DNA from: an uncultured Chloroflexia bacterium
GTDB lineage: Bacteria; Chloroflexota; Limnocylindria; Limnocylindrales; CSP1-4
Length of the DNA stretch: 64,000 nt
Assembly: GCA_963789905.1 (NCBI GenBank)
Contig: CAWBMK010000007.1
Coordinates: forward strand, 780 to 64,779
Reading direction: 5' to 3'
The position numbers were made by a program, and so were the translations under genes. Shown here one piece after another: positions 1 through 64,000 of this stretch; within the stretch, counting starts at the first letter, position 1, and the number at the start of each line of letters is the position of its first letter. Under the pieces are notes generated by a model that did not search any database, was not told the origin of the DNA, and was given only the letters and a program-made list of their open reading frames with translations.

Positions 1-1
1 C

Positions 2-280
2 CTGGCCGCGAGCGTGACAGGACCTGATGTGGTCGAGCTGTGGGACTGGGCGCTGGCGGTGGGCGACGCGCACGCCAGCGAGCCGCACGTCGCTGGGACG
101 CGGGAGCTGCTCACCGTGACCGAGGGCGAGGTGATCCTCTCGGTCGCGGGCGAGGAGCTCGTGCTGTACCCGGGCGACGCCGCCTCCTTCCGCGGAGATG
201 TCGTGCACGGCTACCGCAACGACGGCGGGGCCGGCGCACGGTTCGCGCTGACCGTCTACGAGCCGGCTGGGCCGCGATGA
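2..280 (+). CDS. Cupin-domain (XRE-cupin-like) regulator, 5' truncated by window edge
   Basis: Open frame from window start; C-terminal cupin pattern ELLTVTEGEV..LYPGDAASFRGDVVHGYRN. Confidence 0.75.
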   Translation: MAASVTGPDVVELWDWALAVGDAHASEPHVAGTRELLTVTEGEVILSVAGEELVLYPGDAASFRGDVVHGYRNDGGAGARFALTVYEPAGPR

Positions 281-999
281 CGACGGAGCGCCTCGAGGCG
301 TTGCTCGCCGCAGCAGTCGTCGACCCGGCCGTGCACGAGCTCCGGCCGGACTACGTCGTGCTCCTGGTCGCCGCGGACGGCCTTCCGGGCGGGCCGAGCG
401 ACGAGGAATCCGACGGCTGGCTGCGCGAGGCCGAGGCCGCGGCTGCCGGACGGCTGGCCGGATCGCCACCCGAGGAGCGGCCACACGTGGCGCTCTGGCG
501 CGAGGCGTTCCGGGCGTTCGGGGCGAAGCCGCAGAGGACGCGGAGCAGCCTCGAAGCGCTGCTGCGCCGTGTCCCGGACGGGCTGCCACGGATCAACCGG
601 TTGACCGACCTGTACAACTCGGTGTCGGTCCTGCACGAGGTGCCGGTCGGCGGCGAGGACCTCGACGGGTATGTCGGCTCCGCTCACCTCGTCCGCGCGA
701 CTGGAGCGGAGCCCTTCGAGACGACGGCGGACGGCGAGCCAGTCATCGAGCGTCCGGATCCTGGCGAGGTCGTCTGGACTGACGACGCCGGCGTCACCTG
801 CCGACGATGGAACTGGCGACAGTGCACGCGCACACAGCTCTCGCCCGCAACGACGCGGGCGCTGTTCATCATCGACGCCCTCGGGCCCGACGCCGTCGCG
901 ACGGCAACCGCCGCTGGCGATGACCTCGAAGCGCGGCTGCAGGCGCTGGACCCGGCGGTCGAGACGTCGCGACGCCTGCTGACCCGGCCCCGCGCCTGA
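277..999 (+). CDS. B3/B4 (PheT editing-like) domain protein
   Basis: ATGA overlap with upstream stop; WREAFRAFGAKPQRTRSSLEALLRR, LPRINRLTDLYN, GVTCRRWNWRQ motifs. Confidence 0.85.
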   Translation: MTTERLEALLAAAVVDPAVHELRPDYVVLLVAADGLPGGPSDEESDGWLREAEAAAAGRLAGSPPEERPHVALWREAFRAFGAKPQRTRSSLEALLRRVPDGLPRINRLTDLYNSVSVLHEVPVGGEDLDGYVGSAHLVRATGAEPFETTADGEPVIERPDPGEVVWTDDAGVTCRRWNWRQCTRTQLSPATTRALFIIDALGPDAVATATAAGDDLEARLQALDPAVETSRRLLTRPRA

Positions 1000-1013
1000 A
1001 AGGAGCCCAGGAC

Positions 1014-2167
1014 ATGACTGAGTCGCTGTATCCCACCAGCGTGAACCTGGACCAGGGGTGGTCAGCCGACACGGTGGCCGTCCAGGCCGGTCGGCCCGCG
1101 CGCGTCGCTGGTGCTCCCATGAATCCGCCGATCACCCTGAGCTCGACGTACGTCCACGACGCCGAGCATCGAGTACGGCCGCGACGGTAACGCGGGGTGG
1201 GGCGCGCTCGAGTCGGCGCTCGGCGCCCTGGACGGCGGTCAAGCCGTGACGTTCGCCTCGGGCCTCGCGGCGGCCACCGCGATCGCCGCGCTCGTGCCGC
1301 CGGGTGGGACCGTGGCGCTGTCCACGGTGACGTACCACGGCGTGCGGAACATCTTCGACCGGATGCAGTCGAGCGGCCGCCTCCATGTCCGCACGGTGCC
1401 AGGCCGACGACACCGACGCCGTCCTCGCAGCCGCCGACGGTGCCGACCTGGTGTGGGTTGAGTCGATCGCCAACCCGCTCATCGTGGTCGCCGACATCCC
1501 GGCGATCGCGGCTGGTGCTCGGGAGCGAGGCGCCATCACCGTCGTCGACGCGACGTTCGCGACGCCGCTCCGCCAGCGTCCGCTAGAGCTCGGCGCCGAT
1601 CTCGTGCTGCACTCGGCCACGAAGCTCATCGGCGGCCACTCCGACCTCCTGCTGGGCGCGGTCGTGTGCAAGGACGCGGCGCACGCGGATGCCCTGGTGA
1701 CGTACCGCCACGACCACGGGTCCATCCCCGGCGCGCTGGAGGCCTTCCTCGCGTTGCGCGGCCTGCGCACCCTCGCCGTCCGGCTTGACCGCGCCGAGGC
1801 GTCGGCGGCCGTGCTCGCCGGGAGGTTGGCATCGCACCCGCATGTGGCGAAGGTCTACTACCCGGGCCTGCCCGGGGACGCGCAGCACGAGCGCGCCTCG
1901 CGGGTCCTCCCGAACGGGTCGGGATCCATGCTGTCCTTCGAGGTCGCCGGGACCGTCGATCAGACCGAGGCGTTCCTGGCCCGTCTGCGGCTGGTGACCC
2001 ACGCCACCAGCCTTGGAGGCGTCGAGTCCCTGATCGAGCGCCGTGCGCGATATGCCGGCGACGCCGCGATCGTCGGCCCCACCCTGTGCCGTCTATCGGT
2101 CGGCATCGAGAACGTCGATGACCTGTGGGCCGATCTCGACGTGGCCATGCGCGCCGTGCTCGGCTGA
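1014..2167 (+). CDS. Cys/Met metabolism PLP enzyme (cystathionine gamma-synthase/lyase family), two apparent frameshifts (~1165, ~1400)
   Basis: AGGAG RBS before ATG 1014; PPITLSSTY, FASGLAA, VVDATFATP, HSATKLIGGHSD (PLP Lys), SLGGVESLI across three frames. Confidence 0.85.
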
Positions 2168-2176
2168 GAGATACCG

Positions 2177-2533
2177 ATGTTCTCCATCTCGTTCATCTTC
2201 AAGCCAGGCACGTACGACGATGAATTCCGGCGCCTCGACGCGGCAACCCAGGCGGTCGCCGAGTCAACCAAGGGGTACCTAGGTTCGGAGACCTGGTGGT
2301 CCGACGATCGGACCGTGTGCAACGCCGTCTACTACTGGGCGGACCTCGCCCACCTGTCGGACTTCGCCCAGGCCACAACGCACCGCGCGGCGAAGTCGGC
2401 GTACGACCGGTGGTACGACGGCTACCAGGTGGTCGTCGCCGAGGTTCGCGGAGCCTACGGCGACGGTCGCCTCTCGCATCTCACATCAGCGATCGCGAAG
2501 ATCCGTCGGCCGTCCGCAGCCATGGATGGCTGA
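2177..2533 (+). CDS. Antibiotic biosynthesis monooxygenase-like (dimeric alpha/beta barrel) protein
   Basis: GYLGSETWW, YYWADL, HRAAKSAYDRWYDGYQVVVAEV pattern. Confidence 0.7.
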   Translation: MFSISFIFKPGTYDDEFRRLDAATQAVAESTKGYLGSETWWSDDRTVCNAVYYWADLAHLSDFAQATTHRAAKSAYDRWYDGYQVVVAEVRGAYGDGRLSHLTSAIAKIRRPSAAMDG

Positions 2534-2613
2534 GCCGGGACCTGTCTGACAAGCGAGACCTGACAACGGAATAGGCAGGATCCGCGTAGCCCCACGACCT
2601 CTTCGACGGACCC

Positions 2614-2859
2614 CTACTCGTCCGCTTCGGCGTGGCCCTCGGGCTCGGGCAGGCGCGGGGCCAGGATCCACACGAGCTGCGCCGTCGTCGCCGCCCCTAC
2701 CCTGGACCGCGCATTCGCGAGGTGGTGCTTGACGGTCGAATGGGACAGGCCCAGGCGGTGGGCAGCGGCCTTCTCCGACCCCGCGACCAGGACGGCTGCG
2801 ACCACGCCGACCTCACGATCGGTGGCGCGTTGGGCGGGACGGGACGACCGTTGCGTCAT
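2614..2859 (-). CDS. Small stand-alone LuxR-type HTH protein (copy 1)
   Basis: TDREVGVVAAVLVAGSEKAAAHRLGLSHSTVKHHLANARSRVGAATTAQLV, a GerE/LuxR HTH pattern. Confidence 0.75.
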   Translation of the reverse strand: MTQRSSRPAQRATDREVGVVAAVLVAGSEKAAAHRLGLSHSTVKHHLANARSRVGAATTAQLVWILAPRLPEPEGHAEADE

Positions 2860-2955
2860 GCGCTCCGCAGCCAGTCGAAGGGCTCGGGCGGCTCGGCCAG
2901 CCGCATCGTGATCGGAAGGTCGGTGGTCGCGGGGCTATCCCTCTCGCCCCGACCA
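2648..2955. repeat. ~310-bp direct repeat, copy 1 (HTH gene plus upstream micro-ORF)
   Basis: Aligns by eye with 5589-5897. Confidence 0.9.
2856..2906 (-). CDS. Micro-ORF MRLAEPPEPFDWLRSA coupled (ATGA) to HTH gene, or 3' remnant of a longer gene
   Basis: Identical peptide at 5798-5848; the three nucleotide differences are all synonymous. Confidence 0.5.
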   Translation of the reverse strand: MRLAEPPEPFDWLRSA

Positions 2956-3034
2956 CTTACGGAAATCCCGAGCTGTTCGGGTAGGACCCCGGGTCCGGTG
3001 TCGGTGAGGCGGTCGGTGCGACGTGGCCGTCGAG

Positions 3035-4003
3035 CTACCGATGGCCCGTGCGGGCCGGAATCGGCAGACTCGGCCTCAAGAAGCTGACGAGTTCCCGGCG
3101 CACTGCCTCGGTCTGGCCGAGCAGAAGATGGCCGCCCGTTTCGAGGCTCACCAGTCGAGCCCCGGGGATGCGTCCCGCCGCGCGTTCGGCGGCCTCGTAG
3201 GACACCAGCGGATCGTCCTTCGTGTGCACGATCAGGGTCGGGACGTCGATCGCCTCGAGGCGGTACCCGTTGACGGCGGCATTGGAGACGAAGACATCGA
3301 AGTCGACGCCCTGCTCTCTTGGTTTGATCGGGAAGAGGCTGTCGATGAAGTCGGTCACGAACCGGGCGTCGTCGGCGCTGAGCGGCAATCCCCTCGGGAC
3401 GCCTGACAGGAACCTCATCGTGGATGGAAGGAACGTCCAGATCAGCCACACCGGGACCTGCCTGTTCACGAGCCGCGCCCAGGAGGGCAGGACTACGGCG
3501 GTCGGGCTTCCTGGCAGGTTGCCCGACAGGACCACGAGGTGGCTGACTCGTTCAGGGTGCCGTAGAGCGAGTTGAAGCACCGATGTGGTGCCAGCCGACA
3601 CGCCGACGACGTCGATCCGGTCGATCCCGAGCGTGTCGAGCAGGGCGACGAAGGCGTCGGCCTGGTCAGCCGGCGTCGCCCGCGGTGGGATGTCCGAACC
3701 GAGGTAGCCGAACCGCGACGGCGCGATGATGCGCCGGTCCGGGAACAGGCCGCCGAAGAGCAACGCGCTCGCGCAGCCCTGGAAGATCCCATGGCTGACG
3801 AGTACCGGGTCGCCGGTGCCATGCTCGGCGTACTCGATGTGTCCGAATGCAGTCGCGATCCGAGTCGTGTCCGTGGCGGCCAGGCGGGTTCGGGCGGCGG
3901 TGAGATCTCGCCGGTAGCGGCGCCGCCCTCCTGCGGCGGCGATCATCGCAGTCGACAGCGTCGCCAGGATCGCGGCCAGCCACGCGTTCGTGCGGGTCGA
4001 CAT
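3035..4003 (-). CDS. Alpha/beta hydrolase with N-terminal signal/anchor
   Basis: VLVSHG, APSRFGYLGS, GVSAG nucleophile elbow, TLIVHTKDD, GGH. Confidence 0.85.
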   Translation of the reverse strand: MSTRTNAWLAAILATLSTAMIAAAGGRRRYRRDLTAARTRLAATDTTRIATAFGHIEYAEHGTGDPVLVSHGIFQGCASALLFGGLFPDRRIIAPSRFGYLGSDIPPRATPADQADAFVALLDTLGIDRIDVVGVSAGTTSVLQLALRHPERVSHLVVLSGNLPGSPTAVVLPSWARLVNRQVPVWLIWTFLPSTMRFLSGVPRGLPLSADDARFVTDFIDSLFPIKPREQGVDFDVFVSNAAVNGYRLEAIDVPTLIVHTKDDPLVSYEAAERAAGRIPGARLVSLETGGHLLLGQTEAVRRELVSFLRPSLPIPARTGHR

Positions 4004-4244
4004 GTTCGAATGGTGTGCCCGCTGGCAGACGGTGGATAGGGCCCAACGGCCTTGTTTGGCGGCACGATCCGCCTTGCCTCAGTGGCCGGCTCGCCGTCGT
4101 GCGTGGGCGACTCCGGCCGCGATTCCTATTCGGTCGGTTGGGCCATGTCGTCGGGTTGGAGCTCTGGCGGGACCGGGGGTTTGGGGATAGAGACCCGCCG
4201 AGCTGGGCGACAAGTGAGGTCACAGCCGAGCGCAGTGCGCCGAC

Positions 4245-4290
4245 TTGACGGGCACGTGGTCTGGGGTCTACAGTTAACCATGTGGTGAAC
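4245..4290 (+). promoter_or_regulatory. Sigma70-like promoter TTGACG-N18-TACAGT overlapped by ArsR-type operator GTTAACCATGTGGTGAAC (4273-4290)
   Basis: Near-palindrome directly upstream of an ArsR gene. Confidence 0.55.
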
Positions 4291-4295
4291 CTTTA

Positions 4296-4649
4296 GTGGC
4301 AACCATGGACGACTTGAGCCGGGTGTTCGACGCCTTGGCCAACGAGCACAGGCGCGAGATGATCCGACTGCTTGCTCTTCAGCCCCGCTCGATCAGCCAG
4401 TTGGCGGAGCTCCGCGGTCTGTCGCTGCCGGCGATCCACAAGCACGTCCGCGTGCTCGAGGAGGCTGCGATGGTCAGCCGACGCAAGCTCGGGCGGACGA
4501 ACTTCCTGGCACTCGAGCGGGAGCCGCTCAGCCGTCTGCAGGCCTGGACGGGCCAGTTCCATCCATGGTGGGGGACCGATGCGGAGACGCTGGAGAACTA
4601 CGTCGACGCTCTCCGTCGGGACCCACCTTCAAGTGAGGAGGCATCGTGA
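4296..4649 (+). CDS. ArsR/SmtB family transcriptional regulator
   Basis: FDALANEHRREMIRLL, SLPAIHKHVRVLEEA wHTH. Confidence 0.9.
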   Translation: MATMDDLSRVFDALANEHRREMIRLLALQPRSISQLAELRGLSLPAIHKHVRVLEEAAMVSRRKLGRTNFLALEREPLSRLQAWTGQFHPWWGTDAETLENYVDALRRDPPSSEEAS

Positions 4650-4933
4650 AGAAGTTCGTATTCCTGGCCCACGGCGAGATGGAGCGGACGCCGGAGTTCC
4701 GGCAGGCGCATCGGGCGTGGTGGTCGTCGATCGAGGGCCACGTCGTGGACTCGGGCAACCCCTTGTTCAATGGACGGGACGTCACCCGCCACCGGACGGT
4801 GACGGAGCTCACCGCTGACCAGTCGCCGGCGCTCGGCTACTCCATCGTGCAGGCCGAGTCGATCGACGACGCGGTCGCGTTGCTGGCCGAGTGCCCGATG
4901 GACATGTGGGTCTACGAGGCCATGCCCATGTGA
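4646..4933 (+). CDS. YCII-related protein
   Basis: GTGA coupling; VVDSGNP, GYSIVQAESIDDAVALLAECP. Confidence 0.7.
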   Translation: MKKFVFLAHGEMERTPEFRQAHRAWWSSIEGHVVDSGNPLFNGRDVTRHRTVTELTADQSPALGYSIVQAESIDDAVALLAECPMDMWVYEAMPM

Positions 4934-5061
4934 CGTCGCGCCCGAGATGATCGGTCTCGGGCACCTCCGTCGTCGGTATCTCGCCGGTGCCGTAGCGACG
5001 CGGAACGATCGGTCTGGTAGCCAGCCCAGTCCTCATACGTCAGTGTCGCGCATCCGACGGC

Positions 5062-5460
5062 ATGAAGCTGGCGCGGTCGCTCCTCTTGCTGTCGTCTGTC
5101 GTGTTCGCGGTCACCGCGATCGGCTACCTGCTCGTGCCCGGCGCCATGCTCTCCGTCGTTGGTGTTGCCTCACCCGGCACTGCGGACTTCCTGCTCCGGA
5201 CCGAGGGGGTCGCGCTGCTCTGCTGGGGCCGTGTTCCTCTGGGCGACGCGCGATGCGGGTCCGCCCGGGCTGATCCGCATCGTGCTGGCCGGGCTCGCGG
5301 TGTACTACGTGCTCGGATCCGCTCGTCGACCTCGCGGCCTTCGCGCAGGGCGTCGTCGGCACGGCCTCGGTCCCGAGCGCAGTCGTCCTCCTCGGCGTCG
5401 TGCTTCGCGGCGCGCTGGCAGACTCACCGCGGCTGGTCGCGCCGGAGAGGTGCGTCGCGC
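5062..5460 (+). CDS. Small multi-pass membrane protein, frameshifted (~5220, ~5320); end approximate
   Basis: Hydrophobic segments continue across three frames. Confidence 0.5.
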
Positions 5461-5559
5461 CGACGGCCCGGCGGGGTATCTGCCGCCGGAGAGCCCGGAA
5501 ACCAATCGCCCGCCCCCTGCAAGCTGACGTCCTCCATCGGCCGAGCAGGCGGCCACTCT

Positions 5560-5801
5560 TCCGTCGAGCGGCATGCCGTTCGCGCTCAGGCAGTCGCGGG
5601 GCCAGGATCCACACGAGCTGCGCCGTGGTTGTCGCGCCCACCTTGGACCGTGCGTTCGCCAGGTGGTGCTTGACCGTCGAGTGCGACAGGCCGAGGCGGT
5701 GGGCGGCCGCCTTCTCCGACCCGGCGACCAGGACGGCCGCGACCACGCCGACCTCGCGGTCGGTGGCGCGCTCGGCGGGGTGGCGGCGGCCGGCGCGTCA
5801 T
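5560..5801 (-). pseudogene. LuxR-type HTH protein copy 2 (+1 frameshift near 5770, divergent tail); end approximate
   Basis: VAAVLVAGSEKAAAHRLGLSHSTVKHHLANARSKVGATTTAQLV; one extra base versus copy 1. Confidence 0.65.
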
Positions 5802-5897
5802 GCGCTCCGCAGCCAGTCGAACGGCTCTGGCGGCTCGGCGAGCCGCATCGTGATCGGAAGGTCGTTGGTGGCGGGGCTATCTCTCTCGCCCCGACCA
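5589..5897. repeat. ~310-bp direct repeat, copy 2
   Basis: Aligns with 2648-2955. Confidence 0.9.
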
Positions 5898-6005
5898 AAC
5901 CGACCTCATCATGGGAGGCTCGGTAAGAACGCTCAGCGCACGGTGGCATCGAGCCCCTGGCCCGCACCCGTGGCCATCGGCAGGCCGCACGGGCCGGCAG
6001 ATGGG

Positions 6006-7553
6006 TCACGGGACGGCCGGCACCGACACTCTCCCAGCCTCGACGGCCGCGACGTAGGCGGCATGGTCCCGTTCGTTGACGGCCGCGTAGGTCTCGGCGA
6101 AGTCGGCGATCGCCCCGTCGAACCTGTCGCTCGTGCCGAGGTATGCGGAGATCGCGACTGCATCGCCCGTCACGGCGTGGGCCCGCGCGAGTGACCAACC
6201 GCAGATCCCGCCGTAGAAGCCAAGGCCGACCGGTTCGATCGTCGTGATGTCGACCGAGCCCTTCATGTCCCAGAGCTGTCGCAGGTAGAAGTCGCGGCCG
6301 CCCGGTCCCCGCGTCCAGCCGAGGAGGATGTCGGGGGTCGCCTGCATGCGCTGCTGTCCGACCACGACCCGCTCGGCATGGTTGGCATGCGCGCTCTGGT
6401 CGACAAAAGGCGCGAGGACCGACGCGGAGGCCTCCTTCGCCTGAAGGATGAGCGGGTCGTTCTCGTCACGCCCTAGGAGGACGAGCACGAAACAGCGCGT
6501 CCCGACACTGCCGACGCCGACGACCTTGAGAGCGAAGTCCACGAAGCGATACCGCTCCAGGAAGTCTCGCCGGTTCTCAGGCATCGTCGCGCGGTAGTCA
6601 CTGAAGACCTTCTCCAGGGCCTTTGGGCCGCCCATCCCTTCGAGGTCGACGTGGGTGATGACGGGCGGGTCGTCGAGGATGACCCGGCGTCCGTCCACGA
6701 CGGCCGTCAGCTTCTCGAAGGCGTGCATCCCGTCGCGCTGGCGGGCCTTGCTGAAGATGGCCTCGAGGTTCTTGCGGCGAGAGGCGCCCTCTCGGCCCTG
6801 GAGCCTTCCGGTCGCCTCGGCGGCCTCCCGGATCTCGGCCTCGGTGATCGAGGTGTACCAGACGGTCATGAGGCTCATCCCCGCGAAGCGGGCCATCCAT
6901 TGGCGATAGCTTCGGACCGTGGACATCGCTGCATCGCGGTTCTGGGCGACGCTGAAGCCACGCGCCCGGCCCGCGATGACGACGCTCGCGGCGAGCCGCT
7001 TGACATCCCACTCCCAGGGCCCGGGCAGCGTCTCATCGAAGTCATTGGCGTCGAAGACGAGCGTTCGCTCGGGTGAGGCGAACAGTCCGAAGTTGCTGAG
7101 GTGGGCGTCACCACTGGCCTGGACGAGGATGTCCGTGCGGGGCGTGGTCCCGAGGTCGAACGCCATCACGGCTGGGGTCCCGCGGTAGTAGGCGAACGCC
7201 GACTCAGCCATCCGCTCGTGGCGGACGGGAACGAGGTCCTGGAGCCGGTCCTCCTCCTGGGCGGCCAGGATCGCGATCGGGTCGCGGCCGGGGGCGGGTT
7301 CGAAGGTGGCGTGGTCCACTCGCGGGACCCGCTTGCGGGCCGCCCTGCCCGCCGCGGACCGTTCACTCGGAGGGACCCAGGGTCGAGCCGTCCAGGTGGC
7401 GCCTTGGGCCGGGAGATCCGCCTGCCATGCGGCGTCGAACGCGGTCGGGGCCTCGTGGCCCGGAGTCGTTCTCTGCGACCGTCGCACCGGTTGTGCTGGT
7501 TCAGTCAATGGGGATGTCCTCGGATCAAAGCCGACAGGAAGAACCGGCTCCAT
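6006..7553 (-). CDS. DUF2252 family protein (start uncertain)
   Basis: RMAESAFAYYRGTPAVMA, GDAHLSNFG, FDANDFDETLPGPWEWDVKRL, KVVGVGSVGTRC, RDFYLRQLWDMKGS. Confidence 0.9.
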   Translation of the reverse strand: MEPVLPVGFDPRTSPLTEPAQPVRRSQRTTPGHEAPTAFDAAWQADLPAQGATWTARPWVPPSERSAAGRAARKRVPRVDHATFEPAPGRDPIAILAAQEEDRLQDLVPVRHERMAESAFAYYRGTPAVMAFDLGTTPRTDILVQASGDAHLSNFGLFASPERTLVFDANDFDETLPGPWEWDVKRLAASVVIAGRARGFSVAQNRDAAMSTVRSYRQWMARFAGMSLMTVWYTSITEAEIREAAEATGRLQGREGASRRKNLEAIFSKARQRDGMHAFEKLTAVVDGRRVILDDPPVITHVDLEGMGGPKALEKVFSDYRATMPENRRDFLERYRFVDFALKVVGVGSVGTRCFVLVLLGRDENDPLILQAKEASASVLAPFVDQSAHANHAERVVVGQQRMQATPDILLGWTRGPGGRDFYLRQLWDMKGSVDITTIEPVGLGFYGGICGWSLARAHAVTGDAVAISAYLGTSDRFDGAIADFAETYAAVNERDHAAYVAAVEAGRVSVPAVP

Positions 7554-7577
7554 TTCAGGGCTTCGCGACAGCCGGAG

Positions 7578-7598
7578 CATCCTCCCATTCGGAGGACA
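7578..7598. promoter_or_regulatory. Palindromic box type A, CATCCTCC-N5-GGAGGACA
   Basis: One of five copies of C(A/T)TCCTCC-N5-GGAGGA(T/A)G; in the divergent DUF2252/DUF1269 intergenic region. Confidence 0.65.
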
Positions 7599-7641
7599 CA
7601 CTCGATCTGGCCGATCGGCATGAGCGCTCCTTCGATGGCGC

Positions 7642-7662
7642 CTTCCTCCGAAGGGGAGGATG
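7642..7662. promoter_or_regulatory. Palindromic box type A, CTTCCTCC-GAAGG-GGAGGATG
   Basis: 19 bp identical to the box at 13805. Confidence 0.7.
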
Positions 7663-7827
7663 TAGCCGGCCCGTGACACGGGCTACGGTGCGAACGTCCG
7701 GGTGGCCTCGCAAGCGGTCGACGTGCCTGGACGGTCGTCGCAAGCGTTTCCACGCTTCCCTTGCGCACGAGAAACGGTCCGCCGCAGAGGGACCGATGCG
7801 TCGACCGCGAGGAGTTGAGGTATCGAT

Positions 7828-8472
7828 GTGACAGACCAACAGACGACCCCCGAGATGACATCGGCCACCGACGCCGACGACAGCGTCGTCGTCACGGGCC
7901 AGGTGGCGGACGAGCAAGGTGTGCTCGCCGAGGGCGCGATCGCTGCTCAAGGGCCCCATGCGCTCATCGTCGCCCGGTTCGCGGACCCGACCTTGGCGAT
8001 GAGCACATATGACGATCTCATCGACGCCGAGGTCGCGGGGTTCCTCGAGGTCGACGGCGTCCTCGTGGTCAAAGCGGACGAGAAAGGCCAACTCCACGTC
8101 CAGAAGATGACCGACCACAGCACGCGTACGGGCCTGAAGTGGGGCATCGTCGGTGGTGTCGTCGCGGCGGTCTTCCTGCCAGCCACGATCGTGGCGGGCG
8201 CGGTCGCGCTCGGCGTCGCCGGCGCGGCAGCCGGCAAGGCGCGCAACCTCTATCACCGGGTCGAGGTCGAGCAGGAGCTCGCCGGCGTCATCACGCCGGG
8301 CACCTCCGGGATCCTCGCGCTCGTCTCTGCGATGGATGCGGACGCCGTCGCGCAGAAGATGCCCGAGGCCGAGCAGGTCAAGACGGTCCCGGTCGACGAG
8401 GAAACCGCGGGGGCGATCAAGGCGGCCGCGACCGCGGCTGCGTCGCACGACGCGCCCGCGATCCCAGTCTGA
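7828..8472 (+). CDS. DUF1269-like membrane protein
   Basis: DGVLVVKADEKGQLHV, GLKWGIVGGVVAAVF glycine-rich helices, PGTSGILAL. Confidence 0.8.
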   Translation: MTDQQTTPEMTSATDADDSVVVTGQVADEQGVLAEGAIAAQGPHALIVARFADPTLAMSTYDDLIDAEVAGFLEVDGVLVVKADEKGQLHVQKMTDHSTRTGLKWGIVGGVVAAVFLPATIVAGAVALGVAGAAAGKARNLYHRVEVEQELAGVITPGTSGILALVSAMDADAVAQKMPEAEQVKTVPVDEETAGAIKAAATAAASHDAPAIPV

Positions 8473-8550
8473 GTCCGCGGTGGGTAGGACCCGTTCGGCG
8501 TGCGACCGGCGCTGGACATCGGGGAGCAGGGTCGAAGGAGACACAGGGAC

Positions 8551-9552
8551 ATGGCAGACAAGCACGTGACCGGCCCGATCCAGGTGTTCGTGGTCGGGTT
8601 CGACAAGTTCGAGGCGACCGGCCGGATCATGGCCGAGCTGCGCCGGGCGCGGAAGCGCGGCGTGATCCGCCTCGTGGACGTCATCTTCGTCCAGAAGGAC
8701 CGGCACGGCGACATCGAGAACTCGATGCACCTGACCGACCTGTCCGAGGATGAGCGGATGCGTCTCGGCGCGATCGCCGGCGGGCTCATCGGACTTCATG
8801 CGGGTGGTGTCGAGGGCATGGCCGAAGGGGCCGAGCTAGGCGCCCTCGCCGTCGCCGAGCGCGACGCCGGCCTGTCGGTGGACCGCATGCAGGAGCTCGC
8901 CGACTCGATCCCCTCCGGCAGCGCCGCGGCGATCCTCGTCATCGAGCATCACTGGGCGGCGAGCCTCCGCGACGCGATCGTGGATGCCGGCGGTCGAACG
9001 CTCATGCAGGCGATGATCGCGCCCGACGCCCTCGCCATCGTGGGTGACGAGCTGCGCGTCAAGATGGAAGCCGAGGACGCCATCGAGGCGGCCGAGGAGA
9101 TCAAGCTGGCCGCCGCTATGGAGATCGCCCAGACACTTGTCGAGGCCGAGCTCATCGAGGACGCGGCCATCGCCGAGGCAGCCGATGTCGTGGCCACGGC
9201 GCTCGCGGTCGAGGATGCCGCTGCCGAGGACGTCATCGACACGCTGTTCGCCGCCTCGCTCATCGAGGAGGCGGCCAAGGAAGAGGCCGAGAACGTCGTC
9301 CGGATGTCGCTCGACGTCGAGGAGGCAGCGACCGAGGAGGCCGAGGAGGCCGTAGTCGCGGCCGACGAGATCGAGGCCGCTGCGGCTCTTCGCGCGGTTC
9401 GTGCGCTCATAGAGGCGGACCTCATCGAGCGGGAGGCCGCCCAGGAGGCGGTCGACGCCCTCGTCGCGGCCGACATGATCGAACAGGAAGCCGCGGACGA
9501 GGCCCTCGCGTCGGTGCTCGCCGCCGAGGAGGTCGCAGCCGGCGTGAGCTGA
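8551..9552 (+). CDS. DUF6325/DUF1269-like N-terminal domain fused to acidic Ala/Glu repeat tail
   Basis: AAGGAG RBS; GPIQVFVVGF, IRLVDVIFVQKD, IPSGSAAAILVIEHHWA; ~190-aa A/E/D-rich tail. Confidence 0.7.
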   Translation: MADKHVTGPIQVFVVGFDKFEATGRIMAELRRARKRGVIRLVDVIFVQKDRHGDIENSMHLTDLSEDERMRLGAIAGGLIGLHAGGVEGMAEGAELGALAVAERDAGLSVDRMQELADSIPSGSAAAILVIEHHWAASLRDAIVDAGGRTLMQAMIAPDALAIVGDELRVKMEAEDAIEAAEEIKLAAAMEIAQTLVEAELIEDAAIAEAADVVATALAVEDAAAEDVIDTLFAASLIEEAAKEEAENVVRMSLDVEEAATEEAEEAVVAADEIEAAAALRAVRALIEADLIEREAAQEAVDALVAADMIEQEAADEALASVLAAEEVAAGVS

Positions 9553-9610
9553 GTACCAACGCATCCGGGATCGCTGGGTCAACCAATGTCAACGAAGGGA
9601 GATTCCTCAG

Positions 9611-10234
9611 ATGAGTGATGAGACGAAGAACACGCCGGCAGCGCCGGATCAGCCGATCGATGCCGCCGTGGCCACCGTCAGTGACGACCTCGGCGTCGAA
9701 GCCGTGGCCGGGATCGCCGTCCAGGGCAACCAGGCGCTCATCGTGGCGCAGTTCGCCGACATGGACTCCGCGAAGGCGGCCTACAACGCGTTGGTCGACG
9801 CCGAGGTCAACCGGGCGCTCGACATCGACGGCGTCCTGGTTGCGAACGCGGACTACCAGGGCAAGATCCACATCCAGAAGATGACCGACCATAAGACCCG
9901 CAACGGCTTCCTGTGGGGCGCCGTCGGCGGCGCCGTCATCGGCCTGATCTTCCCGCCGACCATCCTCGCCGGCGCAGTCGGCGTCGGCATCGCGGGTGCG
10001 GCCGTCGGCAAGGCCGGCAACGTGCTCATGAAGAGCGACGTGGCCGACGAGCTCGCCGGCGTCATCACCCCGGGCACGTCGGGCATCGTGGCGCTCGTGT
10101 CCATCACAGCGGTCGACGCCGTGGAGGCGACGATCCCGGACGCCAAGGTGGTCAAGTCCGCTCCGGTCAGCGACGAGGCCGCCGCTGCAGTCAAGCAGGC
10201 TGCGAAGGCCGGAGGCGACCAGGCGGCCGGCTGA
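9611..10234 (+). CDS. DUF1269-like membrane protein
   Basis: Paralogue of 7828 (KMTDHKTRNGFLWG, VITPGTSGIVAL). Confidence 0.8.
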   Translation: MSDETKNTPAAPDQPIDAAVATVSDDLGVEAVAGIAVQGNQALIVAQFADMDSAKAAYNALVDAEVNRALDIDGVLVANADYQGKIHIQKMTDHKTRNGFLWGAVGGAVIGLIFPPTILAGAVGVGIAGAAVGKAGNVLMKSDVADELAGVITPGTSGIVALVSITAVDAVEATIPDAKVVKSAPVSDEAAAAVKQAAKAGGDQAAG

Positions 10235-10275
10235 CGTCACTCGGCGGAAAGCCCACCGGCAGCAGAGCGAGCGAT

Positions 10276-10318
10276 GGAGGCGGCCCGGGATCGTATCGAA
10301 CGACTCGGGGCCGCCTCC
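10276..10318. terminator. GC-rich inverted repeat between convergent genes
   Basis: GGAGGCGGCCC...GGGCCGCCTCC. Confidence 0.45.
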
Positions 10319-10489
10319 GAGCCATGAGCGCGGCGTTCCCCTAAGCGCCCGCCCGAAGGTCACTCCGGGCGACGTGCAGCTGATGACTCAGGCCGACGCG
10401 GTCAATAAGGCGGTCGCCGGCGTGTTCACCGCGGACGAGCAGGCCAAGCTCCAGCAGCTCTTGCCGACGCTCAAGCGACAGCGCGTCGA

Positions 10490-10990
10490 TTAGATGGCTG
10501 GGCAAGTAGTCGCGAGCGCGGACTCGACAGCTGAAGCTGCCGTCTTGATCTGCTCGATCGCCGCCTTCACCGCGACAAGCTTTGCGCCGAGGCTCGGCTG
10601 ATCGCCGAGTCCGGTCAGCGTGGTCTGGAGTGCCTGGACGGAGCTCAGCAGATCGCCGACCGGCTGGCCGACAAGCTCGTGCCCCGACACGGCGAGGGCC
10701 TGAGCGGCCGACTGTACGTCGGTGAGCGCCGCCGTCACGCCGCTCACACCGACGGTGGCGAGCGTGATATCGGTGAGCGCGGTCACGGAGGCGCGGAATC
10801 GCGCCGCGTCCGCGCACATCGCGGCCGCGCCCGACGCGGTCGGAGCTGCCGAAACGATCGGAGCTGCCGACGTCGGCGCCGTGGCCGGGGCTGTCGGCGT
10901 GCCCGGTGTCGGCGACGAGGAAGCCGCGCAAGCGGCGACGGCGAGCGTCAAGAAGAGCACGGGGGCGAGGAGGCGAAAGTCTCTGGGCAT
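10490..10990 (-). CDS. Putative lipoprotein with Pro/Thr/Ala linker and helical domain
   Basis: Signal peptide with lipobox LAVAAC; PTPGTPTAPATAPT linker. Confidence 0.7.
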   Translation of the reverse strand: MPRDFRLLAPVLFLTLAVAACAASSSPTPGTPTAPATAPTSAAPIVSAAPTASGAAAMCADAARFRASVTALTDITLATVGVSGVTAALTDVQSAAQALAVSGHELVGQPVGDLLSSVQALQTTLTGLGDQPSLGAKLVAVKAAIEQIKTAASAVESALATTCPAI

Positions 10991-11290
10991 CGGTATTCCC
11001 TTTGGTCGGCGTGGCTTCGATGGACGAGCGTCGGTCACGAGACTGCGCGTTGGTCAGGGATCGGTGGCACGTTCGGGACGTGACGGCCGCTCGCGTGCGG
11101 CGGTCGCCTCCACGCGGTCGACCGCCGTGCCGATAACTATCTGCGGACGGCCGAGATCGGAACCCCGATCCGGGCGCGATGGACGTGACGTGAGCCAGCC
11201 GACCGCGTTTGCGACGAAGGGCCCGGTCACGTCGACATCACCGCTGGACCATCTGGACGCTGTCACGCTAGGCCGCGAACCTTCGAGCCG

Positions 11291-11311
11291 CATCCTCCCT
11301 GTCGGAGGAAG
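11291..11311. promoter_or_regulatory. Palindromic box type A, CATCCTCC-CTGTC-GGAGGAAG
   Basis: Between divergent lipoprotein and MalT-like regulator genes. Confidence 0.7.
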
Positions 11312-11456
11312 GAAGCTTGCTACGGGCGGGCAACGGCGCATGGAGACGCGGTGATCAGCGACGCGGAGCCGATGGACCGCCGTCTGGTCCTTCCGTTAGG
11401 ATGCCACCTTGACCAACGGGCTCGGTCTCTGAACCGCGCCGCCAGCCGGTAGACGC

Positions 11457-13915
11457 ATGCCCCCTTCCACTTCCCCTGTCGAGATCGAACCGATCGAGCT
11501 TGGAAGCCTCGCAAGCGGCGACAGCGCCGGCGGCCTGCTCGATCCTCTCCTCGAGGCGAGGCTCGTCATGCCGCGCCGGCCTGTCGGGACATTGCGCCGG
11601 ACGAGGCTGTTGCGCCAGATCCGGTCAACCCGACGACCTGTCATCTCGATGGTCGCGCCACCCGGCTACGGCAAGTCGAGCCTCCTCGTCCAGTGGGCGA
11701 CGGAAGACTCCGCGCCGGTCGCCTGGCTGACGGCCGACGAAAGTGATAGCGACCCGGTCGCGTTCCTGACCGATCTTGCGACGGCGGTCGACCGCTGCGT
11801 ACCGCTCGGTGCGGAGCTCTTCAGGGCGATCGCGGCGGTCACGGTGTCGCACCGGACCGTGGTCGGGCGATTGCTGGCAGCGATGTCCCGACCCCCGGAG
11901 CGGGTCCGGATCGCCATCGACGACGTGCACCGGATCACCTCACGGGCGAGCCTCGACATCCTTGCGGAGCTCGTCGAACACCTGCCCGAGGGGTCGCAGG
12001 TGGCCATCGCGGGACGCGCCCGGATGCGCCTCCCGTTCGCCCGCTGGCGCGCCGAGGGTTCACTGCTCGAGATCGGTCCCACGGAGCTGGCGATGGACGA
12101 GCGTGAGGCCGTCGGACTGGGACGCGAACTCGGGCTGCGGCTGCCGGCCGAAACCGCCACGCGCCTGACGCGAGAGACCGAAGGGTGGCCGGCTCTGCTG
12201 GCGCTCGCGATCCTGGGAGCCCGGACGTCTCGGGAGGGATCTCGATAGGAGCGACGCCGGCACTGACCACCTCATCGACGACTATCTGCGATCCGAGGTG
12301 CTCGAGCGCCGATCCACGGCCGAGATCACGTTCATGACCCGCACGTCGATCCTCGACCAGCTGCCCGCGCCGCTGTGCGATGTCGTGGCGGATCGACAAG
12401 GGTCGACCGATGTCCTGCGGCGACCTTGCAGGCTCGACTCTGCTGATGGACGACTACGGCGGGTCATACCGCTACCACACGCTCCTGCGCGACTTCCTCC
12501 AGCGGGAACTCGCGATCCGCGAGCCTGATCGGGTGACGGCCCTGCACGGGCGAGCCGCCGCGTGGTACCGGGCGAACCACGCCATCGAGCGTGCCGTCGA
12601 TCACGCCTTCGCGGCAGGGGACTCCGATCTCGTCGCCACGCTGGTCGGCAACGGCTTCGTCCAATTCCACTGGTCCGGCCACCGTGCGACGATCCGAGCA
12701 TGGGCCCGGCGTTTGGGTTTGGACGTTCTAAAGGCACACCCATGGCTGGCCGTGCTGGCAGCCTGGGAGGAGATCGCCGCGGGCGATGTCGCCGCTGCGA
12801 TGCGCTTCGCGGATGTAGCCGAGCGCGGAGCGTTCGAGGGAAGTCCGCCCGATGGCACGGCCTCATTCGAGTCAGGGAGGGCCATGCTCCGGGCCGGCAC
12901 GATCCGCCAGGGAGCCGAGGACGCGCTGGCGAACGCCACTCGAGCAGTCGAACTCGAAGGGGACCACGGCATGTGGCGCGGCTTCGCGCTATGGCAGATG
13001 GCCTTCGCCCGCCTCACGATCGGCGATGCGGCCGGCGCGGACGCGGCCTTGGCCGCCGCGGCCGTCGCGGCCCGATCATCGGGTGACGCCGCGATCTGGT
13101 ACTGCGTGCTCGGACACCGCGCTCTCGTGGCCGCCGAACAGGGGGCCTGGGATGCCGCGGCTGCCTCTATCGCGGAGAGCGATGCGATCACCCCGGCTCC
13201 GCAGATAGACGGGTATCTGTCGAGCGTTCCGTCTCGGGCGGTCCGCATCAAGCTGATGATCCATGGCGGCGACATCGCCGGTGCACGTCGCGAGCTCGCT
13301 CGAGCGACCAGCCTGCGACCACTCCTGACTGCCGCTGCGCCGGCTGGAGCGGTCCAGCTCCTTCTCGCGTTCGCCCGCGCCCATGTCGCGATCGACGACC
13401 CGGCCGGCGCACGCGCCCTCGTTGCCCAGGCGAACGACGTGATCCGCGATCGGCCCGATCTGGGCGTCCTCCCTGCCGAGGTGGACGCCTTCCAGGGGCT
13501 CCTGCACGCACGGGCGCCCGTGCGCGGCGGGGGCGCCACGAGCCTCTCGGTCGCCGAGCTCCGCGTCCTGTCATTCCTGCCGTATTACCTCTCGTTCAAG
13601 GAGATCGGGCAGCGCCTCGGCGTCAAGGAGACGACGATCAAGTCGCAAGCGCTTGCGATCTACCAGAAGCTGGGCGCGGCGACCCGCAGCGACGCTGTCG
13701 ACCTGGCCGTCGACGCCGGACTCCTCGAGCGCTTCTGGCCGGCCGAGGCGACCCCGCCGCGAACGAAGATCACCTTCCAGGGGCTGAATGCACGGGACCG
13801 AGCGTCTCCTCCGAAGGGGAGGATGCTCCCGCTGTCAGGAAGGGCCGAAATGGACGTGCGCTCGACCCTGGCAGCGGGCGTGAGGCCATGGCATTCAGTC
13901 CTCCCGTGCCGGTGA
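11457..13915 (+). CDS. MalT-like STAND ATPase/TPR/LuxR regulator 1, frameshifts ~12250 and ~12420; true stop probably near 13.8 kb
   Basis: Walker A APPGYGKS, IAIDDVHRI, TEGWPALL, YRYHTLLRDFL, C-terminal LSVAELRVLSFLPYYLSFKEIGQRLGVKETTIKSQ. Confidence 0.85.
13805..13825. promoter_or_regulatory. Palindromic box type A, TCTCCTCC-GAAGG-GGAGGATG
   Basis: Upstream of the MFS gene; near-identical to 7642. Confidence 0.65.
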
Positions 13916-14050
13916 GCTCCGATAGGGACCACATCGATGACTGAGGGTGAGTCTTCGAGCACAGGAGGGGATCTCGGGCCGGATGCGATCTTCCTCAATG
14001 AAGTCGGGGAGGTCGTGACGACTGCCCGTAGCCGGCGCGAGGTGTAATCG

Positions 14051-15685
14051 ATGAATCGAAAGTCAGCCCTGATCGCACTCGCAGGCGCGCAGTTCGTGAT
14101 GGTCCTCGACCAGACGGTCATGGGGGTCTCGATCAGCCAGCTGGTGGCCGACTTCGACACGACCGTCACGACGATCCAGGCGATCATCACGCTGTACTGC
14201 CTTGTCATGGCGATGCTGATGCTCGCGGGCGGCAAGATCGGCGACATCATCGGGCGCCGTCGCGCCTTCAAGATCGGCCTCGTCATCTACGGCTGCGGCT
14301 CCGCCATGACGGCGCTCGCCCCGACGGTGGCGATCCTCACCCTCGGCTGGTCGATCCTCGAGGGCATCGGCGCCTCCCTCGTGCTGCCCGCGATGGTCGC
14401 CCTGATCGCCGGCAACTTCGAGGGCAAGGACCGCAAGGTCGCCTACGCAGTCATCGGGGGCGTCGCCGGCGCCGGGATCGCGGTCGGTCCGATCCTCGGG
14501 GGCTGGGCGACCACGGTGCTCAGCTGGCGGGTCGTCTTCGCTGGCGAGGTCGTCCTCGTGATCGGGATCTTCGCCATGACCCGGTTCGTCGCGGACGCCC
14601 TCCGGAGCGGCCCGAAGCCCCGGCTCGACATCGTCGGTGCTGTCCTGTCGGCCACCGGTCTCGGGCTGATCGTCCTGGGGACCCTCCAATCCAGTGTCTG
14701 GGGCCTGATCCAGCCGAAGGACGCGCCGGTCGAGCCCTTCGGCCTTGCTCCGACCCTCTTCGTGATCGCCGCCGGCGGGGTCCTGTTGTGGGCGTTCGTG
14801 GGCTGGCAGCGGCACCGCGAGGCGATCGGGAGCGACCCGCTGGTCCACCTCGACCTGCTCAAGATCCTCCCGCTCCGATCGGGCCTCGTCGGCCTCTTCA
14901 CGCAGAACCTTCTGCTGATGGGCGTCTTCTTCACCATCCCCCTCTATCTCCAGCTCGTCCTCGGCCTCGACGCCCTCCAGACGGGCCTCAAGATGCTGCC
15001 GGTCTCGATCGCGATGTTCGCTGCGTCCGCCGCTGGGTCGCGACTTTCGACCCGCTACTCCGTGCGTTCGATCACGAGGACTGGGCTCATCCTCTCCGGC
15101 ATCGCGTGCGTCATGCTGCTGGCGACAATCAAGCCCGATCTCGCCGATCTCGCCTTCGCTGCGTCGATGGGCGTGCTGGGTGCCGGGATGGGGCTGATGG
15201 CGTCGCAGCTCGGCCTCGTGGTCCAGTCGTCGGTCGACGCCTCGGGTCGCGGCGAGGCCGGCGGGCTGCAGTTCACCGGGCAGCAGCTGGGCTCGTCTCT
15301 CGGGGTCGCCCTCATCGGCGCGATCGTCCTTGCCGGGCTGACGACCACCTTCGTCTCGAGCATCCAGGCGGACTCCCGCATCAGCGAGGAGGTCGCGGCA
15401 CAGGTCGGGACCGAGGTGAGCTCCGGGATCGACTTCGTCTCGTCTGCGGCCGTCGAGGCGGCCGCTCAGAAGGCCGGGCTCGACGCGGCCACCACGGCGG
15501 CGATCGTCGACGACTACGAGCAGGCCCAGCTCCGGTCGCTGAAGGCCGGCCTTCTGGCGGCGGCGCTCCTGGCCCTCGTCTCGCTCGCGTTCACCGGCGG
15601 CCTGCCGGGGAAAGTGCCGATAAGCACGGCAGCGCCTGGCGAAGACGCGGCCGCCCCCGACACGGTCGCGCCGGCAGCGGCATAG
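14051..15685 (+). CDS. MFS transporter, DHA2/EmrB-like 14-TMS
   Basis: AQFVMVLDQT, GGKIGDIIGRRR, GIAVGPILGGW. Confidence 0.9.
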   Translation: MNRKSALIALAGAQFVMVLDQTVMGVSISQLVADFDTTVTTIQAIITLYCLVMAMLMLAGGKIGDIIGRRRAFKIGLVIYGCGSAMTALAPTVAILTLGWSILEGIGASLVLPAMVALIAGNFEGKDRKVAYAVIGGVAGAGIAVGPILGGWATTVLSWRVVFAGEVVLVIGIFAMTRFVADALRSGPKPRLDIVGAVLSATGLGLIVLGTLQSSVWGLIQPKDAPVEPFGLAPTLFVIAAGGVLLWAFVGWQRHREAIGSDPLVHLDLLKILPLRSGLVGLFTQNLLLMGVFFTIPLYLQLVLGLDALQTGLKMLPVSIAMFAASAAGSRLSTRYSVRSITRTGLILSGIACVMLLATIKPDLADLAFAASMGVLGAGMGLMASQLGLVVQSSVDASGRGEAGGLQFTGQQLGSSLGVALIGAIVLAGLTTTFVSSIQADSRISEEVAAQVGTEVSSGIDFVSSAAVEAAAQKAGLDAATTAAIVDDYEQAQLRSLKAGLLAAALLALVSLAFTGGLPGKVPISTAAPGEDAAAPDTVAPAAA

Positions 15686-15763
15686 CTGAGGATCGGGCGC
15701 GCCCGTCCGTTCGCGGTCGCTGCGTTTCCCGCAACGTCGGCCCCCACTGGCCATGGCGCTCGG

Positions 15764-15795
15764 GGATGATCGGTCTTCATCCGTCAAGGAGGATG
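15764..15795. promoter_or_regulatory. Overlapping boxes GGATGA-N7-TCATCC (15764-15782) and CTTCATCC-N5-GGAGGATG (15775-15795)
   Basis: ~100 bp upstream of a DUF1269-like gene. Confidence 0.6.
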
Positions 15796-15894
15796 CGCGG
15801 GGCGCCGTCGACGAGCCTACTCTGGCGCCACCCCGAGCCGGACCTGCCACGCAGAGGGCGATGAGGTCTACCCGTCGGTCGAAGGGAGTTGACG

Positions 15895-16422
15895 ATGCTC
15901 CGACAGTTGGTCCTGGCGATCTTCGCCGACGAGGCGTCCGCGGACGCTGCGGCCGATGGGCTCAACCGGTGGGCGGAACAGGAAGCCGCGGCCAAGATGC
16001 TCGATACGCAACAGATCCAGGCGATGGGCGTCCTCGTACTCGACGAGAACGGCAAACTCAAGACCGAGAAGCTCGGCCCGCGAAGCATCGGGTTAGGCGT
16101 CGGGATCGGAGTCATCCTCGCGATGCTCACCCCGGTGGGCATGGCAGTCGGGATCATCGGCGGCGGGATCCTTGGCGCTCTCCACCACAGGAGCCTGTTC
16201 ATCTCCAAGGACGATCGAGAGCGCCTCGGTCGCGAGCTGCAGGGGGGCAAGGCCGCGCTCGGGGTGATGACCGACAAGATCAGCGCGCCGGCCATCTCCG
16301 CCGAGCTCGCCGCCCTCGGCGGTCGAGCCGAGACCCATGAGCTCGACGACAGCGCTGTCGCTGAGCTCGACGCCGCTTTAGGGGCGGCTCCGGCCGACGC
16401 GTCCGCGAACACGACCGCATGA
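15895..16422 (+). CDS. DUF1269-like membrane protein
   Basis: AAGGGAG RBS; LVLAIFADEASA, MGVLVLDENGKLK, LQGGKAALGV. Confidence 0.7.
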   Translation: MLRQLVLAIFADEASADAAADGLNRWAEQEAAAKMLDTQQIQAMGVLVLDENGKLKTEKLGPRSIGLGVGIGVILAMLTPVGMAVGIIGGGILGALHHRSLFISKDDRERLGRELQGGKAALGVMTDKISAPAISAELAALGGRAETHELDDSAVAELDAALGAAPADASANTTA

Positions 16423-16477
16423 CGGGTTCGCCGCGGTTCGATACCCAAGATCGGCCGCGAAACGTAGATTCGCACTG

Positions 16478-17171
16478 ATGGAGCCCGACCGACGCCCCGA
16501 TGAGACCGTGGCCGACCAGCCTATCGGGCGATCGGTGCGCGACCGTCGCACGTCGCGAGCCGCCGATGTCCTTCCCCTCGACCGGTTCAACGCGTTCACC
16601 GACGGCGTCTTTGCGATCGCGATCACGCTGCTCGTGCTCGAGCTCTCGGTCCCGGCTGTCGGCGGTCGCCTCTTGCCGGCGCTCGGTGAGCAGTGGCAGG
16701 AGTTCCTCGGCTACCTGATCAGCTTCGTGTTCATCGGCGGGATCTGGGTCAGCCACGCCGGGATGACGAAGCTGATGCGGCACGCCGACACCCTGGCGTA
16801 CGGGATCGACCTGCTGATGCTGCTGTTCGTCGGCGTCCTCCCGTTCTCGACCAACCTGATGGTCACCCATCTGTCGGGTCCGGACGTGGAGGCCGCGGTC
16901 ATCATCTACGGGGTCAACGTGCTCCTGGCGTCGCTCTGCCTGAGCCTGCTGATGTTCTACATCGCCAGCGAGCGGTCGCTCGTCATCGACGGGGTCGCCG
17001 ACGAGACCCTGGAGGGCGAAGGTCCGTCAGCGGTGGATCGTGATCGCCCTGAATGTCGCTGCGATCGCGCTTGCCGTCGTCGCACCGATCGCTGCCGTCG
17101 GGGTGTATCTGGTCATGACGTTCCTCGCGCTCGCCCTGCCGCTGATCCACCTTCGTCGGCGCCGGCACTAG
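16478..17171 (+). CDS. TMEM175 (DUF1211) family potassium channel, frameshift ~17015
   Basis: RFNAFTDGVFAIAITLLVLEL signature; YLISFVFIGGIWVSH. Confidence 0.85.
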
Positions 17172-17352
17172 GACTCCCCGGTCGGCGTGAACGGCCCGCC
17201 CGGCACGCTGTCTGGCCCCAGGCCGCGTGTCCCTGGAGCGAGTGGGTCGATTTGGCCTTGAGGAGGAAGTTGGCCGCCGGTTCGTTCAGGGAGAGGATCC
17301 GGGTCATCCGCTCAGCGCACCGGCCGGGTGGTGACACGCAGGAGAAATCGAC

Positions 17353-18051
17353 ATGGGGATGGACGCAAACCAGGACGACGTGACGACGGACGAGCCGGCG
17401 TTCGCCACCCCGGTGCTCGGTGAGTCGCGCTGGCCGATGGCGATCGCAGTCCTCGTCCTTATGACCGCCGCCCTCATCGCCCCGCCACGGCTGACCATCC
17501 TGCCCGGCTGGCTCCTCGCGGCGACCGAGGGTCTCCTGCTCCTCGCGCTCATCGTCGAGGATCCCGGCCGCATCGACCGGACCGGGCCGTGGCAGCGGCG
17601 AACGTCGATCGCGCTCGTGGTCGTGATCCTCGCCAGCACCCTCGGAGCCACGGCGCTCCTCATCTACGACCTCATGACCGGATCGCCACTGACGAGTCAG
17701 GCCGACCAGCTCCTGCTCGCCGGGGCGAAGGTCTGGCTCGGCAACAACATCGCCTTCGCGTTCCTCTACTGGGAGTTCGACGCCGGCGGGCCGGCCGTCC
17801 GCGCCCACGGGATGCCCCGCTATCCCGACCTCGCGTTCCCCCAGCAGCTCAACCCGGAGTTGGCGCCGCCTGATTGGCGGCCCCAGTTCATCGACTACCT
17901 CTACGTGGGCTTCACGACCGCCAACGCCTTCAGCCCGACGGACACGATGCCGATGGTCCACTGGACCAAGGTGGCGATGGGCACGCAGGCGCTCATCTCC
18001 TTCGTCGTGGTCGGCCTCGTCCTCGCCCGCGCCGTCAACGTCTTCACGTGA
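17353..18051 (+). CDS. DUF1345-like membrane protein
   Basis: FAFLYWEFDAGGP, DLAFPQQ, FIDYLYVGFTTANAFSPTD. Confidence 0.75.
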   Translation: MGMDANQDDVTTDEPAFATPVLGESRWPMAIAVLVLMTAALIAPPRLTILPGWLLAATEGLLLLALIVEDPGRIDRTGPWQRRTSIALVVVILASTLGATALLIYDLMTGSPLTSQADQLLLAGAKVWLGNNIAFAFLYWEFDAGGPAVRAHGMPRYPDLAFPQQLNPELAPPDWRPQFIDYLYVGFTTANAFSPTDTMPMVHWTKVAMGTQALISFVVVGLVLARAVNVFT

Positions 18052-18156
18052 TCGGGCCCTCCGACGACGCGTGTGGCCGTGGAGCGATGACGGCTGGGGT
18101 CGCGCCAGTAGAGCGCCGCGCCGCTGATGATGGCCAGGGCTGCGACGATGGGAAAT

Positions 18157-18208
18157 TGGAGAGCGACTGCTCACGAGGGTTGACGGCAGGCGTACCACGT
18201 GTGGATGG
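18157..18208. repeat. 52-bp direct repeat (left), orphan copy of the cupin gene 3' end
   Basis: TGGAGAGCGACTGCTC(A/C)CGAGGGTTGACGGCAGGCGT(-/C)ACCACGTGTGGATGG also at 21309-21361. Confidence 0.9.
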
Positions 18209-18278
18209 CTCGGCCGACTGGGCCATGCCGTCGGGCCCGGGGGCTCGGTCGGGGCTCTGAGCCGGAAGACCCGGACGT

Positions 18279-18920
18279 TCAGCGCGAGAAGGTCAGGTGC
18301 GTGATCCCGCTCGGGGCGACTTCCGACGTCACGCTGTAGCCGTCCTCGAACCCGCGGAGGTCGTCCCAGAGCCGGACGCCGCGGCCGAGCAGGATCGGGA
18401 CGATGGCGACGTGGAGCCGGTCGACGAGTCCTGCCTTGAGGAACTCGCGGACCACGGTCGGGCCGCCGCCGATCCGCACGTCCTTGCCGCCCGCGGCCTC
18501 CAGCGCGAGGTCGAGCGCCTCGCGGGGCGTCGCGGAGAGGAAGTGGAAGGTCGTGCCGCCCGCCATCTCGAGCACCGGGCGCGGGGTGTGGGTGAGGACG
18601 AACACCGGGACACGGAACGGAGGCTCGTCGCCCCACCAGCCGCGCCAGTCCGGATCGTCCGCGGCGGCGTGGAGCCCGAACATGCCGGCGCCCATGATCT
18701 CCGCGCCGACCTCGGCGAAGTACGCCTGCGCGTACTCGTCGTCGACGCCGGTCGTCCCCTCGCCGGACGTGTCGTGCAGCACGCGGGCCCGGAACGTGCG
18801 CGTCGCGGTGTAGGCCTCGACGAGGCGCGCCCAGTCGGGCCCGAACGGGTTCTCGCGCGTCTGGTCGGTCGTTGTCGCGAAGCCGTCCAGGGAGATGTTC
18901 AGGTCAACACGCACGGCCAT
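18279..18920 (-). CDS. Dihydrofolate reductase family / RibD C-terminal domain protein
   Basis: NISLDGF, GAEIMGAGMF, PVFVLTH, VRIGGGPTVVREFL, IVPILLGRG. Confidence 0.9.
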   Translation of the reverse strand: MAVRVDLNISLDGFATTTDQTRENPFGPDWARLVEAYTATRTFRARVLHDTSGEGTTGVDDEYAQAYFAEVGAEIMGAGMFGLHAAADDPDWRGWWGDEPPFRVPVFVLTHTPRPVLEMAGGTTFHFLSATPREALDLALEAAGGKDVRIGGGPTVVREFLKAGLVDRLHVAIVPILLGRGVRLWDDLRGFEDGYSVTSEVAPSGITHLTFSR

Positions 18921-19040
18921 CGACGTCCTCCGAGGTGACTGCTTGCGCACTCGCTTCAGTATGCCAATCGTCTGTGCCAATCGTCTCGCCGGCTACCGAG
19001 CGCGCCCGGAGTCGGCCATCCCCAGCTTCCTGGATCCCCC

Positions 19041-19088
19041 TTGCATTCGCCGATTCGTTGGTGCATACTGAACCGTATGGTTCAGTAT
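19041..19088 (+). promoter_or_regulatory. Promoter TTGCAT-N17-CATACT with ArsR operator ATACTGAACC-N4-GGTTCAGTAT (19065-19088) spanning the start codon
   Basis: Perfect 10-bp inverted repeat. Confidence 0.75.
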
Positions 19089-19442
19089 CCGAGCGGCCGA
19101 CTCGATGCCTCCTTCGCCGCGCTCTCGGACGCCACCCGACGCGGCGTTCTGGAGCAGCTCGGACGTGCCGACGCTTCGATCACGGATCTGGCCCAAACGT
19201 TCCACATGACCCTCACGGGCATGAGGAAGCACGTCGGCGTCCTGGAGCAGGCCGAGCTCGTCACCACGGAGAAGGTCGGGCGCGTGCGGACTTGCCGGCT
19301 CGGCCCGCGCCGACTCGAAGAAGAGACGGCATGGATCGAGCGGTACCGCCAGCTCTGGGACGCACGCTTCGACGAGTTGGACAAGGTTGTCGAGGAACTG
19401 AAACGGAAGGAGAAGGTCGATGGACGCAACAAGAGAGAGTGA
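19077..19442 (+). CDS. ArsR family regulator (SRPBCC-associated)
   Basis: FAALSDATRRGVLEQL, LTGMRKHVGVLEQA, KVGRVRTC. Confidence 0.9.
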   Translation: MVQYPSGRLDASFAALSDATRRGVLEQLGRADASITDLAQTFHMTLTGMRKHVGVLEQAELVTTEKVGRVRTCRLGPRRLEEETAWIERYRQLWDARFDELDKVVEELKRKEKVDGRNKRE

Positions 19443-19935
19443 GGTTGCCCCCATGAAGAACCGTACGACGGTGGAGCGGAAGTCCGAGCGTGAGCTCGTC
19501 GTCACGCGAACTTTCAACGGCCCGGCGCGCCTCGTGTTCGAGGCGTGGACCAAGCCCGAGCTGTTCAGGCAGTGGTGGGTGCCGAAGTCGATGGGAATGT
19601 CCCTGCTTTCCTGCGAAATGGATGTTCGTGTCGGGGGCAGGTACCGTTTGGAGTTCGCACACGGGGACTCACAGTCGGCGTTCTTCGGCACGTACAAGGA
19701 AGTGACACCGCACTCGCGCCTCGTCTGGACCAATGAGGAAAGTGACGAGGGTTCCGTCACGACGGTGACCTTCGCGGAAGAAGGCGGCAAGACGTTGCTG
19801 GTCATGCACGAGCTCTATCCCTCGAAGGAAGCTCTCGACGCCGCCGGCACCGGGGCGGCGGATGCGATGGGAGAGACGTTCGAGCAACTGGACGAGCTTC
19901 TCGTCACCCTGGGCGCGAGCGAGGGACGGTCATGA
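19420..19935 (+). CDS. SRPBCC / AHSA1-like domain protein
   Basis: LVVTRTFNGPARLVFEAWT, MDVRVGGRYR. Confidence 0.9.
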   Translation: MDATRESEVAPMKNRTTVERKSERELVVTRTFNGPARLVFEAWTKPELFRQWWVPKSMGMSLLSCEMDVRVGGRYRLEFAHGDSQSAFFGTYKEVTPHSRLVWTNEESDEGSVTTVTFAEEGGKTLLVMHELYPSKEALDAAGTGAADAMGETFEQLDELLVTLGASEGRS

Positions 19936-19975
19936 AGTCGTCGATCGCGGCAAACCACAAGCGGAAGGAGCCCAC

Positions 19976-20998
19976 GTGCTGAGGCAGGTCGCGGATGGTG
20001 TGCTGATCCACCAGAGCGAGTTGCTCCAGAACAACGCCGTTGTCGTGCAAGGCCGGGCCGGCGTGTTGCTCATCGACCCCGGGATACAGGGCTCCGAAAT
20101 GGCCTGCCTCGCGAACGACCTTCGCGAGTTGGGCCAGCCCGTTGTGGCAGGCTTCTCGACGCATCCTGATTGGGATCACGTGCTCTGGCACGCCGAGCTC
20201 GGCGAAGCGCCCCGTTACGGTACAGCCCGCTGCGCAGCCTATATGCGAGATCTGCTGTCGAACGCGGACTGGAAGGCCCGCGTCGCCGAGGGGTTACCGC
20301 CGGAAATCGCCGAGGAGATACCGCTGGACCTGTTCGGCCTCATTACCGGTCTGCCTGCCGAAACTGCGCAGATTCCCTGGGATGGCCCTCAAGTCCGGAT
20401 CATCGAGCATCCGGCGCATGCCCAGGGCCATGCGGCGCTGTTGATCGAGGAGCGCGGCGTTCTCGTCGCCGGCGACATGCTTTCTGACATCCTGATTCCG
20501 TTCCCCGACCTGGACGCCGCGGATCCGATCGAGGACTACCTCGTTGGGCTGCGGCTGCTCGAGGGCGTGGCGGACGACGTCGATGTCCTCATCCCCGGTC
20601 ACGGGTCCGTCGGCGGAGCTGATCAGGTACGCGCACGGATCGAACAGGATCGCGCGTACGTGCATGCCCTGCGTGACGGCCATGCTCCCGACGACCCGCG
20701 CATCGGCCCATCGGCCACGTTCGGCAAGGATTGGCTGCCCGGCGTGTATGAATGGCAACTACAGCAGCTCGCCCAAAGAGTGAGCGCGACGGGGACACCC
20801 AGCAACGGAAGCACGGAAAGCGCAACCGCGTTCAACCGCTGCACGACCAACAGTCCGCCGGCGTGCGTGAATGACATCCGAAGACCGATAGCTACCGAGG
20901 CGTCCATGTGGGGATCATGCTTTGGAGCACACGGAGGTTCCCATGCAGACACGCCCGTTCCCCTCCACCCCGGATGCCCGTTCCCCCGCCGGGGCTGA
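19976..20998 (+). CDS. Metallo-beta-lactamase fold protein; probable frameshift near 20780, so true end likely ~20.8 kb
   Basis: GAAGGAG RBS before GTG; LLIDPG, STHPDWDH, HAQGH, VAGDML, IPGHG. Confidence 0.8.
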   Translation: MLRQVADGVLIHQSELLQNNAVVVQGRAGVLLIDPGIQGSEMACLANDLRELGQPVVAGFSTHPDWDHVLWHAELGEAPRYGTARCAAYMRDLLSNADWKARVAEGLPPEIAEEIPLDLFGLITGLPAETAQIPWDGPQVRIIEHPAHAQGHAALLIEERGVLVAGDMLSDILIPFPDLDAADPIEDYLVGLRLLEGVADDVDVLIPGHGSVGGADQVRARIEQDRAYVHALRDGHAPDDPRIGPSATFGKDWLPGVYEWQLQQLAQRVSATGTPSNGSTESATAFNRCTTNSPPACVNDIRRPIATEASMWGSCFGAHGGSHADTPVPLHPGCPFPRRG

Positions 20999-21335
20999 GA
21001 TCCGGTACCTGATGGAAGGCGAGACCGGCAACATGATCCACTCCACCGTCCCGCCAGGTCAGGTGAATTGGGCGACCGTTCACGCCACCGTGAGCGAGTT
21101 CTGGCACATTCTCTCGGGTCAGGGGCAGATCTGGCGACGAGACGCCACTGGTGAGGAGACGACCGTTCTGGGGAGAGGCGTTTCCATCGACATTCCGGTC
21201 GGGACCGCATTCCAGTACCGCTGCACCGGTGTCGACCCGCTCCAGTTCCTCTGCATCTCAATGCCGCGCTGGCCCGGCGACAAGGAAGCGACGGTCATTG
21301 AGGGGCCCTGGAGAGCGACTGCTCCCGAGGGTTGA
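20943..21335 (+). CDS. Cupin domain protein
   Basis: HATVSEFWHILSGQG, IDIPVGTAFQYR. Confidence 0.85.
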   Translation: MQTRPFPSTPDARSPAGAEIRYLMEGETGNMIHSTVPPGQVNWATVHATVSEFWHILSGQGQIWRRDATGEETTVLGRGVSIDIPVGTAFQYRCTGVDPLQFLCISMPRWPGDKEATVIEGPWRATAPEG

Positions 21336-21361
21336 CGGCAGGCGTCACCACGTGTGGATGG
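21309..21361. repeat. 53-bp direct repeat (right), includes cupin stop codon
   Basis: Matches 18157-18208 with one substitution and one indel. Confidence 0.9.
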
Positions 21362-21755
21362 TCCCCCTCGGCCAGTGTGACCTCACGGGTGCCCCGAGGG
21401 CCACAACGACCGGCGACTGAAGCACGATCTGCTGCGTGGGACCGGCGGGTTCAGTCCCGTTTACCAGACCGCTACTCGTCCGCTTGGGGGCTGGTCTTCA
21501 GGTTCGGGCAGGCGCGGGGCGAGCGCGAGAAGGAGCAGCGGCAGATCGAGCCGGTTCGAAAGCTGCATCCGCCTCGCCCGTCCGCGGGGCAATCGGGAAG
21601 TTCTGGGTGAAGACGTCTTCGGGGTCATACTGAGCCTTCGCCCGTGGAGCCGAGACAGGGTCGCGCCGGGAAACGCGTCCGCGAGACGGTCGGGCCGCAA
21701 GTCGGTCTCCAAGGCTCAGGCAGAGCCCGGCGACGCTAGGGCGCAGGTCGTCACA

Positions 21756-22235
21756 GTGGCGCAGGAAGGCGCGCTCATCCGCTGGAAGGAGGACCCATCC
21801 GTGTTCGCGAACAGCCAGCACCATCCGGTCGTCGTCCGACTGAACGACGAACGCTTTGCCGACTTTCAGTTGCGTCTCGCCGATCGGATCACTGCGTTCG
21901 CCGGATCGATGAACTTCGTCTACCTCCACGCCTTGGTGTTCGTCACCTGGATGATCGCTGTCGAGCAGCGCCCGTGGCCGACGCTCACCCTTGCCGTTTC
22001 CGTCGAGGCGATCTTCCTGTCGACGTTCGTCATGATCGGGCAGAACCGCCAGGGAATGTTTCAGCAGGCGAAGGCCGATCACGATTTCCTCGAGGAAGAG
22101 CAGGAACTCAAACTGAACACCGAGCTGACTCGCTCGATCCACGACCTCACGCTGGAGCTTCGCCAGCGGTTCGTGACTGGGCAAACCGGTCCTCAACCAG
22201 AAACAACGATTCCAGACGGACCGAAACCCGCTTGA
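21756..22235 (+). CDS. DUF1003 family membrane protein
   Basis: LADRITAFAGSMNFVYLH, LTLAVSVEAIFLSTFVMIGQNRQ. Confidence 0.85.
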   Translation: MAQEGALIRWKEDPSVFANSQHHPVVVRLNDERFADFQLRLADRITAFAGSMNFVYLHALVFVTWMIAVEQRPWPTLTLAVSVEAIFLSTFVMIGQNRQGMFQQAKADHDFLEEEQELKLNTELTRSIHDLTLELRQRFVTGQTGPQPETTIPDGPKPA

Positions 22236-22468
22236 TGGTGTACGACCAGGGCCGCTGGAGGACAATGTCGTCGTGGGGCGACGTGCCGCCGAGTCTGGTG
22301 CGCGGCGTCCCCGGGGCCGACGGCACGGTCGGTGGCCGTCGCTCCCGCACCGCTGGTGCGACAGCGACAACCCGCACGAGGGGAGGTGATGCCGATCGGG
22401 CAGACCAGGATCCGGCTCGACCCGGCAGGGCCCGAGCGAGGAGCAGCAAAGGATGAAAGGACGTTCCC

Positions 22469-22900
22469 GTGGATTTTGACAAGCAACTCGCCGAACTCCA
22501 GGTCCACGTCGCCGAAGCCCAGGCCGCCGCCCGGGCGGCGGTGACGGAGTCGCACGACCAGATCAAGGAGCGACTCGATCAGGCCCAGGGCGACATGAAC
22601 AAGACTGTCAAGGCCGCCAAGGCCGAGGCCGCCCAGGGCAGCGACGATGCCAAGGCTCGTTGGGGCCAGATGAAGGCGGACGCCGCGGCCAAGGCGGCCG
22701 AGGCGAAGCGGACGATCGATCGACGCGGCGATGAGTTCGACGCGGATATCGCCGAGTCGGACGCCGCGATGGCCGAGGACGATGCCGCTTCCGCGATCGA
22801 CTTCGCGGAATGGGCGGTCGACAACGCTCGCATCGCTGTCCTCGATGCGATCGACGCACGCATCTATGCGCGCCAGAAGGAAGTGTCCATCCGACGCTGA
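22469..22900 (+). CDS. Ala-rich coiled-coil hypothetical protein
   Basis: GC3-consistent ORF with GTG start; DIAESDAAMAEDDAASAIDFAEWAVDNA. Confidence 0.65.
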   Translation: MDFDKQLAELQVHVAEAQAAARAAVTESHDQIKERLDQAQGDMNKTVKAAKAEAAQGSDDAKARWGQMKADAAAKAAEAKRTIDRRGDEFDADIAESDAAMAEDDAASAIDFAEWAVDNARIAVLDAIDARIYARQKEVSIRR

Positions 22901-22997
22901 CCCCGCGTCAGCGCAGCGCCCAGGCAGCGCAGGCTGACCGCGCAGCCGTGCCCGCCGGCCGCCCATGACCGAGCGGTGTTGGCCGAGACCAAGGGCG

Positions 22998-23725
22998 TCA
23001 ACGAGATGTGAACGCGGACGAACCGGAGCGGCGGCCGGCCCCTAGGGCCCGGCCGCCGACCGGTTTTGCCGCCATTGCCACCGCGCTCCTGTCCTGTCCA
23101 CCCGGCCGCCCAGCGCAGGCAACCCTCGTGGACAACCGCGGTCCAGGCGGGTCAGTGCGCTGCCGCGCGCTGAAGAGCTTGGGCAGCGCCGCGCCGAGCT
23201 CATGGAGCCGATACGCGAGGCCGAGGCTCGAGACCCCGAACACGACCGACCAGATCCCTACCAGCCACACGAGCGAGATCAGTCCCTCGCCCGGGAAGGC
23301 GATGAGCAGCGCGCCGAACACGATCGACGCCACGCCGCCGAGCGCCATCCAGAACTCGCCATCGAGCTCGCGCCGGAGGGCGATGGCCGCGATGACCTGG
23401 AACGTGCCCGTCGCGATCGCCCAGAAGGCCACGAGGTAGAGCAGCGACAGGGCCGTCAGGCCCGGCCATGCGAAGGTGACGACGCCGGCGACGATGCCGA
23501 GGACGCCAATGATCCCCACGGCCCAGGCGTGACGCCGCGCGACCGGTCGCCGCGAACGAGCGCGACGAGCAGCGCGACGCCGTCGACGAGGACGTAGGCG
23601 CCGAACAGGAAGACGAGCACCGTGAGCGTCGTCTCCGGCCAGATGAATGCGAGGATGCCGAACACGAGCGCGGCGATGCCCCGGATCGCGAACACCCACC
23701 AGTCGCGGGTCACCAGACCAAGCAT
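22998..23725 (-). CDS. HdeD/DUF308 family membrane protein, frameshift ~23545; real stop may be ~23152
   Basis: WWVFAIRGIAALVFGILAFIWP, FGAYVLVDG, FWAIATGTFQ, LLIAFPGEG. Confidence 0.85.
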
Positions 23726-23763
23726 TGGAACCTTCTCCTTTCGATTGAAACCTGAAATCTGGA

Positions 23764-23822
23764 CGAAGCGTCCGATCCGACAGGATGAGCGGTCGTCACC
23801 CGATCCGGCCGATTCGGCCAGC
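23764..23822. promoter_or_regulatory. 59-bp upstream element type B containing GGATGA-N7-TCACCC
   Basis: 55/59 identical to 30257-30315; same offset from a minus-strand start. Confidence 0.75.
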
Positions 23823-23952
23823 TGGTCCCGCAGGCCAGCCGCCGCCGACTCGCGTCAGCTCGGGTGGCGCGTGGCTCCGCGCCGTCCGCAAATGGAAAGC
23901 GGGGCCACCGGAGGCTCCACGCACCCGGTGGCCCCGCCACGCTCGCCCCTGG

Positions 23953-24777
23953 TCAGGGCACGAGCGCCTCGCGCGTGGCCTCGACCGACTCCTTCGCGAG
24001 CCGGCGGGCCTCCTCGAGCTTCGCCTTGCGCGCCTCGTGCGACGCCTTCAGCTCCTCCATGCGGGCGTCGATCTGCTGCCGCTGGCTCTCACGCGCCTTG
24101 GCCTGCTGCTCGCGCAGCGTGGCGAGCCGCGCCTCGAACTCGGCCTTCTGCTGGGCGAGCGTCTTGTCGATGCGATCCACCAGGGCCTCCAGCTTGCTGC
24201 CGCTGCGCGTCGATCGCCTTCTCCACGTTCGCCTTCGCCTCGGCCGAGGTCTCCCGAAGCTCGGCGCGGAGCTGCTCGAGCTCCAGCCGCGCGGACTCGG
24301 TCTCGCGGATCAGCTCTGCGTCGATGACCTCGCCAGGGAGACGACGGAACGTCGTCCCGCCCAACGCTCCGAGGCGAATGTCGATCGGCGTCACCCACAT
24401 CTCGTCGATGTCCGCGACGACGGCGGCCTTGCCCGGGGTCAGTGAGGCCGAGACCTCGTCGACGAAGTCCATGCTCACGCCGGCCTTGAACATGTCGTAC
24501 ATGAGCCCGCCGAAGCCGCCGACGTACGCGCCCACCGCGACGCCCACCGGGCCTCCGAGCAGCCCGACGAGGCCGCCGGTGACCATGCCAACGAGCGTGC
24601 CGATCGGTCCGCGTCCGCCGCCTGGCGGACCGACACGGTCCCCGAGGCGTCCTTGGCGATCACGGTCGACGCGTACAGGGTGATGTCACCGTCCCGGTGC
24701 AGGTCCTTGAGGGCGGTCAGCCCCTCGAATGCCGTTCGCTCAGAGTCGAACACCGAAACCAGGATCTTGTTTCCCAC
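23953..24777 (-). CDS. DUF1269 protein with C-terminal coiled coil, frameshifts ~24620 and ~24200
   Basis: AAGGAG RBS, GTG start; ILVSVFDSERTAFEGLTALKDLH, GLVGLLGGPVG, LTPGKAAVVADIDE. Confidence 0.8.
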
Positions 24778-24842
24778 TTCTCGTGGCTCCTTTCCATAGT
24801 CGCGATGGTTCGCGACGATCAGGTGGAGCCTCCCGCCCGCCC

Positions 24843-24875
24843 GGATGAGCGTGCGTCGTCCGATCCGACCAATTC
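24843..24875. promoter_or_regulatory. Degenerate type B element GGATGA-N7-TCGTCC-GATCCG
   Basis: GGATG 66 bp upstream of the DUF1269 start, similar to the 58 and 62 bp offsets of the other copies. Confidence 0.55.
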
Positions 24876-24931
24876 CAACGCTCGGCTGAGCCGCGGCGCT
24901 CCACGGGAGATCGCGGCTCGCGGCGTGACCG

Positions 24932-25150
24932 TCAGCGTCTCGGGCGACGGACCTCGAGGAGCTCGAGCCCGAGCGCCTCGATCTGTGCCAGGACCCCATG
25001 CAGCGCCGCCTGGTCGGGCAGCGCGCCCGCGAGAACGGTGTCGCTGCGATCCGTGCGCGACCGGAGCCCGGGGAAGGCGGTGAGCAGCCTGTCGCTCAGG
25101 ACCCCGCGGACCCGGATCACGTACTGCGTCGGCCCAAGGTGTTCGTCCAC
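24932..25150 (-). CDS. Small conserved hypothetical protein (72 aa) downstream of the MalT-like regulator
   Basis: YVIRVRGVLSDRLLTAFPGL..TVLAGALPDQAALHGVLAQIEALGLELLEV. Confidence 0.7.
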   Translation of the reverse strand: MDEHLGPTQYVIRVRGVLSDRLLTAFPGLRSRTDRSDTVLAGALPDQAALHGVLAQIEALGLELLEVRRPRR

Positions 25151-25238
25151 GGGCACAGCGTCGGCGCCGGCGGGATGAGCGCACATCCACCGGATCGTGT
25201 GAGAGCGACCACCGGGGCGCCCGCCGTGAGCGGTCGCC

Positions 25239-27903
25239 CTAGCGACCCGATCGCGCCGACGGTCCGAGCAGCCCCAGCTCGCGCGCGCGGTCCACCGCCT
25301 CGGTGCGCCGATGCGCGTCCAGCTTCTCGTAGATGTGGCGCATGTGGGTCTTGACGGTGCTCGTCGAGACGTAGAGCTGGCCGGCGATCTCGCCCGCGGA
25401 CAGGTTGCTCGGCAGGAAGCGGAGCACTCGGAGCTCGCTCTCACTGAGCGGCTCGGGCGGCGTCGCGGGCTCGCGGCGACGTGGCTGGGAGCGACGACCC
25501 GCCGAGGACGCTGAGGAGGTCGGCCAGCAGGGCGGCGTGCGCCGTGCGGTGCCGCGGATGCCGCTCGAGGAGGTCCCGTGCCGGCACCACGACGAACGGG
25601 AAGACGAGCGAGTCGGGTTCGGCGATGTCGAGGCCGCGCTCGATATCGCGCTCGGCCGTCACGCGGTCGCCGAGCTGGTCGCGCGCGACCGCATCGCAGC
25701 ATCAGCGCCTGGATCACGGTCCCGGCGCGGACGACCGGTGCCGTCCCGTCGAGCACCGGCGCGAGTGCTTCGATGGCCGCCCCGTGGTCGCCCTCGGCGA
25801 GTCGAAGCGCGGCGAGGGCCGTCCGCGCCTCACCGAACTCGTGGTCCCGGTCGGTCAGGCTGGCGACCGTGGCCCGTGCGCCGGTCACGTCGCCCATCCG
25901 CAGCTGCGTCTGCGCGATCGACACCCTGGCCGGGCCGGTCAGCGCGTGCGAGGTGGCCAGCACGTCCTGGAGCCGCTCGGCGGCCCGGAACTCGCCGAGT
26001 GCCTCCCCGAACCGGCCCTCGCCGGCATGCAGCTCGCCGCGCACGAAGTGCACGAGCAGGGCCGTGGCGGGGTCGAGCTCCGCCCGGATCGAGTGCTCGG
26101 CTCGGTCGAGCCAGCGGCGTCCCTCCTCGAACCGGCCCTGCGCCGCGTCGGCCGAGGCCATCGTCGCCAATGCGGTGCAGGCGATCGGGTCGGTCGCCCA
26201 GCCGTGCGCCTCGGCGATCGCGATCGCCTCGCAGGCATCGTTGCCGTGCCTGCGCGAGCGAGCGTCGGGCGGCGCCAAGCCCGAGGTGCGAGAGACAGCC
26301 GATCTGGACGTAGGGCCGGTCGATCAGCCGCGCGAGCGCCAGGCCCTGCTCCAGGTGTCGCTCGGCGTCGTCCAGCCGGAACGACCAGAGCTCGACGATG
26401 CCGAGGTTCATCAACGCGACCGCCCTCGCGTCGTTGCTCAGCGTCAGCTCGGTCACCGAGTCCGCCTCGACGGGTTCGAGCAGCGGACCCACCTCGCGGA
26501 GCGCCGACTCGAGATCACCGCGCCGGCGGGCGAGCTCCAGCCGGACGACCGCGAGCATGACCGCGAACTGATGCTGCCGTTCGGCGACGACCTCCGAAGC
26601 ATGTCGCTCGGCCAGCGCGATGTATGCGGCCGCCGTCTCGAGGGAGTGCTGCGTCAGCTCGACGTAGGCGAGGAGCGCGGCCAGCTCGGGATGCGACAGC
26701 GCATCGGCGGGGAAGGCCGCGAGCAGGGCGCCGATGGTCGCGACCTGACCGTCGAGCGAGAGGCTGAGACCATGGTCGGCGAGCAGACGCCCCGCGTGCT
26801 TCCAGTCGCCGGCGGCCTGGGCGTGACGGATCGCGTCGACGGCGTGCCCATGCTCGGCGAGCCAGTCGGCGGCGACCCGGTGCAGGTCCCCGATGGCATC
26901 GGGTTCGCTGCGCCGAAGCTCGAGGAGCAGGAGATCCGCGAACAGCGGGTGGTAGCGGAACCACGACCGCTCAGGGTCGACCGAAACGACGAACGCGTTC
27001 GAGTCCTCCAGCTCGAGGAGCATCCGCTCCGAGCCGCTCGCTCCGGTGAGGCGGTCGGCGAGCGGGCCGCAGACCCGCTCCAGGATCGAGGTGCGGAGCA
27101 GGAGCTGCCTGACCTCTTCGGGCTGGCGCTCGAGGACCTCGGCGAGCAGGTAGTCCGCCACCGTCCGCTCGCTGCCGGCGAACTCGGCGACGAACCGCTC
27201 GGGGTCCGGGTGACCGGCGAGCGACATCGTGGCGAGCCGCAGGCCCGCGGCCCACCCCTCGGTCCGTGCCAGGAGCATGGCGGCGGCCTCGGCGGACAGC
27301 TCGACCCCGGAGGCATCGAGCAGTTGCCGCGCCTCCTCGGCCGACAGCCGGAGGTCGACGGCACGGAGCTCGGTCAGCTCGCCAGCCAGGCGCAGGCGAT
27401 GGAGTCCCAGGGAGGGGTCATGGCGGGTGGCCAGGACCACGTACAGCAACCGTGGCCGCCGCGCGAGCAGGAGCTCCAACTGCGCCTGCGCATCCGGCGA
27501 GACCAGCTCATGCAGATCGTCGATCACGAGCACGACGGGCTCATCGAGCGCCTCGAGCTCCGAGATGAGGCGCCGCACCAACCCTTCGCCGTCGAACTCC
27601 GGCGTCGGCGCGAGCTTCTGCGACGAGCCCATCCCTGCCGACCGCGGAGCGCAGCCGCTCGACGACCGACAGCCAGAAGCGCTGGGCGTCGCGTTCGTGG
27701 CGCTCCACCAGCACCCAGGCCGTTCGTGCGCGGAGGCCCGCCTCATCGATCCACGAGCGAAGCAGCACCGTCTTCCCGCTGCCGGGCGGCGCCGAGACGA
27801 GCGTTACTCCAGCGGAGACTCCGGCAGACAGGCGCGCGTACAGAGCTCCTCGTGCCACGACGCCAGGGGCGCGGACGGCGACCGTCTCCTCGGGACCGCC
27901 CAT
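25239..27903 (-). CDS. MalT-like STAND ATPase/TPR/LuxR regulator 2, about four frameshifts
   Basis: APPGSGKT, LVIDDLHEL, RTEGWAAGLRLA, WFRYHPLFADLL, LSESELRVLRFLPSNLSAGEIAGQLYVSTSTVKTH. Confidence 0.85.
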
Positions 27904-27977
27904 GCCGTCATGGTTGCACGCCGGCATGACCGTCTGAGGCCGCGTCGGACGTCGCCGTCCGCGTCCAGCGCGCTCCA

Positions 27978-29099
27978 TCAGCTCGAGGACGGCATCGGGG
28001 CCATGTCATTGCCCCCGAGCAGCTCCCCCGAGTGGCCTCGCCGCATCACGATGAGGAGCACCCACCCGATGGGGATCGGGGCGAACCATTGGGCGATCCG
28101 GAACAGCGACACGGCGGCGGTGAGCTGGTCGGTCATCCCCGACCCTGCCACGCTCGACAAGATGCCGATGTAGGCGACCTCGGAGACGCCGACGGCTCCC
28201 GGCGTGATTGGCACGAGCGACACGATCCCGACGACCGCCATCGCGGCCAGCACAGCCGACGGCGGGAGGACATCCGGCCCGACGCCGACGCACCAGAGGG
28301 CGACCTCGAGAACGACGAACCAGGCAAGCTTGCCGACCACCGCCGCGGCGAATCCGAGCAGGCCATGCAGCGTGAGCATCGCCTTCAAGCGCTCGCGCAG
28401 GTCCAGCATGCCCTCGACGATGCCCGTTGGCGGCGTCTTCCGGAACAGCCTCCAGATGCGCTGGGCCATCGAGTCGAGCCAGCCGCCGAGCCTCCGCGCG
28501 AGGCTCTCTGACCGCACGACGGAGACCAGCAAGACCGCGGCTGCGGCCAGCACGATGAGGCCGATAAGGGCGAGCAGGAGCGCCTGCCACTGGATCGGGG
28601 GACCGTCGACAAGCAGACCGACGGTGGCGATCACCGGCAGGGCAAAGGGGGAGAGCGTCTCGAACAGGCTCGCCAGGACGATCCCGGCGCTCGCGACGTC
28701 GGCGGGGATCGACCACTGGCGGTACAGAACGAACCGCGTGGCAACCTCGGTCGGCCCGGGCACGGTGCTGACGACCGCGCGCGCGGCCAGGTCCGATGCG
28801 ACGGCATGCGGCCAGGAGAGCCCGGGGACGAGGACACGGTAGGGACCAGAGCTGGCGACATAGGCGACGATGCTGGCGGCGCCGAGAAGCGCGAACTGCC
28901 ACGGGGTCAGCGCTGCGAGCGCGGCGCGAACGGCGTCGTAGTCGACCAGCCGGGGCAGCATGATCCCGAACACGAACACGAAGACACCGACGAGCACGAG
29001 CGCACGACCCACGATCGCTCGACGAGTCAGCGTCGGCTGGGCCGGTGGCGCCACCGGCGGGCTCGCGATCGCGCCCGCGGATGCTGCGTCCGGCGTCAC
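27978..29099 (-). CDS. Lysylphosphatidylglycerol synthase TM region (UPF0104/MprF flippase-like) protein
   Basis: GTGA overlap with AI-2E stop; LVPITPGAVGVSE, FRIAQWFAPIPIG. Confidence 0.8.
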   Translation of the reverse strand: MTPDAASAGAIASPPVAPPAQPTLTRRAIVGRALVLVGVFVFVFGIMLPRLVDYDAVRAALAALTPWQFALLGAASIVAYVASSGPYRVLVPGLSWPHAVASDLAARAVVSTVPGPTEVATRFVLYRQWSIPADVASAGIVLASLFETLSPFALPVIATVGLLVDGPPIQWQALLLALIGLIVLAAAAVLLVSVVRSESLARRLGGWLDSMAQRIWRLFRKTPPTGIVEGMLDLRERLKAMLTLHGLLGFAAAVVGKLAWFVVLEVALWCVGVGPDVLPPSAVLAAMAVVGIVSLVPITPGAVGVSEVAYIGILSSVAGSGMTDQLTAAVSLFRIAQWFAPIPIGWVLLIVMRRGHSGELLGGNDMAPMPSSS

Positions 29100-30214
29100 G
29101 CGATGGTCCCAGGGTGCGGCTCGACGTTGTTGCGGAACAGGCTCGCAATGCCACGCGAGGACGGGAAGGCCTCGAGGAGCATGACCAGCCCCACGGTCAG
29201 CGGGACCGCGAGGAGCGCGCCGGCCGGGCCGAGGATCCAGGCCCACACGATGACTGCGACGAAAACGACCAGCGGGCTCAGGTTGAGCTCGCTCCCCATG
29301 ACCACCGGCTGGAGGAATTGGTCCTGGGCGAAGTTGATGAGCGCGTAGCCGAGGACGACCATCGCCGCGGCCGTCGGCCCGCTGTCGAGGTATGCCAGCA
29401 CCGTCGGCGGGATGACGGCGATGACGGAGCCGATGTTCGGGACGAAGCTGGCGGCGAACACGAGCATCGCCCACAGGACGGGGAATGACACGCCGAGCAC
29501 GAGGAGGAGGCCGAACGAGAGCACCGCGGCGAACAGCCCGAGCTTGGCGCGCACAACGAGGTAGCGCCGCAGGTCGGTGCCGAACCGCTCCATGCCGAGC
29601 AGGACCGCAGGCTGCTCGCCGAACGCTGCGGTCGCCCTGTCTCGGAAGGACGCCCCGCCGGCGAGCGCGTAGATCATGGTGAAGGCGAGGACGAACAGCG
29701 CGCCGCCGGCCTCGGACACGGACGATACGACCGGCCTGACGAATGCGAAGACCTGCTCCGGCGAGATGATCGCGCTGATGGCTCCGGGATCGACGCCGAT
29801 CGGGAGCTGCGCGATGAGATCGCGCAGTGCCGCAAGTGCCGCGTTCAGGCGGCTTTCGTACCTGGGGATCTGGACGACGAGCTCGCCCACCGAGAGCGCG
29901 GCGATGATGGCCGCAAGGACGACGACGGCGAGAACGACCACGATCGCCCCCGCCAGGGCGACGGCGTGGCGGACGCCACGCCGCTCGAGCGTGCCGACCA
30001 TCGGCCAAGCGGTGAGGGCGATGAAGAGCCCGAACAGCACCGGGACGACGAGCGAAGCCATCTCGCGAAGGGCGAGCACCGCGACGAGGACGAGCACGAA
30101 CCCGGCCATCGCCGTGAGCGGGCCGGCATGCTGGCTCAGCCTGTCCGCGCCGGACACGTCGCGGCGATGCCAAACGGCGCCGCCGCTCGCAGGTTCCTCG
30201 TTGCCATCGGGCAT
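29096..30214 (-). CDS. AI-2E (PerM/UPF0118) family transporter
   Basis: FVPNIGSVIAVIPP, FLQPVVMGSELNLSPLVVF, GALLAVPLT. Confidence 0.9.
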   Translation of the reverse strand: MPDGNEEPASGGAVWHRRDVSGADRLSQHAGPLTAMAGFVLVLVAVLALREMASLVVPVLFGLFIALTAWPMVGTLERRGVRHAVALAGAIVVVLAVVVLAAIIAALSVGELVVQIPRYESRLNAALAALRDLIAQLPIGVDPGAISAIISPEQVFAFVRPVVSSVSEAGGALFVLAFTMIYALAGGASFRDRATAAFGEQPAVLLGMERFGTDLRRYLVVRAKLGLFAAVLSFGLLLVLGVSFPVLWAMLVFAASFVPNIGSVIAVIPPTVLAYLDSGPTAAAMVVLGYALINFAQDQFLQPVVMGSELNLSPLVVFVAVIVWAWILGPAGALLAVPLTVGLVMLLEAFPSSRGIASLFRNNVEPHPGTIA

Positions 30215-30256
30215 CTTCGACCTCCCTGATCTCGGTCTGCTCAGCCGGGCCGTGGG

Positions 30257-30315
30257 CGAAGCGTCCGATCCGCCGGGATGAGCGGTCGTCCCACGATCCG
30301 GCCGATTCGGCCAGC
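30257..30315. promoter_or_regulatory. 59-bp upstream element type B
   Basis: 55/59 identical to 23764-23822. Confidence 0.75.
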
Positions 30316-30554
30316 CCGGTCGGACGTGGCCGACCATAGCGACTTAGTTCTCGCAGGCGCAGGATCCGGTGCCCCAACGCACCGCAGATCGTCCTTCCGG
30401 CATCGTAGCGCTGGTACGATGGGCGACGTCACGCGCTCTTCATCGAACCGTCAGCGTCCCGGGTGAGTGGCGGATCGGCGCGGTGTTGTGACGCCGCGGG
30501 CGCCATGATCGCACCTACGACATGGGTGCCCACGACGTCCGGCATAGTGGTGGC

Positions 30555-30683
30555 ATGAACGCGCCCGAGACGCGGTACGCGACTGCTGGTGATCTGTCGA
30601 TCGCTTGTCAGGTGTTCGACGACGGGCCACTCGACATCGTCGTCCTCAGCGGGCTCGGGTATCACGGCGAGGCCCAGGGGTGA
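30555..30683 (+). pseudogene. 42-codon remnant resembling the N-terminus of LipJ-like hydrolase/cyclase proteins
   Basis: MNAPETRYATAGDLSIACQVFDDGPLDIVVL; stop overlaps the ABC ATPase start. Confidence 0.5.
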
Positions 30684-31625
30684 CCGATCTCGCGGTCGAG
30701 ACGACCGGCCTGACCAAGCGCTACCGGGGAGGAGTCCTCGCTGTCGACGGCGTCGACCTGCGCGTTGCTCGAGGTGAGATCTACGCTCTTCTCGGCCTCA
30801 ACGGCGCGGGCAAATCGACGACGATCAGGATGCTGCTCGGCATGATCCGGCCCACGGCCGGCCACGCGGAACTCTTCGGCCAGCGGGTCACTGCCGGGGC
30901 GACGAGCCTGTGGCGACGGGTCGGCCATCTCGTGGAGAGCGCAACCGCGTACCCGGAACTCAGCGTTCGCGACAACCTCGACATCGCGGGCCGCCTGGCG
31001 AGGATGGCAGACCGTGGCGCCGTGGATGCGGTCATCGAGCGGCTCGCGCTCGAGGCCTATGCGGACCAGCGGGCCGGCACGCTGTCGCTCGGCAACCTCC
31101 AGCGCCTTGCCCTGGCTCGGGCGCTGCTTCCCTGCGCCCGAGCTGCTCGTGCTCGACGAACCGGCGAACGGCCTCGACCCGGCGGGCGTCATCGAGATCC
31201 GAGAGTTGATCCGGTCGCTCGCCACCGAGCACGGCGTCACCGTGTTCATGTCGAGCCACATCCTCGGCGAGGTCGATCGGCTGGCCACGCGGCTCGGTAT
31301 CGTCCATCGCGGGCGGCTGGTCGAGGAACTCGACCGCGACGCGCTCGAACGCCATCGCGACCGTCGGCTCGAGGTCGCGGCGAATGACCTCGATCGGGCC
31401 GAGGTCGCCCTTCGATCGGCCGGCCTGACACCCAGCCGCCGCGGGCCTCACGGTGGGCCTGCCATGCTCGAGCTGCGTGACCCTCGAGCGCTCGATGCAC
31501 CCGATGAGATCGCCGTCGTGCTGGTGGCCGCCGGCGCCCCGCCGACCCGACTCGCGATCGCGCGCGAGTCGCTCGAAGAGCACTTCATCCGGCTGACGGG
31601 CCGTGGCAACGAGACGGCATCGTGA
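30680..31625 (+). CDS. ABC transporter ATP-binding protein (BcrA/lantibiotic-immunity-like), frameshift ~31130
   Basis: GLNGAGKST, LSLGNLQRL, LLVLDEPANGLDP, SSHILGE. Confidence 0.9.
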
Positions 31626-32410
31626 ACGCCCTGATGGCCGCGGTCGGGACCGAGATGCTCAAGGCTCGTCACTCGCGGGTGCCATGGGGCGTGGCGGTCG
31701 GCTTCTCGCTCGCACCCCTGGTGATGGGCCTGTTCATGGTCATCCTCAAGGATCCCGAGCGGGCTCGGTCGCTCGGGCTACTCGGCGCCAAGGCCCAACT
31801 GACCGCCGGCACGGCGGATTGGCCGACATTCCTCAACATGCTCGGTCAGGCGGTCGCCGTCGGTGGGGCGATCCTGTTCGCGTTCCTAACGGCCTGGGTC
31901 TTCGGGCGCGAGTTCGCGGATCGGACCGTTCGAGGCCTGCTCGCGAACCCGACGCCGCGACGGACAATCGTCCTCGCCAAGGCGTGCGTCATCGTGATCT
32001 GGGCCGTCGCGATCTCTGCGTGGGTCGTCGCGCTTGGGCTCATGATCGGCGCGCTCATCGGCCTGCCGGGCTGGTCTGCGGCCGATGCCGGTGCGACCGT
32101 GTCGGCGATCGCGCTCGCCGCCGTTCTGACGATCGCGCTGCAAACCGGCGCGGCGTTCTTCGCTGGAGTCGGACGCGGTTACATCGCGCCGTTGGCATGG
32201 ACCGTGGCGGTGATCGTCGTGTCCCAAGTCTTGACGGTGCTGGGCTGGGGAGCATGGTTCCCGTGGTCTGTCCCAGCGCTGCTCGCCGGGGCGGGCGGAA
32301 CATCGGTCGAGCCGGTGACCGCGGCCGGGGTCCTGCTCGTCCTCGTCGTCGCTGCGGCCGGTCTCGGGGCGACCATCGTGTGGTGGGATCGCGCCGACCA
32401 GACGGGGTGA
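31622..32410 (+). CDS. ABC-2 type permease (BcrB-like)
   Basis: GTEMLKAR, FGREFADRT, WFPWSVP; six hydrophobic segments. Confidence 0.85.
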   Translation: MNALMAAVGTEMLKARHSRVPWGVAVGFSLAPLVMGLFMVILKDPERARSLGLLGAKAQLTAGTADWPTFLNMLGQAVAVGGAILFAFLTAWVFGREFADRTVRGLLANPTPRRTIVLAKACVIVIWAVAISAWVVALGLMIGALIGLPGWSAADAGATVSAIALAAVLTIALQTGAAFFAGVGRGYIAPLAWTVAVIVVSQVLTVLGWGAWFPWSVPALLAGAGGTSVEPVTAAGVLLVLVVAAAGLGATIVWWDRADQTG

Positions 32411-32521
32411 AGAGCGACCCGAGCGTCACGGCGACCCTGCGATGGCATCGTGATCGACAGCACCGCGCCGGGCATGCACGCGCTGTTCGTGGCGTGCGTC
32501 GCGGCACTGCCGTCTTCGACT

Positions 32522-33140
32522 CTAGCCCGGAACGGACGTCACCCGCTTGTCGCTGTAGCCATGCGCTGCGATCTCGGCGGCGCGAGCACGGTATGCGTCG
32601 GCACTCGGTGGAGTATTGGCTCGGAACCCCTCGACCATCCGGTTGTACATCGAGAACGCGGCGGCGATGAGCACCGCCAGCTGGACGTCGGCGTCGGACG
32701 CTCCAGCGGCGCATGCCGCCGCGACATCGGCGGCGGTCAGCTCGCGGGGCTCGCGTCGAACGGTCCGGGCGATGTGGAGCAGCGCGCGCATCCTGTCGTC
32801 GAATCCCTCGGACGATCCGAGTCTTGACGACGTCGACGAGCGGCACCGACTCCATCGCTCCACTTCGTTCGAGCACCGCGGTCGCGAACGCACCGTGCGA
32901 ATCCATGCAATAGAAGCAGTCGTTCGCGGCAGAGACCGCGGTTGCGAGCACCTCCCGTTCGGCGCGGCTGAGCGTAGCGCCCGGGAAGTCGTTGACGAGC
33001 AATTCGTCGGCCAACCCGCGCAGGTGGATACCGAGACCGGGCGTCAATCGGATTGCGGTGAGGATCCCTGGGGCATCTGGCAATCCACCGACAATCGGTT
33101 CTTCCTGCGAGCGCGCGAGGCGCTCTTCATCACGTGCCAT
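32522..33140 (-). CDS. AhpD/carboxymuconolactone decarboxylase-like peroxidase-related protein, frameshift ~32825
   Basis: LSRAEREVLATAVSAANDCFYCMDSH (CxxC), AFSMYNRMVEG. Confidence 0.8.
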
Positions 33141-33257
33141 GCGCACCAAACTCCTGTCGTTCTGGTGGGAGTGCGCCCAAGTATGCCCGCACCGGTCGAT
33201 CCGGGTCGGCGGCGCGACATCGGATGACCGGCCGGTCGAGCGTGCTCGAAGCCTCGA

Positions 33258-34850
33258 TCAGCCGTCGGCCCCAGGGGGGAGCACGGCCACGTTGAGCCAA
33301 CGGCCTCCTGTCGCCCGACGCATCGCGAACGTCTGGGCGAAGGGGGACGCCTCCTGCGACAGCAGCTTCCCGGCGGCGTCATAGGTCTCGGTGATCATCG
33401 TTCCGCGAGCGTCGAGGCCAAGGCTCAGGCCGCTCTGCTTCCCAAACGGCACCAGCAGGGACACGTCGAGCGTGTCGAACTGGTAGCGAGCGAGGACGGT
33501 CGAACCCGTGGCAACGGCGTCCTGCAGTCGACCTTGCATCTCCGTCAGGCGGTCTCCGTGATCGACGGCGGTCAAGAGATTCTCGTCGCGACGGAGCAGC
33601 GCCTGATTCTCGAGTTCGAGGTTCTGGGCCAGCGACAGCACCACCTCCTGCATCCCTGGCCCGGCGACTTCATGGTCCCACTCCACGACATCCTGTCCAA
33701 CGGAGATGGTGGGGAACGTCGCCGGATCGACGTTGCGGGGCATGCCGTCCAGCATCTCGGCCGTGTCCGGAACCACGAGCCCGCGCGCTGGGGTGCCTGC
33801 GGCAACGATGCCGACCCCGAGGACCAGAACCGCGGCGACTGTCAGCCCGACCCGAATGGCGCCCCTGGCGATCCCATGGCCGGAGCCGCTGCCGACCGTG
33901 AGTTGCGTCGCGAACCGACCGAAGTCGTCCGCCTCCGAACGCGGCTCGGGAAGCAGGCGATCGAGGATTGGACGTGCCGCACATATGACGACCAGACCGG
34001 CGAGCAGGCCGACCTTCGTGCCGAACTCGTTGGTCTGCGGTGCGATCAGGAGCGTGCTCGCCACCGCCACGAGGAGGCCGAACACGACGCGCCCAACGCG
34101 ACCAGCCGGCACGGTCTTGGGGTCCGTGATCATAAAGAAGAGGAAGATCAACACCTCGGGCGAGGTGACGATGACCCGCCAGAAGTCGAAGCCGCAGACG
34201 GGCGCGAACGCCCAGTTCGCGGTCATGCAGTGCCCGGAGCCGGCGAGGATCCCGATCCCGACCGCAAGGGCGACCCAGAACGTCGCTGCCAGGGCGAGAA
34301 GATGCAATCGCCTGGTGATCAGCAGCCCGCCGCCGATGATGACGGCGTAGGCCGCGATCATCCAGACATTCAGCGGAGCCCACCAGAAGTCGAGCGGCTC
34401 GACGAGCGAGCTGCCGAGCACGACGAAGGTCAGGACCAGCCCGATGTTCGATGGGTTGAAGACGTGGGAGCCGCGGTAGCGGATGACGTACTTCGTCAGG
34501 AGAGAGAGGCCGCCGACGACCGCGAACACATACCAGGCGTAGGTGGTCCAGGGATCATCAGGGGGCGTCCCGACGACGCGAAGGATCAGGGCGACACCGC
34601 TGCCCGTCAGCATCGCGCTGGCCGGCCACACGAACGCCCGGCTCTGGCGGAAGGTCAGGACGATCTCGATGATCGCGCAGGTCAGGATCGCCGCGAGGAT
34701 CTGCGGGACGCTCACCCGGAAGTGCAGCCCGAGCTGGCCGAAGACGTGGATCGTGATGATGACCGCCGCGACATGGAGACGCGGATCGCGGATGCTCGGC
34801 AGGACCAGGGGGTAGCTGCTCCCCCCGACCGTCAGCGCTCGGCTGGTCAC
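33258..34850 (-). CDS. Orphan RnfD/NqrB-like (UnbU-like) membrane protein with C-terminal extramembrane domain
   Basis: PASAMLTG, SHVFNPSNIG, FLFFMITDPKT. Confidence 0.7.
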   Translation of the reverse strand: MTSRALTVGGSSYPLVLPSIRDPRLHVAAVIITIHVFGQLGLHFRVSVPQILAAILTCAIIEIVLTFRQSRAFVWPASAMLTGSGVALILRVVGTPPDDPWTTYAWYVFAVVGGLSLLTKYVIRYRGSHVFNPSNIGLVLTFVVLGSSLVEPLDFWWAPLNVWMIAAYAVIIGGGLLITRRLHLLALAATFWVALAVGIGILAGSGHCMTANWAFAPVCGFDFWRVIVTSPEVLIFLFFMITDPKTVPAGRVGRVVFGLLVAVASTLLIAPQTNEFGTKVGLLAGLVVICAARPILDRLLPEPRSEADDFGRFATQLTVGSGSGHGIARGAIRVGLTVAAVLVLGVGIVAAGTPARGLVVPDTAEMLDGMPRNVDPATFPTISVGQDVVEWDHEVAGPGMQEVVLSLAQNLELENQALLRRDENLLTAVDHGDRLTEMQGRLQDAVATGSTVLARYQFDTLDVSLLVPFGKQSGLSLGLDARGTMITETYDAAGKLLSQEASPFAQTFAMRRATGGRWLNVAVLPPGADG

Positions 34851-34967
34851 ATCCCCTCCCGACGCGGATCCGCCCAAATGCGAAATCGGCGCCGAAGTCT
34901 AGCCGCAGGTGCGCCTGATCGACTTCTGAGGGTCCCCTCTAGCGGCCGGTGGGCCCTCGACTCACGC

Positions 34968-35627
34968 TCAGGCGGCGGGCGTCTCCCCGGTGGCGTAGCG
35001 GTAGATCGCCCAGCCGATCACGGCTCCGACGATCGGCCCGACGATGTAGACCCACAGCGAAGTGAGGTCGCCTCCGACGACCGCCGAGGCGATCGATCGA
35101 GCCGGGTTCACCGACGAGCCGGTGAACGGGACGATCGCGAAGTGGATGACCATAAGGGTCAGCGGGATCGCGAATGCGGCCTGGGTCGGCGCCTTCTTCG
35201 TCGAGACCAGGATCACGAGGATGAAGAACGCCGTGAAGATCGCCTCGATGACGACCGCTTTGATGTCGTCGATCCCATTCCCCGGCAGGGTTCTGGTACT
35301 CGCAACCGCCGCCTGATCGAACAACGCGAGGACGACCGCGGCGGCAGCGATACCGCCGATGAGCTGCGAGGCGACATAGCCCACGCCGGTCATCGCGTCG
35401 AGCCGCTTGTCGATGACCGCCGCGACCGTGACAGCGGGATTGAAGTGGCCGCCCGAGACCGCGCCGAAGATCTGGATCGCGACGAAGAGGCCCAACCCGA
35501 ACCCGAAGGCGATGACGACGAGGTTCCCTTCCGGTGAGAACACCGTCTCCGACAGGATCGCCATGAATCCGATGAGGAAGAAGGTGAATGTGCCGACGAG
35601 CTCGGCCAGCAGCTTCTTGGTGTCCAT
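34968..35627 (-). CDS. MIP family aquaporin (AqpZ-like)
   Basis: SGGHFNPAVT and SVNPARS motifs. Confidence 0.95.
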   Translation of the reverse strand: MDTKKLLAELVGTFTFFLIGFMAILSETVFSPEGNLVVIAFGFGLGLFVAIQIFGAVSGGHFNPAVTVAAVIDKRLDAMTGVGYVASQLIGGIAAAAVVLALFDQAAVASTRTLPGNGIDDIKAVVIEAIFTAFFILVILVSTKKAPTQAAFAIPLTLMVIHFAIVPFTGSSVNPARSIASAVVGGDLTSLWVYIVGPIVGAVIGWAIYRYATGETPAA

Positions 35628-35878
35628 GGTCAGCTCCTCCTCCGAGTCCCTCACGCGGGCGCCGCGTGTCAGCCCGCGAATCAGTCTAACGGCGTGCCCG
35701 AGGTCGGACCGACTCAATGCTCGCCATCGACGGTGAGCGTATTCAGGTCAGGCGGAGCGTCGGCGACGCGTACCATCGCTTCCCACCCCGTCGATCTCGG
35801 ATCCCCGCTCGATGGGGCCGAGGGTGTCAACTCGTTCAGGGTTCCGGGAACGGATCTTCGTAGCTTCGGAGTCACCTC

Positions 35879-36139
35879 ATGACCGGGCAATTCAAGGGCA
35901 CGATCAATGTCGACATTCGAGACTCGGCGCCCGACTGGTCGCCCTTCGAGCCCCTCAAGGCTCCCGAAGGAGCGCCGAACGTCGTGTACATCGTCCTCGA
36001 CGACGTGGGTTTCAGTGCCATGAGTTCTTATGGCGGCCCGATCGACACGCCCAACATCGACCGGATCGCCGTCGACGTGAGCGGCGAGCCCTATGTCGAC
36101 CTCGAGCGCGAGGCCGTCGCCATGCTGATGCGAGAATAG
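35879..36139 (+). pseudogene. Arylsulfatase with large in-frame internal deletion (N- and C-termini only)
   Basis: FKGTINVDIRDSAPDW..APNVVYIVLDDVGF..GGPIDTPNIDRIA joined to VDVSGEPYVDLEREAVAMLMRE. Confidence 0.75.
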
Positions 36140-36143
36140 GGCG

Positions 36144-37646
36144 ATGACGGATACGCCCACGCGCTCCAGGGCCAAGAAGGAGGCTGTCCCGGACGAGGCC
36201 ATCGCAGCCGCATACGATGCGGCCTGGGAAGTCGAGACTCCGGGCGGCGACATCTGGACGGCGCGACCGTGGGTCCACCCGACGGCTCGGATCGAGGAGG
36301 CCAAGGCCGCCCGCAAGCGCGTCCCCAGGCCCAGCCACGCGACCTTCGAACCGCGACCCGATCGCGACCCGATCGCGATCCTGGAAGGCCAGGAGGCCGA
36401 CCGGCTCCCGGACCTCGTCCCGCTACGGCATGCTCGTATGGCTGAATCGGCCTTTGCCTACTACCGCGGTACGCCGGCGGTGATGGCGTTCGATCTAGCC
36501 GACGCGGCCCGCACCGACATCTGGGTTCAGGCCAGCGGTGACGCTCATCTCTCCAACTTCGGCCTGTTCGCCTCACCGGAGCGGACCCTCGTGTTCGACT
36601 CGAACGACTTCGACGAGACCCTGCCGGGGCCGTGGGAGTGGGACGTCAAGCGGCTTGCCGCGAGCATCGTCATCGCCGGTCGCACCAACGGTTTCAACTC
36701 GGAACTCAATCGGAAGGCGACGATGGCCACCGTTCGCGGGTACCGCCAGTGGATGGCCCGCTTCGCTGGCATGCGCCTCATGGACGTGTGGTACTCCCCC
36801 ATTACCGAGGCCGACCTCCGCGTTGCGGCCGAGGCAAGCGGATTGCTCGGGGGGGCTGACGCCGCAAGCCGGCGGCAGAGACTCGAGGCCGTGTTCACCA
36901 AGGCCCGTCGACGTGATGGGATGCGGGCGTTCGAATCGCTGACCGGAATCGTCGACGGTCGCCGAGTCATCCTCGATGACCCGCCGGTATTGACCCACGT
37001 GGAGATCGAAGCGGGCCCCGGCGCGCTCGAGCGGGTGTTCACCGATTATCGGGCCTCGATGCCGGAGGCTCGACGCGGCTTCCTCGAGCGATACCGCTTC
37101 GTCGACTTCGCCTTGAAGGTCGTTGGGGTCGGCAGCGTCGGAACTCGCTGCTTCGTCGTCGTCCTCCAGGGTCGCGACGAGAACGATGCTCTCATCCTCC
37201 AGGCAAAGGAGGCGACCGCGTCGGTCCTCGAGCCCTACCTCCGACCGTCAACCCACGCGAACCAGGCTCAACGCGTCGTCGTCGGTCAGCAGATGATGCA
37301 GGCTAGCTCGGACATCTTCCTCGGTTGGACGCGCGGTCCGGGCGGCCGCGACTTCTATTTCCGTCAGCTCTGGGACATGAAGGGCTCGGTCGACACCACA
37401 ACCATTCGGCCGCCTGGCCTCGGCTTCTACGGCAGCCTGTGTGGATGGGCCCTCGCCCGCGCGCATGCCCGCACCGGCGACGCGGTTGCGATCGCCGCCT
37501 ATCTCGGGACGAGCGACACCTTCGATGGGGCGATCGCCGATTTCGCGGAGACCTACGCGGACGTGAACGAGCGCGACCACGCGGCCTATCTAGCAGCGAT
37601 CGAGGCCGGACGGATCTCGATGCCGCCTGATGCCGATCCCGCCTGA
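36144..37646 (+). CDS. DUF2252 family protein (paralogue of 6006-7553)
   Basis: Same motifs as the first copy. Confidence 0.9.
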   Translation: MTDTPTRSRAKKEAVPDEAIAAAYDAAWEVETPGGDIWTARPWVHPTARIEEAKAARKRVPRPSHATFEPRPDRDPIAILEGQEADRLPDLVPLRHARMAESAFAYYRGTPAVMAFDLADAARTDIWVQASGDAHLSNFGLFASPERTLVFDSNDFDETLPGPWEWDVKRLAASIVIAGRTNGFNSELNRKATMATVRGYRQWMARFAGMRLMDVWYSPITEADLRVAAEASGLLGGADAASRRQRLEAVFTKARRRDGMRAFESLTGIVDGRRVILDDPPVLTHVEIEAGPGALERVFTDYRASMPEARRGFLERYRFVDFALKVVGVGSVGTRCFVVVLQGRDENDALILQAKEATASVLEPYLRPSTHANQAQRVVVGQQMMQASSDIFLGWTRGPGGRDFYFRQLWDMKGSVDTTTIRPPGLGFYGSLCGWALARAHARTGDAVAIAAYLGTSDTFDGAIADFAETYADVNERDHAAYLAAIEAGRISMPPDADPA

Positions 37647-37692
37647 GAACTGGAGCGGTCCCGGCTGTCCGCGTCTGGCTTGACGGCGGCGA

Positions 37693-38928
37693 TCAGCCGC
37701 AGAAGGCGCGCGCGGCTGCCAGAAGGGCGCGGGCGCAGGCGACTGTGCTGGGAAGGTCCACCCACTCGATGTCGGCATGGGCGCCCTCGCCGATCGGACC
37801 GAAGAGCACTGTGGGAATCCCGGCCGCGGAGATGAACGCGGAGTCCGCCCAGTAGCTCACCCCGCCGAGCGCGGCGGGCCGGCCCAACGTGTTGGCGGCT
37901 GCTGCGGCGACGGCCTCAACGATCTCACTGTCGTGCGCTGTCTCGAATGGATCCCGGGCGAGCGTTGTCCGGCTGGTCACGACCAGCTCCGGATCGGCGA
38001 TCCGGCAGTCCGCAAGGAGAGCCTCGATGTCCCGTTCGACGTCCGCCGCCGTCTCCCCCGGCAGGGTTCGCCGCTCGATCGTCAGCTCGCAGCGGGCGGG
38101 GATGCTCGACTCCTCGATGCCGCCCGCCACGAGAGACGCGTGCAGCGAGCCCGAGTCGAGGGTCGGGTGCTCCTTGGCTCGGAGCTTCCGATCCAGCTTG
38201 TCGAGGGCCACGAGGATCGGCCCCGTCTTCAGGATGGCGTCGACGCCGAGGTGAGGGCGGGAGCCGTGCGCTGCCTTACCGACGACCGAGATCTCGGTCC
38301 ACACGAATCCCTTGTGCCCGGTGGCGATGGTGAGCTCGGTCGGTTCGGTCACGATCGCGGCATCGGCGCTGACGTGACGCAGCACCTCCTGCACCCCGAT
38401 GCTGGAGTGCTCCTCGTCGGCGACCGCGGCGACCAGGACCTCACCGGGCAGGTCAGCGGCGGCGGCATCGCGACAGGCGATCAGGGCAGCAGCCAGGCCG
38501 CCTTTCATGTCGTACACGCCGCGCCCGTACATCCTGTCGCCGTCGATGCGGGGGCGTAGCGGGTCTGCCATCGCCCCAAGCCCGACCGTGTCCAGGTGCC
38601 CGCAGAGCAGAAGGGATCTCCCGCTCCGGGTAGCGGCCGGCCGGCTGCGGACGAGGACGCTGGGGCGACCTGACGTCGCCTCCAGGACCTGAGCCCCGAG
38701 CCCGGCGTCCGTCGCCCAGTCGACGACAAACCTGGCCAGCTCACCTTCGCCGGCTGCGCCGGGCGACAGCGACGGGTTGACCGAGTCGATGGCCGCGAGC
38801 TCGCCGAGCAGATCGACGACCCCGGCGTCCGAGCTCAAGGTTCCTCCGATTGCGGACCGCTCCGCGGATTCTGCCTTAGGTGGTGCGCTGGTACGATTCG
38901 CGTTGCCGCATTGATCGTCGTTGTGCAT
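37693..38928 (-). CDS. M20 family deacylase (ArgE/DapE-like)
   Basis: LCGHLDTV, GRGVYDMKGG, VADEEH, IVTEPT, GEGAHADIE. Confidence 0.9.
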   Translation of the reverse strand: MHNDDQCGNANRTSAPPKAESAERSAIGGTLSSDAGVVDLLGELAAIDSVNPSLSPGAAGEGELARFVVDWATDAGLGAQVLEATSGRPSVLVRSRPAATRSGRSLLLCGHLDTVGLGAMADPLRPRIDGDRMYGRGVYDMKGGLAAALIACRDAAAADLPGEVLVAAVADEEHSSIGVQEVLRHVSADAAIVTEPTELTIATGHKGFVWTEISVVGKAAHGSRPHLGVDAILKTGPILVALDKLDRKLRAKEHPTLDSGSLHASLVAGGIEESSIPARCELTIERRTLPGETAADVERDIEALLADCRIADPELVVTSRTTLARDPFETAHDSEIVEAVAAAAANTLGRPAALGGVSYWADSAFISAAGIPTVLFGPIGEGAHADIEWVDLPSTVACARALLAAARAFCG

Positions 38929-39002
38929 CGCCTCCTCCTTCGAGCGATCGCGACGCGCCGGGTCGGCACCATGATCGGGGGCATCGTCACGGAGGTTCCA
39001 GA

Positions 39003-39626
39003 ATGACGGACGACACAACCACGCCTCACAATGGCTCGGGCGACGTCGCGGTCGTGACCGCCACGCTCGCCGACGACCAGGGGGTCATAGCCGAAGCTGC
39101 GGTCGCGGTCGAGGGAGATCACGCCCTGATCGTTGCCCGCTTCGCCGACATGTCGTCGGCGCGCTCGATCTACGATGGACTGCTCGACGCCGAGCTCGAA
39201 GGCTCGCTTCACATCGACGGTGTGCTGGTCGTCAACGCCGATGATGAGGGCAAGCTCCACGTCCAGAAGATGACCGACCACAGCACCCGGACCGGTCTCA
39301 AGTGGGGCATCGTCGGTGGCGTCATCGCCGGTGTGTTCCTGCCGGTGACGATCGTTGCCGGTGCCGTGGGCCTTGGGATCGCCGGGGCGGCCGCCGGAAA
39401 GGCCCGCAATCTCTCCCATCGCTTGGACGTCGAGAAGGAACTGGCCGATGTGATCACTCCGGGCACATCCGGGATCCTGGCTCTGGTCACCGCGGCCGAC
39501 GCGCCGGCCGTTGCGGCCAAGATGCCCGATGCAGCCGAGGTCAAGACGATCCCCGTCGACGCGGCCACGGCGGGCGAGATCAAGGAAGTCGCCGGTGAGG
39601 CGGCAGCGGCTCCGTCCGAGGGCTGA
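39003..39626 (+). CDS. DUF1269-like membrane protein (close paralogue of 7828)
   Basis: KLHVQKMTDHSTRTGLKWGIVGG shared. Confidence 0.8.
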   Translation: MTDDTTTPHNGSGDVAVVTATLADDQGVIAEAAVAVEGDHALIVARFADMSSARSIYDGLLDAELEGSLHIDGVLVVNADDEGKLHVQKMTDHSTRTGLKWGIVGGVIAGVFLPVTIVAGAVGLGIAGAAAGKARNLSHRLDVEKELADVITPGTSGILALVTAADAPAVAAKMPDAAEVKTIPVDAATAGEIKEVAGEAAAAPSEG

Positions 39627-39656
39627 GCCCGCTTCTTCCGACAGGTCTACGGATAT

Positions 39657-39696
39657 CAAGAAGGCCCCGCTCGCCAAGGCGAGCGGGGCCTCTTCG
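39657..39696. terminator. Intrinsic terminator, likely bidirectional
   Basis: GGCCCCGCTCGCC-AA-GGCGAGCGGGGCC between convergent genes. Confidence 0.75.
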
Positions 39697-39710
39697 AGTT
39701 GCTCGCGAGG

Positions 39711-40022
39711 TCACATGACCTCGAGGATCTCCGCGACCTGGATCGAGGCTCCACCGGCGAGAACCGGGCAGCCCCGTGCGAGCTCGACCGCTCGATCGAT
39801 CGAGTTGGCACTGAGGATCGTGTAACCGGACGGGCCACTGGCGTCATCGGTCACCGACCCGGTGGCGCTGAGGTGCTTCGTGTGGGCGGTCGGGTTGCCG
39901 GGGTCCTTGAGGGCCCCGTCCAGCGTCCCGAACCAGTCGGTCCAGGCCTGCATGACCTGTTTCTGCTCCGTCTCGCCCTCGGGCATCGATCCACCGTGGA
40001 ACACGAGCAGGTAGTTTCCCAT
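39711..40022 (-). CDS. YCII-related protein
   Basis: YLLVFHGGSMP, AWTDWF, GYTILSANSIDRAVELARGCP. Confidence 0.75.
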   Translation of the reverse strand: MGNYLLVFHGGSMPEGETEQKQVMQAWTDWFGTLDGALKDPGNPTAHTKHLSATGSVTDDASGPSGYTILSANSIDRAVELARGCPVLAGGASIQVAEILEVM

Positions 40023-40142
40023 CGCTCGATCTCCTCTGCCTTCTGGCCGCCGTGGGTCGTACGCTCCTGTGGCGTCGTCTGGGGCGGTCCTATCTCTTCG
40101 ACGAACGACGACCACCCGAATCGACAACCGTGTATGAACGAT

Positions 40143-42932
40143 CTAGCCGGTCGTCAGGATCCCGGCCGCGACACCGTTGATCGTCAGCTGGACGAGGTGA
40201 CGATCGTCGGCCGTCGCAGGATCGTCCCGCGGCCGCGCCCGGAGGCGACGCATGAGACGGACCTGGAGAAGCGACAGCGGATCGACGTACGGGGCGCGAA
40301 GCTCGATCGAGCGTCGGATGTCCGGCTCATCGTCGAGGAGCCGGCTCCGCCCGGTGACCCGGAGCAGGGTCGAGATCGCGAGGGCGTGCTCCGACTCGAT
40401 GCGCGACCACAGAGCGACGGCCGACGGCTCGTCGGCGAGTCGGGCATATTCCCGGCCGATCCCGATATCCGATCGAGCCAGGGCGAGCTCGGCATTGTCG
40501 AGAACCGAGGCGAAGAATGGCCACGTCCGGTAGAGCCGCTGGAGAGATCGGAGGCCGGCCTTCCGGTGCTCCCTGAGATAGCCGTCCAGCGCCGCACCCA
40601 GGCCGAACCAGCCTGGCAGGCCGATGCGGGATTGGGACCAGGCGAAGACCCATGGGATCGCCCGCAATCCGTCCAATGAGGGCTGCGACTCCATCGCCGA
40701 GGCGCGCCGACGTGACGCGGGGCGGGACCCGATACGCAGCGATGCGATCTCCCTGATCGGAGTGATCGTGTCGAAGAAGGGGGCGAACGCCGGCTCCTCC
40801 CACACAAGGGCCCGATAGGCGTCTCTGGCCTCGCGAGCGAGCTCGTCCATGATCGGAGCGCCACGCGCGCGGGCCACGGCCGCCTCCGCGTCGTGCTCAG
40901 GGGTCGAGGCGCGCAACGTCGCGCCGGTCATCAACTCGAGCTCACGCAGGGCGATGTCCCGGTCGCCATACCTTGCCGCGATCACCTCGCCCTGCTCGGT
41001 GAGCTTGAGTCGTCCCGCGACCGCGCCCGGGGCCATGGCCACGATCGCGCGCTCCATCGGGCCTCCGCCACGGCCGATGGCGCCACCGCGACCGTGGAAG
41101 ATCGTCAGGCTGACCCCTGCCCGAGTCGCTGCGTCGACAAGCTGCTCCTGGGCCCGGTAGAGCAACCACGACGCGGCCAGGAAGCCCGACTCCAGGTTCG
41201 AATCCGAGTAGCCGAGCATCACCTCCTGGCCCGATCGCCCGGCCAGGTGAGCCGCGTAGACGGGATCGGCGAGGAGGGCGTCGAGGAAAGGCCCGGCCTG
41301 GCCCAGGGCCTCCGCCGACTCGAGGAGAGGGACGACGTCGAGCCTCGGTCGGGCCGGCGGGAATCCGGACGTCGCGTCGTCGGCGATGTCGTCCGCCCCG
41401 GCCAGCCGGGCCAGCTCGAGCACGGCCCGGATGTCGGCAGGACTCGCCGTGAAACTCACGATGTACCGACTGCAGGCCCCCTCTCCGAACCGGCGCTGGA
41501 GTTCGGCCATCGCCCGGAAGGTCGCCAGGACCTCACCCGCGGAGATGCCCGCTGCCGAGGCAAGTGGGGATTCGAGCGGCGCGCCATCTTCCACGACGCG
41601 GATCGCCTCTCGGTGGACCGCGGCGTGCTGGCGGACCTCGAGGGACGCGAGATGGAACCCGAACGTATCGAGCTGCCAGCGCAGGTCGGCCACCTCTCCT
41701 CCGGCCGCCCGGTCGAGGCCATCGCGGACCAGGGCGTCGGCCAGCTCCGTCAGCTCTGCCCGGAAGGATTCGGCGTCCTCATATGCACCGGTCCGCCGAT
41801 CGTCCCCCTCGACAAGCACGGCCCGCGTTCGTCGTACCCGCTCGGCCATCGCACCAAGGCGTTTACGGTAGGGCTCGTGCGGGAATCGCCGCTCGAGCGT
41901 GCGCATCGTCGACGGTAGATCGACCCGGTCCGCATCGAGCCGGACGGCCAGCACAGGGTCGACGCGATCGTCGGGGACCGTTGCGCTGATCGCCTGCATG
42001 AGCCGCTGGCAGACAGCTTCGTAGCCGCGCAGGACATGATCGACCTGGATGCGCATCGCGGCGACGGTGATCTCCGCAGTGACGGCTGGATGCCCATCAC
42101 GATCGGCGCCGACCCACGAGCCCAGGCGCAGGAACGCCGGAGGCCAGAGGGCCGGCTCAGGCTCCGGCCTCGGGACCGCATCGCCGACAGCCCGATAGAG
42201 GCGCGCCACGACCGAAAACAAGGTCTCGTCGAAGAAGACCATCGCCGTCCGGACCTCGTCGAGTGGCGTCGGGTCGACGGCGCGAAGGTCAGCCGTTCGC
42301 CACAGGATGGCGATCTCCTCGCGCAACCGTCGTCGCACCTCGCGATCCTGGTCGGTCGTGAGGCGGGGGTCGTCGAGCCGTTCGATGAGGCGTGCACATC
42401 GGCCGAGGGCGACGATGATCGTCCGGCGTCGGGCTTCGGTCGGATGGGCCGTGAGGACCGGTGTGATCGCCAGGTCGGCGACCAATCGATGGATGTCGTT
42501 GTCGCCCAGTCGGCGCCGGATGACTGCCGTTGTGTCGGCGATCGATCCGGGGACCGGCCCATCGCGCAGCCGACGCGAGCGGCGGGAGACCAGTCGCGTC
42601 TGGTGGCGTCGCTCGGCGAGGTTGATCAACCCGAAGTAGAGACCGAAGGCCCGGATCAAGATCGCCTGGTCGTCCGGGCTCAGGTGCTCGAGCTCGTCGG
42701 CCAGGGCCGATCGCCCGGAGGGATCGTCGAGGCGACGAAGGGCGATCGCGCGACGCCTGACCCTCTCGATCAGCTCGAGTTTGTCGGGGCCCTCCTGCTC
42801 GACGATGACCTGGCCGAGGAGGCTGCCGAGGAGCTTGACCTCGCGGGCGAGCGGATCGCGCGAGCGCCCGGTCCCGACCCCGCGCGGCTCGGCGCGCTGC
42901 GCGGCGTTCCGGCCACCGGCGTCCCGTTTCAT
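40143..42932 (-). CDS. ppc: Phosphoenolpyruvate carboxylase (bacterial type)
   Basis: VLTAHPT, GSWVGADRDG, QEVMLGYSDS, FHGRGG, LTEQGE, LRAIPWVFAWSQ. Confidence 0.93.
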   Translation of the reverse strand: MKRDAGGRNAAQRAEPRGVGTGRSRDPLAREVKLLGSLLGQVIVEQEGPDKLELIERVRRRAIALRRLDDPSGRSALADELEHLSPDDQAILIRAFGLYFGLINLAERRHQTRLVSRRSRRLRDGPVPGSIADTTAVIRRRLGDNDIHRLVADLAITPVLTAHPTEARRRTIIVALGRCARLIERLDDPRLTTDQDREVRRRLREEIAILWRTADLRAVDPTPLDEVRTAMVFFDETLFSVVARLYRAVGDAVPRPEPEPALWPPAFLRLGSWVGADRDGHPAVTAEITVAAMRIQVDHVLRGYEAVCQRLMQAISATVPDDRVDPVLAVRLDADRVDLPSTMRTLERRFPHEPYRKRLGAMAERVRRTRAVLVEGDDRRTGAYEDAESFRAELTELADALVRDGLDRAAGGEVADLRWQLDTFGFHLASLEVRQHAAVHREAIRVVEDGAPLESPLASAAGISAGEVLATFRAMAELQRRFGEGACSRYIVSFTASPADIRAVLELARLAGADDIADDATSGFPPARPRLDVVPLLESAEALGQAGPFLDALLADPVYAAHLAGRSGQEVMLGYSDSNLESGFLAASWLLYRAQEQLVDAATRAGVSLTIFHGRGGAIGRGGGPMERAIVAMAPGAVAGRLKLTEQGEVIAARYGDRDIALRELELMTGATLRASTPEHDAEAAVARARGAPIMDELAREARDAYRALVWEEPAFAPFFDTITPIREIASLRIGSRPASRRRASAMESQPSLDGLRAIPWVFAWSQSRIGLPGWFGLGAALDGYLREHRKAGLRSLQRLYRTWPFFASVLDNAELALARSDIGIGREYARLADEPSAVALWSRIESEHALAISTLLRVTGRSRLLDDEPDIRRSIELRAPYVDPLSLLQVRLMRRLRARPRDDPATADDRHLVQLTINGVAAGILTTG

Positions 42933-42982
42933 CGACAGGTGTCCGGTCCGCCGCCGTCGGCCCGGCCTGTATCGTTGGCGCC

Positions 42983-44269
42983 ATGACCGCGCTCGATCAG
43001 CCCATCGAGGGCCACGAGGACGAGGGCCGCCAACTCCGGCAGCTCCGCTTCCTCCACCACGTAATTCGATTGGCCGCCACCGCGACGACCTGGGACGAGC
43101 TCCTCGAGACCGTGGTCGATGGAACGCGCGACGCGCTTCATGCCGACGTCTCCTCGCTCTACCTCCTGGACCGCGACGCCGAGTATCTGACGCTGGCAGC
43201 GACCAACGGCCTCGATCGATTCCAGATCGGCCGGGCGCGCGTTCCGTTCGGGAGCGGCGTCACCGGTCGGGTCGCAGCGACCCGCCAGGCCCGGGTCATC
43301 CCGGACGTGCCGATCGATCCCGACTTCCTGTGGGTCCGCGGAATCGATCAGAGGCGATTCATCGCCTCGATGCTTTCGGTCCCCCTCGTCTGGCACGACG
43401 TCGTCGTCGGCGTCCTCAACGTCCAGACGGAGCGTCCACGAACGTTCACGACCGATGACGTCGATCAGCTTCGCGCGATCGCGGACCTGTTGGCCGGGAT
43501 CGTCGAGCGCAGCCGGCTGCAGCGCGAAGCCGAAGATCGCGTCGCTCAGCTGCGGGCGATCGACCAGGCTCGTATCGAGCTCATCGCCCTCGTGACGCAC
43601 GAGCTGCGGACGCCCCTCGCGGTCGTCCGTGCCTATACGGATCTCCTTGCCGAGGAGCCGGCGCTGGAGGGCCGCGATTCGCGCGATCCGAACCGCCGGG
43701 CGGAGCGATCGGAATGGCACGAAGGGGCTCTTGCCCAGATCGAGCGCCTCGACCGTCTCGTCGATTCGATCATCACCTCGGTCCGCCGGGCGGATGACAG
43801 CGTGGCCACCATCGGCCCGATCGATGCCGGCGCCGTGGTCGCGGACGTCGTCCGGACGCTGGCCCCGCTCCTGCGTCACCATGTCGTCGAGATCTCCGGC
43901 GGAGTCGACCGCCATGTCCTCGGTGACGAGGTCCGCCTCCGCCAGATCCTCGAGCATCTGCTCGAGAATGCGGTCAAGTACGCGCCGCCAGGTACGACGA
44001 TCCGGGTGGGCTCCGATCTGATCGAGGGCGTCGTCCATCTCTCGGTCACCGATGAGGGGCCCGGCGTTCCGGCCGATTGGCGCGACCGGATCTTCGAGCC
44101 GTACGCCCGCCAGGAGACGCAGACGGCGCGCGGATCGGGGATCGGCCTGTATGCGGCGCGTCGGATGAGCGAGGAGATGGGGGCGCACCTGTGGTGCGAA
44201 CCGGCCGATCCGACGTCCGGTCAGGGCGCTCGCTTCGTCCTCGCTCTGACTGCCGTGGCTGGGCTCTGA
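42983..44269 (+). CDS. GAF-domain sensor histidine kinase (cytoplasmic)
   Basis: N-terminal GAF, THELRTPL H-box, ENAVKY, DEGPG, GSGIGL; no TM segments seen. Confidence 0.92.
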   Translation: MTALDQPIEGHEDEGRQLRQLRFLHHVIRLAATATTWDELLETVVDGTRDALHADVSSLYLLDRDAEYLTLAATNGLDRFQIGRARVPFGSGVTGRVAATRQARVIPDVPIDPDFLWVRGIDQRRFIASMLSVPLVWHDVVVGVLNVQTERPRTFTTDDVDQLRAIADLLAGIVERSRLQREAEDRVAQLRAIDQARIELIALVTHELRTPLAVVRAYTDLLAEEPALEGRDSRDPNRRAERSEWHEGALAQIERLDRLVDSIITSVRRADDSVATIGPIDAGAVVADVVRTLAPLLRHHVVEISGGVDRHVLGDEVRLRQILEHLLENAVKYAPPGTTIRVGSDLIEGVVHLSVTDEGPGVPADWRDRIFEPYARQETQTARGSGIGLYAARRMSEEMGAHLWCEPADPTSGQGARFVLALTAVAGL

Positions 44270-44270
44270 C

Positions 44271-44975
44271 ATGCCACCCGTGACCTCTCGTCGCCAGCTC
44301 CAGATCCTCGTCGTCGATGACGATCCGGCTATGGTCGGCGCGATCACCGCACTCGTGGCGAGCGAGGGACATCAGGTGATCACCGCGTACGACGGGTTGA
44401 CCGCTGTGCGTCGCTTCCGTGAGGAGCATCCGGACATCGTCCTTCTCGACCTCGCCATGCCCGGGCCCGACGGGTTCACCGTGACGGGCCTGATCCGGGC
44501 CGAAGGCGACACGCCCATCATCGTCGTGTCGGGCGAGATCGGCGAGCCGGCCAAGGTCCGGGCGCTGTCGCTCGGTGCCGACGACTACCTGACCAAACCC
44601 TTCGGCAAGGCCGAGCTGATGGCCAGGATCGCAGCCGTGATGCGGCGCTCGACGATGGACGCCACGAGGCCGGGAACGACGGGCGTCATTGGCTTCGGAA
44701 GGCTCGCCATCGACCCAGCCAGGCACGAATCTCGGGTCGGCGACGCGAGCCTGTCCCTGACGCCGACCGAGTTCCGCCTGCTCGACGTTCTCGCCCGTGC
44801 CGGCGGCGATGTCGTGGCCCATGAACGGCTTCTGCGCGCGGGGTGGCCGGCCGAGAACGATCCCGACCCGCTGTGGCTCAAGCCCCATCTCACCCGCCTC
44901 CGGACGAAGTTGGCGGACGCAGACGGCCCCGTCATCGTGGCGATCCGCGGCGTCGGCTACCGCCTCGAGACCTAG
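44271..44975 (+). CDS. OmpR/KdpE-like response regulator
   Basis: LVVDDD, LLDLAMP, GADDYLTKPF, wHTH ending IRGVGYRL. Confidence 0.92.
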   Translation: MPPVTSRRQLQILVVDDDPAMVGAITALVASEGHQVITAYDGLTAVRRFREEHPDIVLLDLAMPGPDGFTVTGLIRAEGDTPIIVVSGEIGEPAKVRALSLGADDYLTKPFGKAELMARIAAVMRRSTMDATRPGTTGVIGFGRLAIDPARHESRVGDASLSLTPTEFRLLDVLARAGGDVVAHERLLRAGWPAENDPDPLWLKPHLTRLRTKLADADGPVIVAIRGVGYRLET

Positions 44976-45054
44976 GCGCGAGGCACGCAGAAACCAGGGA
45001 CTGGTGTGCGATCGGCCGGGCGGCCGGGCGGAGCGAAGACCGGCGAGCGACCGC

Positions 45055-45285
45055 CTAGGCGATCGAGGCGACGACGATGTGCCCGCCTGCGTCGTGGGCG
45101 GCCTCGGCGCACGGGACGATGCACCCGCGGGCATCACGGCCGTCGAACGGCGAGAAGTGATACCAGGTGCCAGCCTCACTCGCGGATGGTGTGAGGCGAC
45201 AACCACAGGTGGCGCAGGTCACGACGCCAGGTCGCGACATCACCCGAAACGCGTACGTGGGGCGACCGTCGCTTGGCTGGATCAT
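45055..45285 (-). CDS. Small Cys/His-rich hypothetical protein (start uncertain)
   Basis: CATCGC...WYHF...GCIVPCAEAAHD; directly downstream of gltB. Confidence 0.5.
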   Translation of the reverse strand: MIQPSDGRPTYAFRVMSRPGVVTCATCGCRLTPSASEAGTWYHFSPFDGRDARGCIVPCAEAAHDAGGHIVVASIA

Positions 45286-45300
45286 CGTCGTCCTCAGCAG

Positions 45301-48300
45301 TCATGGTCCGGGCGGCGGGGCGACCGCAGCCAGGATGCCGTCTGGCTGTTGCCCACCGTACCGATCGCCCGCCCCGATGTCGGTGACGGCGATGGGCCGG
45401 CTGGGTTGCGGTTCGGTTGCGGTCGTCGCCGGGATCGCGATCGGTTCGACGACCCAGACCTCGTCAAGCGGTATGCCGGCAGCCATGATCCGTTCCGCCT
45501 GGATCGACCCAGCCGCGGCATGATCCGCCAGGAGCCGCCCGAGCTCATCGATCAGATCAGCGCCGCGTGGCCGGTCGCGAGCGACGACGGACAGCCGCGT
45601 CGCAACCACCCAACCCGTCGCGAGGCCCGGACCCCGACGGCCCCAGCGATCGATGATGTATGCCCGCCCGCCGGTCATGCCCGCCCCGAAGTTGGCCCCG
45701 ACGGGCCCGAGGACGACAACGACGCCACCGGTCATGTACTCACAGCCATGGGGCCCGACACCCTCGACGACTGCTGTCGCCCCACTGTTGCGAACGGCGA
45801 AGCGCATGCCCGCTCGACCGACGATGTGGAGCCGACCGGCTGTCGCACCGTATAGGCAGGTATTCCCGACGATCGCCTGGCTCTCCGGCTCGGCGGCCAG
45901 TTCGCTTTCGGGGTTGACGATCACGGTTCCGCCGGACAAACCCTTGGCCACATAGTCGTTGGCGACCCCCGAAAGGCGGAGCTCGATTCCGGCCGTCACG
46001 AATGCCCCGAAGCTCTGGCCCGCGGCCCCGTGGAGCGCGATCTGCACAGGCCGTCCGATCTCGCCGCGCTCGACCGCCCCGCTGAGTCCTGCCCCGAACG
46101 ATCGGTCGGCCGTCGAGAGCGCGATCGGGGCGTCGCCGACAGTGCCGCCCTTGCGAAGCGAGTCGAGGATGGCCTCCTCGACCGCCGAGGCGGGGGACCG
46201 CGAGACGACCCGTGAGGCCCGTGTCGGGTCGGAGCGACGTGCTGCCCCGACCGACCATTCGGGTGCGTCGAGGACCGCTCGAAGGTCGAAGGTTCGCGAC
46301 GTCCTCGTCTGCTTCAATCCCACAGCGGCCCGGCCGACGATCTCGCCGATCGAGCGAGCCCCGATCCCGGCCAGCTCGCGACGAACATCCTCGGCGATGA
46401 GGGTCACGAACCGCTCTACCTGCTCCGGGCTGCCGGCGAACTTGGCCCGCAGATCGTCGCGCTGGGTGGCGATACCGGTCGGGCAGGTGTCGAGATGGCA
46501 CTGCCGAGCCATATCGCAGCCGAGGGCGACAAGGAGTGCCGTTCCGAAACCGAACTCCTCCGCGCCGAGCATCGCCGCGACGACTACATCACGACCTGTC
46601 TGGAGGCCACCGTCCGTTCGCAACGCGACCTGGTCTCTGAGCCCGTTCCGCAGGAGGACCTGGTGAACCTCGGCAAGCCCAAGCTCCCACGGCGAGCCGA
46701 CGTGCTTGATCGAGGACAGCGGACTCGCTCCGGTCCCACCCGCGTGGCCGGCAACGTGGATGTAGTCGGCTCCGGCCTTGGCGACACCCGCGGCGATCGT
46801 CCCGATGCCCCGGGTAGCGACGAGCTTCACCCCGATCCGCGCAACGGGGTTGATCGCCCGCAGGTCGGTGATGAGCTGGGCCAGATCCTCGATCGAGTAG
46901 ATGTCGTGATGGGGCGGGGGGCTGATGTAGTCCTGACCGGGGAGGCCCCGTCGCAAGGAGGCGATGTAGGCGCTCGCCTTTCGTCCAGGCAGATGACCGC
47001 CCTCTCCGGGTTTTGAGCCCTGGGCGATCTTGATCTCGAGCTGGTCGGCGCGGGTCAGGTAGTGAGCCGTCACCCCGAACCGCGCCGAGGCGACCTGCTT
47101 GATGCGGGCATCGTGCCGCCGTCCGTCCGAACCGCTCGTGTACCAGGCGGGATCCTCCCCGCCCTCGCCCGTGTTCGCCGCCCCGCCCGCCCGCTGGATG
47201 CCGATGGTCACGGCCTGGTGCGCCTCCGGCGACAGGGCTCCGACGCTCATCGCGGAGGCGACGAAACGGCGAATGATCGAGGTGGCGGGCTCGACTTCGC
47301 TGAGATCGACGGCGGGCCCGACCGACCGCAGCGCGATGCCGTCGCGGGCCACGGCCGGCTCGCGGACGACGCCCGCCCGGTAGACGGCAAGCGCGGCGGC
47401 CGTGTCGTCGGCGTTCGCGACGAGGTCCTGGATCCGTCCGACCATCGCCGGGGCGTAGAGATGGAGCTCCCCGTCGCCTCGGAACCGGGCCAGACCAGGG
47501 TCCCGGAGTCGGTTCGGCGGTGTCGCCGGTTCGATGACGAGCGCTCCTTGGCGCCTCTCCATGATCCGCCGTGCCAGGGCGTCCCAGCCGATCGAACCGG
47601 GCCATGTCGGCGCCGCCGGGAAGCACCGCTCGGTGACGTCCATGTCGAGCTCGAGGGCCTCGAACAGGGCGCCCCCGACATACGAAGCAGCCGTGCTGAT
47701 ACCCATCCGGGCCAGGGTCTTGCGCAGACCGCCCTCGAATGCGTCGAGCAGATTGGCGATCGCCTGTTCCGCTGTCAGACCCTCGGCTCCGCGTCCGCCT
47801 GCGAGCTCAGTGGCGAGTTCGACGGCGAGACGGGGAGCGACGACCGTGGCTCCAGCAGCGAGAGCCATGGCCGCGGCATGGACGTCGAGGATGTCGGAGG
47901 CATCGGCCGCCACATCCGTGCGGCCGCGCATCCCGGCGTCGGTAAGGGCGGTGTGGACGCGCCCGACGGCAAGCACCGATGGGATCGGCATCCGATCCAG
48001 GTTCGCCCGCCGGTCGGACACCATCAACAGCTGAACGCCTCGACGCGCTGCGGCGAGTGCCGCCGTGGCGAGGCGCTCGACGGCCTTCGGGAGCCCCGCC
48101 GGGCCGTCCGTCGGATCCCAGGTCGCATCGAGCCAGCGAACCCGGCCCGGGAACCCAGCCGCCAGCACCTCGCCGTCGGCGACGAATGGCCGGCGCAGAT
48201 GCATCGTCGATGGTCGGGCCCTGGGCATCCCGCCGAGCAGGGGCTGGCGGCGCCCGAGGACGATCGACAGGTCAAGGACGGCTCGCTCTCGCTCCGGATC

Positions 48301-49866
48301 GATCGGCGGGTTGGTCACCTGGGCGAAGGACTGTCGCAGGTGATCGGTCACCTGCCGTGCGATCCGGGCATGGCCCGGCGTCGGCGTGTCGTCGCCCATG
48401 CTCCAGAGCGGTTCCCGTGCGTCGATCGCCATCGATCTCAGGTGGAGCCTGTACCGCTCAGCGTCGAGGCCGAGGAGGTATCGGATACCGGCTGGCGTGT
48501 CGCTGGCCGGGGAATCGTCGATCAGCGGCTCGTCCGCAGGCCCCTTCCAGGCGCCGTCGGGCACCCACGCTCGGCGGAGCGCCTCGACCTTCGCTTCGGC
48601 ATCCTCGAGCACGAGATGGCGTCGAGGCTCGACCAGCAGCATCTCGCCCGGCCCGAGTCGACCCCGAATGATCGTCTGATCGGCCGGCAGCGGGATCGCC
48701 CCGGCCTCCGAAGTCAGGGCCACGAGCCCGTCCTTGGTCCGGGCGTAGGCGGCCGGCCGGAGGCCGTTGCGGTCGAGAAGGGCGCCCACCGCGGTCCCGT
48801 CGCCCCACACCAACGCAGCCGGCCCATCCCACGGAGCGAGGAACCCTGCCGATCGGCGAGCGAGGGCGGCGACGAGCGGATGGCCGTCCAGGCGCAGGGC
48901 GAGAGCCTCGGGAAGCAGGGCCACCAGGGCGCCCGGCAGCGACCAGCCGGTCAGCGTCAGGAGCTCGAGTGTCTCGTCGAGGGACAACGAATCCGACCCA
49001 TCCGGCGAGACGAGAGAGCCGGCAGCGGCCAGCCGTCGGGCGGCGGTCGACGGCAGGGGATCGAGCCTTCGCCCGCGCAGTTGCTCACGATTGCCGCGGA
49101 CCGTGTTGATCTCGCCGTTGTGGGCGATGAGGCGGAACGGCTGGGCGAGCCGCCAGCTTGGATGCGTGTTCGTCGCGTATCGCTGATGGAAGATCGCGTA
49201 GCTGACGGGAGGGCCGTCGTCGAGGTCCGGATACAGCGAGCCCAGCAGCCCACCCGCGACGAGGCCCTTGTAGACGATCGTCCGACACGACGCCGATGCG
49301 ATCGAGAAGGAGGTCAGACCGGCTTCGCGGGCGGCTTCCTCCATGCGCCGCCGGGCGGAGACGAGGCGGACCTCGAAGGCCTCGTCCGACATCCGCGCCG
49401 GCCGCGGCACGATCGCCTGGCGAAAGGATGGTCGCGATGCCCGCGCCTCGGGGCCGAGGACCGCGGGCCGGACCGGTACCGATCGCCACCGTTCGAGCGG
49501 GATGCCCTCACAGGCGAGGGCTGTCTCGACGATCAGCCGACCGGCAACAGCATTGGTGCCTCCTCGAGGAAGGAACGCGAACACCACACCGGGCCGCCCG
49601 GCTCCGGGTCCCGCCACACGGGCAATAACGGCCGGTTCCAGGGGAAGAGAGACGCCCGCGCCGTCCGACAATTCACCATCCGCGGCGACGGCCCCGCGAT
49701 GGCCGAGGGCCGCGAGGCCGGCCAGGGCAAGGGCGAGGACATCGCCGGTTCGCTTCCCGCCGGCATCCGCCACGAAACCCACGCCGCACGCGTCGTGCTC
49801 GAACCGCTGGTCGTAGAGCGGCGTCCGGGGTGGCTTTCGGGGCGGGGTCCGGGGCGGAGAAGCCAA
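45301..49866 (-). CDS. gltB: Glutamate synthase large subunit (TTG start inferred)
   Basis: HDACGVG, HNGEINT, FAQVTNPPID, IKIAQGSKPGEGG, CDMARQCHLDTC, GXGXG C-terminal domain. Confidence 0.93.
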   Translation of the reverse strand: MASPPRTPPRKPPRTPLYDQRFEHDACGVGFVADAGGKRTGDVLALALAGLAALGHRGAVAADGELSDGAGVSLPLEPAVIARVAGPGAGRPGVVFAFLPRGGTNAVAGRLIVETALACEGIPLERWRSVPVRPAVLGPEARASRPSFRQAIVPRPARMSDEAFEVRLVSARRRMEEAAREAGLTSFSIASASCRTIVYKGLVAGGLLGSLYPDLDDGPPVSYAIFHQRYATNTHPSWRLAQPFRLIAHNGEINTVRGNREQLRGRRLDPLPSTAARRLAAAGSLVSPDGSDSLSLDETLELLTLTGWSLPGALVALLPEALALRLDGHPLVAALARRSAGFLAPWDGPAALVWGDGTAVGALLDRNGLRPAAYARTKDGLVALTSEAGAIPLPADQTIIRGRLGPGEMLLVEPRRHLVLEDAEAKVEALRRAWVPDGAWKGPADEPLIDDSPASDTPAGIRYLLGLDAERYRLHLRSMAIDAREPLWSMGDDTPTPGHARIARQVTDHLRQSFAQVTNPPIDPERERAVLDLSIVLGRRQPLLGGMPRARPSTMHLRRPFVADGEVLAAGFPGRVRWLDATWDPTDGPAGLPKAVERLATAALAAARRGVQLLMVSDRRANLDRMPIPSVLAVGRVHTALTDAGMRGRTDVAADASDILDVHAAAMALAAGATVVAPRLAVELATELAGGRGAEGLTAEQAIANLLDAFEGGLRKTLARMGISTAASYVGGALFEALELDMDVTERCFPAAPTWPGSIGWDALARRIMERRQGALVIEPATPPNRLRDPGLARFRGDGELHLYAPAMVGRIQDLVANADDTAAALAVYRAGVVREPAVARDGIALRSVGPAVDLSEVEPATSIIRRFVASAMSVGALSPEAHQAVTIGIQRAGGAANTGEGGEDPAWYTSGSDGRRHDARIKQVASARFGVTAHYLTRADQLEIKIAQGSKPGEGGHLPGRKASAYIASLRRGLPGQDYISPPPHHDIYSIEDLAQLITDLRAINPVARIGVKLVATRGIGTIAAGVAKAGADYIHVAGHAGGTGASPLSSIKHVGSPWELGLAEVHQVLLRNGLRDQVALRTDGGLQTGRDVVVAAMLGAEEFGFGTALLVALGCDMARQCHLDTCPTGIATQRDDLRAKFAGSPEQVERFVTLIAEDVRRELAGIGARSIGEIVGRAAVGLKQTRTSRTFDLRAVLDAPEWSVGAARRSDPTRASRVVSRSPASAVEEAILDSLRKGGTVGDAPIALSTADRSFGAGLSGAVERGEIGRPVQIALHGAAGQSFGAFVTAGIELRLSGVANDYVAKGLSGGTVIVNPESELAAEPESQAIVGNTCLYGATAGRLHIVGRAGMRFAVRNSGATAVVEGVGPHGCEYMTGGVVVVLGPVGANFGAGMTGGRAYIIDRWGRRGPGLATGWVVATRLSVVARDRPRGADLIDELGRLLADHAAAGSIQAERIMAAGIPLDEVWVVEPIAIPATTATEPQPSRPIAVTDIGAGDRYGGQQPDGILAAVAPPPGP

Positions 49867-49937
49867 ATTGGATCCCTTCGCGCTTAGGGGCGATGGCCCG
49901 ACTCGGATAGCCGTGGCGGGCCGACGACGCGGGTGTC

Positions 49938-51155
49938 TCAGGACTGGTAGGCGACCTCGCCGTGGACGGCGAGGTCGAGCCCGACCTCCTCTTCGGTCCG
50001 TGGGACGCGGATCCCAAGCACGAGGTCGACGACCTTGACGATCACGAAGGTGGCGACGACCGCATACGCCACCGTGGCCCCGACCGCCAGGAGCTGGGTG
50101 ACCACCTGCTCCGGGTTGCCGTCGATGAGGCCCGGGTAGGCATTGATGGCCGTCGTTGCGAAGATGCCGGTCGCGATCGCGCCCCACATCCCGCCGACCC
50201 CGTGGACCGCAAAGACGTCGAGCGCGTCGTCGATCTTCACCCGGGAGCGCAGCAGGGTCGCCGAGTAGCACAGCCCGCCGACGGCGAGGCCGATGATGAG
50301 CGCGCCGCCGGCGGTCACGTACCCCGAGGCGGGAGTGATGGCAACGAGCCCGGCGACCGCTCCGCATGCCGCGCCGACGACGCTGACCTTGCGCTTGTGG
50401 ATGTAGCTCGCCAGGACCCACGTGACGGTGGCCGCGGCGGCCGCCGTATTGGTGACCAGCAGGGCGTTGGCCGCAATGCCGTTCGCAGCGGCGGCCGAGC
50501 CGGCATTGAAACCGAACCAGCCGAACCACAGGAGGCCCGCCCCGAGAACGGTCATCGGGATGTCGTGAGGCTCCATCGGGTCTCCGCTGGCGAACCGCCG
50601 TCCGATGAGCAGGGCCACGACGAGGGCCGACACGCCCGACGAGGCATGGACGACCGTGCCGCCCGCGAAGTCCAGCGCGCCGCGCCCGAACAACCAGCCG
50701 TCGGCTGCCCAGACCCAGTGGGCGATCGGCGAGTAGACGAGGATCGACCACAGGATCGTGAACAGGACGAAGGCGCCGAACCGCTTGCGCTCGGCGAATG
50801 CACCGGTGATGAGAGCCGGCGTGATCGCCGCGAACATGAGCTGGAAGGCGGCGAACAGGACGAACGGGATCGTCGTCGCGTAGACGGTGCTCGGCTCGAG
50901 ACCGACGTTCATGAAGCCGACGAAGTCGAGGCCGCCGATGAGACCCATGCCGTTGACGTCCGGCGCGAAGGCGAGTGAGAAGCCGACGAGGACCCAGACG
51001 ATGCTCACCAGAGCCAGGCCGAAGAAGCTGTGCATGATCGTGGACAGAACGTTCTTCCGGCGGACGAGCCCGCCGTAGAAGAGCGCCAGTCCCGGAAGCA
51101 TGACCATGACGAGCGCGGTCGCCACGAGCAGCCAGGCGGTGTCGCCGGAGTCCAT
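49938..51155 (-). CDS. amtB: Ammonium transporter Amt
   Basis: MDSGDTAWLL, GLALFYGG, DFAGGTVVH, WFGWFGFNAGS, DDALDVFAVHG. Confidence 0.97.
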   Translation of the reverse strand: MDSGDTAWLLVATALVMVMLPGLALFYGGLVRRKNVLSTIMHSFFGLALVSIVWVLVGFSLAFAPDVNGMGLIGGLDFVGFMNVGLEPSTVYATTIPFVLFAAFQLMFAAITPALITGAFAERKRFGAFVLFTILWSILVYSPIAHWVWAADGWLFGRGALDFAGGTVVHASSGVSALVVALLIGRRFASGDPMEPHDIPMTVLGAGLLWFGWFGFNAGSAAAANGIAANALLVTNTAAAAATVTWVLASYIHKRKVSVVGAACGAVAGLVAITPASGYVTAGGALIIGLAVGGLCYSATLLRSRVKIDDALDVFAVHGVGGMWGAIATGIFATTAINAYPGLIDGNPEQVVTQLLAVGATVAYAVVATFVIVKVVDLVLGIRVPRTEEEVGLDLAVHGEVAYQS

Positions 51156-51328
51156 CGATCGCTCCCTCCGTACGGCGCGACGTCCCGTCCGACGGACGGC
51201 TCGGATCTCGCCGTTTCGAGGTTAGGGCGCCCGCCGCTGCGGTCGGAGGTGCGGTCCGAGGCCGAAAGGGATGCGGTTCGGTTGCGGCGATGCGCCTCGG
51301 GAGACCCGAGGATCGGGCCAGCGCTGAC

Positions 51329-52261
51329 TCAGAAACCGACCCGGTGTTGGCCTTTCAGAGCAAGCCGAGCTCGCGTCTCAGTGGGCGTCGCGACCTCGAG
51401 AGACAGCTCGCCCAGGATCCTGCGAATGCGCGCCACCTGGTCGGCGTTGGAGCGGGCGAGCTCGCCGCGACCGAGCCAGATGCTGTCCTCGAGCCCGACC
51501 CGGACGTTCCCGCCCATGGCCGCGGCGACGGTGATGAACGGCATCTGGTGGCGTCCCGCCGCGAGTACCGACCACTCGTAGTCGTCGCCGAAGAGCCGGT
51601 CGGCGATCCGGCGCATGTGGACGAGATTGTCGATGTCGGCTCCGATCCCGCCGAGGATGCCGAAGATCGTCTGGACGAAGAGCGGTGGCTTGACCAGCTC
51701 GCGATCGAGGAAGTGGGCGAGGGTGTAGAGATGCCCGACGTCGTAGCACTCGAACTCGAAGCGCGTGCCGTGCCCTTCGCCGAGGTCACGGAGCACCGAC
51801 TCGATGTCCTTGAAGGTGTTCTTGAAGATCAGATCGCGTGAGCCTTCGAGGTACGGCTGCTCCCATGGATGCTTCCACGAGTCGTAGCGGTCAAGCATGT
51901 GATAGAGCCCGAAGTTCATCGAGCCCATGTTGAGGGTCGCGATCTCGGGGCTTGCTCGGCGGGCACCCGCAAGCCGGTCGTCGAACGACATCGTGGCCGA
52001 CCCGCCCGTCGTGATGTTGATGACGGCATCGGTCCGCTCGTGGATGACCGGCAGGAACTGCATGAAGACCTCGGGATCGGCGGTCGGATGGCCGTCGATC
52101 GCGTCCCGTGCGTGGAGATGGAGGATCGAGGCCCCCGCCTCGGCGGCGGCGACGGCCTCGATGGCGATCTCCTCGGGCGTGATCGGGAGATACGGCGTCA
52201 TGGTCGGGGTGTGGATCGATCCGGTGATCGCGCAGGTGATGATCACGGGTCGCGACGGCAT
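51329..52261 (-). CDS. Beta-keto acid cleavage enzyme family (BKACE/Kce, DUF849)
   Basis: IITCAITG, ILHLHARD, EIATLNMGS, FEFECYDVGH, GNVRVGLED. Confidence 0.92.
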   Translation of the reverse strand: MPSRPVIITCAITGSIHTPTMTPYLPITPEEIAIEAVAAAEAGASILHLHARDAIDGHPTADPEVFMQFLPVIHERTDAVINITTGGSATMSFDDRLAGARRASPEIATLNMGSMNFGLYHMLDRYDSWKHPWEQPYLEGSRDLIFKNTFKDIESVLRDLGEGHGTRFEFECYDVGHLYTLAHFLDRELVKPPLFVQTIFGILGGIGADIDNLVHMRRIADRLFGDDYEWSVLAAGRHQMPFITVAAAMGGNVRVGLEDSIWLGRGELARSNADQVARIRRILGELSLEVATPTETRARLALKGQHRVGF

Positions 52262-52291
52262 CGTCAGCTCCTCTCCGGGTCGCTCGGGCAG

Positions 52292-53512
52292 TCAGGCGGC
52301 CGCGACGTCCGCCAGCGCGGTGCCGATCCGGTCGACCGCCGAATCGACGATCGCCGCATCGGTGATGGTCGACGTGCAGAGCATCCCGCGAGGGGCGAAG
52401 AAAGCGCCGTGATTGAGAGCGGCGAGGTGGAAGTTGGCCTGCGCGGGTGAATCGGGCAGGGTGATCCCGAGGAGCGACCCGACACGCCGGATGACGATCG
52501 GGATGCTGGCCGCATCGGCGGCTGCCTGGATGCCATCGGCCAAGCGTTCGGTCAGCCGTGCCATGACCTCGATGCGTTCGGCCGTCAGGGCGCGGACGGA
52601 GGCCAGGCCGGCCGCCGCGGTCATCGGATTCCCGTTGAACGTTCCCGAATGGGTCGCCTTGCCGGTGCGCGGATCCAGCAGGCCGAGCAGGTCGGCGCGA
52701 CCACCGACGCCACCGACAGGCAGGCCACCACCGATGATCTTGCCCATCGTCGTCAGATCGGGAACGATGCCGTGGCGCGACTGGGCGCCACCGGGGGCCA
52801 GGCGGAGGGCGATGACCTCGTCGAGGATGAAGATGGCGCCCGCCTGTCGCGCGGCCGCATGAACACCGGCCAGGAACCCTGGCGGGGCATCGACGATCCC
52901 ACCTGAGCCCAGAACCGGTTCGAGGATCACGGCTGCGATCTCGTCACCGCGTTCGGCCAGGATCGCCTCGAAGGCACCCAGGTCGCCGAACGGCGCGATG
53001 AGCGTCGTCGGTCCCTCGTGGCCGTGCGTGCCGACCTCCGTTTCCTCGGCAGATCCGTGATACCCGAACCGGGCCATGAGGATCTTGGATCGGCCGGTGG
53101 CCAGCCTCGCGATCTGGATCGCGACGAGATTCGCCTCCGTCCCTGAGTTCGTGAACCGGACGCGTTCGACGGAACCGACCCGCTCGACGAGCATCTCCGC
53201 GAGCTCGAGCTGGGGCAGGTTTCGGGCGGCGAAGGCGGAGCCGTGCGCGACCTGCCTGGAGACGGCTTCGACGATGGCTGGATAGGCGTGCCCGTGGGCG
53301 AGGCTCGTGTAGTTCATGATGAGATCGAGATAGCGGTTGCCGTCGACGTCGACGATCTCGTGGCCCTGGCCCTCCGCGATCGTGAGGGGGTATGGCTCGT
53401 GGTAGGTAGCAGAGCGGGTATCACCGCCGGGCATGACGGCCTCGGCCCGGATCGCCAGGGACGCCGACCCCGGAGTCCGAGCCCGATACGTTGCCTCGAT
53501 GCCGTCGATCAT
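52292..53512 (-). CDS. Class III aminotransferase (GSA-aminomutase-like)
   Basis: DVDGNRYLD, RFTNSGTEA, ILDEVI, GKIIGGGLP, GTFNGNP. Confidence 0.88.
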   Translation of the reverse strand: MIDGIEATYRARTPGSASLAIRAEAVMPGGDTRSATYHEPYPLTIAEGQGHEIVDVDGNRYLDLIMNYTSLAHGHAYPAIVEAVSRQVAHGSAFAARNLPQLELAEMLVERVGSVERVRFTNSGTEANLVAIQIARLATGRSKILMARFGYHGSAEETEVGTHGHEGPTTLIAPFGDLGAFEAILAERGDEIAAVILEPVLGSGGIVDAPPGFLAGVHAAARQAGAIFILDEVIALRLAPGGAQSRHGIVPDLTTMGKIIGGGLPVGGVGGRADLLGLLDPRTGKATHSGTFNGNPMTAAAGLASVRALTAERIEVMARLTERLADGIQAAADAASIPIVIRRVGSLLGITLPDSPAQANFHLAALNHGAFFAPRGMLCTSTITDAAIVDSAVDRIGTALADVAAA

Positions 53513-53556
53513 CCGATCTACTCCTCGCTAGGCCATGGGTGGGCGGGTCGATTGGC

Positions 53557-54525
53557 TCATCGCGTCGTGTCCGGGCCGCTGGCGATGATGGCATCGAGCT
53601 CTGTGCGCGTCGGCAATCCTGTCATGTCGCCGATCGTCGCGGCGACCGACGCGCCGGCAGCATTGCCCCAGGCGAGGGCCGTCGCCAGCTCATGCCCCTC
53701 GAGCCGGGCGGCGATGAAGCCGGCCACGAAGGCGTCGCCTGCCCCGACCGGATCGAGGACGAGGGGCACGACGAAACCCTCGTGCATGGCGCCGGGCTGA
53801 TCGCGCTCGCGAGCGAGGGCGCCCGCCTCGCCCAGCTTGAGGACCGCGAGCGATGGCCCGAGATCCAGGAGGCCGCGGGCCACGTCGCTCATCGAGCCGC
53901 CGGTCGCGCCGATGAGGATGACGGCCTCATCGAGGCCTGCGAACAGGACATCGCTGCGAGTGGCGATCTCCTGGAGCACGGGTCGGGCCTCCTCCTCGCT
54001 CCACAGCTTGCGCCGCATGTTGACGTCGAAGCTGATGGTCATTCCGATCCCGCGCGCACGACCGATCGCCGCGTCCACAGCCGCGCGACTTGACGGGGAC
54101 AGAGCAGGCGTGATCCCGGTGACGTGCAGCCAGCCGCCAGCGGAGAATCCAGCGGCGGTCGCCTCCACGTCGGTGGGATCGAGTCGCGATCCAGCGGACC
54201 CGGTCCGGTGGTAGGTGAGGTCGGCCGCTCCGACGAGTCGCCGCTCACGGACGAAGACTGCGGTCCGTGCATCGCCGTCGATCCGGAGGCCGCCGACGTC
54301 AACGCCCTCGCCGCGGAGACGACGCAGGATCGCCGTGCCGAATCCGTCGGCGCCGACGCGTCCGATGAACGCCGCCCGGTGGCCGAGGCGGGCAAGTCCG
54401 ACCGCGACGTTCGCTTCGGCTCCGGCCACATGGCGCTCGAAGCGGGTGGCATCGGCCAGTGGTCCGACCTCGGACGCGACCAGCCCGACCATGGCCTCAC
54501 CAAGCGTGACCACCTCGATGGACAT
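53557..54525 (-). CDS. PfkB family carbohydrate kinase (KdgK-like)
   Basis: LGEAMV, AGAEANVA, FDVNMR, DPVGAGDAF. Confidence 0.9.
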   Translation of the reverse strand: MSIEVVTLGEAMVGLVASEVGPLADATRFERHVAGAEANVAVGLARLGHRAAFIGRVGADGFGTAILRRLRGEGVDVGGLRIDGDARTAVFVRERRLVGAADLTYHRTGSAGSRLDPTDVEATAAGFSAGGWLHVTGITPALSPSSRAAVDAAIGRARGIGMTISFDVNMRRKLWSEEEARPVLQEIATRSDVLFAGLDEAVILIGATGGSMSDVARGLLDLGPSLAVLKLGEAGALARERDQPGAMHEGFVVPLVLDPVGAGDAFVAGFIAARLEGHELATALAWGNAAGASVAATIGDMTGLPTRTELDAIIASGPDTTR

Positions 54526-54550
54526 GCCACGAGGATGCCATAGTCAGGTC

Positions 54551-55676
54551 ATGGGATTCACATACGACCTTTCCGCGGTGCGCTTCCACGACGACGATCC
54601 ATCGATGTGGCGATCGCGCGAGCTCCTGCCGGTGCCAGCCGATGCGGCGCTCGTGACCCTGGGCGAGGGCGGTACACCCCTGATTTCGGCAGGGATCGAC
54701 ACGGGCTGCCCCACCTGGTGGAAGGACGAGACCAGGAATCCGTCCGGCTCCCATAAGGACCGGGCTCTGTCCGTGTCCCTGACCGTTGCCAGGGCCGCCG
54801 GCGAGCTTTCAGTCGTCGTGGCCTCGGCCGGGAGCACGGCCCTCGCTGCCGCCACCTACGCCGGCCGGGCCGGCATTGCCTGCACGGTCGTCGTCGGGTC
54901 CGACGCGTCGGATGAGCGCCTGGTGCCCCTCGCGGTCCTGGGTGCTCGGGTACTGCGCGTCGACGGCTCGGTCGATGATGCTCTCGATCTCGTGGCCGAG
55001 GCATCCAGCGAGGTTGGCCTTCGCGATGTGTCGACCCGTCGATCCGGCGATCCGTGGGGCACCGAGGGCCCCAAGACGATCGCTCACGAGATCGTCCGCG
55101 ACATCGGCGTTCCGGACTGGGTCATCGTCCCGATCGGAGGCGGCGGAACGATCGCCGCGATCTGGCGCGGGTTTCGTCGAGCTCGTCGGGATGGGCCTGG
55201 CCGAGCGTCTACCGCGGATCGTCGGCCTCCAGCCGGTCGGCTACTCGACCCTCGTCACGGCCATGGAACGAGGTTGGACGTCGGATCAGGACCTTCGCGA
55301 TAACGCGCCCACGAGCCGACCACCGACCGTCCAGCTCAAGATCGCCCACACGGTGCCACCGGACGGCGCCGAAGCGCTGGCGGCCGTCCGCGAGTCGAAC
55401 GGGCTCATCCTTGCCACGTCCGATGACGAAGCCCTGGCCGGCGTCAAGGAGCTCGGCGCCCGCGAGGGTCTGTACGTCGAGCCGTCGTCCGGGATCGTCG
55501 TGTCCGCCGTGCGTCGGCTCGTCGCCGATGGCATCGTGGCCGCCGGCGACCGAGTCGTCGCCGTCGTCTGCGGCGGGGGCCATCGCGAGAGTGCGGCCAT
55601 TGCCGCGTCGCTGGGATCGCGACCGCGTGACGTCACGAGAGAGGAGCTCGGTCGCCTCCTGCGGTCCGGTTCGTAG
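54551..55676 (+). CDS. Threonine synthase-like PLP (fold type II) enzyme, frameshift ~55170
   Basis: LGEGGTPL, KDETRNPSGSHKDR, PIGGGG, EGLYVEPSSG. Confidence 0.82.
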
Positions 55677-55858
55677 GCAATCCCTGGACGTCGACGGCCG
55701 AGCCGAAGACGCTTTGGGCCTGTTCTTCTGCAGGTGGTGACTCGAGGCAACGTTTCAAGTTGCGCTGAAATCTCGGTCCCCAAACATCAGCATCCTTCTC
55801 CGGTTAGCCGCGTGACCGGTCCACCGACAACTATGGATTCGGGAGTCACGCGACCGAG

Positions 55859-56320
55859 ATGATTGCTACCCCCAGCCACGACACCCAACCCCATGGGCGA
55901 CGGCGCCGACTGCGCGGCGGACGGGGCCAATCGCTCGTCGAGTTCGCGGTCGTGTTTCCGGTCTTCATCCTCCTGCTCGCGGGGATGGTCGACTTCGGCC
56001 TTGGCCTTTACGCGAACGTCACGATCATCAACGCCGCACGGGAAGGAGCCCGACTCGGCGTGACGCTCCAGCCGATGAACACGTCGGCGATCGATACGCG
56101 GGTCCGTTCAATGGCGACCGGCCTCGACCAGGCCCAGCTGGGCGTCACCTCGACCTGCCTTCGCCCGTCCGGCTCGACGTTCGTCGCCTGCACCTCACCG
56201 TCGTGGGTGGCCGGGGACTCCGTCAAGGTCAATGTCACTTACCACTACTCGATGGTCTGGCCCCTCGCGTTCGGCACTCAGCTCGATCTCGCGTCGGCCG
56301 TCCAGATGAGGATCGAATGA
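55859..56320 (+). CDS. TadE/TadG-like pseudopilin (copy 1)
   Basis: RGQSLVEFAVVFP prepilin motif, AAREGAR. Confidence 0.9.
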   Translation: MIATPSHDTQPHGRRRRLRGGRGQSLVEFAVVFPVFILLLAGMVDFGLGLYANVTIINAAREGARLGVTLQPMNTSAIDTRVRSMATGLDQAQLGVTSTCLRPSGSTFVACTSPSWVAGDSVKVNVTYHYSMVWPLAFGTQLDLASAVQMRIE

Positions 56321-57741
56321 ACACGCCGGTCGCGCGGCACAAGGTGGTTGAAAGGGACCAGATGATGCAGTCGCGCAGCGGCGGCGATAGCGCCCCGGAC
56401 CGCAAGGGCGAGCGAGGTCAAATCCTCGTCCTCTTCACCCTCGTGATCGTCCTGATCATGGGCCTCGTTGCCCTCGTCGTGGACGTTGGGGTTCTCAGAG
56501 GCGCAAGCCAGAACCTCTGGAACGCCCTCGATGCGGGTGCCCTCGCCGGCGCCTCGCAGTTGCCGGCCGACGGCGTTGCGGCAGACGCCATGGCCAACCA
56601 GTTCCTCCAGACGAACTATCCGAATGGTGTTCCACCCGGCAACGTCTCAACGACCTTCCGCTGTCTCATCGGGAGCAACAGCGGCTCACCGCGGCTCAGC
56701 GACGTCCCAACCGTCTGCGACCCCGGGGCGGGAGCGACATGGACGTGCAACAGCAGCATCTGCGTGGCCATGTGTGTGCCGACCTCGGGCGACACCTGCA
56801 ACACGATCGTCCTCACCGGCAACGTCACGGTGCCCTATGGTTTCGGCCCCGCCATAGGTGTCAACAACGGAGACACCGGTCCCGTGACGTCCGCAGCCTG
56901 CAAGGGACCATGCGGGGCGCCACCGGAGAACCCCGTCGACATCGCCCTCATCGTCGACCGGACGTCGAGCATGAGCGGCGTCGATACGACCAACGCCCGG
57001 AATGCCTCTCAATCTGTCCGCGGGATGCTCGATCCGGCATTCCAGTGGCTGTCCTATTCGATGCTCGGCCCGAGCAACATTGGCGCCTGCAAGACCACGC
57101 CGGCGAGCACGATCGGCACCGCCGTCGCGCCGGCTGATCTCCCGCGCTGGGTGCCGATCGGCCTGACCGGACTCCAGTGGCATGGCCAGAATCCGCACGT
57201 GACGCAGGACTTCACGAGCGGCTCGAGCGCGATGCAGAACGCGATCGCGTGCTACACGAACTCGAGCACCGGAACTGACCTCCGGGATCCGATCCCGATG
57301 GCCACGTACGAGCTCAACACCTACGGTCGGCCGGGGGTGCCGAAAGGCATCATCCTCATGACCGACGGTCAGCCGAACGCCTCGACGATCAACCCCGGTG
57401 GCAGCAACTACTGCAACCAGGCCAACAACGTGGCCACGACCGCCAAGAACGTCGACAAGATCGAGATCTTCACGGTCGCCTTCGGGCTCGATGGCTCCAA
57501 CGACATCGACTGTCCGGACACGACCGGGTTCTGGTCGACCCAGAAGGCATCGGATCTCGTCGCCAGCATGGCAACGAGTTCCGACAACGACCTCCCCTGC
57601 GGCGACCCCGAGAACAACGACGACACCGACCACTACTTCTGCGTTCCCAAGACGGCCGGCGCCTCAGCCGACCTCACGAACGCGTTCAAGAAGGCGACCG
57701 CCGCGTTGGTCGCCGGTACCAGGCTTATCCAGCTGCCCTAG
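56317..57741 (+). CDS. TadG-like protein with vWA domain (copy 1)
   Basis: RGQILVLF, DAGALAGA, DIALIVDRTSSMS MIDAS, ILMTDGQPN; Cys-rich. Confidence 0.85.
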   Translation: MNTPVARHKVVERDQMMQSRSGGDSAPDRKGERGQILVLFTLVIVLIMGLVALVVDVGVLRGASQNLWNALDAGALAGASQLPADGVAADAMANQFLQTNYPNGVPPGNVSTTFRCLIGSNSGSPRLSDVPTVCDPGAGATWTCNSSICVAMCVPTSGDTCNTIVLTGNVTVPYGFGPAIGVNNGDTGPVTSAACKGPCGAPPENPVDIALIVDRTSSMSGVDTTNARNASQSVRGMLDPAFQWLSYSMLGPSNIGACKTTPASTIGTAVAPADLPRWVPIGLTGLQWHGQNPHVTQDFTSGSSAMQNAIACYTNSSTGTDLRDPIPMATYELNTYGRPGVPKGIILMTDGQPNASTINPGGSNYCNQANNVATTAKNVDKIEIFTVAFGLDGSNDIDCPDTTGFWSTQKASDLVASMATSSDNDLPCGDPENNDDTDHYFCVPKTAGASADLTNAFKKATAALVAGTRLIQLP

Positions 57742-57755
57742 CAGCACTTCCGCGG

Positions 57756-57791
57756 TGCGAACGCCCGCCCCAACCGGGGCGGGCGTTCGCA
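57756..57791 (+). terminator. Intrinsic terminator hairpin
   Basis: TGCGAACGCCCGCCCC-AACC-GGGGCGGGCGTTCGCA, 16-bp stem. Confidence 0.75.
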
Positions 57792-58010
57792 TGTCCGCTG
57801 TGCCGGCAGGGTCGTGGCCGGACGCTCGATTCTGACGGAGGTCCTACCCTGTCGGGACCACTGGCGTGGCCGATCGAGCCCGAAGATCGCCAATACGCAA
57901 CATTGCAAGTTGTCCTGCAATGTTGGCATTAGTACTATCGTCGCCCTTCTCCGGTCAGCCGTGTGGCCGGCCTATTCGACGCTGTTGCACCCTGGAGTCA
58001 CGCGACGGAG

Positions 58011-58460
58011 ATGAGCGCTTCCTTTCCCTTTGAGATCAGACGCCGCGGGCGGCGCCGACTGCGCGGCGGACGGGGCCAATCGCTCGTCGAGTTCGCGGTC
58101 GTCTTTCCGGTCTTCATCCTCCTGCTCGCGGGGATGGTCGACTTCGGCCTTGGCCTCTACGCGAACGTCACCATCATCAACGCGGCTCGCGAAGGCGCCC
58201 GCCTCGGCGTGACCCTCCAACCCTGGGATCAGACGAAGGTCGTGCAGCGCGTCAATGACATGTCGACGGGGCTCGATCTGACAAAGCTGACAGTCACCCC
58301 GACCTGTCTGAAGCCCGGAGGCGCATCGGTCGCATGCGGCTCAGCGGTTGGGGGCGACACAGTCAAGGTGCACGTCACCTACCACTACTCGATGGTATGG
58401 CCCCTAGCGTTCGGCACCCAGCTCGATCTCGCGTCGGAAGTCCAAATGAGGATCGAATGA
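58011..58460 (+). CDS. TadE-like pseudopilin (copy 2)
   Basis: Near-identical N-terminal half to copy 1. Confidence 0.9.
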   Translation: MSASFPFEIRRRGRRRLRGGRGQSLVEFAVVFPVFILLLAGMVDFGLGLYANVTIINAAREGARLGVTLQPWDQTKVVQRVNDMSTGLDLTKLTVTPTCLKPGGASVACGSAVGGDTVKVHVTYHYSMVWPLAFGTQLDLASEVQMRIE

Positions 58461-59916
58461 ACCCGCCGGTCGCCGGCGCAAGGTGGTTGAAAGGGACCCG
58501 ACGATGCCTTCTCGAGACCGGGAGGGCGAGCGAGGTCAGATCCTCGTCCTCTTCACCCTTGTGATCGTCCTCATCATGGGCCTCGTGGCCCTCGTCGTCG
58601 ACGTTGGCGTCCTGAGAGGCGCCAGCCAGAACCTGTGGAACGCCCTCGATGCGGGCGCCCTCGCCGGGGCATCGCAGCTGCCGGCCGACGCGACGAACGC
58701 CGACACCATGGCCACCACTTCATCTCAGACGAACTACCCAGGCGGCGATCCCCCGAGCAACATCACGGTGAGCTTCCGATGCGTTATTGGCAGCGACGGC
58801 CAGGTGGTGCCCCACGAACGTCGGACATACCGTAGCGTCTGCGATCCGGGCTCTAACGTGACCTGGAGATCAGAGCGCATCTGCGTCGGCTCTATCTGCG
58901 CTGAGATATGCGTGCCTTCCGAGGGCGACATCTGCAACACGATCGTCCTGTCCGGCGGATGTTACGGTGCCCTACGGGTTCGGCCCCGCCATCGGAGTCA
59001 ACTCTGGCAACACTGGCCCCGTTACCTCTGCGGCCTGCAGGGGACCTTGCGGGTCGCCTCCGGACAGCCCGATCGATATCGTCATGGTCATCGACCGGAC
59101 GTCGAGCATGTCTGGCGCCGACACGACCAACGCGAAGAATGCCGCCCAGGCGGCGCGCCGGATCCTGGATCCCACCCAGCAATGGCTCGCACTCGCGATG
59201 CTCGGCCCGACCAACACAGCGGCCTCGGGGTGCGCACACGCAGCCCCTGCCCCCGCCGGCTCCGGGCGCGACAGCCAACATCCCGGCCGATGTCAACAAG
59301 TGGGTCCCGATCGGCCTGACGGGCTTCACCTGGAAGTTCCGGAATCCGACGGTCTCGGGCGATTACACGAAGTCGGGAGCGGCTGGGAGCGGCATGGCCG
59401 AAGCCATCTCGTGCTACCCGAACTCGAGTACGAACACCGATCTCCGCGACCCGATGCTGATGGCGACGCACGTCCTCCAAACGAGTCCGCGCTTCGCACC
59501 GGCCGTCGCCAAGGGCATCATCTTCATGACCGACGGCGAACCGAACATCTCGACGATCTCCGGCAACACGAACTACTGCGACCAGGCGGCCACGGCCGGG
59601 GATGACGCGAAGGCCGTCGGGATCGAGGTCTTCACGATCGGCTTCGGCCTCGATGATGGCTCCCTCGATTGCCCCGATCCGTCCCTGCCTTGGCGCAACC
59701 AGCCTGCTTCGCGGCTGTTGGCGGACATGGCCACCCACGTTGCGGGCGACCCAGCCCGGCTCGACGATCTGCGCCTGCGGCGACCCGGAGAACGGCGATG
59801 GCGATCACTTCTACTGCGTCCCCAAGACGTCAGGAACCTCGCCCGACCTCACGAACGCATTCAAGTCGGCCATCAACCAGCTCGTCGGAGGGACGAAGCT
59901 TATCCAGCTGCCCTAG
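58457..59916 (+). CDS. TadG-like vWA protein (copy 2), about four frameshifts
   Basis: Collinear with copy 1 across frames; DRTSSMS, FMTDGEPN, ends GTKLIQLP. Confidence 0.75.
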
Positions 59917-59932
59917 CGGCTCCTCCGCGATC

Positions 59933-59961
59933 GGACGCCCGCCCCATCGGGGCGGGCGTCC
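59933..59961. terminator. Intrinsic terminator between convergent tadG-like and arsC-fusion genes
   Basis: GGACGCCCGCCCC-ATC-GGGGCGGGCGTCC. Confidence 0.75.
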
Positions 59962-59971
59962 CCTGCTTTGT

Positions 59972-60814
59972 TCAGTCGGCGAGTATCGAGCGGGGGACTC
60001 GGCCGGCCGCTCGTAGCGCCACCTCGACGAACGGTCGCAGCCGCTGCGCCAGCTCGGTCGCAGTGCTACGAAAAGCTGTGAGCTTCTCGGCGTCCCTACC
60101 CTCCACCTCGGCCGGGTCGTCAAGACCCCAGTGGAGGGAGTTGTAGTCCCCTGGAAAGACCGGGCAAACCTGTCGGGCGCGATCGCAAACGGTGATGACG
60201 TAGTCCCACTCCTGATCGGTGAACTCGTCGACCGACTTGCTCCGGGCATCGGACCAGTCGATGCCGCGCTCGCCCAGCGCTCGGATCGTGTACGGGTTCA
60301 CGGCCTTGGGATGGCTACCGGCAGATGCGACCTCGAAGGCCCCACCGCCGAACTGCCTCAGCAGGGCCTCGGCGATCTGGCTACGTGCAGAGTTGCCGGT
60401 GCAGACGAAGAGCACCCGGATCGGTGCGTCGGACATGGCATGGTTCTCCTTGATCGCCCGGAAGCGACCTGCGGCGTCGATCGTCGTTTCGAGATCGACG
60501 AGCTCGCTCTCGAGCCGATCGAGATCGGCTCGCTGACGATCGATGGCAGCCCGCTGTTGGGCGATGAGGGGCGCCAGATCGGCATCGATCTCGCGCCGGT
60601 CGATACACAGGCGCGCCAGCCGCCCGGCGTCCTGCGGACCGAGGCCAAGCCGTCGCAGGCTGAGCACGATCCGCAGTGTTGCCAGATCGCCGTCGTCGTA
60701 GTCGCGGTAGCCGTTCTCTCGTCTCGCAGGCGGCGGCAGGATGCCGACCGATTCATACCAGCGGACGGCCGACGCTGCGACGCCAGCTCTCGCAGCCACC
60801 TCGGAAACCTTCAT
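59972..60814 (-). CDS. MerR-family HTH fused in frame to ArsC/LMW-PTP domain
   Basis: MKVSEVAARAGVAASAVRWYESVGILPPPARRENGYRDY, coiled coil, then VLFVCTGNSARSQIAEA, VITVCD..CPVFPG, WGLDDP. Confidence 0.88.
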   Translation of the reverse strand: MKVSEVAARAGVAASAVRWYESVGILPPPARRENGYRDYDDGDLATLRIVLSLRRLGLGPQDAGRLARLCIDRREIDADLAPLIAQQRAAIDRQRADLDRLESELVDLETTIDAAGRFRAIKENHAMSDAPIRVLFVCTGNSARSQIAEALLRQFGGGAFEVASAGSHPKAVNPYTIRALGERGIDWSDARSKSVDEFTDQEWDYVITVCDRARQVCPVFPGDYNSLHWGLDDPAEVEGRDAEKLTAFRSTATELAQRLRPFVEVALRAAGRVPRSILAD

Positions 60815-60820
60815 AGAGCG

Positions 60821-60851
60821 AAGGTACATCTTCAAGTGACTTGAAGGTCAA
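60821..60851 (-). promoter_or_regulatory. MerR-type promoter TTGACC-N19-TACCTT with dyad CTTCAAGT-N-ACTTGAAG (60830-60846)
   Basis: 19-bp spacer, perfect 8-bp inverted repeat, ATG 6 nt after the -10 element. Confidence 0.85.
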
Positions 60852-60929
60852 GAGGCTTGTGACGCACGGACCCCAACCGCGGGTATCCCGGCCCTGTGCT
60901 ATCGGGTGGCGGCGAACGATGCTGCACGC

Positions 60930-61436
60930 ATGAAGAAGCGTGTACTTGTCGCCTATGCGACCAAACATGGTGCGACCCGGGAGATAGCGGACCGGATCGC
61001 CGAAGAATTGCGCGAATCTGGGCTCGTCGTGTCGATCGCAGAGGTGCGAGAGGCTCCGAGTCTCGAGCAGTATGACGCCGTCGTTCTGGGCAGCGCCCTC
61101 TACGCCGGTCGCTGGCGAGGCGAGGCCGTTCACTTCGTGAAGCGCCATCGGGCGCAGCTGGCGACGCGTCCGTTGTGGCTGTTCAGCAGTGGGCCTCTCG
61201 GCGAGCGGGAGGATCCCTCGGACATCGAGATGACGCAGCCAGTCGCCAAGGTGACGGCCGGGCTAAATCCCGTCGATCACGAGACGTTCGGCGGTGCGCT
61301 CCAGACGGGCACGCCGGGGTTCGTCGAGGGGTTGATGCTTCGCCGCATGGAAGGCGATTTCCGGGATTGGGACCACGTCCGCGACTGGGCTCGCGCGATC
61401 GCCGCGGATCTCGCCACGGAGGTCCCTGTCGGCTGA
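60930..61436 (+). CDS. Flavodoxin-domain protein (HemG-like)
   Basis: LVAYATKHGATREIA, VVLGSALY, WLFSSGP, GDFRDWD. Confidence 0.85.
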   Translation: MKKRVLVAYATKHGATREIADRIAEELRESGLVVSIAEVREAPSLEQYDAVVLGSALYAGRWRGEAVHFVKRHRAQLATRPLWLFSSGPLGEREDPSDIEMTQPVAKVTAGLNPVDHETFGGALQTGTPGFVEGLMLRRMEGDFRDWDHVRDWARAIAADLATEVPVG

Positions 61437-61471
61437 CGCAGCGACGGGCCGGTCGGGCGTAGCATCAGTTC

Positions 61472-61966
61472 GTGACCCGGTTGGCGGATGGACTCGACGT
61501 CGACGGACCGGTCCAGGCCGAGGTGTTCGTCGTCTGGCTCGCGGGCGACCATCTCGAGCTGACGGGTCCGTGTGGCCCGGCGCCCTGGATCATCGAGATC
61601 CGCGAGGCGGAACACCCGGTGGAGGTCGTCGAGCGGATCGTTCGGGATGTCATCGGCGACCCACTGCTCATCCATTCCACATCGTGGCGCCGTGATCGCG
61701 ACGCGGTCATCCTGAGCTTCGTCGTGGTCATCGACCCCGCCCGTGTCGGCGACATGAAGTCCGCTCCGATCGGACGAGCGGAGTTGGCTCGGGGCGAGGC
61801 GACCGCGGCGCCCCACTCGATCGCCCAGGCGCAGGTGGTCGAGCATGGCCTTCGTCATATGGCCTGGCTCGTGCGAGACGACCCCGTCGTCCGAGCCGAG
61901 CTGCCGGTGGGTTGGTGGTCGGCACTCGAGGCCTACGTGGCCGAGCCGTTCCGCAACCTGGGATAG
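61472..61966 (+). CDS. Hypothetical protein, possibly degenerate NUDIX-like fold
   Basis: GC3-consistent ORF; no canonical NUDIX box. Confidence 0.6.
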   Translation: MTRLADGLDVDGPVQAEVFVVWLAGDHLELTGPCGPAPWIIEIREAEHPVEVVERIVRDVIGDPLLIHSTSWRRDRDAVILSFVVVIDPARVGDMKSAPIGRAELARGEATAAPHSIAQAQVVEHGLRHMAWLVRDDPVVRAELPVGWWSALEAYVAEPFRNLG

Positions 61967-61980
61967 CAATGGAGGACAAG

Positions 61981-62170
61981 ATGGGCGTCGATCTGGTCAC
62001 CGTCCGGTGTGTCTGCGGCTGGCAGACTCAGGGAACCGAGGACGAGGTTGTTCCGGCGACACAGGAACACGGCCGCCGCGTCCACAACATGGAGGCGACG
62101 CGGGAGGAGGTCCTCGCGATGGCCGTCCAGGCGAGGTCGCGATCGAGCCCTGACCTCGGACCGGACTCGG
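61981..62170 (+). CDS. DUF1059-like small metal-binding protein; stop uncertain (ORF runs into neighbour)
   Basis: GGAGG RBS; RCVCGW..TEDEVV..QEHGRRVHNM..TREEVLAM. Confidence 0.65.
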
Positions 62171-62171
62171 G

Positions 62172-64000
62172 TCAGGGTTCGGAAGGCGCAGCCTCCGAGA
62201 TCGGCGGTGGCAGTCCGCTGGGGACGGTCCCGTTGGCCGGCGCGAGGGTCGGCACGATACGGAGCGCGCCTTCGGGATCCGATGCGAAGGCAGCCAGGAC
62301 CGTACGCCACGTCGTCGCCACGACGCCAAGTAGCGGCACGACGATGAGCATGCCGGTGATCCCGGCCACAGCCGCGCCCGCCGGGATCGAGAGGAGGACG
62401 ATCGCCGGGTGGAGGTTGACGGCCTTGCCGTAGACCAGCGGGGCCACGAAGTTGCCCTGGACGATGTTGAAGACCAGGGTGAAGATCACCATCACCGCGA
62501 TCTGAGTCGGCGAGCCGACGGCGATGGTCACGAGCAACGCGATGCCCGTCGTGATCAGGCTCCCGATGTAGGGGACGAAGCCGCCGAAGAATGACAGCAC
62601 CGCGAGAGGCAGGGCGAGCGGGATGCCGAGCACGAACATGATGAGCAGCTGCGTCGCTGCCCCGAACGCCGAGATGGCGGCCGTCCCGATCATGTAGCCG
62701 CTCAGGACACCGCTCGCCTGTGTGCCGGCGACATCGATATCCGCCCGAGGTCCCTTCGGCAGCCGACTGAGTGCCCAGCTCCAGATCTGCCCACCATCGC
62801 GCAGGAAGAAGAAACAGAGCAGTGCCGTGAGCACCATCCCGATGAGCAAGCTCATGACGCCTGCGAGTGCAGCCGTGGCGGCACCGGTTATCGCCCCGCT
62901 GAACGAGCCGGCAACTCCCCCCAGCCAGTCGAGGCTCGTGCCCCCGACGATCGAGCTCGCGCCACCTATTGCCGCGGCGGCGATCTCGCTCGACTGGCGG
63001 ATCAGGGACTCGATCGACAGCCACATGATGAGGGCCACCCCACCGAACGTCGCCCCGGTCGTGAGCCCGGCCGCGATGGTTCGGCTCTGACCGCGGCGCA
63101 GGAGCGCCGAAACGGCCGGCGCGAGGGTGGCCGCGACGAACGTTCCGAAGAGGGCCGGGATGAAGAGGATGGGCACGCTTGAGATCGCAGCGATCGCCAG
63201 GCCGGCGATGGCGAACGCGACGAGCAGGCGCCAGCTCCATTGGGCAACGCGATCGAGCCAGCCCGGCACGAGCGTGTCCCGCTGCTCGGCCGGTCCCGGA
63301 TCGAGTGCGGATATGACAGCTCCGTTCACGGCCACGAACATCGCCACGATCGGGATGACGATGAACACGCCGGCAAGCCCGCAAGGGAGGCGCCGATGGG
63401 CAGGGCAACAAGAACCAGGGCCGGGTGGATGCTGGCGTTCCGGCCGGCCGTCATCGGGCTGAGGAACCTCGCTTGGACCACCTTGACGGCAACGATGAGC
63501 CCGACGAGGGCAACGACCGCAGTCACCCCGCTCGCGGCCCAGGTCGCGATCACGAGGACACCCGCCGCGATGATCGGCCCGAAGTACGGGATGAACCCGA
63601 GCATGAACACGAGGACGGCGAGCGGCCCGGCGAGAGGTACGCCGAGGAGGACGAGGAAGACCAGGTCCGACAGGGAGTCGATGCTCGCGACGATCGCGGC
63701 GCCCCTGAAGTAACGACCGACCCGGCCAAGTGCATCCCTGCCCGCCGCGGTGAGCTCGCCGCGCTTTTCGGCCGGCGCGACTCCGATCGCCCAGGCCCAG
63801 GCCTTGTCGCCGTCGAGAAGGAGGAAGAACGTCGTGAACAGCGACAGGATCGCGATCGAGAACGCGTTGGCGATCGAGCCGACGATCGCCCCGCCCGTCG
63901 CTGATATCGACGACTTGATTTGGGCAGTTGTCTGCGCGAGGGCATCCGATGACGCGGGCGGCACTCCGGCCCTGGCCAGTTCCTCGCGCACCTTGTCGAG
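62172..64000 (-). CDS. AI-2E family transporter with two tandem domains, frameshift ~63375, 5' end outside window
   Basis: Two PerM-like units (FIPYFGP..SIHPALVL and FVPYIGS..NLHPAIVL). Confidence 0.8.
   Translation of the reverse strand, partial: RQGARGTGQGRSAARVIGCPRADNCPNQVVDISDGRGDRRLDRQRVLDRDPVAVHDVLPPSRRRQGLGLGDRSRAGRKARRAHRGGQGCTWPGRSLLQGRRDRREHRLPVGPGLPRPPRRTSRRAARRPRVHARVHPVLRADHRGGCPRDRDLGRERGDCGRCPRRAHRCRQGGPSEVPQPDDGRPERQHPPGPGSCCPAHRRLPCGLAGVFIVIPIVAMFVAVNGAVISALDPGPAEQRDTLVPGWLDRVAQWSWRLLVAFAIAGLAIAAISSVPILFIPALFGTFVAATLAPAVSALLRRGQSRTIAAGLTTGATFGGVALIMWLSIESLIRQSSEIAAAAIGGASSIVGGTSLDWLGGVAGSFSGAITGAATAALAGVMSLLIGMVLTALLCFFFLRDGGQIWSWALSRLPKGPRADIDVAGTQASGVLSGYMIGTAAISAFGAATQLLIMFVLGIPLALPLAVLSFFGGFVPYIGSLITTGIALLVTIAVGSPTQIAVMVIFTLVFNIVQGNFVAPLVYGKAVNLHPAIVLLSIPAGAAVAGITGMLIVVPLLGVVATTWRTVLAAFASDPEGALRIVPTLAPANGTVPSGLPPPISEAAPSEP

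Follow-up and report, generated by a model that had tools for sequence, protein, structure and literature searches.

Does a single gene in this DNA join a MerR-type switch to an arsenate reductase, and if so, what would the resulting protein sense? To our knowledge, nearly all known arsenic regulators belong to the ArsR/SmtB repressors, which recognise As(III), and arsenate is sensed only once it has been reduced. A MerR activator that used an arsenate reductase for sensing would, if true, be a second, independent solution to arsenic sensing, and a clear case of the catalytic cycle of an enzyme acting as a regulatory signal. The gene lies in a stretch of 64,000 nucleotides, which we call the window and analysed as a whole. 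Judged by its sequence, it is a MerR-type DNA-binding switch and a complete thioredoxin-type arsenate reductase in one gene, from a soil Chloroflexota. We give a probability of about 0.55 to the reading that its product is an arsenic-responsive, self-activating MerR regulator in which the complete ArsC serves as sensor/effector domain; its inducer and its switching mechanism are what we infer.

A MerR module and an arsenate reductase in one reading frame

The gene is a single minus-strand ORF that runs from an ATG at 60814-60812 to a TGA at 59974-59972 (ORF listing and translation). A TTG at 60835 was rejected as start codon: it lies inside the operator, and conservation among homologues starts at MKVSE. 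The parts of the gene are as follows.

59972-60814, minus strand: full-length MerR-ArsC coding sequence, long product of 280 aa (ORF, Pfam MerR_1 and LMWPc, relatives)
60488-60814, minus strand: MerR winged HTH with the first part of the long dimerisation helix (residues 1-109), CueR-like, without the CueR metal-binding loop (NCBIfam, PDB, AF2)
60416-60487, minus strand: end of the long helix and variable linker (residues 110-133), which holds the internal RBS and start (AF2 pLDDT, alignment)
60029-60415, minus strand: thioredoxin-type arsenate reductase of LMWPc fold (residues 134-262; NCBIfam, PDB, Foldseek, residue conservation)

Three Pfam models match above their cut-offs: MerR_1 at residues 1-66 (53.3 bits vs 21.6), MerR at residues 3-39 (48.6 bits vs 28.2), and LMWPc at residues 134-262 (69.4 bits). 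MerR-DNA-bind at residues 44-108 stays under its cut-off (20.1 vs 25.4 bits). The first-pass annotation had described a MerR HTH and coiled coil in frame with a C-x5-R ArsC/LMW-PTP domain that keeps two downstream Cys, and the Pfam matches together with C138-x5-R144, C210, and C217 bear out the HTH and the ArsC domain. The AF2 monomer has a pTM of 0.58 and gives the inter-domain geometry without a confident prediction, with a pLDDT of 62-67 in the linker versus ~95 in the ArsC domain. An exact-protein contig look-up found no identical copy of the window protein on record.

A search for the same MerR plus LMWPc architecture in related genomes returned more than 230 distinct relatives, 274-289 aa at full length. 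The best 120 all combine MerR and LMWPc, at 277-297 aa, and the fusion is encoded at 36 genome loci, nearly all of which bear a Chloroflexota label. These homologues also answer whether a lost stop or a frameshift joined two genes during assembly, a question we addressed with them in place of junction reads (among public sequencing runs, the best carries 12% of the sampled words of this genome). Such an artefact would be favoured by the source, a metagenome-assembled genome, and by three relatives (L025, L036, and L040) that do carry frameshifts. Yet the same in-frame architecture recurs in those >230 distinct proteins, across many independent assemblies and platforms, and no intact relative has a stop codon in the linker. 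The homologues thus already refute an artefact, to which we give practically no chance, and the earlier reading of a true fusion with no stop between the domains holds.

Relatives are transcribed, as wetland metatranscriptome contigs of 90-95% identity cover a homologue. A small offshoot of the family keeps both promoter and fused domain and has lost the Cys residues; the domain would therefore be retained there for a role other than arsenate reduction. In our literature search we found no paper on a MerR-ArsC fusion and no experimental study of any member of the family.

The fused enzyme is closest to thioredoxin-coupled arsenate reductases

The residues expected of a working enzyme map to the following codons.

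60403-60401 (C138), 60385-60383 (R144), 60187-60185 (C210), 60166-60164 (C217), and 60118-60116 (D233), minus strand: catalytic codons of the ArsC domain (alignment)

All five residues are invariant or nearly so among relatives, and C210, C217, and D233 align with Cys82, Cys89, and Asp105 of pI258 ArsC. The C-C-C triad is kept in 229 of 233 relatives. By profile, the domain scores 118.9 bits with arsC_pI258_fam (TIGR02691), under the equivalog cut-off of 174.3. Its PDB matches are 8p5n (9e-35) and 1jl3 (5e-26), and Foldseek TM-scores (normalised to target) reach 0.90-0.95 to the ArsC of D. indicus, B. subtilis, and pI258. With fold, CX5R P-loop, two downstream Cys, and Asp, the domain resembles the enzymes of S. 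aureus pI258 and B. subtilis and ArsC2 of Deinococcus indicus. Unlike these thioredoxin-coupled enzymes, it is fused to a transcription factor, and its P-loop reads CTGNSARS where theirs reads CTGNSCRS; a conserved C-terminal extension of ~15 residues follows on the fused ArsC. By its residues, its fold, and its gene neighbours, on which the name rests, the domain is a divergent thioredoxin-type ArsC.

A low-molecular-weight protein tyrosine phosphatase (Wzb, PtpA, YwlE) was considered and rejected, ArsC being far closer by both profile and structure. The NCBIfam PTP models give E values of 1e-3 to 1e-2 versus 1.6e-34 for ArsC, and in Foldseek the ArsC structures rank first, with PTPs at TM-scores of 0.65-0.75. 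A phosphotyrosine switch, which had also been suggested for this gene, is therefore unlikely.

A CueR-like DNA-binding module with a single conserved cysteine

The DNA-binding and dimerisation module has its closest match in E. coli CueR. The NCBIfam CueR model (TIGR02044) covers residues 1-109 with profile positions 1-109 of 127, at 67.9 bits against a cut-off of 147.4, and the PDB CueR structures 1q05/4wls match the same residues at E 2e-13. AF2 places helices at residues 3-10, 14-22, 41-55, 60-72, and 76-123 of the monomer, the last being one long helix after the HTH. CueR identity, i.e. a Cu(I) sensor, was rejected: the score is under the cut-off, and the Cys-x7-Cys loop, whose cysteines we take to be Cys112 and Cys120 in CueR, is absent from the fusion, so that only the DNA-binding module is CueR-like. 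Where a heavy-metal-type MerR usually has its C-terminal metal loop, the fusion has the linker and ArsC. Membership of the tipA family was rejected as well, because the C-terminal domain has the LMWPc fold and is not a TipAS-type effector; the TipA structure 2vz4 matches the HTH region only (query residues 3-62).

The window protein has no Cys between residues 71 and 137, and the MerR part of the family has one conserved Cys only, Cys70 (codon 60607-60605), and offers no obvious site for As(III). Nearly all members of the main family keep Cys70; it is Phe in one locus (L009) and Tyr in the Cys-less offshoot, and the promoter is kept in both.

The fusion gene has its own MerR-type promoter

What would such a module control? 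The upstream DNA holds a complete promoter of the MerR type, aimed into the fusion gene.

60846-60851, minus strand: -35 hexamer TTGACC (read in sequence; TTGAC[CAT] at the same place in 36/40 loci)
60830-60846, no strand assigned: operator dyad CTTCAAGT-C-ACTTGAAG in the 19-nt spacer, arms of 8+8 nt
60821-60826, minus strand: -10 hexamer TACCTT (family TAnnnT), 19 nt past the -35 and 6 nt ahead of the ATG
60812-60814, minus strand: start codon of the long product and predicted 5' end of a leaderless mRNA (conserved -10-to-start spacing)

The dyad arms (60830-60837 and 60839-60846) are 1 nt apart and 100% complementary, and the family consensus is ACCTTCAAGT-N-ACTTGAAGGT. When the upstream DNA of relatives was compared, 36 of 40 loci fitted TTGAC[CAT]-19 nt-TAnnn[TA]-5 to 7 nt-ATG/GTG, and in three loci (L016, L019, and L035) both dyad arms have changed in a symmetric, compensatory manner. 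These data confirm the 19-bp spacer and perfect dyad that the first-pass annotation had seen pointing into the fusion itself. Each locus has one operator box, always at the fusion promoter. With as many as 3 mismatches allowed, a 24-nt operator pattern finds a single site in the 64 kb (as a palindrome, it scores on both strands), and 0 of 100 shuffles gave a match. A relaxed half-site pattern gives 7 matches in the window vs 4.9 expected by chance. A candidate second operator near the aquaglyceroporin gene (35952-35970) was rejected, as it falls inside a coding sequence and forms no dyad.

A standard sigma-70 scan with spacers of 16-18 nt found no promoter at the fusion gene because the 19-nt spacer exceeds that range, which fits a MerR-type promoter. 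The elements resemble PcopA of E. coli, the CueR target, in the TTGACC hexamer, the 19-nt spacer, and identical outer half-sites (ACCTTC...GAAGGT). They differ from the CueR box in the inner operator bases, AAGT-N-ACTT here, and unlike CueR at PcopA, the gene regulated is that of the regulator itself. The same box also serves short Cys-rich MerRs of metagenomes, and its operator class is common to ordinary heavy-metal MerRs; by this likeness, the fusion's operator may be subject to cross-talk with another MerR.

The -10 hexamer lies only 6 nt ahead of the start codon here, and 6-7 nt ahead in 36/40 loci; the mRNA is therefore predicted to be leaderless, as had been proposed for this ATG. Other genes behind the same promoter, among them a metallophosphoesterase gene, keep the same spacing. 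In the window the fusion gene alone fits this pattern, with no other leaderless promoter of the kind found. Use of a Shine-Dalgarno (SD) sequence is seen in the MIP gene of the window and, in relatives, in acr3.

An internal start predicts a second product, free ArsC

The linker carries the signals for a second start of translation.

60446-60451, minus strand: internal Shine-Dalgarno AAGGAG (read in sequence; anti-SD energy in relatives)
59972-60436, minus strand: predicted short product, free ArsC of 154 aa, from Met127 to the shared stop (conserved internal start)

AAGGAG (60451-60446) is followed after 9 nt by an in-frame ATG (60436-60434), which is Met127 (MSDAPIRV). In relatives, the anti-SD duplex formed here averages -8.2 kcal/mol vs -2.55 elsewhere in the same genes (median rank 8/263), an ATG or GTG stands at the same place in 32/35 loci, and 224 of 233 proteins have Met or Val at this position. 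A stand-alone ArsC from this start had been put forward on the basis of the window sequence, and conservation of both RBS and start codon in relatives strengthens that prediction. The predicted product has the size and N-terminus of thioredoxin-coupled arsenate reductases.

Aligned with 8p5n, the structure of a stand-alone ArsC2, Met127 falls three residues from the N-terminus of that enzyme. This alignment is what one would expect from a merger of adjacent genes, with the internal SD and ATG as leftovers of a separate arsC and the fusion as a plain autorepressor or relic that responds to no ligand and represses its own promoter so that its level stays constant. We consider this quite improbable. 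The SD and start persist in proteins that are 53-75% identical, in which the amino acids of the surrounding linker diverge. They are lost exactly in variants that lack the catalytic triad or have a separate ArsC beside them: the internal Met/Val is absent in 4/4 Cys-triad-less variants vs 5/229 triad-keeping proteins, and in three loci that have lost the start (L027, L031, and L032) a separate ArsC gene adjoins. The 19-nt spacer of 36/40 loci is, moreover, the activator geometry of the MerR family. A conserved SD and start in a variable linker imply a second product, predicted to be free ArsC, beside the long form.

Gene neighbours tie the family to arsenic

The link to arsenic comes from relatives of the window copy. 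Around the latter there are no arsenic genes within 4 kb on either side; as had been noted, no acr3/arsB adjoins. On one side lies a divergent Flavodoxin_5 gene (60930-61436), on the other a convergent TadG/vWA gene, and nothing beyond the fusion gene and its promoter is conserved at this copy. The flavodoxin gene was rejected as a conserved partner, being absent at all 39 related loci. An Rfam scan of 59000-62000 gave nothing meaningful. One element closes the transcription unit.

59933-59961, no strand assigned: 13-bp GC-rich hairpin, likely terminator, between the fusion and the convergent vWA gene (T-tract on the plus strand only)

With this likely terminator, the window copy would therefore be monocistronic.

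We took the census of neighbours on GC3-filtered genes, with a Pfam census and a tblastn panel, as clustering of raw ORFs was swamped by spurious high-GC ORFs. Relatives usually belong to arsenic islands. In ~17 of the 39 genome loci arsM and arsR lie just upstream, and about a third of relatives have an acr3 or aquaglyceroporin gene downstream in the same operon, directly 3' of the fusion on the same strand, with an overlap or a junction of 10-37 nt and its own SD. Metagenome loci repeat this pattern. Across relatives, the genes also driven by the same promoter are acr3, aquaglyceroporin, a second ArsC, and a metallophosphoesterase. Of the arsenate switch proposed in the first-pass annotation, the arsenic link stands, through arsR/arsM upstream and acr3/aquaglyceroporin in the operon of relatives; what does not stand is any replacement of ArsR by the fusion. 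A single metatranscriptome contig spans both arsR and the fusion, and with arsR directly upstream in many relatives, the fusion should therefore also be readable from an ArsR-controlled promoter. The MerR module may thus be dispensable for arsenic induction.

If ArsR handles arsenic in these loci, the fusion could be a sensor of thiol/disulfide stress, its MerR module answering to oxidants or electrophiles through Cys70 or through arsenic-free oxidation of the ArsC cysteines, with ArsC as co-expressed cargo. The near invariance of Cys70 in the main family, the adjoining arsR genes, and the bridging transcript would suit this explanation, as would a window copy that lies outside an arsenic island and beside a flavodoxin-like redox protein. 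However, the promoter survives replacement of Cys70 by Phe or Tyr, the flavodoxin neighbour occurs at no other locus, and the genes behind the promoter (acr3, aquaglyceroporin, and the second ArsC) are arsenic-specific. Besides, the internal start would already yield a separate enzyme, and co-expression alone would need no fusion. We therefore hold a thiol-stress sensor to be unlikely, and favour an arsenic-responsive regulator.

How an arsenate reductase could act as a sensor

In the mechanism we propose, a dimer bound to the dyad would keep the promoter, with its over-long spacer, in an unfavourable conformation. The P-loop cysteine of the fused ArsC, Cys138, would attack arsenate, and a disulfide cascade, Cys138-Cys210 and next Cys210-Cys217, would follow, as is known for the ArsC of pI258 and B. 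subtilis. The arsenylated or oxidised ArsC, its loop rearranged, would repack on the coiled coil and the DNA-binding domain of the partner chain; this repacking would untwist the spacer and turn transcription on, until thioredoxin reduced the ArsC domain and reset the switch. A neighbouring ArsR would answer to As(III) and organoarsenicals, and the fusion regulator would govern the branch of As(V) reduction and export.

Tentatively, and at odds we put clearly below even, the fusion would then be the first member of the MerR family to sense a metalloid oxyanion, one in which catalytic turnover (an arseno-cysteine adduct and a thioredoxin-reset disulfide cascade) is the signal that untwists the 19-bp-spacer promoter. 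In this scheme the cell would weigh the flux of arsenate against its thiol-reducing capacity, with direct sensing of As(V) in place of a route through As(III)/ArsR, and the short isoform would tune the response.

The same cysteines could serve a different trigger, in which locally made As(III), held on ArsC thiolates and possibly also on Cys70 of the partner, is the activating ligand. In CueR structures the C-terminal effector site of one MerR chain adjoins the hinge of the other chain, a dimer geometry that would suit such capture, as would the four conserved Cys per chain. The same logic has been proposed for natural ArsR-ArsC fusions; that of Paracoccus is reported to improve As(V) detection (PMC11672702). 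Against it, the MerR module is without a Cys-rich As(III) site, and the known ArsC cycle frees As(III) as the first disulfide forms, when the free thiolates are not together. Capture of the product seems to us a poor bet beside a signal carried by turnover of As(V).

Comparison with known systems

The division of labour between two products has precedents among MerR genes. The tipA gene has a MerR-type promoter of its own, from which it is activated. In Streptomyces lividans (TipAL/TipAS) and in Klebsiella (AlbAL/AlbAS), one MerR gene gives rise to a full-length regulator and, from an internal start, to the effector domain by itself (PMC6078987), and a bioRxiv preprint describes activation of the AlbA gene from its own promoter of this type. 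The fusion resembles TipAL and AlbAL in its layout, with a MerR HTH at the N-terminus, a predicted coiled coil, and an effector domain at the C-terminus, and in its two in-frame products, the short one predicted here. TipAS and AlbAS handle the bulk of the toxic ligand, and we propose the same for free ArsC: the leaderless mRNA would give little of the long form, and the SD-led internal start far more free ArsC for bulk reduction. Free ArsC would use up arsenate and in this way add negative feedback to the positive autoregulation, the role that TipAS has towards TipAL. Unlike in TipAL/TipAS, the effector is an enzyme of the ArsC/LMWPc fold, with no relation in sequence or fold to the drug-binding domain; the ligand would be an oxyanion engaged by covalent thiol chemistry, and the long form starts on a predicted leaderless mRNA. 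MerR-ArsC would thus be a further, unrelated case of one gene with two products beside tipA/albA, with predicted leaderless and SD-led starts on one mRNA.

The family is abundant in Chloroflexota (Limnocylindria) of soil, peat, and wetland, a group with few cultured members, and probably shapes arsenic cycling in the soils of its hosts. As a compact promoter-regulator pair, it could become an As(V)-specific biosensor part.

Transcription factors have been joined to arsenate reductase domains elsewhere, with As(V) processing likewise tied to gene control. In the ArsR-ArsC fusion of Paracoccus (ArsRC), the ArsC domain on an As(III)-sensing ArsR is reported to improve As(V) detection (Chem Rev 2024, PMC11672702). 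Such fusions differ from MerR-ArsC in belonging to the ArsR/SmtB repressor family, with a logic of derepression; HTH_5, the ArsR/SmtB HTH, has no Pfam match in the fusion protein. Among the distant matches of our searches, one protein (P0129) has an ArsR-like HTH joined to LMWPc.

An in-frame MerR-ArsC fusion conserved in Chloroflexota

A MerR regulator read in frame into an ArsC domain had been proposed by the first-pass annotation, and the open reading frame, its Pfam domains and its homologues all bear this out. The features of the gene are:

60851-60846, minus strand: -35 element TTGACC, read in the window
60826-60821, minus strand: -10 element TACCTT, after a 19-nt spacer and 6 nt from the ATG
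60814 (ATG) to 59972 (TGA), minus strand: fusion ORF, 280 aa
60451-60446, minus strand: internal Shine-Dalgarno (SD) sequence AAGGAG, 9 nt before an in-frame ATG at 60436-60434 (Met127)
59933-59961: 13-bp hairpin past the fusion stop codon, followed by a convergent TadG/vWA gene

Residues 1-66 match the Pfam families MerR_1 and MerR, with a weak MerR-DNA-bind match at 44-108, and LMWPc covers residues 134-262. The best NCBIfam matches were CueR for the regulator (residues 1-109, 67.9 bits, far below the model cut-off) and the thioredoxin-type arsC_pI258_fam for the enzyme (118.9 bits, below cut-off). Among solved structures, those of CueR align with residues 1-109 (~2e-13), and the ArsC module matches Deinococcus indicus ArsC2 (8p5n, 9e-35) and B. 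subtilis ArsC (5e-26). We rejected an identity as CueR because of the score below cut-off and the missing metal loop, and one as an ArsR-ArsC fusion because there is no HTH_5 domain. An AlphaFold2 model built from 44 homologues (mean pLDDT 86.7) predicts an HTH, a single long helix (76-123), a linker (124-131) of low confidence and an ArsC domain modelled with very high confidence. Foldseek searches with this model placed ArsC structures at the top (target-normalised TM-score 0.90-0.95; CueR, 0.68) and found no full-length analogue of the fusion in the PDB. The C-x5-R motif and two downstream cysteines noticed earlier proved to be conserved: C138, R144 (P-loop), C210, C217 and D233 align with C10, R16, C82, C89 and D105 of pI258 and B. 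subtilis ArsC and are invariant or nearly so among relatives, as is Cys70 of the MerR part.

The exact genome occurs in no public sequencing run, so the question of a stop codon lost at the junction, i.e. of an assembly artefact, was answered through homologues. The MerR plus LMWPc architecture, which the first-pass annotation had proposed to look for in related genomes, was present in all of the best 120 database relatives (67-75% identical, 277-297 aa). The fusion is encoded at 36 loci of species-representative genomes, nearly all labelled Chloroflexota ('Candidatus Limnocylindrales' or 'Chloroflexia') and from soil, fen and peat; one comes from Tepidiformales. Obvious frameshifts are seen in three assemblies (L025, L036 and L040; L-numbers denote loci read as DNA around relatives) and the remaining loci are in frame, which excludes an artefact: the fusion is real. 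In databases these relatives go by 'MerR family transcriptional regulator' or by 'arsenate reductase' and no other name, and our literature search for a MerR-ArsC fusion found no study.

A conserved promoter with a dyad in its spacer

The promoter said to point into the fusion itself was found as described. Its 19-nt spacer holds a perfect 8+8 dyad, CTTCAAGT-C-ACTTGAAG, and this operator site is unique within the 64 kb window and absent from shuffled sequence. Most loci (36/40) fit the pattern TTGAC[CAT]-19 nt-TAnnn[TA]-5 to 7 nt-ATG/GTG, with a family consensus dyad ACCTTCAAGT-N-ACTTGAAGGT; farther upstream we found no conservation among the relatives' loci. Paired changes affect both arms in L019 (CGAG/CTCG), L016 (GC/GC) and the distant L035 (ACTTTGCAG/CTGCAAAGT), a symmetry expected of an operator bound by a dimer. 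In E. coli, the copA promoter reads TTGACC-ttccccttgctggaaggtt-TAACCT and is alike in its -35, 19-nt spacer and outer half-sites. In a metagenome scan the same box lay upstream of short Cys-rich heavy-metal MerRs, indicating that the DNA-binding module comes from their clade.

Because the -10 lies only 6-7 nt before the start codon, the fusion mRNA is predicted to be leaderless, as had been suggested, and this spacing is kept where the promoter precedes a different first gene. At L089, L114, L123 and L161 the same promoter drives, alone or before the fusion, a 241-aa gene at the leaderless distance, which we call a metallophosphoesterase by its resemblance to calcineurin-like ones in the neighbour census; the fusion follows it in L123 and L161, and none lies within 5 kb in L089. 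At L165 the order is promoter, second ArsC, fusion and aquaglyceroporin gene. At L132, 28 aa left over from the C-terminal tail of the fusion come after the promoter, with an aquaglyceroporin gene behind them; this looks like a deletion of regulator and enzyme with the promoter kept. In L026 a 7-codon mini-ORF (MRVALFQ) follows the promoter, ~23 nt ahead of the annotated start, and its TGA overlaps the fusion ATG; translation of this fusion would depend on coupling and not on a leaderless start. Unrelated contigs from gut metagenomes (L109, L148, L155 and others) carry the exact operator pattern as well, upstream of proteins beginning ...IIIDEEFK.LLP.LD., probably as unrelated uses of a similar palindrome.

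An internal start for a free ArsC

The internal ribosome-binding site and ATG noted earlier recur among relatives. Of the 35 loci read as DNA, 32 have an ATG or GTG 5-7 codons ahead of the PIRVLFVC strand, with GGAG, GAGG or AGGA 6-10 nt upstream despite differing encoded residues (KD, RT, EV, ED, KE, QE, EE and others). Mean anti-SD duplex energy at this site is -8.2 kcal/mol vs -2.55 elsewhere in the same genes (median rank 8/263), and the internal-start residue is Met or Val in 224 of 233 fusion proteins (Met 150, Val 74, neither 9). Met127 and the N-terminus of the free-standing ArsC2 structure are three residues apart. The four variants in which the Cys triad is incomplete (C138, C210 and C217; relatives' proteins P0121, P0126, P0122 and P0271) all lack the internal start, and so do L027, L031 and L032, in each of which a separate ArsC gene adjoins the fusion. 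That these genomes use SD sequences is seen from the aquaglyceroporin gene of the window and from the relatives' acr3. From these sequence features we conclude that a free ArsC of 154 aa would be made from the same mRNA as the long form.

The gene would work like tipA and albA, in which a single gene yields both a long regulator and, as a short product, its effector domain (PMC6078987). We rejected membership of that family, the effector fold being unrelated. The second ArsC, seen beside the fusion in L014, L027, L031, L032 and L165, is ~230 aa long and carries an N-terminal 'phosphatase-like N' domain (Cg_ArsC1'-like). The window's aquaglyceroporin (MIP) gene (34968-35717, minus strand) is 37% identical to the relatives' MIPs downstream of the fusion; its ribosome-binding site, GGAGGAGGAG, is strong, and no MerR-type operator precedes the gene.

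Arsenic genes around relatives and a possible switch

An arsM-like methyltransferase gene and arsR lie just upstream of the fusion in ~17 of 39 genome loci. Directly downstream, on the same strand, we found acr3 (L015, L018, L020, L021, L022, L029 and L082) or an aquaglyceroporin gene (L003, L008 and L026), at junctions that overlap or span 10-37 nt with an AAGGAGA SD, which makes these operons. Common convergent downstream neighbours are arsR2-arsP-thioredoxin and telA. Scanning metagenomes with the operator pattern added ~45 fusion loci with the same neighbourhood picture. Wetland metatranscriptome contigs cover a homologue at 90-95% identity; one (run X9, L004 3700-4225) joins the arsR end, the intergenic promoter and the fusion start, which suggests read-through into the fusion from the ArsR-controlled promoter at L004, DNA carry-over being possible.

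With the anatomy of gene and promoter established, we infer how it most likely works. The fusion dimer would sit on the dyad of the over-spaced promoter, and arsenate would react with Cys138 of the fused ArsC, setting off the disulfide cascade that is established ArsC chemistry. The altered ArsC domain would then repack on the coiled coil and the partner's DNA-binding domain, turning the promoter on, until thioredoxin resets the switch. The SD-led short form would supply most of the enzyme and damp the signal. Adjacent ArsR would control As(III) and organoarsenical genes, and the fusion regulator reduction and export. The protein could instead be a general thiol-stress sensor or a ligand-blind autorepressor, or it could capture the As(III) product, a logic proposed for ArsR-ArsC fusions (PMC11672702). 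The arsenic genes around relatives (arsM, arsR, acr3, aquaglyceroporin) support a link to arsenic. The first-pass observation is confirmed and its interpretation partly supported, and the fusion is worth an experiment.

A Cys-less offshoot

In P0122, P0271 and P0272 the P-loop is replaced by VLF[AV]SNFNAARGP and C210 is gone; P0122 also lacks C217. Read as DNA, L085-L087 (P0271, P0272) have Tyr at C70 and keep the promoter TTGAC[CA]-19 nt-TATACC-6/7 nt-GTG. Their neighbours are TauE, DUF1634 and Na_Ca_ex (P0271) or peptide ABC-transporter genes (P0272), and we found no arsenic genes beside either. That the fused domain was kept although its chemistry is gone is an argument for its acting as the regulator's sensor module; in this offshoot a pseudo-enzyme may sense another anion.

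Surroundings in the window

No arsenic gene was found near the window's fusion, in agreement with the earlier remark that acr3 or arsB is not adjacent. A Flavodoxin_5 gene diverges upstream; no flavodoxin gene was found at any other fusion locus. The 164-aa protein at 61472-61966 (plus strand) has no Pfam or NCBIfam match, and its gene was not found close to the fusion in any other genome. Two tandem TadG-like genes (Tad + vWA) lie at 56203-57741 and 58483-59916 (plus strand), each with a TadE-like gene ahead of it (57963-58460). Of the two, the first is intact (512 aa), and the second is broken across three frames (58483-59319, 58967-59605 and 59602-59916), pointing to a pseudogene or assembly frameshifts. 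The gene at 62172-63368 (minus strand) matches the AI-2E transporter family, and the adjacent ORF at 63326-63991 (minus strand) is, by sequence appearance, an apparent second copy.
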